A DNA stretch of 46,502 bases, from positions 1 through 46,502 of IMG/VR virus record IMGVR_UViG_3300033148_000641. The stretch is one strand, 5' to 3'. Of this stretch, positions 1 through 46,502 are shown piece by piece. The stretch comes from a virus. The stretch's first letter is position 1. Each line of letters begins with the position of its first letter. The notes below the pieces were generated by a model that saw nothing but the letters and a program-made list of their open reading frames with translations, did not search any database and was not told where the DNA came from. The position numbers and the translations under genes are program-made.

Positions 1-114
1 AAGGAATTTGGTATTGCCCGATTGGATATTGACCACATAGATATAATCGAAGTTGCACCATTAAGTACGAATCTTAAAATCTATGGCGGTCGCATTCATT
101 GTCCTAAAATGAAA
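1..114. repeat. Terminal overlap copy A: identical to 46389..46502 (circular or permuted assembly overlap; unit length 46388 bp)
   Basis: Direct comparison of the first and last 114 nt of the window. The repeat lies inside the DNA polymerase reading frame. Confidence 0.95.
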
Positions 115-1575
115 GACTTACCATTACCACCAGAAGCAACAATCAGAGACTTTGAATTACCCGAGATGCAGATGTATTGCGGTAATGATAACGAGGTCAC
201 ATGGTTAATAACCGAAGTCCTGATGGAAGCATTAGAACTACGTATTGCTATGGGAAAAGAATACGATGTTGACTTGCGTTCTAAGTCTGATGCTCAAATA
301 GCTGAAGTAGTTGTTAGACATGAGATGGACACCAAGTACAATATAAAACCAAAACGACCTAAGATAAAACAGGGTACGAAAGTCAGGTATAAAGCTCCTG
401 CTAATCTAAAGTTTGAAACTGAAGTGATGCAAGATATTTTTGAAGAATTCAAGAAGAGTATATTCGTAGTCGGTAAGTCAGGCCATATGGAATTCTTAGT
501 AACCGATTTTGAGCGTACCGAAGACGGTGAATTCAAACTAAATAAAAAGGGAGATAAGATACCCTATCATCCAATTAAAAATAAGAAGTTCAATATCGGG
601 AACACTACATATAAAGTCGGTATCGGAGGCTTACATAGTTGCGAGAAGAGCGCCGCTCATGTAGCTGGTAAATATCTCGTTAAAGAATATGACGTCGCTG
701 CGTTCTATCCCAGAATCATATTGAACAATAAATTAGCCCCTAAACATTTAGGCAAGCCGTTCCTGGAAATATTTGAATCTATTGTTAATCGAAGAATAAA
801 AGCCAAGAAAGCAGGTGATACAGTTGTCAATGAGAGTTTGAAAATTACCATCAACGGAACATTCGGCAAGCTAGGTTCTAAGTGGTCATTCCTATACGCT
901 CCGGACTTAATGCTTCAAGTCACCATAACCGGTCAGCTGTCATTATTAATGCTGATAGAACGGCTAGAGCTTGCCGGTGTACCGATAGTAAGCGGTAACA
1001 CTGACGGTATTGTCGCTAAAATATTACCAGAGCAGGAGCAGCTAGTTAAGGACATTGTCAGTGACTGGGAATTCGACACTGAGTATGAAATGGAAGAAAC
1101 TGAATATCTAGGTTTATACAGTCGTGATGTCAATAACTATATTGCTGTTAAAAAGAAAGGAGGAACTAAAGGTAAAGGAGCCTATGCTGATCCTCGTGAA
1201 AAAGCTAACCGATTGAAAATAAACCCATCTAATGAAATATGTGTAGACGCGGTCAGGGGCTTTTTAGAGAAGCAAATCCCTATTGAGAAAACAATAAGAG
1301 AATGCACAGATCCTAGCAAATTTGTAACCATAAGAACCGTGAATGGCGGTGCAGTTTATGAAGAAGAGAATCTAGGAAAAGCAATAAGATGGTATTATGG
1401 TAAACACGAACTGGATATGATCCGGTACAAAACTAGCGGGAACAAAGTACCAAGATCTGACGGAGCTGTACCGATGATGGATTTACCAAATGAAGTTCCT
1501 GATGATATGGATTTTGATTGGTACATCACTGAGTCAAAAGATATTCTCAAGAAGATAGGTTACGACAAATTGTAG
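1..1575 (+). CDS. DNA polymerase, family B-like, 3' part (continues from 46095..46388; whole gene 622 codons)
   Basis: Open from base 1 in the frame of ORF 22..1575. Motifs: YCGNDNEV (ExoIII-like), DVAAFYPRII (motif A, DxxSLYPS-like), KITINGTFGKLG (motif B, KxxxNSxYG-like), SGNTDGIV (motif C, DTDS-like). Confidence 0.85.
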   Translation, partial: KEFGIARLDIDHIDIIEVAPLSTNLKIYGGRIHCPKMKDLPLPPEATIRDFELPEMQMYCGNDNEVTWLITEVLMEALELRIAMGKEYDVDLRSKSDAQIAEVVVRHEMDTKYNIKPKRPKIKQGTKVRYKAPANLKFETEVMQDIFEEFKKSIFVVGKSGHMEFLVTDFERTEDGEFKLNKKGDKIPYHPIKNKKFNIGNTTYKVGIGGLHSCEKSAAHVAGKYLVKEYDVAAFYPRIILNNKLAPKHLGKPFLEIFESIVNRRIKAKKAGDTVVNESLKITINGTFGKLGSKWSFLYAPDLMLQVTITGQLSLLMLIERLELAGVPIVSGNTDGIVAKILPEQEQLVKDIVSDWEFDTEYEMEETEYLGLYSRDVNNYIAVKKKGGTKGKGAYADPREKANRLKINPSNEICVDAVRGFLEKQIPIEKTIRECTDPSKFVTIRTVNGGAVYEEENLGKAIRWYYGKHELDMIRYKTSGNKVPRSDGAVPMMDLPNEVPDDMDFDWYITESKDILKKIGYDKL

Positions 1576-1586
1576 TAATTTATTTT

Positions 1587-1626
1587 ATGTAAAAGGGTTT
1601 ACATTTTAATACAAATGTAAGACAAT
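1587..1626 (+). promoter_or_regulatory. Two mutually exclusive A/T-rich hairpins plus candidate promoter TTTACA-N17-GACAAT
   Basis: ATGTAAA (1587..1593) pairs with TTTACAT (1598..1604) and is followed by TTTT. Alternatively TTACATTT (1599..1606) pairs with AAATGTAA (1613..1620). Candidate -35 at 1598..1603 and -10 at 1621..1626. Confidence 0.4.
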
Positions 1627-1674
1627 ATCTACTCTAGCAACTTTGCTATTATTTTAACTGACCGGAGAAATACA

Positions 1675-2001
1675 ATGGGTACATCTACTCAAGACGAACT
1701 GAAGAAAGTTCGTGAGGAAAAGAAAGCGCTGAATGAAAAGCAAAAAGCTCTTCAGGAAAAGGCGAATGAAGGTAAGGCAGAACGTACTGAAGCTCGTAAG
1801 GCTCAAGCGACTGCTCGTAAAGCAGTACGTGAACAAAAAGCTGAACTTCGTGAACTGTCTGCCAAGATCTATACCGCCTTTTCCAGTGGTAAGGCTGAAG
1901 CTATCGATAAGGTAGCGGATGAGATCATGGAAGCTTCTGCTGAACTGGCAGGTAGTGTTCGTGCATTCGGCGCTGCTGCTAAGACTCTTGCTGACCTTTA
2001 A
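1675..2001 (+). CDS. Small Lys/Ala/Glu-rich coiled-coil protein, unknown function
   Basis: 108-aa ORF with GGAGA RBS 8 nt upstream. CGT/GCT/GAA-biased codons. Own candidate promoter and a strong terminator. Confidence 0.7.
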   Translation: MGTSTQDELKKVREEKKALNEKQKALQEKANEGKAERTEARKAQATARKAVREQKAELRELSAKIYTAFSSGKAEAIDKVADEIMEASAELAGSVRAFGAAAKTLADL

Positions 2002-2027
2002 GGTTAACTGAGTTTTACAATCGGAAA

Positions 2028-2056
2028 GGGGCTGGTGATTCACTAGCCCCTTTTTT
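2028..2056 (+). terminator. Rho-independent terminator
   Basis: GGGGCTGGTG-att-CACTAGCCCC: a 10-bp stem (one G-U pair) followed by TTTTTT. Confidence 0.85.
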
Positions 2057-2060
2057 ATTT

Positions 2061-2405
2061 ATGGGCGCTGAAGACTTCATATCACGAGCTGAAAAAACTA
2101 TAGCTAAAAAAGCTGAGATAGCTGAAATAGATATAGAAGACCATTATGTCAAACACGCTAAGAACAAAGGCTGCAAAGCGCTCAAGTTAATATTCCTCAA
2201 TAGAAAAGGCTTTCCAGACAGAACAACTGTTTGTCCAGGAGGGAGAGTCTTTTTCATTGAGTTTAAAAAGAAGGATAAGAAACCTTCACCAGCTCAAGTT
2301 ATAGTTAGAAGGATGCTAAAGAGATTTGGTTTTGAATATTATGTATGTGATGTAATAGGTCAAGCAGAAAAACACTTAAACAGATTCTTGGAGAACACAT
2401 TATGA
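2061..2405 (+). CDS. VRR-NUC domain nuclease
   Basis: GFPDRTTVCPGGRVFFIEFKKKDKKPSPAQ matches the PD-(D/E)xK signature (D...ExK) of VRR-NUC. Typical position next to an SNF2 helicase. Confidence 0.7.
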   Translation: MGAEDFISRAEKTIAKKAEIAEIDIEDHYVKHAKNKGCKALKLIFLNRKGFPDRTTVCPGGRVFFIEFKKKDKKPSPAQVIVRRMLKRFGFEYYVCDVIGQAEKHLNRFLENTL

Positions 2406-2818
2406 TGAATTTAAAGAACCGTTCAGTATTACATAAGGTAGCTGATGAAGTACCTCACAACACTAGCGTAGAACTATTACTCCATGCTATGTGGGCTAAT
2501 ATGGATAAAGGTAAAGGGATCGGTCTAGCTGCTCCTCAAATCGGTGAAAGTAAGCGGGTAATAATTATGGACACCGGAGTCATAACCATACAGATAATTA
2601 ATCCGATCATTACTAGACGTAACTTAGGTAAAGTCGTTAGCGAAGAGGGCTGTCTCAGTTTTCCCGGACTTCGTGTAAAGATGGCAAGGTATAAGCAGAT
2701 TGTCGTTGAAGGTTTTAATCCGGATTGGAAACCAGTCAAATATAAGTTACGTGGATTAGACGCATATGTAATCCAGCATGAGATAGATCATCTTAATGGT
2801 AAGACTATAGCTGACTGA
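2402..2818 (+). CDS. def: Peptide deformylase
   Basis: All three PDF motifs are present: GIGLAAPQIG, EGCLSFPG, HEIDHLNG. ATGA start/stop overlap with the upstream gene. Confidence 0.9.
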   Translation: MMNLKNRSVLHKVADEVPHNTSVELLLHAMWANMDKGKGIGLAAPQIGESKRVIIMDTGVITIQIINPIITRRNLGKVVSEEGCLSFPGLRVKMARYKQIVVEGFNPDWKPVKYKLRGLDAYVIQHEIDHLNGKTIAD

Positions 2819-4251
2819 TGAAAAAGTGGACGCCACATAATTATCAGCTGACCGCTCTTTCATTCCTGCTAACCAATCCTAGGTCGGGCTTATTCTTAGA
2901 CCCAGGACTAGGTAAAACATCCACCAGCCTTGCGGCAATAAAAATCTTAAAGTACGCTCAGCGGACAAGAGGGGTACTGATGGTGGCTCCGTTGAGGGTA
3001 GCGTATTCTGTATGGCCTAGGGAAATCCGCAAGTGGTCAAATTTCCAATGTCTTTCCCATACCATACTTCATGAAAACACCAAGAACACCTTATGGGGTG
3101 AGCACAAGGATATCTATCTGATTAATCCTGAGGGGCTTGAGTGGCTGCATACGGAATTATTAAAAGGTTTAAGAGCCGGTAAGAAATGCCCCTTCAATAC
3201 CTTATGGGTCGATGAGAGTACCAAGTTTAAAACGTATGGTTCCAACCGATTTGAATATATCAATAATATGTTACCGCTGTTTAATCGCAGACACATTATG
3301 ACAGGTACTCCCGCACCTAAAGGTCTTCTTGATTTATGGTCGCAGATTTACATATTAGATGAAGGCGAGACGTTAGGGGTAAACTACCATGAGTTTCGTA
3401 GAAAACATTTTGAAACAAATGATTGGAACAAATACGCATGGAAGATAAAAGATTTCGCTGAAGATATTATCCATAAATTAGTCGCACCATTAGTATTGGA
3501 AATGGCTGCTGAAGACTATCTAGATATCCCCAAACTGTCCTATAATGATATCATGGTGCAGTTACCGACTAAAGCGATGAAACATTACAAGCGAATGGAA
3601 AAGGAATTCTTTATAGAGCTTGACGGTTTAGAAGCTTCTGCTGAGGCGGCTGCTCAGGTTAGTATGAAATGTCATCAGATAGCCAATGGTAATGTCTACG
3701 AGGATATCCCTGAAGGTCTTGATGAGGATGAGGAGAAGCTATTTAGAAAGACTCGTAAGGTTATACCAGTGCATAAAGCTAAATTAGAAGCCCTGCAAGA
3801 TCTTATAGATGAGCTCAATGGTAAACCATTATTAATAGCTTATAAGTTTAAACATGACTTAGCCGCTATCCGTAGTATCTTAGGGGATGATGTTCCTCAT
3901 ATTGGTAGCGGTGTTTCCATGGCTAAATCTGAACAATTAGAAGATGATTGGAACGCTGGGAAATTAGATTATCTTGTATGCCATCCGTCCAGTGTAGCTC
4001 ATGGTTTGAATTTTCAAGAGGGCGGTCATGATGTTTGTTGGTACAGCCTGACATGGAGTCTAGAGGATTATATCCAACTTATAAAGCGGTTACATAGACA
4101 AGGGGTTAAGGCCGCTGTTAGATGTCATCACCTGATAGCTGAGGGGACAATTGACGAGGCTATATTGCTCCGGTTAGGCGAACATGCTAAAGAGCAACAA
4201 GACCTCAGGGACGCTATAAAGAAATATAGAATGCAATTACTTCCAGCATAA
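2818..4251 (+). CDS. SNF2/DEAD-like helicase
   Basis: Walker A DPGLGKTS, DExx box WVDESTKF, and a C-terminal helicase domain (HPSSVAHGLNFQ). 477 aa. Confidence 0.85.
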   Translation: MKKWTPHNYQLTALSFLLTNPRSGLFLDPGLGKTSTSLAAIKILKYAQRTRGVLMVAPLRVAYSVWPREIRKWSNFQCLSHTILHENTKNTLWGEHKDIYLINPEGLEWLHTELLKGLRAGKKCPFNTLWVDESTKFKTYGSNRFEYINNMLPLFNRRHIMTGTPAPKGLLDLWSQIYILDEGETLGVNYHEFRRKHFETNDWNKYAWKIKDFAEDIIHKLVAPLVLEMAAEDYLDIPKLSYNDIMVQLPTKAMKHYKRMEKEFFIELDGLEASAEAAAQVSMKCHQIANGNVYEDIPEGLDEDEEKLFRKTRKVIPVHKAKLEALQDLIDELNGKPLLIAYKFKHDLAAIRSILGDDVPHIGSGVSMAKSEQLEDDWNAGKLDYLVCHPSSVAHGLNFQEGGHDVCWYSLTWSLEDYIQLIKRLHRQGVKAAVRCHHLIAEGTIDEAILLRLGEHAKEQQDLRDAIKKYRMQLLPA

Positions 4252-4593
4252 CTTACGAGCTTCAGCTCTATCGGCTAATAGTCTCGCATCAAATTCATCG
4301 CGCTTAAGAATATACCCTGCGATATCAGTGGAACCTTTTACGGGCTTAGGTATCTCAAGATCCACCATTAGAGGGGCGGGTAGAACGCATCCTAAGTTTG
4401 TCAATTTCGCTTGCTCTGCGTCTTGCTTCATCCAGGATTTGTAATGACCCTCTATTGCGTTCAGCACGACAATCAGCAGAACCGCTTTGATCAATAGTTC
4501 TAATGTGCTGTTCCGATTCAGCAAGAACTTTATCCAGCTCCCTATTAATTGCCACACGCTCTGTAGCTGCTCCGAACTCTCTTTTTCGCTCAT
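4237..4593 (-). CDS. Out-of-frame ORF overlapping the 3' half of the i-spanin gene and extending 118 nt beyond it (Rz1-like position; start uncertain, ATG at 4431 possible)
   Basis: It is the only open frame covering 4237..4354. Contains LGC followed by the Pro-rich VLPAPLMVDLEIPKP. There is no canonical lipobox or hydrophobic signal directly upstream of the Cys. Confidence 0.35.
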   Translation of the reverse strand: MSEKESSEQLQSVWQLIGSWIKFLLNRNSTLELLIKAVLLIVVLNAIEGHYKSWMKQDAEQAKLTNLGCVLPAPLMVDLEIPKPVKGSTDIAGYILKRDEFDARLLADRAEARKLCWK

Positions 4594-4729
4594 CTTGTTC
4601 CTCCAATTTACAATTCTTTGAAATAGCTAGTAGTTGTTTATTCTCAGCTCGCAATTCACCATTGGAATTGAACTGCCAAAAATTAGTGATTAATGAAACA
4701 ACTAATAGGATACCTGTGAAGATATCCAT
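4355..4729 (-). CDS. i-spanin-like protein (N-terminal TM plus coiled coil)
   Basis: IFTGILLVVSLITNFWQF TM segment followed by a charged helical region. T-rich third codon positions continue through the overlap. TAATG coupling to the upstream gene. Confidence 0.6.
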   Translation of the reverse strand: MDIFTGILLVVSLITNFWQFNSNGELRAENKQLLAISKNCKLEEQDERKREFGAATERVAINRELDKVLAESEQHIRTIDQSGSADCRAERNRGSLQILDEARRRASEIDKLRMRSTRPSNGGS

Positions 4730-4929
4730 TATTGATCCTTAGGATAATGAGCAGCTCGCCATTCACGACCAAGCCATACAGTAAGGATAAGACCTACTGA
4801 TTTAGCATAATCCAAAATAGGAATCGGGTCTTTACCAATATACTGAGAATACGCGAAAGCAACAGTGGCAATCACCCAAGATATAACAACTAGTTTGAAT
4901 GTAGATGACTCTCTTAGCTTATCAATCAT
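4729..4929 (-). CDS. Small two-TM membrane protein (holin/antiholin-like)
   Basis: 66 aa with two hydrophobic segments (LVVISWVIATVAFAY, VGLILTVWLG) and a charged C-terminus. ATGA overlap with the endolysin stop. Confidence 0.55.
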   Translation of the reverse strand: MIDKLRESSTFKLVVISWVIATVAFAYSQYIGKDPIPILDYAKSVGLILTVWLGREWRAAHYPKDQ

Positions 4930-5378
4930 TGTGCATATCTCCGATAGTTATCAATGAACTCATGTTCCTGACCTTTACCATTGGGGGTATTATAATGCTC
5001 TTTCCAATACGCGGCCAACCCTTCAACATTACTTGGTATAGATCCTGGTTTGCTGTAGTAATGGATACGGCACATTGCAACCGCATATTTCATATTCCAT
5101 ATCATCTCTTCAGCGTCCCTAGTAACAGTCATATCCCATAAAGCGTTAGAGATAGTATCTCTGTACTTTATGAAATGCTTCCATAAGCTATTATGAGTCG
5201 CTGTTTCCATTTGGCAAATACCCATAGCTGGTCCAGTTGGGAACTGTTTAATAAACTGACCCATCTGAGATTCTTGAGCGATAGTACCCGCTACGAGATC
5301 TTCAGCTTCTTGTGAATACATATCCAACTCAATAAGAGTCGGTCGTATAATTAACTCTCTGAGTTGAAAATTATTCAT
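4926..5378 (-). CDS. Endolysin, lytic transglycosylase (SLT-like)
   Basis: AQESQMG...GPAMGICQME resembles the E-S...G-x-M-Q SLT signature. The ATG at 5378 forms an ATGA overlap with the upstream stop; the track start at 5384 is TTG. Confidence 0.7.
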   Translation of the reverse strand: MNNFQLRELIIRPTLIELDMYSQEAEDLVAGTIAQESQMGQFIKQFPTGPAMGICQMETATHNSLWKHFIKYRDTISNALWDMTVTRDAEEMIWNMKYAVAMCRIHYYSKPGSIPSNVEGLAAYWKEHYNTPNGKGQEHEFIDNYRRYAQ

Positions 5379-5734
5379 CCGCAATGGTTTCCTGTTTTGT
5401 CAAAGCGATTAAGGAAAGTCCAACAAAACCAGTTACCGTTCCTGTCTCGCCAGTCTAGTTTGTGGTCATGTATATGGCGTTTCAATCTTGCAGTCATCAT
5501 CCATTCACCCCATCTTGGTAACTCTAAGAATAGAATCGTGCCCCAAGTCAGGTTGAATAAGAAATCAGATGCAACACCGATAACTATGATTGGAGCTGCA
5601 AATATCTTAGCAATCAAAGGGAGATTATCCCATTCACGCTGGAGACTCATTATAGCAATATAGAATACCCATGTGAACGGGAGCAAGAGGATAAGACCCC
5701 CTACACTCCATCCGATTGTAACTAGTGAAATCAC
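5375..5734 (-). CDS. Three-TM membrane protein, holin candidate
   Basis: Three hydrophobic segments in the first ~75 aa. First gene of the translationally coupled lysis cassette. GTG start in a TAGTG overlap. Confidence 0.45.
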   Translation of the reverse strand: MISLVTIGWSVGGLILLLPFTWVFYIAIMSLQREWDNLPLIAKIFAAPIIVIGVASDFLFNLTWGTILFLELPRWGEWMMTARLKRHIHDHKLDWRDRNGNWFCWTFLNRFDKTGNHCG

Positions 5735-6195
5735 TAGAGCGTACCAGCAGCCACTTCAGCAGCTTCGATAGCGGCTACGTCATTTGCAGCTACAGCGTCT
5801 TCGATGGAAGTTTGCACATCTGCATTATCACCAAGGATAGCAAGCTTCGCTTCTTTGATTGCTGTCTTTCGTGATGCAGTAACAGAAGCGAAATTTTGCT
5901 CTTTGTCGAGTGGAGCAAGTTGTTCTTCACGCTTGGTACGACGACGACCATGAGCGATATCACCAGCTTTACCAGCGTTAATACCTACGGTGTTTCCTTC
6001 ATTGGAATCATCCCATGCGCCACGGTAGTTGCGATTAGCAGGAAGGTCATCAGTAGTACATTGACGCACACCAGTAGCATCGGCTGGTACATCTTTCTGC
6101 ATAATCTCTGCTAGTGAGAGAGGACAGTTAGGAGCAGGAATGATAACGCCTACTGAGCCATCAGGGTTTGTGAATACGATACGTTGATTTGACAT
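5734..6195 (-). CDS. Hypothetical protein (position compatible with a fibre assembly/accessory protein)
   Basis: 153-aa ORF with AGGAGA RBS, located between the fibre-associated paralogs and the lysis cassette. No motif recognised. Confidence 0.5.
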   Translation of the reverse strand: MSNQRIVFTNPDGSVGVIIPAPNCPLSLAEIMQKDVPADATGVRQCTTDDLPANRNYRGAWDDSNEGNTVGINAGKAGDIAHGRRRTKREEQLAPLDKEQNFASVTASRKTAIKEAKLAILGDNADVQTSIEDAVAANDVAAIEAAEVAAGTL

Positions 6196-6241
6196 TTTAA
6201 GTTCTCCTTATGAGAGGTTGTTTATAAAATTAATTAATTAA

Positions 6242-6616
6242 TTAGTTAGCGAATACTACTGAACTTATATCATCACCATCATTACCAACACCACCTGATG
6301 ACTCTCTAGTTACCGTATGACTACCGACCAAAGTGGATGTTGCTCCGGTAGCATAATTTATAGCCGAACCAGAGGCAGTGGCCCCACTCGCTACCGCTGC
6401 ATAATTTCCGTCAAGCATTGCGTCAGTGTAGTTAATATCCCACACACCTGTACCCACATCGGTAATGCTAGAGACATTAAAGCTCCCATTAATAGACACA
6501 CCGGCAGAGCTATCAAAATTCACCCACGCCTTAGCACTACCCGCAATCACGGTTTCTGTTGGAACCTCTAGCGTATCATCCTTATTGGAGATATTGTCTG
6601 CTGAAATTTTACTCAT
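6242..6616 (-). CDS. Fibre-associated small protein, paralog 3 of 3
   Basis: Shares AKAWVNF...G...I..SFNVSSITD.G.G......T.AM...Y with 6629..6994 and 7010..7378. AGGAGA RBS. Confidence 0.7.
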   Translation of the reverse strand: MSKISADNISNKDDTLEVPTETVIAGSAKAWVNFDSSAGVSINGSFNVSSITDVGTGVWDINYTDAMLDGNYAAVASGATASGSAINYATGATSTLVGSHTVTRESSGGVGNDGDDISSVVFAN

Positions 6617-6628
6617 TTTGTTATCTCC

Positions 6629-6994
6629 TTAGTTTGAGAACACTTGCACATTTACTATATCAGGATCTACCGCGCTGGAATGCCTTATTTTAAACCCTGA
6701 TGAACTTCGTTGCCCTGTTACATCATAAGGAAAATCGGCGGTCAATGAACTTGTCAAACTCACGCTATAAGTGGCTGCAGACATGTTGTTTGTAAAATTA
6801 ATATTATAGTCACCTACATTATTATCAGTAATGCTTGATACATTAAAACCCTCTCTAATAGCGACTGTACCTGTACCATCAAAATTAACCCACGCTCTAC
6901 AAAGTTGCCCAATTTCATCACCACCTGACTCTTTAAAGATAGGAGGTGTGTTTACAGTCTTGGACTGGACTGCTGTTGTTACTATTGAACTCAT
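6629..6994 (-). CDS. Fibre-associated small protein, paralog 2 of 3
   Basis: CRAWVNFDGTGTVAIREGFNVSSITDNNVGDYNINFTNNMSAATYSV. AGGAGG RBS. Confidence 0.7.
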   Translation of the reverse strand: MSSIVTTAVQSKTVNTPPIFKESGGDEIGQLCRAWVNFDGTGTVAIREGFNVSSITDNNVGDYNINFTNNMSAATYSVSLTSSLTADFPYDVTGQRSSSGFKIRHSSAVDPDIVNVQVFSN

Positions 6995-7009
6995 AATTTA
7001 GTCCTCCTA

Positions 7010-7378
7010 TTAATTATCTAAAACGTGACAGTTAATCAAAGCTACGTCATTTAACGTGGACGCCGAAGTTGATTGGAAACCTGTTTTAATACCAAAACCA
7101 GAAACAGAATAACTCGCCACATTACATTGATAAGAAAATTCGGTAGCTACACTAGTTGCAAGATTACAATGTGAAACAACAGAATATGCTGCACTAACCA
7201 TATTATTTATAAAATTGACAATATAGTCACCGACACCATCATCAGTAATAGAACTAACATTAAATGAATCCCTGATAGTTACTGTGCCAGCACCGCTAAA
7301 ATTCACCCATGCTTTAGCCTGACCTGCTACAGCTTCAGCCGTATCAAAATCGTCACTACCCCTTAGTACACTTGACAT
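7010..7378 (-). CDS. Fibre-associated small protein, paralog 1 of 3
   Basis: AKAWVNFSGAGTVTIRDSFNVSSITDDGVGDYIVNFINNMVSAAYSV. The ATG at 7378 is preceded by AGGAGA and lies just after the fibre stop, so it is preferred over the 7405 start. Confidence 0.7.
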   Translation of the reverse strand: MSSVLRGSDDFDTAEAVAGQAKAWVNFSGAGTVTIRDSFNVSSITDDGVGDYIVNFINNMVSAAYSVVSHCNLATSVATEFSYQCNVASYSVSGFGIKTGFQSTSASTLNDVALINCHVLDN

Positions 7379-7389
7379 AAAATTCTCCT

Positions 7390-8187
7390 TTAAGTAATGA
7401 CCCAACGACCACCAGTGGCAATCGTTACGGTTCTTGTGTCTTCAATAGTAATTGGTCCCGCGCTCATGGCATTCTGATCAGCGGCAACCGTGATGTCTTC
7501 ATCAATGGATTGAGCGTTGAACATGATGGCTTTAACAGCAGCAGTACCTAGGAATTGACCACCGCCACCTAAAGAAACAATTTCAAACCAACCGTTAGCA
7601 GAATCATAAATAAGAGTGATTAATACTCCTGCTTCGATCTGACCTGCTCCAGGATCAATACCGTCTACCGTTTTAATATTTTTAACACCTAGCCCTTCCA
7701 CATTGACAGTGGACGCACCAGTGTTAGAAATATCTGGTCTGAATGTTACGGGTGTGCCGTCAACATAAGAACCTTGAGATACCGAACCAGCCGCTTGACT
7801 TAATACATAAGCATCAGCCGCTCCTGAATCAAGATAATAATTGGTATTGGCTAGAGCAACAGACCATTCAGTAATCGGTGAACTGATAGGATCATTCCCC
7901 GTATTAGCTGCAACTGTACTCTTATATAGAATACCATTGCTACCTTTAACCAATGCTCCCAGAGGATATTCAGTAAGAGTATCCCACTGAGCGATACCCT
8001 GTTCATTGATATGAGCAAGACCCTGAGTGAATAGCTGTTGTAGAAAATTAAAGTTTTCAAAGGTAGGGATTTCAGCCAACCATCCGTCATCATATTTTCC
8101 AGGACTGGTAACATCTGGATCTTCTATATTAGCTCCAGGAGCTCCGGCAGCCCATACTCTTCTTAAATCTGGCTTAGTTGTCGCCAT
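7390..8187 (-). CDS. Tail fibre protein
   Basis: N-terminal pattern DDGWLAEIPTFENFNFLQQLFTQGLAHINEQGIAQWDTLTEYPLGALV..GILYKS is typical of phage fibre N-termini. Position directly after the baseplate genes. Confidence 0.7.
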   Translation of the reverse strand: MATTKPDLRRVWAAGAPGANIEDPDVTSPGKYDDGWLAEIPTFENFNFLQQLFTQGLAHINEQGIAQWDTLTEYPLGALVKGSNGILYKSTVAANTGNDPISSPITEWSVALANTNYYLDSGAADAYVLSQAAGSVSQGSYVDGTPVTFRPDISNTGASTVNVEGLGVKNIKTVDGIDPGAGQIEAGVLITLIYDSANGWFEIVSLGGGGQFLGTAAVKAIMFNAQSIDEDITVAADQNAMSAGPITIEDTRTVTIATGGRWVIT

Positions 8188-8197
8188 ACTATTCTCC

Positions 8198-8902
8198 TTA
8201 CGAAATTATAGAGGCGAATTTACCGCCTATGCTAGAATTATTTACAGAACCGAATCCCAAACTAATCGGGACACCGGCGAAACCAAAAGCCTGAGCCACA
8301 TCATATTCTTGATAACCTACACCAACCGCCGCAACTTTCGGGGCGATATCAGTATTCAATAATAGCGCTTTCTCATTAACAGTCAACACTCTACCGATTT
8401 GAACCGTGTATCTCATTGGTCCATCCAATACGATAACTTGGCTAACATTAAATAGGAATCTAAAGAAAGAAGTTACTTCTTGAATGGTTGGTATAATTGA
8501 ATTCTTTATAATTCTAGATTTTATAAATGCTCTGTACTCAACATCAGTCAAGCGTCTATTACCTACGGTCGATTCATTTATACTTTTAAATCTAGCACCA
8601 ATGCTGGTATCTGCTAACGTACCGAATGAGTCTGCTCCAGCGGCTCCGCTAAATCCAAAATAAGATAATACTGAAGCATCGATTAGAATTCTAGACTGAC
8701 CTACGATAGCGCCGATGATATCTAGATTAACACCTTCAGCAGTATCTATCCATCTCTTTTCTAACAGATCTTGGAATACTTGTTCGAGGGTATCCGCTTC
8801 AACTAGTAACGCTTTTATATACGCGATAAGATTTACAGATTCACTGAACTGAGTAGCTAGCCTGCTTTCCGCTAAAGCGTTATGATCTATCTGAATAGAC
8901 AC
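8198..8902 (-). CDS. Baseplate/tail protein, DUF2612-like
   Basis: RWIDTAEGVNLDIIGAIVGQSR pattern as remembered for DUF2612. Lies immediately downstream of the baseplate J-like gene. Confidence 0.5.
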   Translation of the reverse strand: MSIQIDHNALAESRLATQFSESVNLIAYIKALLVEADTLEQVFQDLLEKRWIDTAEGVNLDIIGAIVGQSRILIDASVLSYFGFSGAAGADSFGTLADTSIGARFKSINESTVGNRRLTDVEYRAFIKSRIIKNSIIPTIQEVTSFFRFLFNVSQVIVLDGPMRYTVQIGRVLTVNEKALLLNTDIAPKVAAVGVGYQEYDVAQAFGFAGVPISLGFGSVNNSSIGGKFASIIS

Positions 8903-10080
8903 TATGAATTCACCACTATATTAGCTGTTGTGAAATTAGATATCTCGGTAATAGCAATAGGTATATCCGCTGTACTAGACGGGGAACCTGAAGTATCGAT
9001 AAACAGGCTATCTACGGTATGACCTTGAACCGTATTTACTGGAGTATATAGTTCCGAATGAATAACATCATCACCAAGATTAAAATCTCTACCGACTATC
9101 AAATCACCATTAGCATAGTCTACGATAGCTTGCTTAATATCCTCGTCACCTGTTACCGGATAATCCCCAAAGACAGTTAGATTGACAATAACATAGATAT
9201 CAACTTCGATAGGTCGTGAGAAAGAAACATCATGCGGAATACCCTGATCATCATCTACTGGTACGGTAGTTGTTCCGAATGGGGTTGCACCTAATGTCTT
9301 CTTCAAGAATATAGCTTCTGCGATATCCGCATCGACACCACCTACAGCGATAACATGAACAGAATGAGCAGGTAAGCCATTTACATCTGGACCGGTATCT
9401 GTATCGTTTTCTAGCACAGTAACCTGAGTGACTCCATTGACCGCTCTTACCTCTGCAAAAATAGCATCTATAATAGCCTGAGCATCACGAGCTACAGACT
9501 GTTCACGTCTAACCCGTAAGTCTACATCTGTTTCTTCATCCGTACCCGCTGTAGCGTCGGCTACATTGGTCACAGTATCCCATCCGGTGATGGGTGTATC
9601 GATTACTGTTAAAGTACCAGCTAGAGCGTCAATAGGACCGGTTACTACCGCAGATGCGAACACTGTGCCATTGCCTCCGCCATCTAGAACCAGATCTTCC
9701 TCTGTTGAGAATTGATCACCTATATCAGACGTACTAACTAAACTACCGGCAGGGATGGTAAGGAGAGCTGTGCCTGTGACAGTTAGATTGGCTCTTGAGC
9801 TAGTTGCTGGGAATCGGATTATACCATTCAGCTGAACTAGATTAGAAAGAGCAACACCTGTCGCAGCAGACGGATTAAATGCGTTATATGATTCTTCGGC
9901 TATTTCCCAAAGATTGGCATTGGACTCAGAAATAACACCGTTGATTTGACCGTCAGGAGATTCTGGAGAAACATTAAAGTTCTCTCCAAATACCGACTTG
10001 ACTTCTGCGTTAATCTCATCAAGCAACTGATCTAATCGTTTACGATTGAAGCCTTCTGGCGATACACCGAAATCAGACAT
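8902..10080 (-). CDS. Baseplate J-like wedge protein
   Basis: 392 aa. Position between the gp25-position protein and the DUF2612-like protein, as in Mu/P2/PBSX-type baseplates. Confidence 0.6.
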   Translation of the reverse strand: MSDFGVSPEGFNRKRLDQLLDEINAEVKSVFGENFNVSPESPDGQINGVISESNANLWEIAEESYNAFNPSAATGVALSNLVQLNGIIRFPATSSRANLTVTGTALLTIPAGSLVSTSDIGDQFSTEEDLVLDGGGNGTVFASAVVTGPIDALAGTLTVIDTPITGWDTVTNVADATAGTDEETDVDLRVRREQSVARDAQAIIDAIFAEVRAVNGVTQVTVLENDTDTGPDVNGLPAHSVHVIAVGGVDADIAEAIFLKKTLGATPFGTTTVPVDDDQGIPHDVSFSRPIEVDIYVIVNLTVFGDYPVTGDEDIKQAIVDYANGDLIVGRDFNLGDDVIHSELYTPVNTVQGHTVDSLFIDTSGSPSSTADIPIAITEISNFTTANIVVNS

Positions 10081-10438
10081 TGATAGTCACCTGTTCATTG
10101 TTGATCGAACCGAAGGTAGTTTTCGCAGAGAATGTAACTGTTAATTTTCTCTTTGACTCGCCTTCATAATTTAGAGCAAAATTGGTAAGAAGTTCAACAC
10201 CTGTAGTGTTTAATATTCTTGTTTTAAATATAGATTCTATATTAGCTAAGTTCGCAGGTTTTGTAAATACTTCTTGAAAATAAGGTGTGCCCGAATTCAA
10301 ATCTAGGAACCATTCTTCAAGATAAAACTGCAAACGAGTTCGAACATGCTGAATCGTTTCAGCAGCATCTTCAACCACTCTTAATCGACCTTCGCTAACA
10401 ATCAAATCATTGTTAGAATCTAATGCTCTTCCTATCAT
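10073..10438 (-). CDS. Small baseplate wedge protein (gp25/XkdS position)
   Basis: 121 aa with IQHVRTRLQFYLEEWFLDLNSGTPY pattern. Overlapping starts/stops with both neighbours. Confidence 0.45.
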   Translation of the reverse strand: MIGRALDSNNDLIVSEGRLRVVEDAAETIQHVRTRLQFYLEEWFLDLNSGTPYFQEVFTKPANLANIESIFKTRILNTTGVELLTNFALNYEGESKRKLTVTFSAKTTFGSINNEQVTINV

Positions 10439-11193
10439 ACCGGAGCTCCTGTATTTGATTGAGCGCCTGTTGGTGCAGAAGGAGAACCAATATGAGTATG
10501 ACCTCCCATCTCTTTACCACCAACAGCCAAACTAGATGAAGCTGTAACGCTAGTTGAGTTAACAGCTGTGATGTTACCCGTTGGAGCAGTGACTACACCT
10601 GTCACATCTAATGTACCATTAACCGTTACATTACCGTTCAGGGTTATTGTGGGTGCGGTTATTGCTACATTAACATCTGCGTCCAATGCCGCTGAACCGC
10701 TTGCCAATAATGTAAACTTAACTGAACCATCGTCTTTCTTTAATTGAACATTGGTCGTGTCATAATTAGGTATCTTATTAACCATTGATGATATACCGAC
10801 AAAAGCAGTAGCATCAGAAAGATCATGAAAACGTCTAGCTCCTGGAGTTTTAACTCCACCGAACTTATGCCAGTTATCTATGGAACGTTCACAAAATACT
10901 AACAAACATTCATCGCCCTTTTTAACAGGGAATGTCAATGAGAAACCGCCGCCTCTAGGAAATTGAACCGGTACGTTAATCAGGATCGGTAGATCGGTCG
11001 GCGTTAGTAACTCTGTGTCGCCATCATTCGTTTTGAATATCCTTTTAATAGCAGGTTGAACAGTAGCTAATTGAGTCGTACCATCGAAACTAACAATGAT
11101 TCCTGGAAGAGAAGTATGTGTATCCTTTAAACGAGAGTCTATACCTTTCTTAATATTAGAAGCTAGTGTAGCTAGAGCGTCATCATTAAACAT
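10435..11193 (-). CDS. Baseplate central spike (gpV/Gp138 N-domain-like)
   Basis: LPGIIVSFDGTTQLATVQPAIKR OB-like N-terminus, a beta-helical Thr/Val/Asn-rich middle, and a C-terminal GGHTHIG HxH apex motif. Confidence 0.6.
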   Translation of the reverse strand: MFNDDALATLASNIKKGIDSRLKDTHTSLPGIIVSFDGTTQLATVQPAIKRIFKTNDGDTELLTPTDLPILINVPVQFPRGGGFSLTFPVKKGDECLLVFCERSIDNWHKFGGVKTPGARRFHDLSDATAFVGISSMVNKIPNYDTTNVQLKKDDGSVKFTLLASGSAALDADVNVAITAPTITLNGNVTVNGTLDVTGVVTAPTGNITAVNSTSVTASSSLAVGGKEMGGHTHIGSPSAPTGAQSNTGAPV

Positions 11194-12052
11194 TTATAGA
11201 TATCCCTTTAACAGAAGATAACCAGTCGCCATCTCTAGAGTCACCTTTAAATATAACTTCTTGAACCTTATATAGACCTTCTGCGTTTGTCTTCTTTACT
11301 TCTCTGAAATGTAAGTTACCTAATTGGACATCAGCATTAACAGATTCGATCTTATACGCCCTGTTAGGTAATAGCCTAGGATTCAGTAGGGTAGTTACGT
11401 CAGCACCGATTTCAGTTATAGTAGGCGACCCAATCATACCTGTAGCCGCATTAATCAGAACAGCTTCATCGCCTTGTAATGGTTCTTCTATAGGTATGAT
11501 ATTAACTTCACCGTCTTGAATACTCCAATTAAACCCGTACTCTTCAGCAAATTGATCCAATATATCTTTAGAAGAACCTGAAAGAGTTTGACCTCTAAGT
11601 TTATCGGCTACTGTTGGTAAACCTTCAACCACACCGACTGTGACTTCATCAAATGTTTTAAGGACATCCTTGATAGCCGCGCTTATAGAAACGCTCTCGG
11701 TGAATGTTTTATTGAATGACGCATTCTGCCAATCTCTTTCACCGTCCCCCGCGTAAATAGTTACTAGTCTATCTACTCCATTTTTACTTTGGAACACGTT
11801 ACGAATTTCACCTTTGAACAATAATCTAACGTCACCTTCATATCCTGCGTTTAAGATAAGCTTAGTGAATTTCTTTTGTAAGACTGAAAGGGTATCTTCG
11901 TTTGGATTGTATATAACAATTTTAGCCAGATTAGGGAAACTAAGAATGCTCTTAGTTATTTCAAAAGTAATACGTAGACCACGGATAACCCTGCTATCCC
12001 CAGTATCTGGGATTACCGTTAAGTCATATACCCTTTTGTATTGCCTAGCCAC
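11186..12052 (-). CDS. Baseplate hub protein (gp44/XkdQ position)
   Basis: 288 aa, located just upstream of the spike gene. Motifs LRITFEITKS...AKIVIYNPNEDT...LNAGYEGD. Confidence 0.5.
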   Translation of the reverse strand: MARQYKRVYDLTVIPDTGDSRVIRGLRITFEITKSILSFPNLAKIVIYNPNEDTLSVLQKKFTKLILNAGYEGDVRLLFKGEIRNVFQSKNGVDRLVTIYAGDGERDWQNASFNKTFTESVSISAAIKDVLKTFDEVTVGVVEGLPTVADKLRGQTLSGSSKDILDQFAEEYGFNWSIQDGEVNIIPIEEPLQGDEAVLINAATGMIGSPTITEIGADVTTLLNPRLLPNRAYKIESVNADVQLGNLHFREVKKTNAEGLYKVQEVIFKGDSRDGDWLSSVKGISINV

Positions 12053-12374
12053 CTACTACCTCTGCATCAGTTAGCATAAATAGTTTCGCCCCTGTTCCTA
12101 GATTGGTCTTACTGGGATCCAATTTAGAATTGTCAAGATTGACCATATACATATTTTCTATCGGTAGATTATACTGATTCAATATATCTATCCCACCTAG
12201 GATAGCAACGCCGTTGACTATGTCCGTTCCGTTCTGAGCAAACGAAATACCCCATACTCCGGTTCTAGAATTTAAAGCTACTCGGACGTCATAGGTTTCT
12301 TCATTTAGAACTATAGAAAATACCTGCTCAGCTCCAGAAGTTAATGGGATTTCAATCATTATCCACCTACCCAA
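12045..12374 (-). CDS. Hypothetical tail/baseplate assembly protein
   Basis: 109-aa ORF overlapping both neighbours within the tail module. Confidence 0.5.
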   Translation of the reverse strand: MGRWIMIEIPLTSGAEQVFSIVLNEETYDVRVALNSRTGVWGISFAQNGTDIVNGVAILGGIDILNQYNLPIENMYMVNLDNSKLDPSKTNLGTGAKLFMLTDAEVVGG

Positions 12375-12973
12375 TTAATAACAGATTTTAATACGGACGT
12401 CTTAGTGGTATCGGTTGGAACCACTGCTTCCTGTCGACCTTTCTTTTCAGCTGAAGAACCTTGTTCTCTAGGGGAACCCGCTTCTAACTGAGCAGGAGTC
12501 AATTGAATAACTTCTGATTCAGTTATGAGAACTTCTTCTAATGAGATATTCATTGTAGCTACTCTAGAACTATCTTTATCTTGAGTAGTCGTGATACCCG
12601 TTATCAACATGTCTTGATAAAGTTTCAATCTGGTTTGAACTTCAATAGGCTCTCTAGATTCTTGCAGTTGTACCATTGCGTTATAGGCCGCATTACTACG
12701 AGTTATATTATCCGTAGTGGCTGTGCCAAATAGACCGGTTATTAAATCTACAATCTGACCAAACGCTGCGACACCTAAAGGAGTATCTGAAACTTCAGCT
12801 AAGATATTAAGTCTCTTAGGTTCTATGATAGCGTGATCAGTTATGTCCGCCCCAAGTTCTACAGGGTTTGTAGTCTTGCGAACAGCATTGGTATGAGTCT
12901 CAGTTATGATCGCATCTAATCGGATACCGCCGATAGATTTCTTAACCCTTACGAATAAGTTTTCAAAAGCCAT
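12359..12973 (-). CDS. Hypothetical tail protein (gene position following the tape measure)
   Basis: 204-aa ORF. Its start abuts the tape-measure stop. Confidence 0.5.
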   Translation of the reverse strand: MAFENLFVRVKKSIGGIRLDAIITETHTNAVRKTTNPVELGADITDHAIIEPKRLNILAEVSDTPLGVAAFGQIVDLITGLFGTATTDNITRSNAAYNAMVQLQESREPIEVQTRLKLYQDMLITGITTTQDKDSSRVATMNISLEEVLITESEVIQLTPAQLEAGSPREQGSSAEKKGRQEAVVPTDTTKTSVLKSVINWVGG

Positions 12974-14361
12974 TATTGATCCACCGATGAGTTGAGGTCT
13001 TGCGAGGCTTGCTGGAATGTGTTGAATACTGCATTAGCGATATTCTCAGCAGTATCAGCACCTCCTTGAATTATAATTTCCAGTTTCTCTATAGCTGTCT
13101 TGCGAAGATCAGTACCTAGCTGAGAAGCTTCTGCGATAATACCACCTTCAGCGGTAGCTCCACTCGCTTGTAGTAACGCTGATATTGGTCCTCCTGTTGC
13201 GAGAATATCTTTAACTTCGTCAAGACCACCTTCACCTTTAAATAATTTGAATATAGCTGACCATGATTCAAATATATTATCGGTCAAATCTGATACGATT
13301 TTTAATGCTGAAGCGGCTAGTTCTATTTGAGTAGTCCAATCAGGAAACTGTTTAACCATTTCTCCTATGAAGCTTTCTCCACCTTCAAAGAATACTTTAG
13401 CATCTTCTACCAAAGCAGCAAAGGCTATAGCACCCGCAGCAATCAGAGCAGGTAATAGGAACGCGGCTGCGTTTGCGGCCAGTGTGGCTACTGTTAGCCC
13501 TTTTAACAGGGATACCAACGCTACCAAGTGACCAACGAGCCTGAAAGCAATAAACGCCCCTACAGCAATCGATAGGAGCTTCATAGCCATTGTGAATTGA
13601 TCAATCCACTTTGGTAAATTCAGTTCTATGATTTCCCTATTGGTTTTCCACCATTCGGTAAACTTATCATTAGATTCTTTAAGTATTGGGGCAAGGCTTC
13701 TTGAAAATGTTCTAGCTAATGATTTGGTGATCTGCCAGATATCAGTCAGAGAGTCCTGAAACTCCTCAGCAATAGCAGCATCCTCACCAGTGGTAACACC
13801 AAGGGCTTCAGCTTCCATAGTTAGTTCACGGATAGCTGACGGACCTTGTTGCAGCAATAAGATAGAATCACGAAGACCTAGCTTATCGGCTAGTTCAATC
13901 TGTCTGGATTTACCTAACCCTTGGAATCTCTGAGAGACTTCTAATAATAGGTCACTGGTTTTCTTAACCTTACCTTCAGCGTCTGTTGAGGATATACCGA
14001 GGATACCAAATGCTTCGACACCTGAACCTACTCCTCTAGCTGCTTCCCCTGCTCGTATAGCCAATTGACGTAGGTTGTTGGTCATACCGTCGCCAGTACC
14101 ACCCGCTCTCTTCAGAGCAAATTGTAAAGCATCGATATTCTCAACAGTATCGCCGATTTCACTAGCGAGCTTTCCTTGCTCATCCGTAGCTCGGGTCGAT
14201 GCGACTGTAAGGCTTGTTATTGCAGCAGCACCGGCTATCGCGACTTTAGCTAAATCCTTAATGATACTGACAGTCTTTTCGACATCCTCATTGAACTGCT
14301 TTGCTTCTTCGGGATCATATTCAAATCCCAATCCTACTAGCAATTCATCAATCAATGGCAT
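12973..14361 (-). CDS. Tail tape measure protein
   Basis: 462 aa, Ala/Leu/Gly-rich helical protein with a central hydrophobic block (AFIAFRLVGHLVALVSLL...AAAFLLPALIAAGAIAFAAL). Follows the chaperone pair. Confidence 0.75.
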   Translation of the reverse strand: MPLIDELLVGLGFEYDPEEAKQFNEDVEKTVSIIKDLAKVAIAGAAAITSLTVASTRATDEQGKLASEIGDTVENIDALQFALKRAGGTGDGMTNNLRQLAIRAGEAARGVGSGVEAFGILGISSTDAEGKVKKTSDLLLEVSQRFQGLGKSRQIELADKLGLRDSILLLQQGPSAIRELTMEAEALGVTTGEDAAIAEEFQDSLTDIWQITKSLARTFSRSLAPILKESNDKFTEWWKTNREIIELNLPKWIDQFTMAMKLLSIAVGAFIAFRLVGHLVALVSLLKGLTVATLAANAAAFLLPALIAAGAIAFAALVEDAKVFFEGGESFIGEMVKQFPDWTTQIELAASALKIVSDLTDNIFESWSAIFKLFKGEGGLDEVKDILATGGPISALLQASGATAEGGIIAEASQLGTDLRKTAIEKLEIIIQGGADTAENIANAVFNTFQQASQDLNSSVDQ

Positions 14362-14362
14362 G

Positions 14363-14982
14363 TCACTTCACCTTCGGTTTAGGTGCTAGACTCAGTTTCA
14401 AATCTAACAACTCATTCATTAAACTAACGTCTTCTATAGAGTATGTTCCGTCTTCTAATTCTTTCAAAGAACACATTGGAGGGTCGGTCAACAATGGTCT
14501 ATGTAAGAAAGAATCTACATTCGGAAAAAGCGTCGCATCTATAGATTTTCCTTTGCTTTGGCCAGAAGACGCTCTGCCAACTGGCCGTTCATTAAATTTG
14601 AGTAATTAACCTTTAGGACGAACATAAATACTTTATATACTTCCATCAAGTCATCACCAGAAAACAACTCATCGAATGAACTAGATGTAATCTTCTTTTC
14701 ATCATAAGCAACACCTATGACGCATTCTTTGATTAACCCTACAACTTCATCTGGAGAATTGTTTTGGAATAAGGTGGACAATCCATCTGACAACGCTTTT
14801 GCATCGTTACTTGAAGTGTCCTTCTTTTTACTATCATTAGAAAAGTTAGAAGCAATCAGAGCAATACTAGCTCCGAACATCTTAACTAATCTGATCTTAA
14901 CAGACATGGCTCTTGTTGCTGGCCATTGGGTGACACTTACTTCATGATCCCCTATCTGTTCTGTTTCTGTTTTACAACTCAT
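14363..14982 (-). CDS. Tail assembly chaperone, -1 frameshift product (GT-like; about 206 aa)
   Basis: The -1 frame is open from the slippery site at 14593..14599 to a TGA at 14363..14365, 1 nt upstream of the tape-measure start codon (ATG at 14361..14359). Confidence 0.6.
14539..14982 (-). CDS. Tail assembly chaperone (G-like, frame-0 product)
   Basis: 147-aa ORF between the tube and tape measure genes. Confidence 0.7.
   Translation of the reverse strand: MSCKTETEQIGDHEVSVTQWPATRAMSVKIRLVKMFGASIALIASNFSNDSKKKDTSSNDAKALSDGLSTLFQNNSPDEVVGLIKECVIGVAYDEKKITSSSFDELFSGDDLMEVYKVFMFVLKVNYSNLMNGQLAERLLAKAKENL
14560..14599 (-). promoter_or_regulatory. Programmed -1 frameshift signal: heptamer A_AAT_TTA plus downstream hairpin
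   Basis: Coding strand reads TC A AAT TTA ATGAAC GGCCAG-N15-CTGGCC. Heptamer at 14593..14599. 6-nt spacer. 6-bp GC-rich stem at 14560..14586. Confidence 0.6.
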
Positions 14983-15009
14983 AATAATCTCTCCGGTCGT
15001 AGATTATAA

Positions 15010-15090
15010 CCGGCCTGTATAAAATAAATCCTGGAAGCGGCTACTGCGAACAAGGCCGGAATCATTTGTAGTAGTTTTACCCACTTCCAG
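15010..15090 (-). other. Interleaved helices (H-type pseudoknot topology) in the tube-chaperone intergenic region
   Basis: CCGGCCT (15010..15016) pairs with AGGCCGG (15053..15059), perfect. CTGGAAGCGG (15031..15040) pairs with CCACTTCCAG (15081..15090), with one G-U pair on the minus-strand RNA. Confidence 0.4.
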
Positions 15091-15098
15091 AAAACTCT

Positions 15099-15518
15099 TT
15101 ATGCTCCTAGATGAAGCATGTCCAAACGCTCAACAGTGATAATCCACTCCTGAGAATTAGCATTAGTACCACGAATCATATCAGCGGGTTTAGCGATATA
15201 GCCCTGAGTACCAGATCCTAGATCACCTCCTTTGGTATCTTTAAATTGAACAAAGATAGGTACGAATGCACCGTTCTCAGCAGCATTAACAAGACCGGAC
15301 AGGTACTCATTAGAATCAGCGGTTTGCATGGTTCTAAAGGTAACTGTACCAGAACGGTCAGCACTGATTGAAAGAGACATTTCACCGTCTGATCCAATCT
15401 TATGTGATGAGGAATCATTGATACGAGCTAGTTGGATAACATCATCGCCCTCATCAAAGCCGTTAATCTCAACACCATTAACTAGTAATAGCGTATTTAG
15501 GAAGCTATATTCTTTCAT
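15099..15518 (-). CDS. Tail tube protein
   Basis: 139-aa ORF directly downstream of the sheath-sized gene and upstream of the chaperone and tape measure genes. Confidence 0.65.
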   Translation of the reverse strand: MKEYSFLNTLLLVNGVEINGFDEGDDVIQLARINDSSSHKIGSDGEMSLSISADRSGTVTFRTMQTADSNEYLSGLVNAAENGAFVPIFVQFKDTKGGDLGSGTQGYIAKPADMIRGTNANSQEWIITVERLDMLHLGA

Positions 15519-15529
15519 CGGTATTCTCC

Positions 15530-17020
15530 TTATCTCTCAAATACGCCGTTAATTTGAACACTGTGAATAGCTCCAGCGCCCAATACTATAAAACTCAATC
15601 CAGGATAATGGCGAGCTTCAACATCTGACTGGTTGATATCCTCAACAGGGATAACGGTAGTCTCATAACCATTAGGAAGGAAGACACCGTCAATTGTTTC
15701 TCCTGGAGCTATAAGGCCGTTGCGAACCGCTTCATCCAGTGCTTTGATAACCTGCTGCTCAACAGCTGCTGTACCCTTATTAGTATAGGGGACTTTAGTC
15801 GTACGAGTTAGGAGGTATCCGAATACGTTAGTTTCGATAGCATTTTGAAGCCAGTCGATACCATGTACTTCGTCAAAGAATACACCGCTTGCCATAAACG
15901 ATTCAGCGAACATAAAGCTCCCGCCAACATCGATGAGCGCGTTACCGTTCTTAGAATCAAGAACTGATTTCTGGCTAGAAGTCAAATCCTCAACTGTAAT
16001 TCCAGGCATCTGCTTAAACTTGAGAGTGATAGTGCTGTCGGCCTGATTAAAGTTAACAGTGAATGCACGACCCAAGATAGAAGCTGAAGGATACTGATCA
16101 GGATATGAACTAAAGGTTGTAATGGTACGACGATAGCTTGCCAGTTTAAGAACCGAAGCGATATCAGTAGTGGTTACACTGTCCAAAACATCTAGATCAT
16201 TGGAAGTATTACCGAATACTTTAACACGAGCCTCAGCCCATGCAGCCGCAGCAACAACTGAGTCTTCACCGTTAATCTGTACTAGATCACGAACTTCCTT
16301 GGTGAATAAGAAACCATACCAGTCGGAACTCACATTCTGAATAGCATTAAGAGAAGCTGTGATGGTCTCAGCAGCGATACCATCTACCTTAGTACCTTCA
16401 CCTTGCATCATTTGCAGTAGTGATGAGATATCAGTACCGACAGCAGGGTCAACAGGAATCAGGAAGTTAATAGTAGATGTGACGCCAGTAGTACCCGAGT
16501 TAATAAAGAAACGACCGCTGTCATAAACACAAGTCGCAGCAGAGAAGCCCCCTGTACCGATAGCCTGTAGAGCGCTTTCAATAATCACGGCTACTGCATC
16601 CAGATCTGCTGCTCCTGAGAAATTCATTGCTGAAATATCTTCTGCAGTAGCGCCGTCAATAGTGATATTAAATTCACCGTCGGTAATAGCGTTAAAGATA
16701 GCTAGGTTGGTCGCGTCATCTACAACTGAACCACCGCGCAGTTGAGCGGATTGAGCTGTTGGATAACGAGTAGATACTCGAAGATGAGTTGGTTTTGGTT
16801 GCTGACTGAAATAAGCTGTAGCAGCTGCTACGACTTCAGAATCAGCCGGCCAATCAGCAGTTACGCCATCTAAGTTTGTATATGAACGAATACGTTCGGC
16901 AATACCAATAACACCAGTCTCAGCGGTGATGATATTTAGAGTGCCGAACCCTGCTCTAGCTGGAAAGACAGCACCGATAGCGATGCTGACATTCACCACA
17001 CTTGAAACTGGGATTGTCAT
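15530..17020 (-). CDS. Tail sheath protein (DUF3383-like)
   Basis: 496 aa. Gene order sheath-tube-chaperone-tape measure is typical of contractile tails. Confidence 0.65.
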   Translation of the reverse strand: MTIPVSSVVNVSIAIGAVFPARAGFGTLNIITAETGVIGIAERIRSYTNLDGVTADWPADSEVVAAATAYFSQQPKPTHLRVSTRYPTAQSAQLRGGSVVDDATNLAIFNAITDGEFNITIDGATAEDISAMNFSGAADLDAVAVIIESALQAIGTGGFSAATCVYDSGRFFINSGTTGVTSTINFLIPVDPAVGTDISSLLQMMQGEGTKVDGIAAETITASLNAIQNVSSDWYGFLFTKEVRDLVQINGEDSVVAAAAWAEARVKVFGNTSNDLDVLDSVTTTDIASVLKLASYRRTITTFSSYPDQYPSASILGRAFTVNFNQADSTITLKFKQMPGITVEDLTSSQKSVLDSKNGNALIDVGGSFMFAESFMASGVFFDEVHGIDWLQNAIETNVFGYLLTRTTKVPYTNKGTAAVEQQVIKALDEAVRNGLIAPGETIDGVFLPNGYETTVIPVEDINQSDVEARHYPGLSFIVLGAGAIHSVQINGVFER

Positions 17021-17022
17021 GG

Positions 17023-17556
17023 TTATACCTCTATATTTGAGTTGTATGGTATGTCGCGGAATTGGAACTCAGCTGAAATGTCAACACTAGCGATAGCCTT
17101 AACAATATCTGAATCTTCTCCTACGACGTTTAGCACTATATCCAACTGTGCTCTTTCTTCCCAACCATTTTCTAATGGTTCAGAAATCTCTCTAACTTCA
17201 GAGCGACGTATTAAACCTACATTCGCTGCACTGAATAAACTCTGTATCGATTCTCTAACTAACCCTGTGCGAACTGCTCTAGCATTATCTATAGCATCTG
17301 TTCTATAAAAGTTAACTGACATAATTATTTCTCTCATACCTTGTATGGTTTCAGTCATGTCATCGTCAAGCGTATTGTTAGTGAATTTACGTTGTTCCCA
17401 ACCTAAGTCTATACCAGTTACATAATCTACGTCACCATAGTCCCCTGTGGGTCGTGGCGCGTCTAATTGTCTGGCTTTTATTGTGTACCCTTGGCTCTCT
17501 AAAAGCAAGTCCACCGTGTCCCTAATTAGCTTATTTATGGATTCTATAGCGGTCAT
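17023..17556 (-). CDS. Neck/tail completion protein (hypothetical)
   Basis: 177-aa ORF between the head-tail connector genes and the sheath gene. Confidence 0.45.
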   Translation of the reverse strand: MTAIESINKLIRDTVDLLLESQGYTIKARQLDAPRPTGDYGDVDYVTGIDLGWEQRKFTNNTLDDDMTETIQGMREIIMSVNFYRTDAIDNARAVRTGLVRESIQSLFSAANVGLIRRSEVREISEPLENGWEERAQLDIVLNVVGEDSDIVKAIASVDISAEFQFRDIPYNSNIEV

Positions 17557-17912
17557 TGTTCTCTAACTCCGAAAGCCATCGTATGACCATAGGCTGACCA
17601 GTCACCTGTGTCTATAAGCTTAAAACGCTGACCCTTATAAATAACTACATCAGCGATAGTTCCATCGCGGTCACTGGTAGTTTGAAGAGGTTTCTTAGAA
17701 ATAAATAGACGAGGGTTTTTATCACGATCACCCTCAGGTAATGTTTCTAATTGGCGTGGGGTAGGTTGCTGAACACTCGCTAGGGTTTTGAAAGTGATCT
17801 TATCACCTTTAACATATAACCCATCCACATATTCACCCGTCCCATTATCACGTTCAACAGTTATAATTTCTGCTGTGTCTACATCTAAGGCTTCTGATAC
17901 ATTGATAGGCAT
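17553..17912 (-). CDS. Head-tail joining protein (hypothetical)
   Basis: 119-aa ORF with start/stop overlaps to both neighbours, in the connector module. Confidence 0.45.
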   Translation of the reverse strand: MPINVSEALDVDTAEIITVERDNGTGEYVDGLYVKGDKITFKTLASVQQPTPRQLETLPEGDRDKNPRLFISKKPLQTTSDRDGTIADVVIYKGQRFKLIDTGDWSAYGHTMAFGVREQ

Positions 17913-18382
17913 TATGCTTCAACCTTATGAATGATAGACTGACGTAAATGGCCGGTATCTATAAGGGGGTTGCTGGAACCTTTACCTGATATGGTTGATT
18001 CAGTATTAGCAGGTTTCTTAATATCCACGATCTTCTGTTTTACATCAGCTTCAACTTGTAGACCGATCAGAGAAAGACCTTGCTTGGTATTTATCTTACC
18101 GTCAGTTATGCTCTTCGCAATCTTTTTGAATAGTTCCTTATACGCACGACGGTTTTCTGTAACAGTGGATCTTAAGAAACTACGCTGAGGAATACCACGT
18201 GAAGGGCTACCAAATTCATGAACACTACCTACCATAATAACAGAGGTTCCGTCAGGATAATTATTGCTACCCTTTGGCAATCCTACTTTAACAGTACTCG
18301 GTCCGCTCATCGACTTAGCTATCTTTTCAATACGCTTGATAGCCTTAGTAGGATTTTTTATGATACGGACTTTAGACTTCAT
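17912..18382 (-). CDS. HK97 gp10-like head-tail connector protein
   Basis: VGSVHEFGSPSRGIPQRSFLRS resembles the gp10-family (hEfGt..ip.RPFl) motif. Confidence 0.5.
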   Translation of the reverse strand: MKSKVRIIKNPTKAIKRIEKIAKSMSGPSTVKVGLPKGSNNYPDGTSVIMVGSVHEFGSPSRGIPQRSFLRSTVTENRRAYKELFKKIAKSITDGKINTKQGLSLIGLQVEADVKQKIVDIKKPANTESTISGKGSSNPLIDTGHLRQSIIHKVEA

Positions 18383-18774
18383 AATTGATTAGCCACCAAT
18401 ACACCTACGAAACAGGTATTACGTATGATTAAGAACTGCTGACCATAAGAAGTACTCATTAGGAACTCATCGCTATCAGATCTGTCCTTGGCTGTTACCG
18501 CTTTAGTTACAGAGACTCCGCCGGCTGTTTTAGAGGACACTGGACCGGCTCTAGAAGCACTGTCACCCGCTTCTGCACCTGTACCAACAGTAAGCAGGTG
18601 AGCGGCTAAATACGCCTGAGCATAATCATATTTGTTACACCAACGAGCCTCATCGGTTCCCATATAACAATTAGTAGCATCATCCAGAAATAGCTGAACC
18701 CTTGGATCAGGGTATTCAGTATCATCTGCAAATTCAGGGAATCTTATTTTAAATGTATCGACGTCAGTAGCCAT
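18379..18774 (-). CDS. DUF4054-like head-tail adaptor
   Basis: N-terminal FKIRFPEFADD...VQLFLDDA pattern, as remembered for DUF4054. Confidence 0.45.
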   Translation of the reverse strand: MATDVDTFKIRFPEFADDTEYPDPRVQLFLDDATNCYMGTDEARWCNKYDYAQAYLAAHLLTVGTGAEAGDSASRAGPVSSKTAGGVSVTKAVTAKDRSDSDEFLMSTSYGQQFLIIRNTCFVGVLVANQL

Positions 18775-18777
18775 AAT

Positions 18778-19212
18778 TCAACCCTTATTTAATGCCCATG
18801 TTAACGTGACTAACAGTATAGCGACCAGCCATTGCAACATGGTCTTACTAACATCCTTTTGACCATTTACTCTACTGTTCAAATTTTGAATAGCGATAAC
18901 ATCCTTTTTAAGATTACCCATATCACGTTGAATGGCGATTAATAATCTTTCATTAGTACTTCTATCGCCGTGATTGGCTTGCCATAATTCTATGTTCCTA
19001 ACCCTATCGTCATGGTCTTCAAGACGTCTACCGTAACGCTTATTCGTTTCTTCATGGCTATGCATACGTTCTTGTAAACGAACAACATCAGATAGTTGAA
19101 CTTCAATACCGCCCAATCTAGAAGAGATATCACCTAGTGCTTTCCATAATCTTCTTTCCGACACTTCGGACATATCCTTAATACCCATTAATTTTTCTGA
19201 TTCTGCGGTCAT
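18778..19212 (-). CDS. Coiled-coil protein with C-terminal TM anchor
   Basis: 144 aa, charged helical body, C-terminal MLQWLVAILLVTLTWAL. Preceded by a terminator and a palindrome. Confidence 0.6.
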   Translation of the reverse strand: MTAESEKLMGIKDMSEVSERRLWKALGDISSRLGGIEVQLSDVVRLQERMHSHEETNKRYGRRLEDHDDRVRNIELWQANHGDRSTNERLLIAIQRDMGNLKKDVIAIQNLNSRVNGQKDVSKTMLQWLVAILLVTLTWALNKG

Positions 19213-19229
19213 AGTATTGGGTCTCTATA

Positions 19230-19267
19230 TTTTAAACTAACCACTACATGTAATGATTAGTTTAAAA
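19230..19267 (-). promoter_or_regulatory. 14-bp-arm A/T-rich inverted repeat around a TACATGTA core
   Basis: TTTTAAACTAACCA (19230..19243) pairs with TGATTAGTTTAAAA (19254..19267). 13 of 14 pairs are complementary, and the mismatch is a G-U pair on the minus-strand RNA. Confidence 0.5.
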
Positions 19268-19295
19268 TAAGCTCTGCACTGATGGTACAGAGCTT
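19261..19295 (-). terminator. Rho-independent terminator after the 19302..19817 gene
   Basis: Minus strand reads AAGCTCTG-N11-CAGAGCTT followed by ATTTTAAA. Confidence 0.7.
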
Positions 19296-19301
19296 ATCAA
19301 C

Positions 19302-19817
19302 TTACTTAGACTTCGTGTCTTTGTTAGTTTCCTTTTTAGGATCTACTTTAGTTTCGGTTTTATCCGTCTCTTCAGTTTTACCCTGTTCCTTCTTAAGAGC
19401 AGCCAGTTCAAGCTGAGCTTTTTCAAGTTCAACTTTAGCCTTTTTAGCATCGGCTTCAGCAGTCTCAGCTTTCGCATTAGCTTCCTTAGCTTCTGCTTCA
19501 GCTTTAGCCTTACCGTTCTCGCTTTCCTTGAGATCAGCTTTAGCTTTAACGAGAGGCTCAAACTTAGATTTGGAAATAGTATCTGGTTCTCTTTCAAGCT
19601 CCAGATCATCCATCGCCTTACCATAGTCGATACTACCGGCTTTCTTCAGACCTAGAACATAAGGGTCTACACCCTTACCGCTCTTAGGAACAAAGGCTTG
19701 CCAATGCTCGTCCTTAACAACATTAAATCCAGGAGCCAACCGTACAACAGCACGACTCCCACCACTGATGCACTTCAGATTAAACTGACGTGCAGTATTG
19801 TTCATGATTCCGGCCAT
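19302..19817 (-). CDS. Hypothetical head-associated protein with Lys/Ala/Glu-rich low-complexity C-terminal half
   Basis: 171-aa ORF immediately downstream of the major capsid gene and followed by a terminator. Confidence 0.6.
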   Translation of the reverse strand: MAGIMNNTARQFNLKCISGGSRAVVRLAPGFNVVKDEHWQAFVPKSGKGVDPYVLGLKKAGSIDYGKAMDDLELEREPDTISKSKFEPLVKAKADLKESENGKAKAEAEAKEANAKAETAEADAKKAKVELEKAQLELAALKKEQGKTEETDKTETKVDPKKETNKDTKSK

Positions 19818-19820
19818 GAT

Positions 19821-20861
19821 TTAAATACCTGTTCCGATTGCTAGAGAAAGAGGATAGTAAATGTTCAGTCCAGCTAGACGTGAACGTCCTGGGATAGTGA
19901 ACTCAAGGTTCTTCTGTTGAACAGGAAGCATTTCCAGTTCAACAGGAATCTCAAGTTGCAGCTTGTCAGGATTACGATCATATGCTACCATTGCATCAGT
20001 ACCCAGTTCAGGGTTGTTTGCAGCCGCACACTCATTAACAGCGATGATGTCATCAAGGCTAGTAAGGAACGGACTATTAGCCGCAATATACTGAGCAATG
20101 GTGGTATCGCTATTGGTAGCGCGAGGAGTAGCCATAATATAAGACCACTGAGCAGGTGGAAGAAGCAGAGTGTTACCGCTCTCAACCATTTTGGTAGTCT
20201 CAAAAATGTCTGCGAACAGATCATTGATGTCGAACAGGATCTCATCAGCAGTCTTGTTGACCCACTCAGTACCCGATCCAGGATTAACTACTGCACCAGT
20301 TGGGATATTTGGATTGTCAAACAGACCACCCATACCGGAAGTAGCATCACCAAAGAAGGCGACATCATTGGTAACTTGCTCAACAGAACGACGAGCCGCG
20401 TTGGCACGACGTTGATCAAGAGCAGCACCAGTGAGCTGTGAAGACTGAATCTCATCCAGATTGTAACCGTAAGAGATACCGACTGAACGAACAGGGATGG
20501 TTGTCTCTTTACCGGCTACGTCTGCGCGAGGTAAGTCGTCAGCATAAGCGTTGATGATTTTAGCTGCACCAGCTTGATCATATGTGCGGTAGGTGATGGT
20601 AGTAATACCAGGACCACCTTCATTAGATACTGGGAACAGTTGACGAGCTTTAAGCTCAGCGTACTTAACATCATAACTCTTCGCCTTGATATGCTCGAGT
20701 TGACGTTGGAAGAACACTGCACCGTCGGCATCGATAAAACCATGACCCATAGCCTGAGCAAGAGCTCCGTCCAGAGTGAGGGTTTTACCATCTTCAACAA
20801 TAGTAGCGGAAAGGCCGTCCAGTTGAACGGTAGTTCCATTGCGTCTTTTAAAAGTTTGCAT
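19821..20861 (-). CDS. Major capsid protein (DUF2184-like, HK97 fold family)
   Basis: 346 aa. Position after the scaffold and decoration-like genes. FFQRQLEHIKAKSYDVKYAELKARQLFPV N-terminal pattern. Confidence 0.7.
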   Translation of the reverse strand: MQTFKRRNGTTVQLDGLSATIVEDGKTLTLDGALAQAMGHGFIDADGAVFFQRQLEHIKAKSYDVKYAELKARQLFPVSNEGGPGITTITYRTYDQAGAAKIINAYADDLPRADVAGKETTIPVRSVGISYGYNLDEIQSSQLTGAALDQRRANAARRSVEQVTNDVAFFGDATSGMGGLFDNPNIPTGAVVNPGSGTEWVNKTADEILFDINDLFADIFETTKMVESGNTLLLPPAQWSYIMATPRATNSDTTIAQYIAANSPFLTSLDDIIAVNECAAANNPELGTDAMVAYDRNPDKLQLEIPVELEMLPVQQKNLEFTIPGRSRLAGLNIYYPLSLAIGTGI

Positions 20862-20879
20862 TATTTAATTCTCCTTAAA

Positions 20880-21710
20880 TTATGCTGTGACAACTACAGT
20901 GTCAGTGAAGATTCGGCCATCAATGGAGACCATGAACCAGATTTGAGCTGGTGTGTCCATCGTTACGTTGAACTCAATAAGACCCGTCGCATCACTCATG
21001 AACTTGTAGTGAGCATGATCCAGGATTTCCTGAATCTCTGAGCCAGTAGTGAGAGCTTCATCACCGATATCAGCAGGAGGACTAAACTCACCAACAGATG
21101 ACCACCATACTTCAACCATGTTTTCAGAGGTCACATCAGTACCGAAACCGTCAACCAGTTGAATGGAGAGTAGACCTACACCACTAGTACCGTCAGTTGC
21201 GGTAAGTTCAGCATTGATGATCTGTTCAACATTAGCATTGACGTTAACTTCAGCATCGTTGAGGCGAATAATACCAAGAGCGCCAGCGGCGGTAGTAGAT
21301 TCCCAACTAGAACCGTTCAGTTGAGTTTCACCTCCACCTGCTGTACCTGCGTCCAGAATACCAGTGGTATCATTAAACAGTACAGCCGCTCCAGGAGTAC
21401 AACCTGTAGGACAGATCGCCCAGAGGTAGCCGTCACGCATGATAGCAGCAGCTTCAGTTTCAGCGTACTCGATATCACCACTGTTAGCAGCACCTTCACG
21501 ATCCAGAGCACGAACGGTAACACCGAGATAATCTGAACCACCGATGATAGCTTGGCGATCTTTATCAGTACCACGGCTAACCGCAACACCAAAACCGATA
21601 CCCGCAGCACCTTCTACATCACGAGAAACAATGTCGTGAGGGGATTGAGCAAAAATCAGACCAGCGTAAGCCACTGCCTGACTAATAGCATAAGCAACTT
21701 GAGCACTCAT
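20880..21710 (-). CDS. Head decoration/cement-like protein with Ig-like C-terminal domain
   Basis: 276-aa ORF between the scaffold-like and capsid genes. Gly/Ala-rich N-domain and a beta-rich C-terminal half. Confidence 0.45.
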   Translation of the reverse strand: MSAQVAYAISQAVAYAGLIFAQSPHDIVSRDVEGAAGIGFGVAVSRGTDKDRQAIIGGSDYLGVTVRALDREGAANSGDIEYAETEAAAIMRDGYLWAICPTGCTPGAAVLFNDTTGILDAGTAGGGETQLNGSSWESTTAAGALGIIRLNDAEVNVNANVEQIINAELTATDGTSGVGLLSIQLVDGFGTDVTSENMVEVWWSSVGEFSPPADIGDEALTTGSEIQEILDHAHYKFMSDATGLIEFNVTMDTPAQIWFMVSIDGRIFTDTVVVTA

Positions 21711-22864
21711 TATTTAGTACCTCCATCTTTTTTCCATGCATTACGACTTTCGTCCGCAAAATTTTCACGGGCAATAACGTCAGCAGGACGGTTATCTACG
21801 ACCTTACCATCTTCATTGGTAACGCCTTTTGAAATAGCTTCATCAAGTTGATGTTGGCTATTGTTATCCACACTTTCAACCAATAGGTCAAAACGAGCAT
21901 CAATGTAATCTGTAGAAACAGAATCCATCTGAACTCCTGGACATTTAGCAGCAACAACTTCACCTTTCAGAGCAGCTGTGTCTTTACCTTTCCAATCATG
22001 GTCAGGGCTAATCTTGAGAAGCGTATCGATGAAGCCGGTACGATCTTCGACTAGCTTGTCGATTGAATCAGTGGTTGGAACTTTAGATTTGGCATCATCA
22101 AGCTCGGCTTTCAGAGAATCTTCGGACTTCTTGGCTTCTTCAGCCTTTTCTTCCATTTCATCTTCTTTCTTTTCGAGCTCTTCGTCCTTCTTTTTGGTTT
22201 CCTCTTCGGCATCCTTCAATTGCGCTTGCAGCTTACCAACAGCTTGAGCGGCTTGAGTAGGAACCTCGTAGTCAACCCCATCGATAGTGATATTAGCCAT
22301 AACGACTTTATCTCCTTCTGTGGGTAAATGGTCAGCCACTCTGCACGAAGGTCCAGCGCGGCCACGTTCAACAATCGCAATATGATTGCCTTTAATGTTC
22401 CTCTGGACAGCGTCGTATGTGTCGCCCTCCGGAGAAATTCCTGGTGTCCAGTCAATATCCGCTACATAACCATTTGAAAGTTCTACTTTCCCGCTTTCGA
22501 TTTTTGCGATGGCTTCGGCATCAGTGACATAGAGTACAGTTGTTGCGAAGTCACCGTCTTGAGTAACTTCTGGTCCTGCATGACCAACAGATAACATCTT
22601 AGAATTAGTCGCATTGACTAACTCTTCTGGATGGTTGTCGGTAATAGGTTTGTTAGTAAATGAAGAGAGGGACTCTTCTGAGAATACTTCTTCAGCAGGT
22701 CTAAATACTTTAATGATATCTTTAGGGTCTCGGTCAGTGAGTCCCATCTCAGCGGCTAGGTAATTCTGAATACCTGTGCGAGAAATCCTAGCGGGTACTA
22801 TGAGGAACCCCTCATCAGTGTATGTTCTTTCGCTTGTTATTTTCAGGCGGTCTTGTAGATACAT
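21710..22864 (-). CDS. Scaffolding/prohead maturation protein (DUF2213-like)
   Basis: N-terminal FLIVPARISRTGIQNY...FRPAEEVF..SL.SF..KPITDNHP pattern. Central acidic/Lys-rich coiled coil (EEETKKKDEELEKKEDEMEEKAEE). Confidence 0.6.
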   Translation of the reverse strand: MYLQDRLKITSERTYTDEGFLIVPARISRTGIQNYLAAEMGLTDRDPKDIIKVFRPAEEVFSEESLSSFTNKPITDNHPEELVNATNSKMLSVGHAGPEVTQDGDFATTVLYVTDAEAIAKIESGKVELSNGYVADIDWTPGISPEGDTYDAVQRNIKGNHIAIVERGRAGPSCRVADHLPTEGDKVVMANITIDGVDYEVPTQAAQAVGKLQAQLKDAEEETKKKDEELEKKEDEMEEKAEEAKKSEDSLKAELDDAKSKVPTTDSIDKLVEDRTGFIDTLLKISPDHDWKGKDTAALKGEVVAAKCPGVQMDSVSTDYIDARFDLLVESVDNNSQHQLDEAISKGVTNEDGKVVDNRPADVIARENFADESRNAWKKDGGTK

Positions 22865-22888
22865 TTTAGAACCCTTGGATATTCAAAG

Positions 22889-22917
22889 TAATATAATTCA
22901 TCTTCAACATAAACACA
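22889..22917 (-). promoter_or_regulatory. Candidate sigma70-type promoter TTGTGT-N17-TATATT upstream of the scaffold/capsid genes
   Basis: -35 at 22912..22917 and -10 at 22889..22894 on the minus strand, inside the 79-nt gap 22865..22943. Confidence 0.35.
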
Positions 22918-22943
22918 ACTTTTAAGCTAACTTATTTTACGAT

Positions 22944-23762
22944 TTAAATATTGATAATTGGCTGAGCAACACAGCGACACTGAATATCTTGTCCTGGATG
23001 ACCTGTATCCTTCGGGGGCTTATCCCATCTAAATGTTTTACCGTTCTTAGATCTATGGTTCTCACGTACTCTTTCATCGCCAGATGTTTTCCAAACGTAT
23101 TCTTCAATACCTAAGTTCTGTTGTCGCTGTTGACTTAATGCTGAATTCAGTTTAGAAGATTGGTCACGTGCGATTAGCTTGGCTCGTTTCGCAGTAGTTT
23201 TCCCTATAGTCTGGATCTGCTTAATCATAGACCCAGCTGTACTACCTTGCGTGGTATTGGTAAACACCATAGTTTCAATCTTCTTAAAATACTCTTCAGG
23301 GATAGAACGAATGAGGGCTACGTTCTCACGAGTAGTAGCAACGAGAATATCCCCTAGACCTTCGTCCTGAACAATACTTGAAAGATTCACACCGACTGCG
23401 TCTTCCATTGCAGAATAGAATCTCTGCTTATTCGCATTGTTGGTCTTATCAACAAAAGAAGAGGATACCATTTTGGCTTGGATGTTTATAGCCTCGTAAG
23501 ATTTACGAAGATTGTCAAAAGCCTGTTCCAGTGTTACTGCATATGCATCATTGACATACTCAGATTCAAACTGCCTAAGTATAGGGACAATCTGAGTATT
23601 GACATCAATGCGTAACTTCCGTGTTAACGCTTCAAGCTGTTTACGATACCTTACCTCAGGACTCTTTGGAGCCTTTATCCCCCTCACCTTCCTCTGCCTC
23701 TTCTTCCTCTTCCCCGTTGCCGAGGCCAAAGTCTGTATCATCGTCATTGTCATCGTCGCCAT
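22944..23762 (-). CDS. Head morphogenesis protein, Mu F / SPP1 gp7 family
   Basis: C-terminal ERVRENHRSKNGKTFRWD...GHPGQDIQCRCV signature. The ATG at 23762 has a GAGGA RBS 8 nt upstream. Confidence 0.75.
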   Translation of the reverse strand: MATMTMTMIQTLASATGKRKKRQRKVRGIKAPKSPEVRYRKQLEALTRKLRIDVNTQIVPILRQFESEYVNDAYAVTLEQAFDNLRKSYEAINIQAKMVSSSFVDKTNNANKQRFYSAMEDAVGVNLSSIVQDEGLGDILVATTRENVALIRSIPEEYFKKIETMVFTNTTQGSTAGSMIKQIQTIGKTTAKRAKLIARDQSSKLNSALSQQRQQNLGIEEYVWKTSGDERVRENHRSKNGKTFRWDKPPKDTGHPGQDIQCRCVAQPIINI

Positions 23763-25083
23763 TTTCAAATTCCTCTAATTCTTTTATAAATGCTTCATCG
23801 ATGTTGGTGTATGTTCCTTCTTCAACAAGTTCCTTAGCGACCACTGAAGGAGTAACCACATCTCTATCCAGATACAACCCATCACGCTGAGCATTATTGA
23901 ACTCAACTTCGGACTTCTCTTTAGGTGTCATTTGGAATAGAGAATCAAATTCATAGCTCATATCGGTATCGTCACCCAGACCCAAACTCTTAGCCATAAT
24001 CAGGTCAAAGTTATCTAGACGAGGTTTATAGATTTTCTTCTGATCGGCTTTAATCTTGTCATAGTAGTTCTTAAGATCACCCTCACCAGTAGCATTCAGC
24101 CCACTTGCGGAAGTACCCAGTAACCGAGTAGCAGGTACATCTGAAGCAGCACTAAGAACCTGAGCATAACGGTCAAGCAAATCCGGAAGACCTGCAAAAC
24201 TATTGGTTTTGTTGCCCCAATCTTCTTCAGCATCTAAGAGCAGCATATTGTTAAAGCTCTTCATCTGACCGGCTAATGTAAATCGTTTACGCAGCAGGGT
24301 CTCACCTTCTGCGGTTTGTAAATAATTCATAAGACCTTTGATTTTCATCACATCTACATTAGTCTCATAAACCATACTAGCCGAGCTATCGGTAACGGTA
24401 CTGAAGTTAGTTAGTGCTTCATAAAGGCGGTCTAGAACAGAATCTGAATAATAGTTATTACGACGGAATTCATCGAATGGTAATTTAACTCCATCAAAAC
24501 GAATCACACGACTATGATGGATTTTAAGAGAGGTCTCATTAAACCTGTAGAATTCAGGCATACCAAAATTTCTATTCATTGGATCTGCAGTCGGTACTAC
24601 GTCAGCATTAGATAAACGATGACGGTCAATTACATTTAAGAAGTTAAGACCGTCCTTTTTAATTTTGTTAATGTTCAGCGGTTTGTCTGGAGTTTGCCCA
24701 TCGTCAACAGACATGATGATAAACGCCGTACCATATAAGCGCGCCCATATATGAGCCTCATTAAATTTAGAGGCTAATTCAAGACGGTCTTCTTCATCTT
24801 CCAACATCTGAATTGTTTCGGGCTTAATGTCCCCATCGAAGGTTCGCCATTCACGAGTCATGTCGTTAGGTATAATGTCAACAACTTTACCGGCTAACCA
24901 GTCCGTGCGATACATTGCGTTTAGTTCGTCCTGATTACCATCAATAGAAAGACGCTTTGCATTAACAAAACGAGAAGCGTTTCGCTTATCCTGAGCTGTA
25001 CCTAATTGAGCAATAAGGTTTTCAAGACCGTCTTTCTGCTCTTCATCTAGGATCTTTGCTTCCGGAATGATAATGTTCTTCAT
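23656..25083 (-). CDS. Portal protein
   Basis: 475 aa, located between the terminase region and the MuF-like gene. Strongly acidic C-terminal tail. Confidence 0.75.
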   Translation of the reverse strand: MKNIIIPEAKILDEEQKDGLENLIAQLGTAQDKRNASRFVNAKRLSIDGNQDELNAMYRTDWLAGKVVDIIPNDMTREWRTFDGDIKPETIQMLEDEEDRLELASKFNEAHIWARLYGTAFIIMSVDDGQTPDKPLNINKIKKDGLNFLNVIDRHRLSNADVVPTADPMNRNFGMPEFYRFNETSLKIHHSRVIRFDGVKLPFDEFRRNNYYSDSVLDRLYEALTNFSTVTDSSASMVYETNVDVMKIKGLMNYLQTAEGETLLRKRFTLAGQMKSFNNMLLLDAEEDWGNKTNSFAGLPDLLDRYAQVLSAASDVPATRLLGTSASGLNATGEGDLKNYYDKIKADQKKIYKPRLDNFDLIMAKSLGLGDDTDMSYEFDSLFQMTPKEKSEVEFNNAQRDGLYLDRDVVTPSVVAKELVEEGTYTNIDEAFIKELEEFENGDDDNDDDTDFGLGNGEEEEEAEEGEGDKGSKES

Positions 25084-25112
25084 GTTAATTACCTTTGTTT
25101 AATCTATCCCAA

Positions 25113-25670
25113 TTAATCTTTATATTGGCTAGCAGTGACTTCACGATAATTAACGTGAGCTTCAATATTTGCTGCCAATACCGAGCCGTTTGTGATTCTG
25201 AAAACATGTTCAGTATTAGGTTTTAAAAGACGAGTGACCGCTTCGCCTCCGCTCCCAAATCCAGGTTTGCTTACATTCTTACCAGCTTCGCCGACAATAG
25301 CTTGATGTAATATCCTAGTTCCAACTGTATCTACCGTCACGCCTGTATAGAAATCTAGCTGAGTATCTCTCGTACTCATCCGATTCATATTGTTTGAGAA
25401 ATCTGTTTTAGGTTGTATGTTTCCTGCAACAGTAAAGGTCACATTTTCATAAACTTCAAACGTAACTAGTTCTTGATTAATATGAAACTCAGCCGCTTCA
25501 AAAATTGTTGCTAAATCACCCGTTTTGAATCTGACTTCCGAAATAGCGGCAGCACCTAGAGCCTCTATCTCAGCATGGAAATTAAACGCCGTACCTCTTC
25601 TAAGAGCTGTATCATGCCCGTTCTCAACATACAGGGAGGGGGATGGTCTGCCGTCTTCTAATGAACTCAT
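25113..25670 (-). CDS. Unknown protein, tandem paralog B
   Basis: Shares MSSLED, ENGH, VRF.TGDLA, INQELV.FEV, MNRMS.R.T.L.FY, NVSKPGFGSG and LKPNTEH.FRITN blocks with 25670..26215. Confidence 0.7.
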   Translation of the reverse strand: MSSLEDGRPSPSLYVENGHDTALRRGTAFNFHAEIEALGAAAISEVRFKTGDLATIFEAAEFHINQELVTFEVYENVTFTVAGNIQPKTDFSNNMNRMSTRDTQLDFYTGVTVDTVGTRILHQAIVGEAGKNVSKPGFGSGGEAVTRLLKPNTEHVFRITNGSVLAANIEAHVNYREVTASQYKD

Positions 25671-26215
25671 TATGAATACTCCTTGGGATTAACTTCTTTA
25701 TACACAATATGCACAACTACTTTTGATGTTAATGCTGAACTGTTAGTTATTCTAAAAAGATGCTCTGTATTTGGTTTTAAAATTCTTTCTGCCCCAACAA
25801 CACCGCTTCCGAATCCAGGTTTACTTACATTTTGACCGGCTACCCCTAAAACATCCTGTCTCATAAATAACGTACCATCAGAAGTAATAGTAGGTGCTTC
25901 ATAAAATTCAAGTTCAGTTTGTCGGCTAGACATCCTATTCATTTGACAACCGATGTTAGGGTTAATGGTTCCAGGAGCGCTGTATATCGTATCTTCAAAA
26001 ACTTCAAATATTACAAGTTCTTGATTGATATCAAATACAGCTGATAAAAATTCTACTGCGAGATCACCTGTTAGGAATCTAACGTCTACAACAGCATCCT
26101 TAGCTATGTCATGCACAACATTAAAACAGAAATCACTCGCGCTACGTAAGCCGGTTTCATGGCCGTTTTCAATAAATTGAGCAGGACGAGGCTTACTATC
26201 TTCTAATGAACTCAT
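25670..26215 (-). CDS. Unknown protein, tandem paralog A
   Basis: See 25113..25670. Roughly half of the positions are identical by eye. Confidence 0.7.
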   Translation of the reverse strand: MSSLEDSKPRPAQFIENGHETGLRSASDFCFNVVHDIAKDAVVDVRFLTGDLAVEFLSAVFDINQELVIFEVFEDTIYSAPGTINPNIGCQMNRMSSRQTELEFYEAPTITSDGTLFMRQDVLGVAGQNVSKPGFGSGVVGAERILKPNTEHLFRITNSSALTSKVVVHIVYKEVNPKEYS

Positions 26216-26246
26216 TTTAAATTCCTATATTAAATATGCGGCCATA

Positions 26247-26999
26247 TTACATTGCATTATTATTATACATCATGTCTTCAAACACAATTAAATCTTCCAC
26301 CGCATCCATCGTAGGGTCGATTTGGTCATCATGTTTGTGGGTCATTAATGGTGTGAACTTACGGAACTCTTCTTTATAATCATGTACCCAATCGATGTCT
26401 CTAGGAAGATGAATATAACCGCTCGCAAAATACTTCACCACACCCATAGCCCGTAAGACCTTATCCGTGTTCCTTTGGATAGCCTCTACAGGTATCATGT
26501 AATCTTTCTTAATAGACTGTATTAGACTGGAACCTGAACTCTTGTCCTCAATCTTTACGACTTGAACTCCCATTGGCTTATATATCGTGGGCTTATGCTT
26601 AGTCCAAAATTCAACCATTTTAGATTCCAATTCAGGAGCTTCCCATTTGCCTCGTATTTGATCTACCAGAAAGATACCCTTAGACCGTGAACGCGCCCAA
26701 AGCTGAAACACAGAATAGTCATTATGTTCTTTGGTTTTCTGAGCGGTATCACCATACATCCTCATTAGGTCGATGTCTGCTGGTAGAACATCATAGTGTT
26801 TCCAGTAGCTATCTTTAAACATACCTCCACCGAGGGGAGAAGGGTTTTGCTGCATCTGACTAGAATAGGTGTACTTGTCCCCGAGTTCAAGGGTGCGTAA
26901 CTGTTTAAGATCGTGCTTCTGAGGCCAGAGCGGACTTCCTGGAGCTATTTGCTTGGGAATAATACCCAAGGCCTCAGCACTAAAAAGCATATTGCTCAC
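26247..26999 (-). CDS. terL: Terminase large subunit, nuclease half (frame +1 relative to the ATPase half)
   Basis: YSSQMQQNPSPLGGGMF, YGDTAQK..DYSVFQLWA, KIEDKSSG, NTDKVLRA, HDDQIDP: the motif series of a TerL RNaseH-like nuclease. Confidence 0.8.
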   Translation of the reverse strand: MSNMLFSAEALGIIPKQIAPGSPLWPQKHDLKQLRTLELGDKYTYSSQMQQNPSPLGGGMFKDSYWKHYDVLPADIDLMRMYGDTAQKTKEHNDYSVFQLWARSRSKGIFLVDQIRGKWEAPELESKMVEFWTKHKPTIYKPMGVQVVKIEDKSSGSSLIQSIKKDYMIPVEAIQRNTDKVLRAMGVVKYFASGYIHLPRDIDWVHDYKEEFRKFTPLMTHKHDDQIDPTMDAVEDLIVFEDMMYNNNAM

Positions 27000-27849
27000 C
27001 GCTGTGCATAGCTTTCAGTATTCCGTCAATGCTTATGGGGATTCCGTGGGTGTAATCGTCATTGTAAGGAGCGTCTAAAACCTCCTCGGATAACATGGCA
27101 GGGATTACTAGATGATGCCATTTATCACCTGAGCCACCTTTTAATAAATACCCACAAAGATCTTCCTCATGGATACGCTGCATAATAACGACCATAGGTA
27201 CTGTCTCAATTGCAAGACGTGAACGCATGGTGTTATTGAATCGGTTATTGATAGCGTTACGCTTAACGGCTGAATAGGCGTCATCAGGTTTTACAGGGTC
27301 ATCTATTACAAAGGCTCCCGTGAATCCTGGTTCCATTCGACCTGCACGGAAACCAGTAATCTGACCACCAGCAGGAGCAGCCATCATACCGCCCCCTACT
27401 TCTGTGAACCAACGCTTCTTACCTTTACTATCTGCACGTATCGCCATAGGCCAAAGCTCTTGGAATTCTTTGGATTGTACGGTTTCTTTAATCTTGGATG
27501 AATTCTCTTGAGCTAGGTCACCAGAATATGATGCATGAATATATTTGGAACGAGGGTTAAGAGCCAATCCACGACCAATAAAGTTGAGCACAACTTGTTC
27601 TGTCTTGGTATATCCTGGAGCAATGTTCACGATGAGCCTGTCTATCTTACCATCATATACCCCTTGGAGAACGTATTCAATGACGTAGTGATGCCAGTTA
27701 CGAAGCATCACTGTACCTTCACGCAGCTTAAAGAAGTATCTCATAAACTGCATACCGTCATTCTCTAACATGTATTTGAGCATACGACGTTCATTAAATG
27801 ACCAGTCTGTTTCCTCTAATTCAAATTGAGGTTCATTAGAAATCATCAT
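26980..27849 (-). CDS. terL: Terminase large subunit, ATPase half
   Basis: LIVNIAPGYTKTE (Walker A-like), GAFVIDDP (Walker B-like), VVIMQRIHEEDL coupling motif. Confidence 0.8.
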   Translation of the reverse strand: MMISNEPQFELEETDWSFNERRMLKYMLENDGMQFMRYFFKLREGTVMLRNWHHYVIEYVLQGVYDGKIDRLIVNIAPGYTKTEQVVLNFIGRGLALNPRSKYIHASYSGDLAQENSSKIKETVQSKEFQELWPMAIRADSKGKKRWFTEVGGGMMAAPAGGQITGFRAGRMEPGFTGAFVIDDPVKPDDAYSAVKRNAINNRFNNTMRSRLAIETVPMVVIMQRIHEEDLCGYLLKGGSGDKWHHLVIPAMLSEEVLDAPYNDDYTHGIPISIDGILKAMHSGEQYAF

Positions 27850-28282
27850 TGAACCTCTCTTTGAACAGCTCTATTTCTTCTTCACTTAATGGTGTTGAGG
27901 AAGCATTACCGGAAGACATGCCATCTAACTTCTCTATCTGTTTACGCTTGGCATGGAGATATTCTGCTATTGTCTTAGCGGCTTGAGTAGATTCGTTTAG
28001 AGAAACTTCGTGATATTTAGCGTGATTAAGAACATAATCTACTATTTCAGTCCAGTCAGTAGGCGCTATATCGCCCCCTGTAAAGCTATCAATTTCCATT
28101 ATGAGCTTGTAAATACCGGAAGTCTTACGCGGGTCTTGCCCACCCATTACAGATTCTAGGAATACAAGGGGATCTTTCGCCTCACCTTTATGGATGAGTT
28201 CTCTAAGCTGATCTATATTTAATGGAGTTTGGCTCATGTATTGATACGTTTTACCGGCTAGGTTCGTATCAATATAATTCAA
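27836..28282 (-). CDS. Terminase small subunit candidate (start uncertain; TTG at 28282 or ATG at 28237)
   Basis: 148-aa ORF overlapping the TerL start. The call rests on position only. Confidence 0.4.
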   Translation of the reverse strand: MNYIDTNLAGKTYQYMSQTPLNIDQLRELIHKGEAKDPLVFLESVMGGQDPRKTSGIYKLIMEIDSFTGGDIAPTDWTEIVDYVLNHAKYHEVSLNESTQAAKTIAEYLHAKRKQIEKLDGMSSGNASSTPLSEEEIELFKERFNDDF

Positions 28283-28299
28283 TTTAGGGAGAATGTAAA
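28271..28299 (-). promoter_or_regulatory. Candidate promoter TTTACA-N17-TATATT in front of the terminase genes
   Basis: -35 at 28294..28299 and -10 at 28271..28276 on the minus strand. The -10 lies inside the first codons of the TTG-started ORF. Confidence 0.3.
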
Positions 28300-28301
28300 T
28301 A

Positions 28302-28598
28302 TTAGTATTCTTCTAATACCGTAATAGCTTCTATTAGAGCTTCTTGTTTGCTAGAATGAAAGTTACCAGTGAGCTTTACAGGAGGTCCTTTTAAATCAGG
28401 GTTCTCAAGCATATTAGAATTAGTGAAGACCAAGAATTTACCTTCCATTGGGAAGTAGGTACATCTAACAGTAGGATCGGCTTCTTTCATACGCTTTAGA
28501 AGATACTCGGTATGATCCTGTTCCCTTCTCATATCTGAACAAAGAGCTCCGTTATAAACTCTTCTATCTGAAGCTCTATAGGTTGTTAAATCATTCAT
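28302..28598 (-). CDS. Hypothetical protein
   Basis: 98-aa ORF in a co-directional small-gene array. Confidence 0.55.
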   Translation of the reverse strand: MNDLTTYRASDRRVYNGALCSDMRREQDHTEYLLKRMKEADPTVRCTYFPMEGKFLVFTNSNMLENPDLKGPPVKLTGNFHSSKQEALIEAITVLEEY

Positions 28599-28613
28599 CT
28601 CTATTTCTCCCTA

Positions 28614-28829
28614 TTAAGACCAGATAGTAACTTTACCGCGCGGACCAATCATACCGATTTTGCTTTTTGATGAGCAGAATGGGTTGATTCTGAAATCGGT
28701 GCTGATGATAAATGATACTGTTCCGTGCTCTGATTCTTTTAATTCACTAAATACAACTTCAGTACACTTGCTTGAATTTTCATCTCTTACTAGCTGGTTG
28801 AAGACTTCTTGTTGTTTAGCGTTGATCAT
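28614..28829 (-). CDS. Hypothetical protein
   Basis: 71-aa ORF preceded by the AAAACAGGAAAACAG leader motif. Confidence 0.55.
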   Translation of the reverse strand: MINAKQQEVFNQLVRDENSSKCTEVVFSELKESEHGTVSFIISTDFRINPFCSSKSKIGMIGPRGKVTIWS

Positions 28830-28831
28830 TT

Positions 28832-28863
28832 GTCTGTTTTCCTGTTTTGTGGTTTTGTGGTTT
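28832..28863 (-). repeat. Four tandem 8-mers (minus strand: AAACCACA AAACCACA AAACAGGA AAACAGAC) abutting a start codon
   Basis: Read directly from the sequence. Period 8. Ends 2 nt before the ATG at 28829. Confidence 0.8.
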
Positions 28864-28936
28864 ACTTTGAACTGAATTCATTATGGATCATGTTCTCACA
28901 TAAAACAAGACTTTTATTCACTAAAACAGAATTAAA

Positions 28937-29269
28937 TCACAACAACCACATTTCATCCTCAGGATCATGGTCGTGTATGAACATCCCTGTATGTTGCCAA
29001 CTACCATCACGGAAACAAGTTAGGGATACAGCTTCCCATATCTCAGGGAACATAATCTCCTGACGTTGTAGGTAGCGCGTGAACATGTCGTAAACATGGT
29101 CGCTCTCAATAGGCTCAAGATCTACCTCATAAGCATAAGACAGACGGTACAGGTAGAACTGATCCTTAGGGATAGTTACCCACGGAGACTGAGGATGTGT
29201 CTTAGGAAGAGCTAAAGCTTCAGCTATGTGCTGTTTAACTTCCTTGTTGTCGAAGTCTACTGTTGGCAT
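28937..29269 (-). CDS. Hypothetical protein
   Basis: The ATG at 29269 forms a TAATG overlap with the upstream stop, so it is preferred over the 29299 start. Confidence 0.55.
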   Translation of the reverse strand: MPTVDFDNKEVKQHIAEALALPKTHPQSPWVTIPKDQFYLYRLSYAYEVDLEPIESDHVYDMFTRYLQRQEIMFPEIWEAVSLTCFRDGSWQHTGMFIHDHDPEDEMWLL

Positions 29270-29535
29270 TAGTCGTCCTTGTTGGGATATATGGCGCAAC
29301 CATCACATTTGCCCACAAAAGCACATATTAAACAATTATCGGAATTCGGCAAAGGTTCCTGAGAATAAAGCCGTTTAAATTCCTCCTGACCGATCTTTCT
29401 TAAATCTTCAGTTACCTTAGGATTATAAAAAGGAAAACGCTTAGATTCGTCATCCTTCCATAATTCTTCCAAGAACTTCTTATGTTCAGGGCTGGCTGCT
29501 TCCTCAGGTGTTATCGGTTTACATGCCATCTTCAC
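29269..29535 (-). CDS. Hypothetical Cys-rich protein
   Basis: 88-aa ORF with C-terminal CLICAFVGKCDGC. Confidence 0.5.
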   Translation of the reverse strand: MKMACKPITPEEAASPEHKKFLEELWKDDESKRFPFYNPKVTEDLRKIGQEEFKRLYSQEPLPNSDNCLICAFVGKCDGCAIYPNKDD

Positions 29536-29674
29536 TCTCCTTAATTATAGGTTTCATCACACAACGACAATTAATATGTTGAGGGATCATAGGATACTTC
29601 TTACCTTTTAAGAACCAATGAACTGTTCGCTCAGCTACGCTTCCAGGAAATATACTCCACAATTTCAGGTTCAT
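29519..29674 (-). CDS. Small hypothetical protein (51 aa)
   Basis: ATG at 29674. Fills the gap between neighbouring genes. Its stop overlaps the next start region. Below the ORF-track length cutoff. Confidence 0.35.
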   Translation of the reverse strand: MNLKLWSIFPGSVAERTVHWFLKGKKYPMIPQHINCRCVMKPIIKESEDGM

Positions 29675-29676
29675 CT

Positions 29677-29916
29677 CTATTCTCTTATATTAGCTAAGCT
29701 ATTGTAAAGATCATTTGTAGGCGTCCCGTTTTCAATAGACTGGACGATATTTTCAACAAGATTTCTAAGCTGCTCATCACGCTTTTTATCCATAGCTAGG
29801 ATGATATCAAGCAATGCTCGTTCCGTATTATCATTGCTATCAACCGGATCCATATCTAGTTCCAAATCAGTTATTAGCTCGTTGACATCTTCAAATGTTA
29901 ATGGTACATTAGGCAT
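29677..29916 (-). CDS. Hypothetical acidic protein
   Basis: 79-aa ORF preceded by a promoter candidate and the leader motif. Confidence 0.55.
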   Translation of the reverse strand: MPNVPLTFEDVNELITDLELDMDPVDSNDNTERALLDIILAMDKKRDEQLRNLVENIVQSIENGTPTNDLYNSLANIRE

Positions 29917-29944
29917 CTCTGTTCTCCTGTTTTAAGTGTTTCCT

Positions 29945-29973
29945 ATTATGCATCATTGCAGGGACGAAAGCAA
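29945..29973 (-). promoter_or_regulatory. Candidate promoter TTGCTT-N17-CATAAT
   Basis: -35 at 29968..29973 and -10 at 29945..29950 on the minus strand, followed by ACACTTAAAACAGGAGAACAG and the ATG at 29916. Confidence 0.5.
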
Positions 29974-29974
29974 C

Positions 29975-30163
29975 CTATTCCCCTGAATCAGTTAATCCGG
30001 GATCTTTTGATAACGTGTCTTCAGGTAAAGGATCTTTAAAGTAAATGTCTTTAGTGACTTTCTTACCCGCTACACGACCGCAACCTTCACATGGATGGCT
30101 CACATGGGACAAGCATCCAGGATGATCGCATGGTTCACCGTCTTTAAGTTCTTTATCAGTCAT
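29975..30163 (-). CDS. Hypothetical zinc-ribbon-like protein
   Basis: 62 aa containing CDHPGCLSHVSHPCEGCG. Confidence 0.5.
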   Translation of the reverse strand: MTDKELKDGEPCDHPGCLSHVSHPCEGCGRVAGKKVTKDIYFKDPLPEDTLSKDPGLTDSGE

Positions 30164-30167
30164 GTCT

Positions 30168-30242
30168 TTACTTCCAATATATACCTATTATAAAACCTAA
30201 TATAAAACCTATCATAATACCGATTATCATCGTCTCGCCCAT
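30168..30242 (-). CDS. Possible 24-aa hydrophobic micropeptide
   Basis: MGETMIIGIMIGFILGFIIGIYWK, ending 4 nt before the next ATG. Very short. Confidence 0.2.
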   Translation of the reverse strand: MGETMIIGIMIGFILGFIIGIYWK

Positions 30243-30329
30243 TTAGTGTTCATATTTCTACGCCTGTAATAGATTCTTCTAATTCGTCTAAGGCGCTTCA
30301 TAACCAATTTCATATTGAGCCGCGTGTAT

Positions 30330-30620
30330 TTACGTCTCATCTTCTTTCTCCTCAGGAAATTGTGCTATCTTAGGAAGACTACTCATGACTTCAGTAACGA
30401 ATTCATCAGCTTTAGCATCTTCCCAGCCGTTTATCCACTTCTTATTACCGGCTGGTAATGGTCGTTGAACCTGCATCATGTCTTGTGGTACAGGCGGTAG
30501 GAACACCTTCATAGCATCTTTGGCAGTGATGTTACGAGACAAACCCATATAACCTTGTGACGTTATAAAGCCCTGACGAGCTTGTCTACCTTCTTCGTAC
30601 ATGTCTAATTTATCGGTCAT
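30330..30620 (-). CDS. Hypothetical protein
   Basis: 96-aa ORF. Its start overlaps the upstream stop. Confidence 0.55.
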   Translation of the reverse strand: MTDKLDMYEEGRQARQGFITSQGYMGLSRNITAKDAMKVFLPPVPQDMMQVQRPLPAGNKKWINGWEDAKADEFVTEVMSSLPKIAQFPEEKEDET

Positions 30621-30799
30621 GACATATCCCTCAACAATTCAGAAAGATTGTTACCTGTACCCATATTAGGTGTTAGTTGATCTTTAGGTGTTGCTTTAAT
30701 TATAGCTCGCAACTTATGCATATAGTCTACATGAGAGTTTTCACCGTGGACATCTGTGAGACGCTCATGTAACCATATTAGAAATTCTCTGTCTTTCAT
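30617..30799 (-). CDS. Hypothetical protein
   Basis: 60-aa ORF with ATGA coupling on both sides. Confidence 0.5.
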   Translation of the reverse strand: MKDREFLIWLHERLTDVHGENSHVDYMHKLRAIIKATPKDQLTPNMGTGNNLSELLRDMS

Positions 30800-30921
30800 C
30801 TTCTTACCCTCCTCAGCATCATACCTAACTTACCGTCCCAGAACAACTCTGCACCAATACGCTTTAGAGTCTTCTTTAACTCTTCCATATCGGTGTCGTC
30901 TTTGATTGTTATGCTAATCAT
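30796..30921 (-). CDS. Small hypothetical protein (41 aa)
   Basis: The ATG at 30921 overlaps the upstream stop and its TGA overlaps the ATG at 30799. Below the ORF-track cutoff. Confidence 0.35.
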   Translation of the reverse strand: MISITIKDDTDMEELKKTLKRIGAELFWDGKLGMMLRRVRR

Positions 30922-31226
30922 GACAGTTTAATGAAGTCACTAACCTTCATACCTTTACCGTCTTTACTGGCTTCTCTTAAGATAGCAATACAGTCTTCAT
31001 CTTTAAGCTGACCATCAAAACGGATATTAGATATCCCTGTATAAAATTCAAAAGTGACAAACCCTTTAGGTCTAACCCAAAAGCGAATCTCTACGCTAGG
31101 TGCTCGATAATTTAGATAAATATGACCATCATGCCATTTAACGTCATGAGGCTTATTACCCTCAACCATTTTATTAAATAGAGGAACGACTTCATCTTCT
31201 GGGCATTGCCTTACATCGCACATCAT
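30918..31226 (-). CDS. Hypothetical protein
   Basis: 102-aa ORF, translationally coupled. Confidence 0.55.
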   Translation of the reverse strand: MMCDVRQCPEDEVVPLFNKMVEGNKPHDVKWHDGHIYLNYRAPSVEIRFWVRPKGFVTFEFYTGISNIRFDGQLKDEDCIAILREASKDGKGMKVSDFIKLS

Positions 31227-31516
31227 GACTCACCTCCACACTCATTATCATAAGTAACTTTAAGGCTAAGGGATCCTTCAGGGATGTATTGAGTTTCATC
31301 ATATCCGACCCATTCATAAACAGGATTCCTAAACAAACCACTGGTTTCTCCGGTATCTCTTTGTCTCATCTTTGTGAATGTTACTTCCAAATAAAGAGTA
31401 GCGTCACCATCCTTATTGACGATTCTCCATTTACCTGTGGGTACTGCATCACGCGGTTTACCCACACGCTTACCGTCTATCCGGATACCTGATAAGATCT
31501 TTAATTCAATCTCCAT
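31223..31516 (-). CDS. Hypothetical protein
   Basis: 97-aa ORF preceded by three 8-nt-spaced ACAG repeats. Confidence 0.55.
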   Translation of the reverse strand: MEIELKILSGIRIDGKRVGKPRDAVPTGKWRIVNKDGDATLYLEVTFTKMRQRDTGETSGLFRNPVYEWVGYDETQYIPEGSLSLKVTYDNECGGES

Positions 31517-31532
31517 CTCTGTTTCTCCTGTT

Positions 31533-32075
31533 TTACTGTTTTAATATCTTACGCCACATTTCAATGACATATTGTGCTTGGTATTGTGCATCATCCAAAG
31601 CATTATGTAAAGTGCCTCCTGACTTCTTTTCCCAACCACCACGAGCTGACTCATAAAGATCCTTAATAGTTCTACAGTCACGTATGTTCCAGAACTTCCA
31701 AGGTATCTCAATACCACACTGATGGTAAGCATCTTCCAGGATAACAATATCAAAGGTCGGACCATTGCCCCATACCTTCACATCCTCAGGCAACCAGAAC
31801 GCCAACTCCTCAAGAGCATCCTCTAATAAGGTTGTACCCTTTAGAGCTTTCTTGGCTTCTCGGGACTGTTTAGTCCACCACTCCATTGTACCCTTATCCA
31901 TCGCGCGATTGGTCTGAGCCTTGTGATCCAGCTCTATATAAAAGGTGTTCTTCTTATCGATACGCCCGTAACGCGGGTCAAAGATAACAGCACCTATGGA
32001 GACAATACGTGCGTCAGGCGTTAAGCCGACAGTCTCAAGGTCGATCATACAATGTCTTAGTTGTTTGGTAGCCAT
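31533..32075 (-). CDS. 3'-5' exonuclease, DEDDh (DnaQ-like)
   Basis: MIDLETVG (ExoI), WGNGPTFDIVILE (ExoII), HNALDDAQYQ (ExoIII, H-x4-D). The ATG at 32075 is preferred over the TTG at 32102. Confidence 0.75.
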   Translation of the reverse strand: MATKQLRHCMIDLETVGLTPDARIVSIGAVIFDPRYGRIDKKNTFYIELDHKAQTNRAMDKGTMEWWTKQSREAKKALKGTTLLEDALEELAFWLPEDVKVWGNGPTFDIVILEDAYHQCGIEIPWKFWNIRDCRTIKDLYESARGGWEKKSGGTLHNALDDAQYQAQYVIEMWRKILKQ

Positions 32076-32077
32076 AA

Positions 32078-32425
32078 TTAAATCCAGTTTGATTTGATAC
32101 AAAAGACGGTTAAACGATTAGAACTAGCTGATCGTATCGGATAACCCTGATGCTCAAGTAATTTATTAAATGCTTTTTTACCTAGCTGATATTTAGTAAA
32201 CTCGCAATACTCATTATAGAGATCAGTCACGGTTATGCGGTCTTCGTGACCAGCTCTTTCAAGATACAGATTTATAAACCTATTAGCTGAATTGTAATAT
32301 GCAGTGTCTTTATCCGTTTTCTTAAACCTACTGATTAAAACTTTAACACCTTTTATCACGTCACCCTGACCGATATCCATCAATATATTAAGTTGCTCTG
32401 AATTTAACTGTTCTGCTACGTTCAT
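32078..32425 (-). CDS. Hypothetical protein resembling the primase C-terminal DNA-binding region
   Basis: TDLYNEYCEFTKYQLGKKAFNKLLEHQGY parallels SDLYVSYNEWCHTYGINRIDTKQGFRGALEDMEI at the end of 32751..35285. Confidence 0.5.
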   Translation of the reverse strand: MNVAEQLNSEQLNILMDIGQGDVIKGVKVLISRFKKTDKDTAYYNSANRFINLYLERAGHEDRITVTDLYNEYCEFTKYQLGKKAFNKLLEHQGYPIRSASSNRLTVFCIKSNWI

Positions 32426-32452
32426 ACTTTTATACCTCTATTATTTGCAGCA

Positions 32453-32480
32453 ATTATATTCTACTTTTATAACTTTGTAA
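32453..32480 (-). promoter_or_regulatory. Candidate promoter TTACAA-N16-TATAAT
   Basis: -35 at 32475..32480 and -10 at 32453..32458 on the minus strand, 28 nt upstream of the ATG at 32425. Flanked by two copies of TTTTATAACTTT (plus strand). Confidence 0.5.
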
Positions 32481-32526
32481 AGTTTTATAACTTTTCTAAA
32501 GAAGTCGTGACGGTTGGATACCAATG

Positions 32527-32760
32527 TCATCGGAAGTAACTTTTTGGCCTGTTTTGCACCCCAAATGTTATTTCGGTAAGAAAATCATGACCACTACCCC
32601 ATATATATTTGAAAAAATATCGTTTTTCTACTGTTCTATTAATATTGCACTGACTTTTAATACCTTCACTACCTTTTTGATGACTTAGAGGTAACGATGT
32701 TACAAGAGTTACAATAATTCTGAGCAACCCACCACCAATTAGAAAAGCTATCAATCCCAT
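32527..32760 (-). CDS. Possible small membrane protein
   Basis: 77-aa ORF. Its ATG overlaps the primase stop region (ATGGGATTGA). N-terminal hydrophobic segment. T-rich third codon positions. Confidence 0.35.
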   Translation of the reverse strand: MGLIAFLIGGGLLRIIVTLVTSLPLSHQKGSEGIKSQCNINRTVEKRYFFKYIWGSGHDFLTEITFGVQNRPKSYFR

Positions 32761-35285
32761 TCATCATCAGAAGAATCTTCCAAACCATCAAAGTCTTCAA
32801 TATCTTCGTCCAACAGTTTAATACCTCTAAATCCGCTCCGGTTCCCTCCCAATTTACCATACCATATTTCCATATCTTCCAATGCACCCCTGAAACCCTG
32901 TTTAGTATCAATCCTATTTATTCCATAGGTATGACACCATTCATTGTAACTGACATAAAGGTCAGAGAGACAGGCAGTATCAGCGGTATCATGAGTCACC
33001 GTTATCCTTTCTTTTAAGAACAGGGCAACCGTATTAGATTCCGACAACCACACCTCTTTAGCCAACACACACGAATGTGGTTCTTTAAAGTCACCGCGCT
33101 CACGTAACCGCTGCAACCCCTGTAATGCTCTGTTGAGTACACCTGCTAGCTCTGTTTTAATAATCTGCTCAGGTAGGTCTGTTATAGCCCCATCATCGTG
33201 GAAGCCCCTATTAAATGGTATAACAGCCGCGCGACGCCTAAAGCCACGTGTCAAGTCCTTGGTCTTAGGATACCCATTACTCAACATGGTAACGGTACAG
33301 ACCTTGGAGAATTTAAACTTGGTATAACCCTTGGGATTAGCAGTGAGCTCACCATCCTCACTCAACTTCTTAAGAGTGCCATCTGGTAAGATGCTGTTCT
33401 TATTCATGTCATCATCGTAGATTAATAATTTTCCAGGAAGACTTTCATATGCGTGATTATCACCCCCTGCTCCTCCCTTAAATGCGTCGATTGATTCAGG
33501 CATAACCGAGTCACCTAATATAGCGGACAACACCTTCATAAGAGTTGTCTTACCATCGCCTCCTGGACCTTTGAATAACCAGAACTTAGCTGGACGTTTA
33601 TCAGGATGGAGGACGTAACCCATATATTCCTCAAAGTGACGGACGATATCCTCTGTGTCTTCAAAGTCACGGAATATTTGACGGATGGATTTATCAAACA
33701 AAGGACACTCCGCTCCAGGACTGTACTCTACCTCCAATAATTGTAGTAAGTAACTGGCAGGGCGATGAGGTCTTAACTTAGTCGTCCCGTCTTTGCGTAT
33801 CCATAGCTCACCGTTGTTACAGTTAATAACAGGGTGCGGACGCTCACGTAAGCGGAGGATATCTTTGTTGGTTGCGGTAAGACGTTCCATGATACTAAGT
33901 GACTCGGTGACCAGAGCGTTCTCCTTAACATCGATGTCAATCTTCTTACGCATGTCGTCGAGGACTTGTGTGATCTTTTTGCCTACGTACTGTTTAGTGA
34001 CATTCGACCAGAACTTTCCACTGTACATCCAGAACATACCACTGTCACTCATGACGAGGCCTTTCTTCTTATGGAATACTAGCTCCAAAGTCTTTTCAGC
34101 AAGGATTCTACCTAGGTCATCGATGATACGCTCTTTAATTTGTTTGACGACTGCGTTGAGTTGCCCCTTTGTCCACTTAAGAGCATGACAGATTATAGAC
34201 ATCGCCTTAACCTGTTCTATTGTACCGGCCTGTAATGATGCTCTTATGGCTTTAACAATATCATCTTCTGAACTGGCTTGATGTAGGTTGTTAGCGAGGT
34301 CAGTGGCTAGACCTACCTTGTATGACTTCTTGGTTTCAGGCTTGGACATTACATCATCAAAGTCATCGTCAAGACCATCATCCTCTGCGAAGTCTTCAAA
34401 GTCCTCACTGGCCGTTACGACAGCTGTGTCGCCACCATGTGCTAGAACTTCTTTGTAAAGGCTATTAACTGTTATGCTAACTGGTTTCTCACTTAGTGAT
34501 GTCCAACGACAGCGAATCAGATGCTCGTCGTCCGCGTATTCCAGATCATCCAACGACCATTCAAGGAATTCTTCAATACCCGCGCCATTAGTACCGTGAT
34601 GTGAGGCACACATGATTTTAAACCAGTCATCGTGCTCAGCAAAATCTTCTACATCAAGTTGCTCGAGTAATCGTGCGAGCTGATCACCATTGATAACACC
34701 TGCCTCACCCTGATTTTCAGGTATCTCATAAGCCAGTAATTCTAAGAGCTTTTTGGGTGCTTTAGGTTGCTCACCATAAGGGGGAGAGAAGTCGTCCCAG
34801 ACATAGTGATTACCATTAGGATGTTTACTACCAGCCGTTACAACCTGACGACCGACAGTCTTAAACTCAATACCTTTAAACTGGTCGATGGTCTCACGGA
34901 TGTTGACGTCTTTGGGCTTCTTCATATAATAGTGGAAGCCACCTGAACCGGTGATAACAGTTGGGCAACGGTCAGCTAAATCCTCTACGCCTAAGAATTC
35001 ACAGAGTTTAGCTAGACTATCTTCATCACCAAAGTTACGATGGTCAATGTCAATAATGATTTCATCGTCAGGTATTCTGTAACCTACATTGTAACTCTTC
35101 TTAATTAGTTCGAGTACCTTGCTGATATTTCCTTTGGACTTTGTCCAGTCAGGATATAGCGGGGTTTTACCTCGTTGTTGTACTTTCCCTTTCTTATCTG
35201 TCGTTTGTTTGTTCCATATATTTAGCGGTATGAGATCTGCGTCACCGTCTAAATAAGGTTTTAATTGCTCTTCATTAACAATCAT
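32751..35285 (-). CDS. Bifunctional primase-polymerase / SF3 helicase (P4/D5-type primase-helicase)
   Basis: Prim-pol motifs IIIDIDHRNF (DxD) and TGSGGFHYYMK. Walker A FKGPGGDGKTT. Walker B LLIYDDD. 844 aa. Confidence 0.85.
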   Translation of the reverse strand: MIVNEEQLKPYLDGDADLIPLNIWNKQTTDKKGKVQQRGKTPLYPDWTKSKGNISKVLELIKKSYNVGYRIPDDEIIIDIDHRNFGDEDSLAKLCEFLGVEDLADRCPTVITGSGGFHYYMKKPKDVNIRETIDQFKGIEFKTVGRQVVTAGSKHPNGNHYVWDDFSPPYGEQPKAPKKLLELLAYEIPENQGEAGVINGDQLARLLEQLDVEDFAEHDDWFKIMCASHHGTNGAGIEEFLEWSLDDLEYADDEHLIRCRWTSLSEKPVSITVNSLYKEVLAHGGDTAVVTASEDFEDFAEDDGLDDDFDDVMSKPETKKSYKVGLATDLANNLHQASSEDDIVKAIRASLQAGTIEQVKAMSIICHALKWTKGQLNAVVKQIKERIIDDLGRILAEKTLELVFHKKKGLVMSDSGMFWMYSGKFWSNVTKQYVGKKITQVLDDMRKKIDIDVKENALVTESLSIMERLTATNKDILRLRERPHPVINCNNGELWIRKDGTTKLRPHRPASYLLQLLEVEYSPGAECPLFDKSIRQIFRDFEDTEDIVRHFEEYMGYVLHPDKRPAKFWLFKGPGGDGKTTLMKVLSAILGDSVMPESIDAFKGGAGGDNHAYESLPGKLLIYDDDMNKNSILPDGTLKKLSEDGELTANPKGYTKFKFSKVCTVTMLSNGYPKTKDLTRGFRRRAAVIPFNRGFHDDGAITDLPEQIIKTELAGVLNRALQGLQRLRERGDFKEPHSCVLAKEVWLSESNTVALFLKERITVTHDTADTACLSDLYVSYNEWCHTYGINRIDTKQGFRGALEDMEIWYGKLGGNRSGFRGIKLLDEDIEDFDGLEDSSDDEWD

Positions 35286-35309
35286 CAGGGCGAATCCTTA
35301 TTGTAATTT

Positions 35310-35540
35310 TTATAGGTCGGGACGAAGTTCTATCGCTTTATAGTGTTCCCCTAGTGAACCATGAGCCTCTACAAGACTGGCTCCTTCTTTGCTAATACGA
35401 CCTCGCTCCTGCCAACCTTTAACAGTTGTATAATGAAGGTTCAACATTTTAGACAAGTGATTCACACCACCAGCCTCGTCTATCAGCGTATCTAACTGTT
35501 CTTTGTGAGCCTTCTTTAACTCGTCTAATGTTAAATTCAC
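35310..35540 (-). CDS. Cro/YdaS-like HTH regulator
   Basis: GGVNHLSKMLNLHYTTVKGWQERGRIS helix-turn-helix and C-terminal LRPDL. GTG start with AGAGGAA RBS. First gene of the minus arm. Confidence 0.65.
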   Translation of the reverse strand: MNLTLDELKKAHKEQLDTLIDEAGGVNHLSKMLNLHYTTVKGWQERGRISKEGASLVEAHGSLGEHYKAIELRPDL

Positions 35541-35595
35541 GTCGGTTCCTCTGAGTGTTATTAAATAGTGTCGGGTATTGTGCCTATAAAATCAC

Positions 35596-35623
35596 ATAAA
35601 GTAAAGCCTAAAATATAAAGTAA
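35596..35623. repeat. Two direct copies of ATAAAGTAA, 19 nt apart, in the divergent control region
   Basis: Copies at 35596..35604 and 35615..35623, read directly from the sequence. Confidence 0.7.
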
Positions 35624-35632
35624 TAAAAGGGG

Positions 35633-35661
35633 TTGCTTTTTACCTAAAGCTCAGGCATAGT
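35633..35661 (+). promoter_or_regulatory. Candidate early promoter TTGCTT-N17-CATAGT
   Basis: -35 at 35633..35638 and -10 at 35656..35661, 77 nt upstream of the ATG at 35738. Confidence 0.45.
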
Positions 35662-35737
35662 ACGCTCCACTGGCCGGATAAGTGTTTAACCAGTTAGCCA
35701 GTAAAACAGTAATCAACTATTTAATAAGGAGCCAACA

Positions 35738-36304
35738 ATGGCGAATTCAGTAACATACAACATTGACCTGATCCCTGAGAACGCGGATCTAATCAATAAA
35801 CTCAACAAGATTCTCATCACCGGTGAGACATCTTCCGCAGAAGAGCCATCCACGACCAGCAAGCCATCAACTACGGAACAAGTCCATGACGGTGATGACC
35901 TCACTATGGATGATCTGAAGACCGCTGCTAAAGCTGCCAAGAAAGATCACGGTGAAGAGTTTGCGATGGGTGTCCTTAAAGATGCCGGTGTTGCAATGAC
36001 TACTACTTTACTAGGTAGTATGAAGAAAGCTGACACCGACGATTATGCTGATATCATTGCAGCTTGGGAAGCCGGTCCACAAGAGTCTGATGACGGTCTA
36101 GGTGACGACGGTGACGACGGTCTCGGTGAAGACGATGCTGAAGTATCAGCCGAAGCGGTTAAGACAGCTCTCAAGGCTTATGCCAAAGAGACAGGTCGTG
36201 CTGAAGCTAAAGAGGTCATGACCAGCAACGGTGCCAAAGCGCTCAGCGATGTTGATGACTGTTCCCCAGAGCAGCTCGCAGCAATGATGAAAGCGATGGT
36301 GTAA
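35738..36304 (+). CDS. Highly acidic early protein with an internal duplication
   Basis: 188 aa, AGGAG RBS. Asp/Gly linker DDGLGDDGDDGLGEDD lies between two similar K-T-A-x-K-A..G...A..V helical units. Followed by a strong terminator. Confidence 0.7.
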   Translation: MANSVTYNIDLIPENADLINKLNKILITGETSSAEEPSTTSKPSTTEQVHDGDDLTMDDLKTAAKAAKKDHGEEFAMGVLKDAGVAMTTTLLGSMKKADTDDYADIIAAWEAGPQESDDGLGDDGDDGLGEDDAEVSAEAVKTALKAYAKETGRAEAKEVMTSNGAKALSDVDDCSPEQLAAMMKAMV

Positions 36305-36312
36305 CGGTTTGA

Positions 36313-36356
36313 CCCCGTAGCACTGGTCGGACATTGGTGCTACGGGGTTATCTTTT
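36313..36356 (+). terminator. Rho-independent terminator
   Basis: CCCCGTAGCAC-N13-GTGCTACGGGG: a perfect 11-bp stem followed by TTATCTTTT. Confidence 0.9.
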
Positions 36357-36380
36357 AAATTAGTTAAGAGGTAAACAGTA

Positions 36381-36542
36381 ATGAAAGAAGCAAAGTTTAT
36401 TCGCAAAGGTCGTGTTATCACCAATGTTGAAACAGGTGATTCTAAACACTACGAATTCATCAATGAAGCCAAACGCGAGAGCCACAATATCCAACTGTCT
36501 GAAGACGGTGCTCTTGGTCGCGGTTCATTGGTAGTACAGTAA
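36381..36542 (+). CDS. Small hypothetical protein (53 aa)
   Basis: ATG preceded by GAGGTAAACAGTA. Below the ORF-track cutoff. Fills the space between the terminator and the next control region. Confidence 0.45.
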   Translation: MKEAKFIRKGRVITNVETGDSKHYEFINEAKRESHNIQLSEDGALGRGSLVVQ

Positions 36543-36635
36543 CTCCCTACCTTGGGATAAATCGGTTGATTAGTGATAAGATCCCCCTAAACTCTCCTAT
36601 CACTACCGTCAACTCCGGACAGCGTAACCGGAACT

Positions 36636-36675
36636 ATTTGATAAAAGTTAGAATTGATCCTTGCTTTTATCAAAT
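36636..36675. promoter_or_regulatory. Perfect 12-bp inverted repeat ATTTGATAAAAG-N16-CTTTTATCAAAT overlapping a promoter
   Basis: Arms at 36636..36647 and 36664..36675. The right arm overlaps the TTGCTT -35 element and the spacer. Confidence 0.6.
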
Positions 36676-36689
36676 ATGTGAGTAATAAT
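36661..36689 (+). promoter_or_regulatory. Candidate promoter TTGCTT-N17-AATAAT
   Basis: -35 at 36661..36666 and -10 at 36684..36689, followed by the leader ACACTAAAACAGAGATACAGGTAAACAGTC and the ATG at 36726. Confidence 0.5.
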
Positions 36690-36725
36690 GAATTCACACT
36701 AAAACAGAGATACAGGTAAACAGTC

Positions 36726-37448
36726 ATGAACCAAGACAGAATTATTGCAAAGATGAAGAAGCTCCTCGCAATGGCCGAGGGTACTGCTAATGAGAATGAA
36801 GCGATGTCTGCTGCTAGACAACTTCATGCCATGTTAGCAAAGCATAATATCTCTATGGAAGATCTTTCCAGTGAAGAGAATCCTGTAAACAAAGACGGTA
36901 TTGAAACAGCCAATCGACCTTGGAAGCGTATCGTAGCATCTAAAATAGCTGAACTTTATTTCTGTAGTTTCTATTTCCAAGATTCATACAAATCCGGTAA
37001 AGCACATTATATGTTCGTAGGTACAGAAGCGAATCGTACCTTTGCCATATACATATTCAAGATGATTGTTAAGGTAGTAGAAAAAGGAGCTCGTGTTGAA
37101 TCCAAGAAACGCTATGGTAAAGAAGATTGCGGCTTTGTTAACTCTTTCTGGACAGGCGCTAAGACACGAATTACAGAACGCTGCAACGAACTTATAGGAG
37201 CGGCCAAAGCAGGAACTCTTGAAGATGAAGAAGGTAATACTCTCCCCGCTTTGCTCTCCACTTATGAACAGACCAAGATCACTCTAGATGCATGGTGTTC
37301 AGATAACTTGAGTCTTTCTAAAGTCAGTAACAGAACACGCGCCACCAATGCAGCCGGTTACAATAAAGGTCAAGAGGCTGGTAATCGTGTTCAGCTTTCA
37401 CGAACTCTTCATGGTAATCAATCACCTAAACTATTGGGAGCAGGGTGA
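36726..37448 (+). CDS. DUF2786-like protein
   Basis: N-terminal IIAKMKKLLAMAEGTANENEAMSAARQLHAMLAKHNI matches the remembered DUF2786 signature. Confidence 0.6.
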   Translation: MNQDRIIAKMKKLLAMAEGTANENEAMSAARQLHAMLAKHNISMEDLSSEENPVNKDGIETANRPWKRIVASKIAELYFCSFYFQDSYKSGKAHYMFVGTEANRTFAIYIFKMIVKVVEKGARVESKKRYGKEDCGFVNSFWTGAKTRITERCNELIGAAKAGTLEDEEGNTLPALLSTYEQTKITLDAWCSDNLSLSKVSNRTRATNAAGYNKGQEAGNRVQLSRTLHGNQSPKLLGAG

Positions 37449-37672
37449 TGTTACAGTTAACCAATAAGGCCAAACTATTTAAGATAGCTAACAAAAAGTC
37501 TCTCATTATAAGCGGTGCGATGTTAGATAAGGATAAGCAGGATGTACAGAATCCTTTCACTGATCATGTTTATACCCGTTATCAGTTAGAAAACGGACAA
37601 GGGTTTGACCTTACATTGAAAGATACAAAATCATTATATGATAATGGTTTTCTACCAAACTGGAAAATCTAA
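37445..37672 (+). CDS. Hypothetical protein
   Basis: 75-aa ORF with ATGA-type overlap to the upstream gene. Confidence 0.55.
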   Translation: MMLQLTNKAKLFKIANKKSLIISGAMLDKDKQDVQNPFTDHVYTRYQLENGQGFDLTLKDTKSLYDNGFLPNWKI

Positions 37673-37675
37673 CTA

Positions 37676-37834
37676 ATGCAACAAACGTATGACGAATGGA
37701 AAGCCGACGGATACCAAGTTCGCAAAGGTGAAACGGCTGTAGATACTAACGATGACGGTGAGAAGGTATTTGATGAAGACCAAGTGTTTGACCCAGATGA
37801 CCCTGATAACCGTTATGAACTTTACTTTGATTAA
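37676..37834 (+). CDS. Small acidic hypothetical protein (52 aa)
   Basis: The ATG at 37676 lies 3 nt after the upstream stop. W-x3-GY-x-V-x-KGE motif. Its stop is embedded in the leader motif of the next gene. Confidence 0.4.
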   Translation: MQQTYDEWKADGYQVRKGETAVDTNDDGEKVFDEDQVFDPDDPDNRYELYFD

Positions 37835-37851
37835 AACAGGAAAACAGTAAG

Positions 37852-39108
37852 ATGACAACACACGCAAGATTATCACCAAGCGGAGCAAAGCGATGGATGA
37901 CATGTCCTGGATCTATTGCTCTAGTGGAAAGCCTAAATATCGAAGATAGCTCCAGCAAATATGCCGCCGAAGGTACGGTAGCTCACGAGGTTCATGAAAA
38001 GTGCTTACTTGAAAAATTAGAAGCTAAACACTTTTTAGGATACAAGTTTCAAGCCGACGGCATGGAGTTCACAGTCAATCAGAACATGGTTGATGCTGTG
38101 CAGGAAAGTCTTGACTATATCCGTACACGTATTGAAGAGGCTGAAGACTTTGGTCTACGTGTTGAGATGTTGGTTGAAGTTCGTTCCTCACTGAAGTTTC
38201 TAAAGATTCCCGGACTTGATGGTGGTACTGCCGACGTTATTCTTTTATTCTGGGATGGTGAAGACTGTGTTGAAGTTGAGATCATCGACTATAAACATGG
38301 TCAGGGAGTTGCGGTAGAGGTTATCGATAATCCTCAGGCCATGTGTTATGGATTGGGTGTTATCTATCTTCCCGCATTAAACGGTTCCAGCGTGATGGAT
38401 GGTGTTAAGATTACCATCAGTCAGCCAAGGGCGTTCCATCCAGACGGTCCTATCCGTACATGGGAAACCACTAAAGATTATCTCCGTAACTGGGAAGATG
38501 ATGAACTAGTGCCAAAGGCTAAAGCCACATTGGAGCCTAAAGCTAAACTCGTACCAAGTGATGACGGTTGCCGGTTCTGCGGTGCTAATGGGCAATGCTC
38601 AGCCTTGTATGACAAGACTCAAGAGATAGCGATTGCGGACTTTGCTGAAGACAGTTTCCCAGATCCACTGGTTATGACCGCTGAACAGAAGATGATTGTC
38701 ATGGAGCATGCTTCAATGCTCAGGGCGTTTATTGTAGCGGTAGAGGCTAATGTCCAGCAAGAAGTCGACAAAGGTTCCACTGATTATGAAGAGCATTATA
38801 AGTTGGTTCGTAAAACAACCCAGCGTAGACTTAAAGAAGATGCGCTAGACGCTGACTTCTCCCCCTTGCTAGAATATCTTGATGAAGAAGAGTTCTACGA
38901 GCGCAAGCCGAAAGCAATGGGGGCGCTTGAGAAAGCAGTTAAAGAAAAGATGAAAGCAGATGGCGTGAAAGGTTTCGTCAAAGCTGCTAAAGAGATTATG
39001 AGTGAAGTTACTTTCAAGCCAGAAGGTTCGTTGGTAATAGCACCCATGTCTGATAAGAGAAGAGCTGTCCAAGCTTCTCTTACCAGTGATTTTAAAGACT
39101 TGGACTAA
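37852..39108 (+). CDS. PD-(D/E)XK exonuclease, Cas4-like (DUF2800-like)
   Basis: N-terminal RLSPSGAKRWMTCPGS, IIDYKHGQG (D..K), C-terminal CRFCGANGQC cysteine cluster. Confidence 0.75.
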   Translation: MTTHARLSPSGAKRWMTCPGSIALVESLNIEDSSSKYAAEGTVAHEVHEKCLLEKLEAKHFLGYKFQADGMEFTVNQNMVDAVQESLDYIRTRIEEAEDFGLRVEMLVEVRSSLKFLKIPGLDGGTADVILLFWDGEDCVEVEIIDYKHGQGVAVEVIDNPQAMCYGLGVIYLPALNGSSVMDGVKITISQPRAFHPDGPIRTWETTKDYLRNWEDDELVPKAKATLEPKAKLVPSDDGCRFCGANGQCSALYDKTQEIAIADFAEDSFPDPLVMTAEQKMIVMEHASMLRAFIVAVEANVQQEVDKGSTDYEEHYKLVRKTTQRRLKEDALDADFSPLLEYLDEEEFYERKPKAMGALEKAVKEKMKADGVKGFVKAAKEIMSEVTFKPEGSLVIAPMSDKRRAVQASLTSDFKDLD

Positions 39109-39135
39109 TTAAACTTAAAACAGGAAACAGTCAAA

Positions 39136-39705
39136 ATGGCTAAAATGGTAATACAGAATGTCCGTTGTTCTTACGTGTATGTAGCAAATCCTCGTAAGGA
39201 TAAGGAAGATGGTTCCAGTGGTGGTTACGGTACTCAGATTCTTCTGGCTAAGAACGATGCTCAAGCTAAGAAGTTGAAGGGTCTTATCAAGAAAGTTCTG
39301 ATTGAAGCGGTCGGTGAAGACGCTGCTAAGAAACTTGGTAAGTTCAAACTACCGCTACGTGATGGTGACGATGAGCGCGATGGTGAAGAGTACGAAGGTA
39401 TGTACTTCATGAATGCAAATGCAGGTAAAAAACCTGGAATTGTGAATCGCTCAAATGAACCAGCGGATCAAGATGATATTGAAGAATATTGTTACAGTGG
39501 TGCATATTTCCATGTATCAGTGAACATCTATTTCTTCAAAGCTAAAGACGGTGGGAAACCTGGAATTGCTCTTGGTCTGAACAATGTTATGCTTCGTAAG
39601 AAGGGTGATCGTCTAGACGGTAGTGTTGCTGCGACGGAAGACTTTGCTGACTTCGCAGATGATGGTGCCGGTGACGACGACTTTGACGAAGACAACTGGG
39701 ACTAA
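39136..39705 (+). CDS. ssDNA-binding protein (DUF2815-like)
   Basis: Position after the DUF2800-like gene. Acidic C-terminal tail DDGAGDDDFDEDNWD, as in SSB-type proteins. Confidence 0.6.
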   Translation: MAKMVIQNVRCSYVYVANPRKDKEDGSSGGYGTQILLAKNDAQAKKLKGLIKKVLIEAVGEDAAKKLGKFKLPLRDGDDERDGEEYEGMYFMNANAGKKPGIVNRSNEPADQDDIEEYCYSGAYFHVSVNIYFFKAKDGGKPGIALGLNNVMLRKKGDRLDGSVAATEDFADFADDGAGDDDFDEDNWD

Positions 39706-39716
39706 GTAGTATTGAT

Positions 39717-39751
39717 TCGGGGTGGCTTTTTGGTCATCCCGAGTTATTTTT
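39717..39751 (+). terminator. Rho-independent terminator
   Basis: TCGGGGTG-N10-CATCCCGA (one G-U pair) followed by GTTATTTTT. Confidence 0.7.
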
Positions 39752-39771
39752 CATAATTATGAATAAAAGTC

Positions 39772-39800
39772 TTGCTTTCTTCGTGATTATGAATAATAAT
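39772..39800 (+). promoter_or_regulatory. Candidate promoter TTGCTT-N17-AATAAT
   Basis: -35 at 39772..39777 and -10 at 39795..39800. Flanked by two ATTATGAATAA direct repeats. Followed by AACACTAAAACAGGAAAACAGTC and the ATG at 39848. Confidence 0.5.
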
Positions 39801-39847
39801 GATTCCAAGCTGAACTTCAGCATAAACACTAAAACAGGAAAACAGTC

Positions 39848-40312
39848 ATGAAAAACTTAAATACATTCACCAAGGTTCAACTTGAGAAGCTTACTCTTAA
39901 AGAGATCACTGCTCAATACAATGCAGTAGCTTGTGAGTTGCTTGAGAACACTGTCAAGAAGTTCCGTGATAAACCCACTGCGATTAAGCGTACTCTTGAT
40001 CTCCAGAAGCAGCTACCTAAGAAGGAAGCTCCAAAGGCTAAAGCGGCTCCAAAGGCTAAAGCTACCACTACTAAATCTAAGTTCGATATGTCAGCTAAGA
40101 TTTCTACTGAAGAGTTCGGCGGTGCTGATGGTACTATTGAAGCTCGTATTCACGGAGCCATCGGTGCAGGTTGTGACACTGTGCAGAAGGTCGTAGACCA
40201 TGTGGTTAAACATCACAAGCGTCCTCGTAGCGGTCTCAATGTCGATACCCAGTATGCCATTCACAATATCAAGTGGTTCGTTAAGAAGGGTCATCTGAAG
40301 CTCGGTAAGTAA
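39848..40312 (+). CDS. Hypothetical protein with Lys/Ala/Pro linker
   Basis: 154 aa. N-domain, KKEAPKAKAAPKAKATTTKSK linker, and a basic C-domain. Confidence 0.6.
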   Translation: MKNLNTFTKVQLEKLTLKEITAQYNAVACELLENTVKKFRDKPTAIKRTLDLQKQLPKKEAPKAKAAPKAKATTTKSKFDMSAKISTEEFGGADGTIEARIHGAIGAGCDTVQKVVDHVVKHHKRPRSGLNVDTQYAIHNIKWFVKKGHLKLGK

Positions 40313-40313
40313 G

Positions 40314-40487
40314 ATGCGAAGAGCAGGGTGCAAGGCCAGACAAGAAAGTGACCAAATGTGTTGCGGTCAGTGTGGTCTTGCTTGGGATGTAAATGATCAA
40401 GACCCGCCTGAATGTCGTGACCGAAAGTGGCACGATAAGCAAAGAGGGTTCGCAGTTTTAAAGCGTCTAAAGGAGATGTTGAAATGA
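40314..40487 (+). CDS. Small Cys-rich protein (57 aa)
   Basis: The ATG at 40314 lies 1 nt after the upstream stop. Contains MCCGQCG...PPEC. Its TGA overlaps the next ATG (ATGA). Confidence 0.35.
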   Translation: MRRAGCKARQESDQMCCGQCGLAWDVNDQDPPECRDRKWHDKQRGFAVLKRLKEMLK

Positions 40488-40681
40488 ATGATCCAGCATC
40501 AGGGTGTTTCCGTTGTCGCAGAGACCGACATTGTCCTGGATGTCCTAATGAAGTTAAGAGGGACATGTTAAAGACTTTAGAACAGAGTACAGGGGCGTCA
40601 GTTGTTATGCTCCTATTTATAATACTATTTAGCTTACTAGGTGAAAAATTATGCACTTCCTTATTGACTTTGATAAACTAG
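40484..40681 (+). CDS. Small Cys-rich protein with C-terminal hydrophobic segment
   Basis: 65 aa with CFRCRRDRHCPGCP followed by VVMLLFIILFSLLG. Confidence 0.4.
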   Translation: MNDPASGCFRCRRDRHCPGCPNEVKRDMLKTLEQSTGASVVMLLFIILFSLLGEKLCTSLLTLIN

Positions 40682-41274
40682 AAGTCCTATCTAAATCAGA
40701 AGATAAAGAACTTCTGGATACATTCATAGAGGATAATGGCCTCTCTTTAGCTATCGCTTTAATAGATGGCGCGGATGAACTTGCGCTAGAGTTTAGTATA
40801 TCGGAGATGCATCGACTACATACTAATATCGGTTCCAATGGTAAACAGTTCGATGATGAAGATGAGGAGTCTGAAGCTATCTGGGAAATCCTGGAAGAAA
40901 GCGAAGATGACTTCCCCGACTTCACCAAAGCATTAGGTAAGAAGATCGCAAAGGGTGACGGTGAAAAACCTACCAAGGGTTCTACCAAATCGTCTAAACC
41001 TAAAGCCGCTCCTAAGAGTAAAGGTATCCGAGCCAAAGATCTCATGGGTATGAGCTTCTGCAAAGGTCCGAAGGATCCTCGTAAGGGCACATCGTTTGAA
41101 ATCTTCACCAGCTTCCTAGAAGACAATCTGGACGAAGCTACATTCGATGAGCTGGTCGCCGCATTCATTAAAGGGTATGTACCAAAGAATCCTAAGAAAC
41201 CAGTAGACGAAGCTCTAGGTCGCGCTTATGTACGTGATGCATTTAATGGCGGTTACATTGAGGAGGGATTGTAA
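40651..41274 (+). CDS. Hypothetical protein with acidic N-half and Lys/Pro/Ser linker
   Basis: 207 aa. KPTKGSTKSSKPKAAPKSKG linker. Architecture parallels 39848..40312. Confidence 0.6.
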   Translation: MHFLIDFDKLEVLSKSEDKELLDTFIEDNGLSLAIALIDGADELALEFSISEMHRLHTNIGSNGKQFDDEDEESEAIWEILEESEDDFPDFTKALGKKIAKGDGEKPTKGSTKSSKPKAAPKSKGIRAKDLMGMSFCKGPKDPRKGTSFEIFTSFLEDNLDEATFDELVAAFIKGYVPKNPKKPVDEALGRAYVRDAFNGGYIEEGL

Positions 41275-41277
41275 GTT

Positions 41278-42537
41278 ATGCGTATCCTGATAACTCATTT
41301 TCACATCCAAGATTGGGGCGGTATTGTTAACTACAGCGAGTTTATGGCGCGTGGTTTAAAGCAGCTCGGTCATACGGTAGATAGCGTTATGCTGAAAAAT
41401 AAGGGGATTACCGGAGTACCTAAAATAAAGGACAGGAGCGGACAGCAGGGTTGGGAATACGGCGATGGTTTAGGGTTATGGATGCATCAGAAATCTGGCT
41501 GGGAAGGTATGTTCCAACTGAATTATGCTGCAAATATGGAACAATGGGGAGACACAGCAGATAGTTACGACCTCATCCTACATCATATCCCTGTGCCGAC
41601 CTGCACCAAAGCTAACAAAGGTGACGAAGCTTGGTTACAAGTATTCAAGAACCACATGACACCTCAGTTAGTTGTTGTGCATGATGGTAATATGCAGAAG
41701 CTATATCCTCATATCCTTAATATCGTAGATGATATTGAAGGTGTGGTCTGTGTTCATGATGCAGCATTTAACTCATGCAGCGTATTACCAGTACGGAGAG
41801 CGTTCATTCCCAATCCTCACAATGTGCCTGAAGATCTTTCTGTCAAAGAACCTTATGATCGGTCAGATACCATCCTATCATTGCAAACATTTAAACGCTG
41901 GAAACGTGTCGATGATCTCATCCGTGCGATAGCGTATATGGACGAATTTACAAATAAGATGATCTGCGGCGGTGGTATTGAATATCACTATATGACTTCC
42001 AAGGATAAATGTAAACCTGAATATATCAATGAAGACGGTAGTCGTATTTGGGATAAAGCGTTACTGAACGGTATGGATTATCTAGGGTACATTACCACCG
42101 AAGAACGTGATAAGCATCTAAGTGATGCTAAGTTATTAGTAGATCCTAGTTGGTCTAAGAACTATTCTAAGTTGGGCTGTCACTTCAACCGCGTGATGGT
42201 TGAAGCCATGATTCAGGGTTGTGTACCAGTGTGTACCGACTTAGCTATGAAGGGTAGTTTCTTGTTTGAAGCTAATCGGAATTATATTGAGATACCGTAC
42301 GATTCAACTCCTGAGCAATATGCTAAGATCTTGGATGACGCTATCGAAGATGAATGTTTGTTACATGGAATCCAAGATAACAATATTAAGATGTTATCGT
42401 TATTCGCCTGTGAAACAATAGCTCAAACGGTTCTAGATTTTGCAGATGGGCAGGGTGGTGAAGTAGGTGAAGTCACTGATGAAATCTACGCGGCTGCTGA
42501 AAAGAAGATGGAGCATTTCGATGAATTTAATTCCTAA
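41278..42537 (+). CDS. GT-B fold glycosyltransferase (GT4/GT1-like)
   Basis: N-terminal MRILITHFHIQDWGGIVNY...LGHTV and C-terminal VMVEAMIQGCVPVCTD (E-x7-E region pattern). Confidence 0.7.
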   Translation: MRILITHFHIQDWGGIVNYSEFMARGLKQLGHTVDSVMLKNKGITGVPKIKDRSGQQGWEYGDGLGLWMHQKSGWEGMFQLNYAANMEQWGDTADSYDLILHHIPVPTCTKANKGDEAWLQVFKNHMTPQLVVVHDGNMQKLYPHILNIVDDIEGVVCVHDAAFNSCSVLPVRRAFIPNPHNVPEDLSVKEPYDRSDTILSLQTFKRWKRVDDLIRAIAYMDEFTNKMICGGGIEYHYMTSKDKCKPEYINEDGSRIWDKALLNGMDYLGYITTEERDKHLSDAKLLVDPSWSKNYSKLGCHFNRVMVEAMIQGCVPVCTDLAMKGSFLFEANRNYIEIPYDSTPEQYAKILDDAIEDECLLHGIQDNNIKMLSLFACETIAQTVLDFADGQGGEVGEVTDEIYAAAEKKMEHFDEFNS

Positions 42538-43393
42538 AGAGGAAGAACTCAATACGTTATTTTATTGGATGCAGGAGCGTCATCGTATACACCATCGTAA
42601 ATTATCTAGTTGTTCAAAGCCATGGACTGAGGATCCTGTTCTTCAGGATTACAGGTTCTGTAATGTATTTCGTGAATTAGACACTACCACTATCTGGATG
42701 AAAGAAAACATTCGTGACAAGTACGCCGACCATCCTTATCTATGGTTTGCCTTTGCAGTGGCGCGTCGTATTAATCTCATCGATACGCTTGAAGATCTTG
42801 GTAAGCTACTGGTTGAGTGGGATTCAGGGTTCGCTGAGGACGTATTAAACAGTCGCAAAGAAGCAGGTCTACAGATTTACAACGGCGCGTATATGCTTAC
42901 AACAGGCGGGCAAGCTGTTCCAAAGAACCATCATACCTGTGTGAATATTGGAGACCCCCTGTGGAACAGACGAGAGCATATCAGTGAAATTCTCGAGTCA
43001 CAGCAACTATCATTGGAAGGGGTTTTCAATTTATTTGCTACTGGTAATCCTGGAATTAGTGGGTTCATAGCTTATGAAATGGTCACTGATATGCGACATA
43101 CTCGTTATCTAAAAGATGCTCCTGATATTTATACATGGGCTAATGCCGGTCCAGGAGCTATGCGAGGCCTCAATAGAATCTTTGAACGTCCTATTGATAA
43201 GAAATTAAAACCTTGTCAGTCTAATACGGAAATGTTATACTTGCTCCAAGAGGCTGAGTTATATCTGCCCGAGTCATTTCCTAAGTTGGAGATGAGAGAT
43301 ATAGAACACTCACTATGTGAATTTGATAAGTACCAACGTGTGAAAACTGAGAAAGGTTTTCTAAGACAAAAATATAATGGAAGAGGTGAATAG
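42521..43393 (+). CDS. aGPT-Pplase-like / DNA base hypermodification family protein (tentative)
   Basis: KPWTEDPVLQDYRFCNVFRELDTTTIW matches the signature I recall for this family. The ATG at 42521 has a GGAG RBS and overlaps the glycosyltransferase 3' end by 17 nt. Confidence 0.5.
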   Translation: MNLIPKEEELNTLFYWMQERHRIHHRKLSSCSKPWTEDPVLQDYRFCNVFRELDTTTIWMKENIRDKYADHPYLWFAFAVARRINLIDTLEDLGKLLVEWDSGFAEDVLNSRKEAGLQIYNGAYMLTTGGQAVPKNHHTCVNIGDPLWNRREHISEILESQQLSLEGVFNLFATGNPGISGFIAYEMVTDMRHTRYLKDAPDIYTWANAGPGAMRGLNRIFERPIDKKLKPCQSNTEMLYLLQEAELYLPESFPKLEMRDIEHSLCEFDKYQRVKTEKGFLRQKYNGRGE

Positions 43394-43395
43394 CT

Positions 43396-43644
43396 ATGTT
43401 TCATGTGTGGAAAGCAGAACCTATTGAATTTGAAGGTATTGAGCATGGATATTCTTTCGCTTCTGATTATTATAAATGTAGAGAAATAAGAGGGATCAGA
43501 CATTATAGAATAACTATGAAAGGTTTATGGAAAATCAAAGAAGGTCGTCTGTGCAAACAGACCCATAACTTTATGGTGTATTTGGCTGGTTCTGGTAAGA
43601 GATTAGTTAATGAAGAAAAATATGAAAACGGAGACATAAGATAA
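43396..43644 (+). CDS. Hypothetical protein
   Basis: 82-aa ORF with TAATG coupling to the next gene. Confidence 0.5.
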   Translation: MFHVWKAEPIEFEGIEHGYSFASDYYKCREIRGIRHYRITMKGLWKIKEGRLCKQTHNFMVYLAGSGKRLVNEEKYENGDIR

Positions 43645-44648
43645 TGTACGTTATTAACGCTAAGAATGTAAATGATGCTTTATCCCAAGGTATCAAATTA
43701 ATGATGACAATGGGGGAAGGTTTAGGGAGCCGAGCAGGAGATACACTTGAAGTACCGTTCCCTGTTTCAACAGTGTACCATCATCCTCAACAGCGGGTTC
43801 TTATTAGTAAGGTTCGCGATGCCAACCCCTTCTTCCATCTAATGGAGGCTCTGTGGATTCTAGCAGGTCGTGAAGATGTTAAATTCCTAGCCGAATTTAA
43901 TGCACGTATGCGAGACTACAGCGACGATGGTCTTGTATTCAATGCGCCTTATGGTCATCGCTTAAGAGAAGGGATTAGTATCCTTCAGGATCAACTTGAA
44001 AAAGTAATAATGGTGTTAAAGAAAGACCCTTATACTCGTCAAGCGATTTGTCAAATCTGGGATGATGCTGATTTAGGTAGGGCTACCAAAGACAAAGCGT
44101 GTAACATGTCTATCGTGTTCCGTGTACGAGACGGTAAACTTTGTATGACGGTCTACAACCGTTCCAATGATGTGATCTGGGGAGCATACGGTGCGAACGC
44201 GGTTCAGTTTAGTATGATCCAGGAATATGTAGCCGCTCATCTTGGTATGCCGATGGGTACTTATACTCAGGTTAGTAATTCATATCATATCTATACCAGT
44301 GGTGTCGCAGGTGATCTATGGTTTAAGCTATCTAAGGAATATGATATTACCGCCATTCCTTACGACCAAGTGGATCAAATGGTAGTTATGCATCATGATG
44401 ATATGGAAGCGTTTGAAAAAGATCTTCGCTTATTCTTTGCTATCTATGATCAATATAACATCGACGAAATTCTAAATACAGATAGCTGGGAATCTGCATA
44501 CTTTATTAATCTAGTTATTCCTATGCTAAATGTTCATCGTCAGCATAAATTACATGGCGCTAATGAAGCTTTGAATTATACCAGATATATCCAAGCCGAT
44601 GACTGGTGTATGGCTGCTGAAGATTGGCTAGAGAACAGGGTGAAATAA
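43644..44648 (+). CDS. Thymidylate synthase-fold enzyme (ThyA-like; candidate dUMP hydroxymethylase)
   Basis: Aligns by eye to ThyA: FFHLMEALWILAG (E58 region), APYGHRLR, KKDPYTRQAICQIWD, KACNMS (catalytic Cys), YNRSND, SYHIY. About 100 aa of unrelated C-terminal extension. Confidence 0.7.
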   Translation: MYVINAKNVNDALSQGIKLMMTMGEGLGSRAGDTLEVPFPVSTVYHHPQQRVLISKVRDANPFFHLMEALWILAGREDVKFLAEFNARMRDYSDDGLVFNAPYGHRLREGISILQDQLEKVIMVLKKDPYTRQAICQIWDDADLGRATKDKACNMSIVFRVRDGKLCMTVYNRSNDVIWGAYGANAVQFSMIQEYVAAHLGMPMGTYTQVSNSYHIYTSGVAGDLWFKLSKEYDITAIPYDQVDQMVVMHHDDMEAFEKDLRLFFAIYDQYNIDEILNTDSWESAYFINLVIPMLNVHRQHKLHGANEALNYTRYIQADDWCMAAEDWLENRVK

Positions 44649-44649
44649 G

Positions 44650-45165
44650 ATGGATATCAATCAATTACATATATGGCGTAAAGGTTTAAAAGTTGAGCGT
44701 ATGCATACCATCACTCATGTTACCCCTTACAATAATGGTTTCCATAGTTGTAACGCGGCTCTGATTGCTCATGAGCTATGTCAACTCAATGGTATAGATA
44801 GTGCATCAGTCGTCCGCTATATGTTATTACATGACATCGCTGAAGCGTATGTCGGCGACACTCCTGCTGATGTTAAGAGGGATTTCCCTGCAATCAAATT
44901 AGCATTGCAAGAAGCCGAGGGACATTGGGAAGAACGAAATATACCCAACATACCTGATTTAGCCATTACTGAAAAGATTATTGCTAAGATAGCAGATACT
45001 GCTGAGCTAGGTATGTATTGTCTTGAAGAGCTTCATTTAGGTAATAAGAACGCGATGCCCGTACTACTTAAAGTTATACAATTTCTTCAGGAATACCCTA
45101 AAGAGATAGCAGGTGTCAGTCAATTCTTAGACCATTTCATAATCGTAAAAGCAGGGGAACTATAA
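44650..45165 (+). CDS. HD-domain phosphohydrolase (YfbR-like 5'-deoxynucleotidase family)
   Basis: H...LLHDIAEAYVGDTP...D pattern. Confidence 0.7.
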   Translation: MDINQLHIWRKGLKVERMHTITHVTPYNNGFHSCNAALIAHELCQLNGIDSASVVRYMLLHDIAEAYVGDTPADVKRDFPAIKLALQEAEGHWEERNIPNIPDLAITEKIIAKIADTAELGMYCLEELHLGNKNAMPVLLKVIQFLQEYPKEIAGVSQFLDHFIIVKAGEL

Positions 45166-45542
45166 TGGAAGTCAACGACTATCAAGTAGGCGGTGATCAC
45201 TATGTTAGAGATTACCAACATTGGGATTTTGTAATCGATACAGGTATGCATTATCTATTAGGATGCGCTACCAAATACATCACACGCTGGAGAAAGAAGA
45301 ACGGTCTTGAGGATCTTAAGAAGCCCATCCATTATTTAGCCAAAGCTGAAGACGCGGGTATTGAAGCTCCTGTATGTAGTCCTATTTTCGTAGACCGTTT
45401 TGTGCAGGAAATGGAAACTGAAGATGCGATGATTGTTCGCGCTATTATGCAGAATGACTTCAAAGCCGCTAAATATCTAATCGAAGGACTGATAGCCCTT
45501 ACCGAATCAGGTGCAGATCGCAACTACGTAGATCAGGATTAA
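45165..45542 (+). CDS. DUF3310 (SaV-like) protein
   Basis: YQVGGDHY...WDF...GCATKYITRWRKKNGLEDLKKPIHYL pattern. Confidence 0.6.
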   Translation: MEVNDYQVGGDHYVRDYQHWDFVIDTGMHYLLGCATKYITRWRKKNGLEDLKKPIHYLAKAEDAGIEAPVCSPIFVDRFVQEMETEDAMIVRAIMQNDFKAAKYLIEGLIALTESGADRNYVDQD

Positions 45543-45546
45543 TACC

Positions 45547-46095
45547 ATGTCATTAATATCATATCACAGATTAAGAGAATTGGTCAACGAAGGAGTCATC
45601 AATGCTCCCCTTGAAAACATCAACGGCACGAGCATTGATATCACAATAGGCGAACATATTCTGGTTGAGCAACCTCATAGTTTCTGTTATGAAGTGGTTG
45701 ACCTGAAGTCTAAAGGTTCCCTTAAATTGTTAGAGAAAACTATTCCAGATATTGGATACGGTTTACGCCCGAATGAGTTTATCCTCGCAACCAGTCAAGA
45801 GACGTTTAACCTACCCAATAATATCTCTGCGGAATACAAACTGAAGAGCTCATTGGCGCGTTCAGGCCTTGAACATCTGATGGCGGGTTGGTGTGATCCT
45901 GGATGGAACAAGAGCAAGCTAACTCTTGAGCTTAAGAACTTAACTCAGAACCATATCCTACTTCTAAAACCAGGAATGAAGATCGGTCAAGTTGTTTTCT
46001 GGGAATGTGACCCTGTTCCTGATTATGCTGATTATAGCAATACTGGTCAATACAATGGTCAGGAAACTGTAACGGCGAACAAAGGCGTTCGCTAA
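45547..46095 (+). CDS. dcd: dCTP deaminase family protein
   Basis: LRPNEFILATSQETFNLP, KSSLARSGL, GWCDPGW, LTLELKN, KIGQVVF: the Dcd/dUTPase-fold motif series. Confidence 0.8.
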   Translation: MSLISYHRLRELVNEGVINAPLENINGTSIDITIGEHILVEQPHSFCYEVVDLKSKGSLKLLEKTIPDIGYGLRPNEFILATSQETFNLPNNISAEYKLKSSLARSGLEHLMAGWCDPGWNKSKLTLELKNLTQNHILLLKPGMKIGQVVFWECDPVPDYADYSNTGQYNGQETVTANKGVR

Positions 46096-46502
46096 TGGAT
46101 CTGTCTAAACTTCTCACTTTAGATATTGAATGCTATGAGAATTATTTCTTAGCTATGTTCAGGAAAGTTACCACTGGGCAGATTATGTATTTTGAGAAGT
46201 TTAATGATTCTGATTTAAACAAGGTCAACATATTCCATATCATCAATAAATATACCATCATCACTTTCAATGGTATTAAGTTTGATGAGGTCGTACTCTC
46301 TGCTGCTCTTGCTGGTTTTAGTAACAAGGCGATTCACAAAGTTGTTAAGACACTTATCGAGGACAGACGGCAACCTTGGCAAGTTCGTAAGGAATTTGGT
46401 ATTGCCCGATTGGATATTGACCACATAGATATAATCGAAGTTGCACCATTAAGTACGAATCTTAAAATCTATGGCGGTCGCATTCATTGTCCTAAAATGA
46501 AA
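46095..46502 (+). CDS. DNA polymerase, family B-like, 5' part (runs off the window end; continues at base 115)
   Basis: The ATG at 46095 forms a TAATG overlap with the dcd stop. Open to base 46502. LDIECYE (ExoI) and FNGIKFD (ExoII). In frame with 1..1575 through the 114-nt overlap. Confidence 0.8.
   Translation, partial: MDLSKLLTLDIECYENYFLAMFRKVTTGQIMYFEKFNDSDLNKVNIFHIINKYTIITFNGIKFDEVVLSAALAGFSNKAIHKVVKTLIEDRRQPWQVRKEFGIARLDIDHIDIIEVAPLSTNLKIYGGRIHCPKMK
46389..46502. repeat. Terminal overlap copy B (identical to 1..114)
   Basis: Direct comparison with the window start. Confidence 0.95.

Follow-up and report, generated by a model that had tools for sequence, protein, structure and literature searches.

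Which DNA modification is specified by a phage gene cassette in which a glycosyltransferase, and not a 5-hydroxymethyl-deoxyuridine (5-hmdU) DNA kinase, accompanies the genes of thymidine hypermodification? The question was raised by a virus sequence of 46,502 nucleotides (IMG/VR record IMGVR_UViG_3300033148_000641), referred to below as the window. The gene set most likely serves the replacement of thymine by 5-hydroxymethyluracil and subsequent sugar attachment; it comprises, with the adjoining DNA polymerase gene:

41278..42537, + strand, GT-B glycosyltransferase (GT), 419 aa; Pfam Glycos_transf_1
42521..43393, + strand, PF18723 protein, 290 aa counted from ATG
43396..43644, + strand, orphan ORF, 82 aa
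43644..44648, + strand, thymidylate-synthase (TS)-fold enzyme, predicted dUMP hydroxymethylase, 334 aa; PF00303
44650..45165, + strand, HD-domain YfbR-like 5′-deoxynucleotidase, 171 aa; PF12917
45165..45542, + strand, DUF3310 protein, 125 aa; PF11753
45547..46095, + strand, dCTP deaminase, 182 aa; PF22769, TIGR02274
46095..46502, + strand, DNA polymerase gene, 5′ part (frame analysis across the junction)
1..1575, + strand, DNA polymerase gene, 3′ part, continued at the window start

An earlier note on this DNA had described seven co-oriented ORFs; all were present on the plus strand at exactly the coordinates it gave, and Pfam and NCBIfam searches backed the family calls for the six annotatable ones. 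The 17-nt overlap by which the glycosyltransferase was said to be coupled to the next gene was borne out, with the GT stop at 42537 and the following ATG at 42521. A GGAG sequence lies 8–11 nt 5′ of this ATG, and a longer GTG-initiated ORF opens at 42467. The motif quoted for ORF 42521–43393, PWTEDPVLQDYRFCNVFRELDTTT, was found in its translation. Gaps at the other junctions do not exceed 2–4 nt, and several genes overlap or have one base in common: the final base of the orphan ORF is the first base of the TS start codon, and the ATG of the polymerase gene at 46095, located directly downstream as claimed, shares one base with the deaminase stop. The window ends carry an identical 114-bp repeat (bases 1–114 are a copy of 46389–46502), a sign that the assembly is circular or permuted; the polymerase ORF accordingly leaves the window end and resumes at its start. 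The joined 622-aa polymerase product matched phrog_1252 'DNA polymerase' (E = 1.2e-182).

ORF 42521–43393 had been assigned to the aGPT-Pplase family, with a lack of profile matches named beforehand as evidence against it. The profile search returned a strong match to PF18723 (E = 7.6e-49), and phrog_2396 was matched with E = 1.7e-61. PF18723, formerly "aGPT-Pplase clade 1", currently carries the name "5-hmdU DNA kinase, helical domain" (also HMUDK_hel); in JGI records its members are still called 'alpha-glutamyl/putrescinyl thymine pyrophosphorylase clade 1'. The family assignment thus stood, but the clade is clade 1 (42% identity to YuA gp14, M6 gp55 type, and to Sonora gp42) and not the characterised clade 2 (AADT/Pplase2, PF18724). 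Clade 1 has no published function or demonstrated activity, and reconstitution in lysates worked without M6 gp55 (PMC8989533), so that the presence of PF18723 alone predicts no AADT chemistry. At the cysteine of the quoted FCNVFRE motif (C47), family members have either C or T; the cysteine that never varies is C266, in an LCEFDK motif.

The claimed absence of a P-loop kinase was confirmed: in the genome, neither tblastn with known 5-hmdU DNA kinases nor HMM searches run unfiltered (--max) with a kinase profile built from 25 members gave anything but noise below 4 bits, and the only Walker A match ([AG]x4GK[STG]) in a long ORF was in the primase-helicase. AADT, Nmad5, and TAGT were not found anywhere in the genome, no dioxygenase or methyltransferase in the cassette, and no PLP, rSAM, FAD, or acetyltransferase tailoring enzymes among the ORFs scanned. 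Neither a dUTPase nor NDP-sugar synthesis genes were found in the window, so that two of the steps proposed below lean on assumed host functions. As the earlier note had stated, the combination matches no published kinase plus AADT pathway (PMC8989533, PMC13458397); it is undescribed in this sense but not unique to the window genome, being one version of a module that recurs in many metagenomic phage contigs.

This was evident from a census of 124 PF18723 loci (a first IMG/VR scan together with two cultured phages gave 41, a second scan 76, the surroundings of distant GT-B homologues six, and the window one). A P-loop kinase was located within 5–8 kb of PF18723 at 44 loci and a glycosyltransferase nearby at 71 (61 TAGT, 10 GT-B); the two never occurred together (0/124), and nine loci, mostly on truncated contigs, had neither. 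The trio of GT-B, PF18723, and TS-like genes (plus YfbR-like HD) recurred in both gene orders and in unrelated backbones, with an AEP primase, UvrD helicase, and PolA, or in an 82-kb phage. Cultured Brevibacterium phage LuckyBarnes has the order TS (N177)–TAGT–TAGT–PF18723, a region with no kinase match; the kinase-free design, seen in this one cultured phage, recurs in many uncultured ones. The closest relative (L007; 67% PF18723 identity, same flanking genes) carries two TAGT (PF20691) genes exactly at the GT-B position of the window phage, which by gene order is a non-orthologous displacement; DNA glycosylation is an established activity of the TAGT family (PMC13390438; bioRxiv 10.1101/2023.12.21.572611). 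Sugar-nucleotide genes (HAD and nucleotidyltransferase) are added at locus L029, and glycan-tailoring genes (GT61, FkbM methyltransferase, rSAM/SPASM) at L060. Nearly all TS genes linked to PF18723 are of the dUMP type, with C146, D169, and N177 in 48/48 full-length TS genes of the new TAGT loci. A four-locus subclade (L031, L034, L036, L041) combines PF18723 and TAGT with an N177D (dCMP-type) TS; the link between PF18723 and uracil is therefore not a strict one. In the PF18723 protein tree, members with a kinase partner and members with a GT partner are intermingled and have the same invariant residues, which suggests that the job of PF18723 itself is probably the same in both settings.

The AF2 model of the PF18723 protein (pLDDT 96) is all-alpha, and its best PDB fold matches, though weak, were the Ogg glycosylases 3fhf and 3n0u; the modelled fold is HhH DNA-glycosylase-like. 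Among 72 sequences, 29 columns are invariant, a degree of conservation indicating strong purifying selection, and R20, W35, R51, D54, T57, R82, F182, D190, D202, R215, C266, E267, D269, K270, and R273 are invariant in all partner classes. With an invariant cysteine and many invariant acidic and arginine residues, this pattern is enzyme-like and agrees less well with a passive adaptor than with a catalyst. Such a catalyst might even be the key transferase of the cassette, which we consider unlikely. As in the clade-2 paralogues, the invariant cysteine would attack C6 of a 5-substituted uracil, the substituent (water or a GT-installed sugar) would be expelled, and another nucleophile would add at the exocyclic methylene. 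On this reading the end product would be something other than a simple O-glycoside, and the GT would decorate it or supply the leaving group. In a tentative hhalign alignment (probability 10%), EHSLC266, whose cysteine belongs to a CExDK motif, is set over the catalytic ETxLC motif of AADT and D190 opposite AADT D162. In the same alignment E186 and E267 occupy the positions of YuA Pplase2 K159 and K248, which bind the glycine carboxylate (PMC13458397), suggesting a different co-substrate. Two covarying pocket flavours (E/R/E/R/E and Q/K/H-or-C/Q/Q) resemble specificity tuning. This alignment is weak, however, and the solved Pplase2 structures were not among the Foldseek matches of the PF18723 model. 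Moreover, the published chemistry depends on phosphate as the leaving group, for which the genome offers no kinase, neither M6 gp55 nor ViI gp160 was needed for product formation in lysates (PMC8989533), and the pairing of the same subtypes with kinases or GTs is hard to square with a substrate-specific leaving group. Three relatives (L003–L005) have kept GT-B and TS and lack PF18723, which makes this partner dispensable.

The GT matched Pfam Glycos_transf_1 (E = 1.2e-7). Foldseek searches of the PDB with its AF2 model (pLDDT 96) matched HepE (4xsu, E = 9e-16), as well as BshA, PimA, MshA, and TarM, and T4 alpha-glucosyltransferase with DNA (1y6f; E = 8e-13, TM 0.64/0.68); by its modelled fold the enzyme is a GT4-like, retaining-type GT-B. 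The usual acceptors of GT4-like enzymes are lipids, sugars, and small molecules, which counts against DNA as the target. No tblastn match was obtained among 50,697 cultured phage records. Homologues numbered 277, most on ~45-kb contigs, and bear the JGI label 'glycosyltransferase involved in cell wall biosynthesis'; they are accompanied by PF18723, TS-like, and YfbR-HD genes in phage backbones that are otherwise unrelated. It is this context that leads us to predict a DNA 5-hmdU glycosyltransferase. That the GT instead modifies the host envelope or a virion protein, with PF18723 a relic and the DNA containing plain 5-hmdU like that of SPO1/SP8, would agree with the mostly envelope or small-molecule GT4 enzymes among the nearest solved structures, with the JGI label, and with a window free of sugar-nucleotide genes. 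We regard it as improbable, because the gene lies inside a nucleotide-metabolism/replication operon and overlaps the PF18723 gene, the GT-B/PF18723/TS neighbourhood is preserved across unrelated phages, DNA glycosyltransferases of the TAGT family take the same position in the closest relative, PF18723 is under strong purifying selection, and the T4 enzyme with DNA is among the good structural matches.

The TS-fold enzyme matched PF00303 (Thymidylat_synt, E = 6e-21) and phrog_5131 (E = 1.5e-102), and its best cultured relatives were M6/YuA-type enzymes (39% identity, full length). The label of its family in PHROG and NCBIfam is 'thymidylate synthase'. Its diagnostic positions (E. coli ThyA numbering), read by the rules of PMC13326640, are L143→D, C146, D169, and N177. 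The identical set is present in gp17 of YuA (L002), whose phage family builds a hypermodified T from 5-hmdU (PMC8989533); dCMP enzymes (N177D) and 5hoC synthases (D169N) differ from it (PMC13326640). By the L143D and N177 rules, which are correlative, the enzyme is predicted to be a dUMP hydroxymethylase (dUMP to 5-hmdUMP). That it is a thymidylate synthase, dCMP hydroxymethylase, or 5-hydroxy-dCMP synthase, giving dTMP or glycosylated cytosine, is very improbable: its family label, its best PDB sequence match (MilA, a CMP hydroxymethylase), and the now known 5hoC-making TS homologues with downstream glycosyltransferases (PMC13326640) are opposed by N177, which indicates uracil (Asp in MilA and T4 gp42), D169 (Asn in 5hoC synthases), the hydroxymethylase-pattern Asp at position 143 (Leu in ThyA), NCBIfam TS equivalog scores that were all far under their cutoffs (e.g. 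77 vs 175 bits), a co-encoded dCTP deaminase that takes away dCTP and does not feed a cytosine pathway, and the M6/YuA enzymes as nearest characterised relatives.

The HD protein matched PF12917 (YfbR-like, E = 1e-13), HD_3/HD, and, under its cutoff, NF003009 5′-deoxynucleotidase (E = 5e-7); a YfbR-HD homologue follows the TS gene in YuA (gp18) and at most related loci. The dCTP deaminase matched PF22769 (E = 7.4e-31), TIGR02274 (99.9 bits, over the 92.8-bit cutoff), and phrog_1663 (E = 5e-46). We infer that the former biases the nucleotide pool by dTMP/dNMP hydrolysis and that the latter supplies dUTP (then dUMP) and depletes dCTP. The DUF3310 protein matched PF11753 (E = 2.8e-7), phrog_5839 (E = 1.4e-25), and, more weakly, PHROGs labelled 'nucleotide kinase', labels that make it a possible candidate for a 5-hmdUMP nucleotide kinase; its gene accompanies the TS-like gene in kinase-type and GT-type loci alike. 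The 82-aa orphan ORF had no Pfam, PHROG, or NCBIfam match and no relative among cultured phages or IMG/VR. In L008 and L009, two syntenic relatives, it is missing and PF18723 is directly followed by TS; it is probably a lineage-specific insertion.

With moderate confidence, we propose that the cassette places glycosylated 5-hmdU in the position of some or all thymidine. Comparative genomics backs the earlier suggestion of this product, the modification itself being a prediction; no report of O-glycosylated 5-hmdU made via the TS route in a phage was found in the literature. Judging by protein families and diagnostic residues, the dCTP deaminase would form dUTP, a host dUTPase or another activity would convert it to dUMP, and the TS-fold enzyme would hydroxymethylate dUMP to 5-hmdUMP, with the HD nucleotidase draining dTMP as the competitor. 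Phosphorylation to the triphosphate, by the DUF3310 protein and/or host kinases, would then allow incorporation by the polymerase encoded directly downstream. Gene context, fold, and comparative genomics suggest that, after replication, the GT-B would transfer a sugar from a host NDP-sugar to the 5-CH2OH of 5-hmdU in DNA, giving an O-glycoside analogous to base J, alpha-linked if the GT is retaining like its structural neighbours. The PF18723 protein would be a base-flipping, HhH-glycosylase-like paralogue of amino-acid:DNA transferases that acts, as a conserved, non-essential partner, on the same 5-hydroxymethyl-pyrimidine as the hydroxyl-derivatising enzyme, a kinase in published systems and a glycosyltransferase here. 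Its possible roles are recognition or presentation of the base, control of the sequence context, or a further Cys-dependent reaction.

In T4-type glucosylation of 5-hydroxymethylcytosine, a dCMP hydroxymethylase is combined with alpha/beta-glucosyltransferases (TAGT in T6). The window phage would likewise use a TS-fold hydroxymethylase before replication and then a glycosyltransferase on the hydroxymethyl group in DNA, and its GT model resembles the T4 alpha-enzyme; it differs in the predicted base (uracil, by N177), in a distinct GT4-like family, and in the PF18723 partner, which T4 lacks. Kinetoplastids make hmU within DNA, where a 2OG/Fe dioxygenase oxidises T, and their transferase is GT-A. 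The predicted hexosyl-O-methyl-uracil end product is shared with kinetoplastid base J, whereas in the window phage a TS homologue would form hmU on the nucleotide and a retaining-type GT-B would modify it, with an expected alpha linkage.

Phage 5mYOX/TET clusters with TAGT or GT-B (Burke 2021; Pyle 2024) and ParB-independent T-dioxygenase clusters (PMC13229309) also glycosylate a 5-hydroxymethylpyrimidine after replication; the window cassette differs from both in having no detectable dioxygenase or methyltransferase, and the GT-B of 5mYOX/TET clusters resembles T4 beta-GT, unlike the GT4- and T4 alpha-GT-like enzyme here. Pyle et al. found many of their mined GT contigs near ThyS genes and mention no Pplase or HMUDK proteins (bioRxiv 10.1101/2023.12.21.572611). 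SP-15, YerA41, and Carin-5 contain sugar-bearing thymidine derivatives and encode a TS homologue, dCTP and/or dCMP deaminase, and glycosyltransferases near the polymerase; no PF18723 protein is reported for them (PMC12686479). Unlike the window phage, they are 145–220 kb phages with UDG-fused PolA, a dihydroxypentyl/phosphate linker, and large sugar-modification gene blocks. A further comparison is with the thymidine-hypermodifying clusters of the M6/YuA type (also ViI, PhiW-14, SP10, PaMx11, SH-Ab 15599). Shared with these are the TS-like dUMP hydroxymethylase (39% identity), PF18723 (42% identity to YuA gp14), the YfbR-like HD and DUF3310 genes, and the site just upstream of the DNA polymerase. 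In place of their P-loop 5-hmdU DNA kinase, clade-2 AADT/Pplase2, and Nmad5, the window phage has a GT-B translationally coupled to the PF18723 gene, and it uses a dCTP deaminase, not a dCMP deaminase.

The window covers an entire phage genome in circularly permuted form (about 46.4 kb). Its two ends were identical over 114 bp (1-114 versus 46389-46502), pointing to a circular or permuted assembly of ~46,388 bp. Genes for tail sheath, major head protein, portal, and terminase are located on the minus strand, and the replication genes of the plus strand form an Enc34-type module composed of a DUF2800 nuclease, an Enc34-like SSB, VRR-NUC, an SNF2 helicase, and a Prim-Pol/D5 primase-helicase. A peptide deformylase (2402-2818, +; PF01327, E = 7.7e-38) is encoded between the VRR-NUC nuclease and the SNF2 helicase. 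The large terminase was represented by two successive minus-strand ORFs (26980-27849 and 26247-26999, 20-nt overlap) one matching the N-terminal half of phrog_38 and the other its C-terminal half. The gene may be truly split, or the two ORFs may result from a frameshift or an error in sequencing. Two tandem paralogue sets (6242-7405 and 25113-26215, both minus strand), one of three ~120-130-aa ORFs with a common '...AKAWVNF...NVSSITD...' core and the other of two ~180-aa ORFs starting with MSSLED, probably encode structural or decoration proteins.

The seven plus-strand ORFs described in the earlier note were recovered at the coordinates claimed, and the ORF listing agreed in every detail:

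41278-42537 (+), glycosyltransferase (GT) of the Glycos_transf_1 family (E = 1.2e-7)
42521-43393 (+), PF18723 protein, full-length match (E = 7.6e-49)
43396-43644 (+), 82-aa ORF assigned to no family
43644-44648 (+), thymidylate-synthase (TS) fold (PF00303, E = 6e-21; phrog_5131, E = 1.5e-102)
44650-45165 (+), YfbR-like HD 5'-deoxynucleotidase (PF12917, E = 1e-13)
45165-45542 (+), DUF3310 (PF11753, E = 2.8e-7)
45547-46095 (+), dCTP deaminase (TIGR02274 equivalog, 99.9 bits versus a cutoff of 92.8)

The GT and PF18723 genes overlap by 17 nt, as claimed; the remaining junctions have gaps of 2-4 nt at most, and several genes overlap or have one base in common. The DNA polymerase gene lies directly downstream, also as claimed, starting at 46095, where the deaminase stop codon ends. 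It is split by the artificial window boundary, running to the end and then on to 1575; the joined 622-aa product matched phrog_1252 (E = 1e-182), and the fragment 22-1575 (517 aa) alone gave no Pfam match. For the 82-aa ORF no match was obtained in Pfam, PHROGs, NCBIfam, cultured phages, or IMG/VR. A 207-aa acidic protein matching no family is encoded immediately upstream of the GT gene (40651-41274, +), a position kept in three related loci (L007-L009), two of which (L008 and L009) have two copies.

From an FCNVFRE motif, the earlier note had suggested the aGPT-Pplase type for the product of 42521-43393. The profile-HMM search proposed for this ORF returned PF18723 with 167 bits (cutoff 25) over profile positions 4-277 of 281, and phrog_2396 was matched at E = 1.7e-61. 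Thus, the suggested type was right, but the protein belongs to clade 1 and not to the characterised clade 2. JGI records keep the old name 'aGPT-Pplase clade 1' for PF18723, which Pfam now names '5-hmdU DNA kinase, helical domain' on the basis of adjacency or fusion to the P-loop 5-hmdU DNA kinase. Both aGPT-Pplase and TAGT, the PF20691 DNA glycosyltransferases, were reportedly defined by Iyer et al. 2013. A Pfam scan of YuA and Sonora proteins assigned YuA gp10 (M6 gp51 type, the characterised glycine:DNA transferase) to PF18724 'ADDT', the P-loop kinase YuA gp13 to PF18748, and YuA gp14 (M6 gp55 type) to PF18723. M6 gp55 was omitted from lysate reconstitutions without effect (PMC8989533), and later structural and enzymological papers treat clade 2 only (PMC11472151, PMC13458397).

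The PF18724 profile of the clade 2 amino-acid:DNA transferases (AADT, Pplase2) did not match the window protein, for which PF18723 alone was reported at E ≤ 0.1, and scores with an HMM derived from the AADTs of 18 loci stayed below 3 bits throughout the window. A weak hhalign alignment (probability 10%, E = 0.003) placed EHSLC266 over the catalytic ETxLC247 of AADT and D190 over D162; in the same weak alignment, E186 and E267 took the positions of K159 and K248 of YuA Pplase2, which bind the amino-acid carboxylate (PMC13458397). The PF18723 sequence profile retrieved no PDB chain even at E ≤ 1, and Foldseek of the PF18723 model against the PDB did not retrieve the solved Pplase2 structures, so that the homology rests on the weak hhalign match and the literature.

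The AlphaFold2 (AF2) model of the PF18723 protein (pLDDT 96) is all-alpha with 13 helices, and the sole meaningful Foldseek matches in the PDB, weak ones, were Ogg glycosylases (3fhf, probability 0.99, E = 0.08, TM 0.37/0.48). A GPGAxRG hairpin motif is conserved, and the predicted structure is that of an all-alpha, HhH DNA-glycosylase-like fold. Across 72 diverse homologues 29 residues were invariant, many of them Arg or acidic, and C266 is among them. The Cys of the FCNVFRE motif (C47), which the earlier note had taken as part of the signature, is not fixed; Thr freely replaces it across partner classes. Residues 186/192/257/259/262 form two covarying sets, E-R-E-R-E (window, YuA) or Q-K-(H/C)-Q-Q, both of which occur with kinase and with GT partners; the sequences suggest two pocket types. 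The family is a large orphan one, and clustering at 50% identity gives ~5,500 clusters. Of the top 150 representatives, ten long proteins were examined for fusions; apart from an N-terminal HhH-GPD fragment in one of them, they contained no second Pfam domain, and none was a fusion to a GT.

In the window, the PF18723 gene neither adjoins nor is fused to a P-loop 5-hmdU DNA kinase (5-HMUDK) gene; its upstream neighbor encodes the GT-B enzyme. As the earlier note had asserted, the window contains no such kinase: known kinases, AADTs, and Nmad5 proteins used as tblastn queries and unfiltered HMM profiles (25 kinases, 18 AADTs, 6 Nmad5, 9 TAGTs) gave only noise, and the sole Walker A match within a long ORF belonged to the primase-helicase. 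In the cassette, a Pfam scan detected neither a TET_JBP nor a TAGT domain.

The specificity of TS-fold enzymes can be read from diagnostic residues (E. coli ThyA numbering): N177 indicates dUMP and Asp177 dCMP as substrate, L143 goes with a methyl product and Asp or Glu at this position with hydroxymethylases, and D169 is replaced by Asn in 5-hydroxy-dCMP synthases (PMC13326640). Alignments of the window protein (HMMER versus MilA and ThyA; MAFFT versus E. coli ThyA) revealed L143D, C146, D169, and N177, with K-D-x-x-C-N at 142-147, a diagnostic pattern identical to that of YuA gp17. The best cultured relatives were the M6/YuA enzymes (39% identity, full length), and the protein scored far under every NCBIfam thymidylate-synthase equivalog cutoff. 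We conclude that it is very probably a dUMP hydroxymethylase. The diagnostic residues spoke against an ordinary thymidylate synthase as well as against a dCMP hydroxymethylase or 5hoC synthase, and these readings were rejected. The dCTP deaminase, the HD nucleotidase, and DUF3310, which carries the PHROG label 'nucleotide kinase', would suit the classical scheme of 5-hmdUTP supply and dTTP depletion (summarised in PMC8989533). The HD protein was also considered as a counterpart of the dTTPase/dUTPase of phage SH-Ab 15599, and this assignment was set aside.

The AF2 model of the GT (pLDDT 96) matched retaining GT4-type GT-B enzymes in the PDB (HepE, BshA, PimA, MshA, TarM; E ~1e-15) as well as the complex of T4 alpha-glucosyltransferase with UDP-glucose and DNA (1y6f, E = 8e-13, TM 0.64/0.68). 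It is thus modelled as a retaining, GT4-like GT-B enzyme with two Rossmann-like domains and a C-terminal NDP-sugar-binding motif ending in ...VEAM. The profile alignment with HepE covered residues 301-390; conservation does not extend to the first Glu of the EX7E motif, and H302, N304, and R305 are conserved in its stead. Sugar transfer to hmU or hmC in duplex DNA is predicted from gene context and the likeness to the T4 enzyme. The family has 277 detectable homologues in a collection of 5.8 billion proteins, many on ~45-kb contigs. Against 50,697 phage records, neither tblastn with the GT nor megablast with the cassette region gave a match, indicating that there is no cultured close relative. 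One GT-B homologue (38% identity) is located on NCBI contig LSSF01000016.1, which was binned as Thermoplasmatales archaeon SG8-52-4 but is probably of viral and not archaeal origin. Its neighbors are two radical-SAM enzymes, of which one is B12-binding, on one side and a PolIII-alpha with a fused UDG domain on the other; this locus has neither TS nor PF18723 and may represent a different DNA hypermodification system.

Scans of IMG/VR with the window proteins yielded a first sample of 42 loci, annotated by iterated local HMM searches with Pfam spot checks. Three of them (L006, L008, L009) had the gene order of the window (GT-B, PF18723, TS, HD, DUF3310, dCTP deaminase, polymerase), and in three others (L003-L005) TS directly followed GT-B and PF18723 was lacking. 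The closest relative (L007, 67% PF18723 identity) has the same flanking genes and, in the GT-B slot, two genes for TAGT, an accepted DNA glycosyltransferase family (PMC13390438; bioRxiv 10.1101/2023.12.21.572611); GT-B is absent. At 41-49% identity, GT-B homologues were present in very different backbones, namely an AEP-TOTE primase, UvrD helicase, and PolA type and an 82-kb phage, where they again adjoin PF18723, a TS-like gene, and a YfbR-like HD gene, in both gene orders. The module to which the cassette belongs occurs commonly in contigs of viral metagenomes.

A second, profile-guided IMG/VR scan detected at least 557 contigs with PF18723 relatives, of which 76 new loci were analysed. Fifty of these lacked a kinase and had TAGT and TS after PF18723; a kinase was present in 22, neither in 4, and both in none. 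For a combined census, both samples and the window were pooled (124 loci, partners counted within 5-8 kb of PF18723). A P-loop kinase accompanied PF18723 in 44/124 loci and a glycosyltransferase without kinase in 71/124 (61 TAGT, 10 GT-B), whereas the two never occurred together (0/124); the nine loci with neither were mostly on truncated contigs. C146, D169, and N177 were present in 48/48 full-length TS genes of the new TAGT loci. In Microbacterium phage Sinatra (gp54-55), PF18723 follows a Ploopntkinase3 (PF18751) annotated as 'thymidylate kinase', so the partner kinase is not always PF18748.

In some kinase-free loci, further genes were located between PF18723 and TS: TAGT, an HAD phosphatase, and a sugar-nucleotidyltransferase in L029 (5519-8891), and an FkbM methyltransferase, rSAM/SPASM, GT61, and TAGT in L060 (4989-10403), suggesting more elaborate glycans. 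An abundant locus type with PF18723-TAGT-TS order (~40-45 IMG/VR contigs) also keeps a ~108-aa protein without family, a weakly Pyr_excise-like (T4 endoV-like) protein upstream, and a PD-(D/E)XK nuclease downstream, with an AlkB-like 2OG-Fe(II) oxygenase in 18 and a dUTPase in 12. A small PF18723 and TAGT clade (L031, L034, L036, L041) has TS with Asp177 (dCMP type); the link of PF18723 to uracil is thus not strict, and in these phages hmC may be glycosylated, again with PF18723 as the partner. The cultured Brevibacterium phage LuckyBarnes (MF668275) encodes TS-TAGT-TAGT-PF18723 as gp38-gp41. The genome announcement assigned this TS to the dCMP hydroxymethylases (PMC6588365), although it has Asn177 (dUMP type). 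The TS of this locus has a ~280-aa C-terminal extension.

In a neighbor-joining tree of PF18723, kinase-partnered and GT-partnered proteins were interleaved, and the invariant core was unchanged between the two partner classes. Together, these results argue that PF18723 probably acts in the same way with either partner, on 5-hydroxymethylpyrimidine DNA beside the hydroxyl-loading enzyme. Its step could consist in base presentation, tuning of sequence context, or further Cys-dependent catalysis. The M6 protein is dispensable in vitro and L003-L005 lack the gene, so PF18723 is not obligatory. That PF18723 is itself catalytic is the main rival reading, which we consider improbable. Returning to a partner role, we propose, tentatively and as possible rather than probable, that PF18723 is a general 5-hydroxymethylpyrimidine-DNA partner of either a kinase or a glycosyltransferase; that the kinase-free design of PF18723, GT, and dUMP hydroxymethylase, of which the GT-B version is one form, defines a large unrecognised class of environmental phages with base-J-like glycosylated hydroxymethyluracil DNA; and that PF18723 adds a new Cys-dependent or base-flipping step beyond the published pathways. 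The cassette as a whole would provide for synthesis of a hydroxymethylpyrimidine before replication and for group transfer after it, all of this chemistry being predicted. The earlier proposal of thymidine hypermodification with a glycosyltransferase in place of a kinase was essentially right, apart from the clade.

If true, phages would have a further thymidine hypermodification, in which 5-hmdU formed by the thymidylate-synthase route is O-glycosylated, and a base-J-like base would exist outside eukaryotes. It would also give a first functional handle on clade-1 aGPT-Pplase/PF18723, the unexplained neighbor of the kinase in all T-hypermodifying phages studied. The rule of either kinase or glycosyltransferase is directly testable, with the cultured phage LuckyBarnes at hand. 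Many restriction enzymes would fail to cut such DNA, its presence would influence how environmental viromes are sequenced and amplified, and the cassette enzymes could be useful for 5hmU labelling or mapping.

Our literature search found nothing on glycosylated 5hmU in phages; an earlier, purely computational remark on a Pplase-TAGT link is possible. Glycosylated thymidines are known only from the SP-15/YerA41/Carin-5 type, with a pentyl-phosphate linker (PMC12686479), and from eukaryotic base J. Pyle et al. found mined GT-A and GT-B DNA glycosyltransferases often associated with ThyS genes and considered some pathways possibly 5hmU-based, with Pplase or HMUDK proteins unmentioned (bioRxiv 10.1101/2023.12.21.572611). 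Published T-hypermodification pathways all proceed via kinase and AADT (PMC5889632, PMC8989533, PMC13458397). The distinctive traits predicted for the cassette are uracil instead of cytosine, a GT4-like GT-B enzyme, and a clade-1 Pplase partner without kinase. Whereas the M6/ViI/PhiW-14/SP10 pathway combines dUMP hydroxymethylase, 5-HMUDK, and AADT, the window has the predicted hydroxymethylase alone of the three. The base J system (JBP and JGT) uses a 2OG/Fe thymidine hydroxylase and a GT-A transferase of the JGT/TAGT type, whereas the transferase of the window is predicted to be of the GT-B type.
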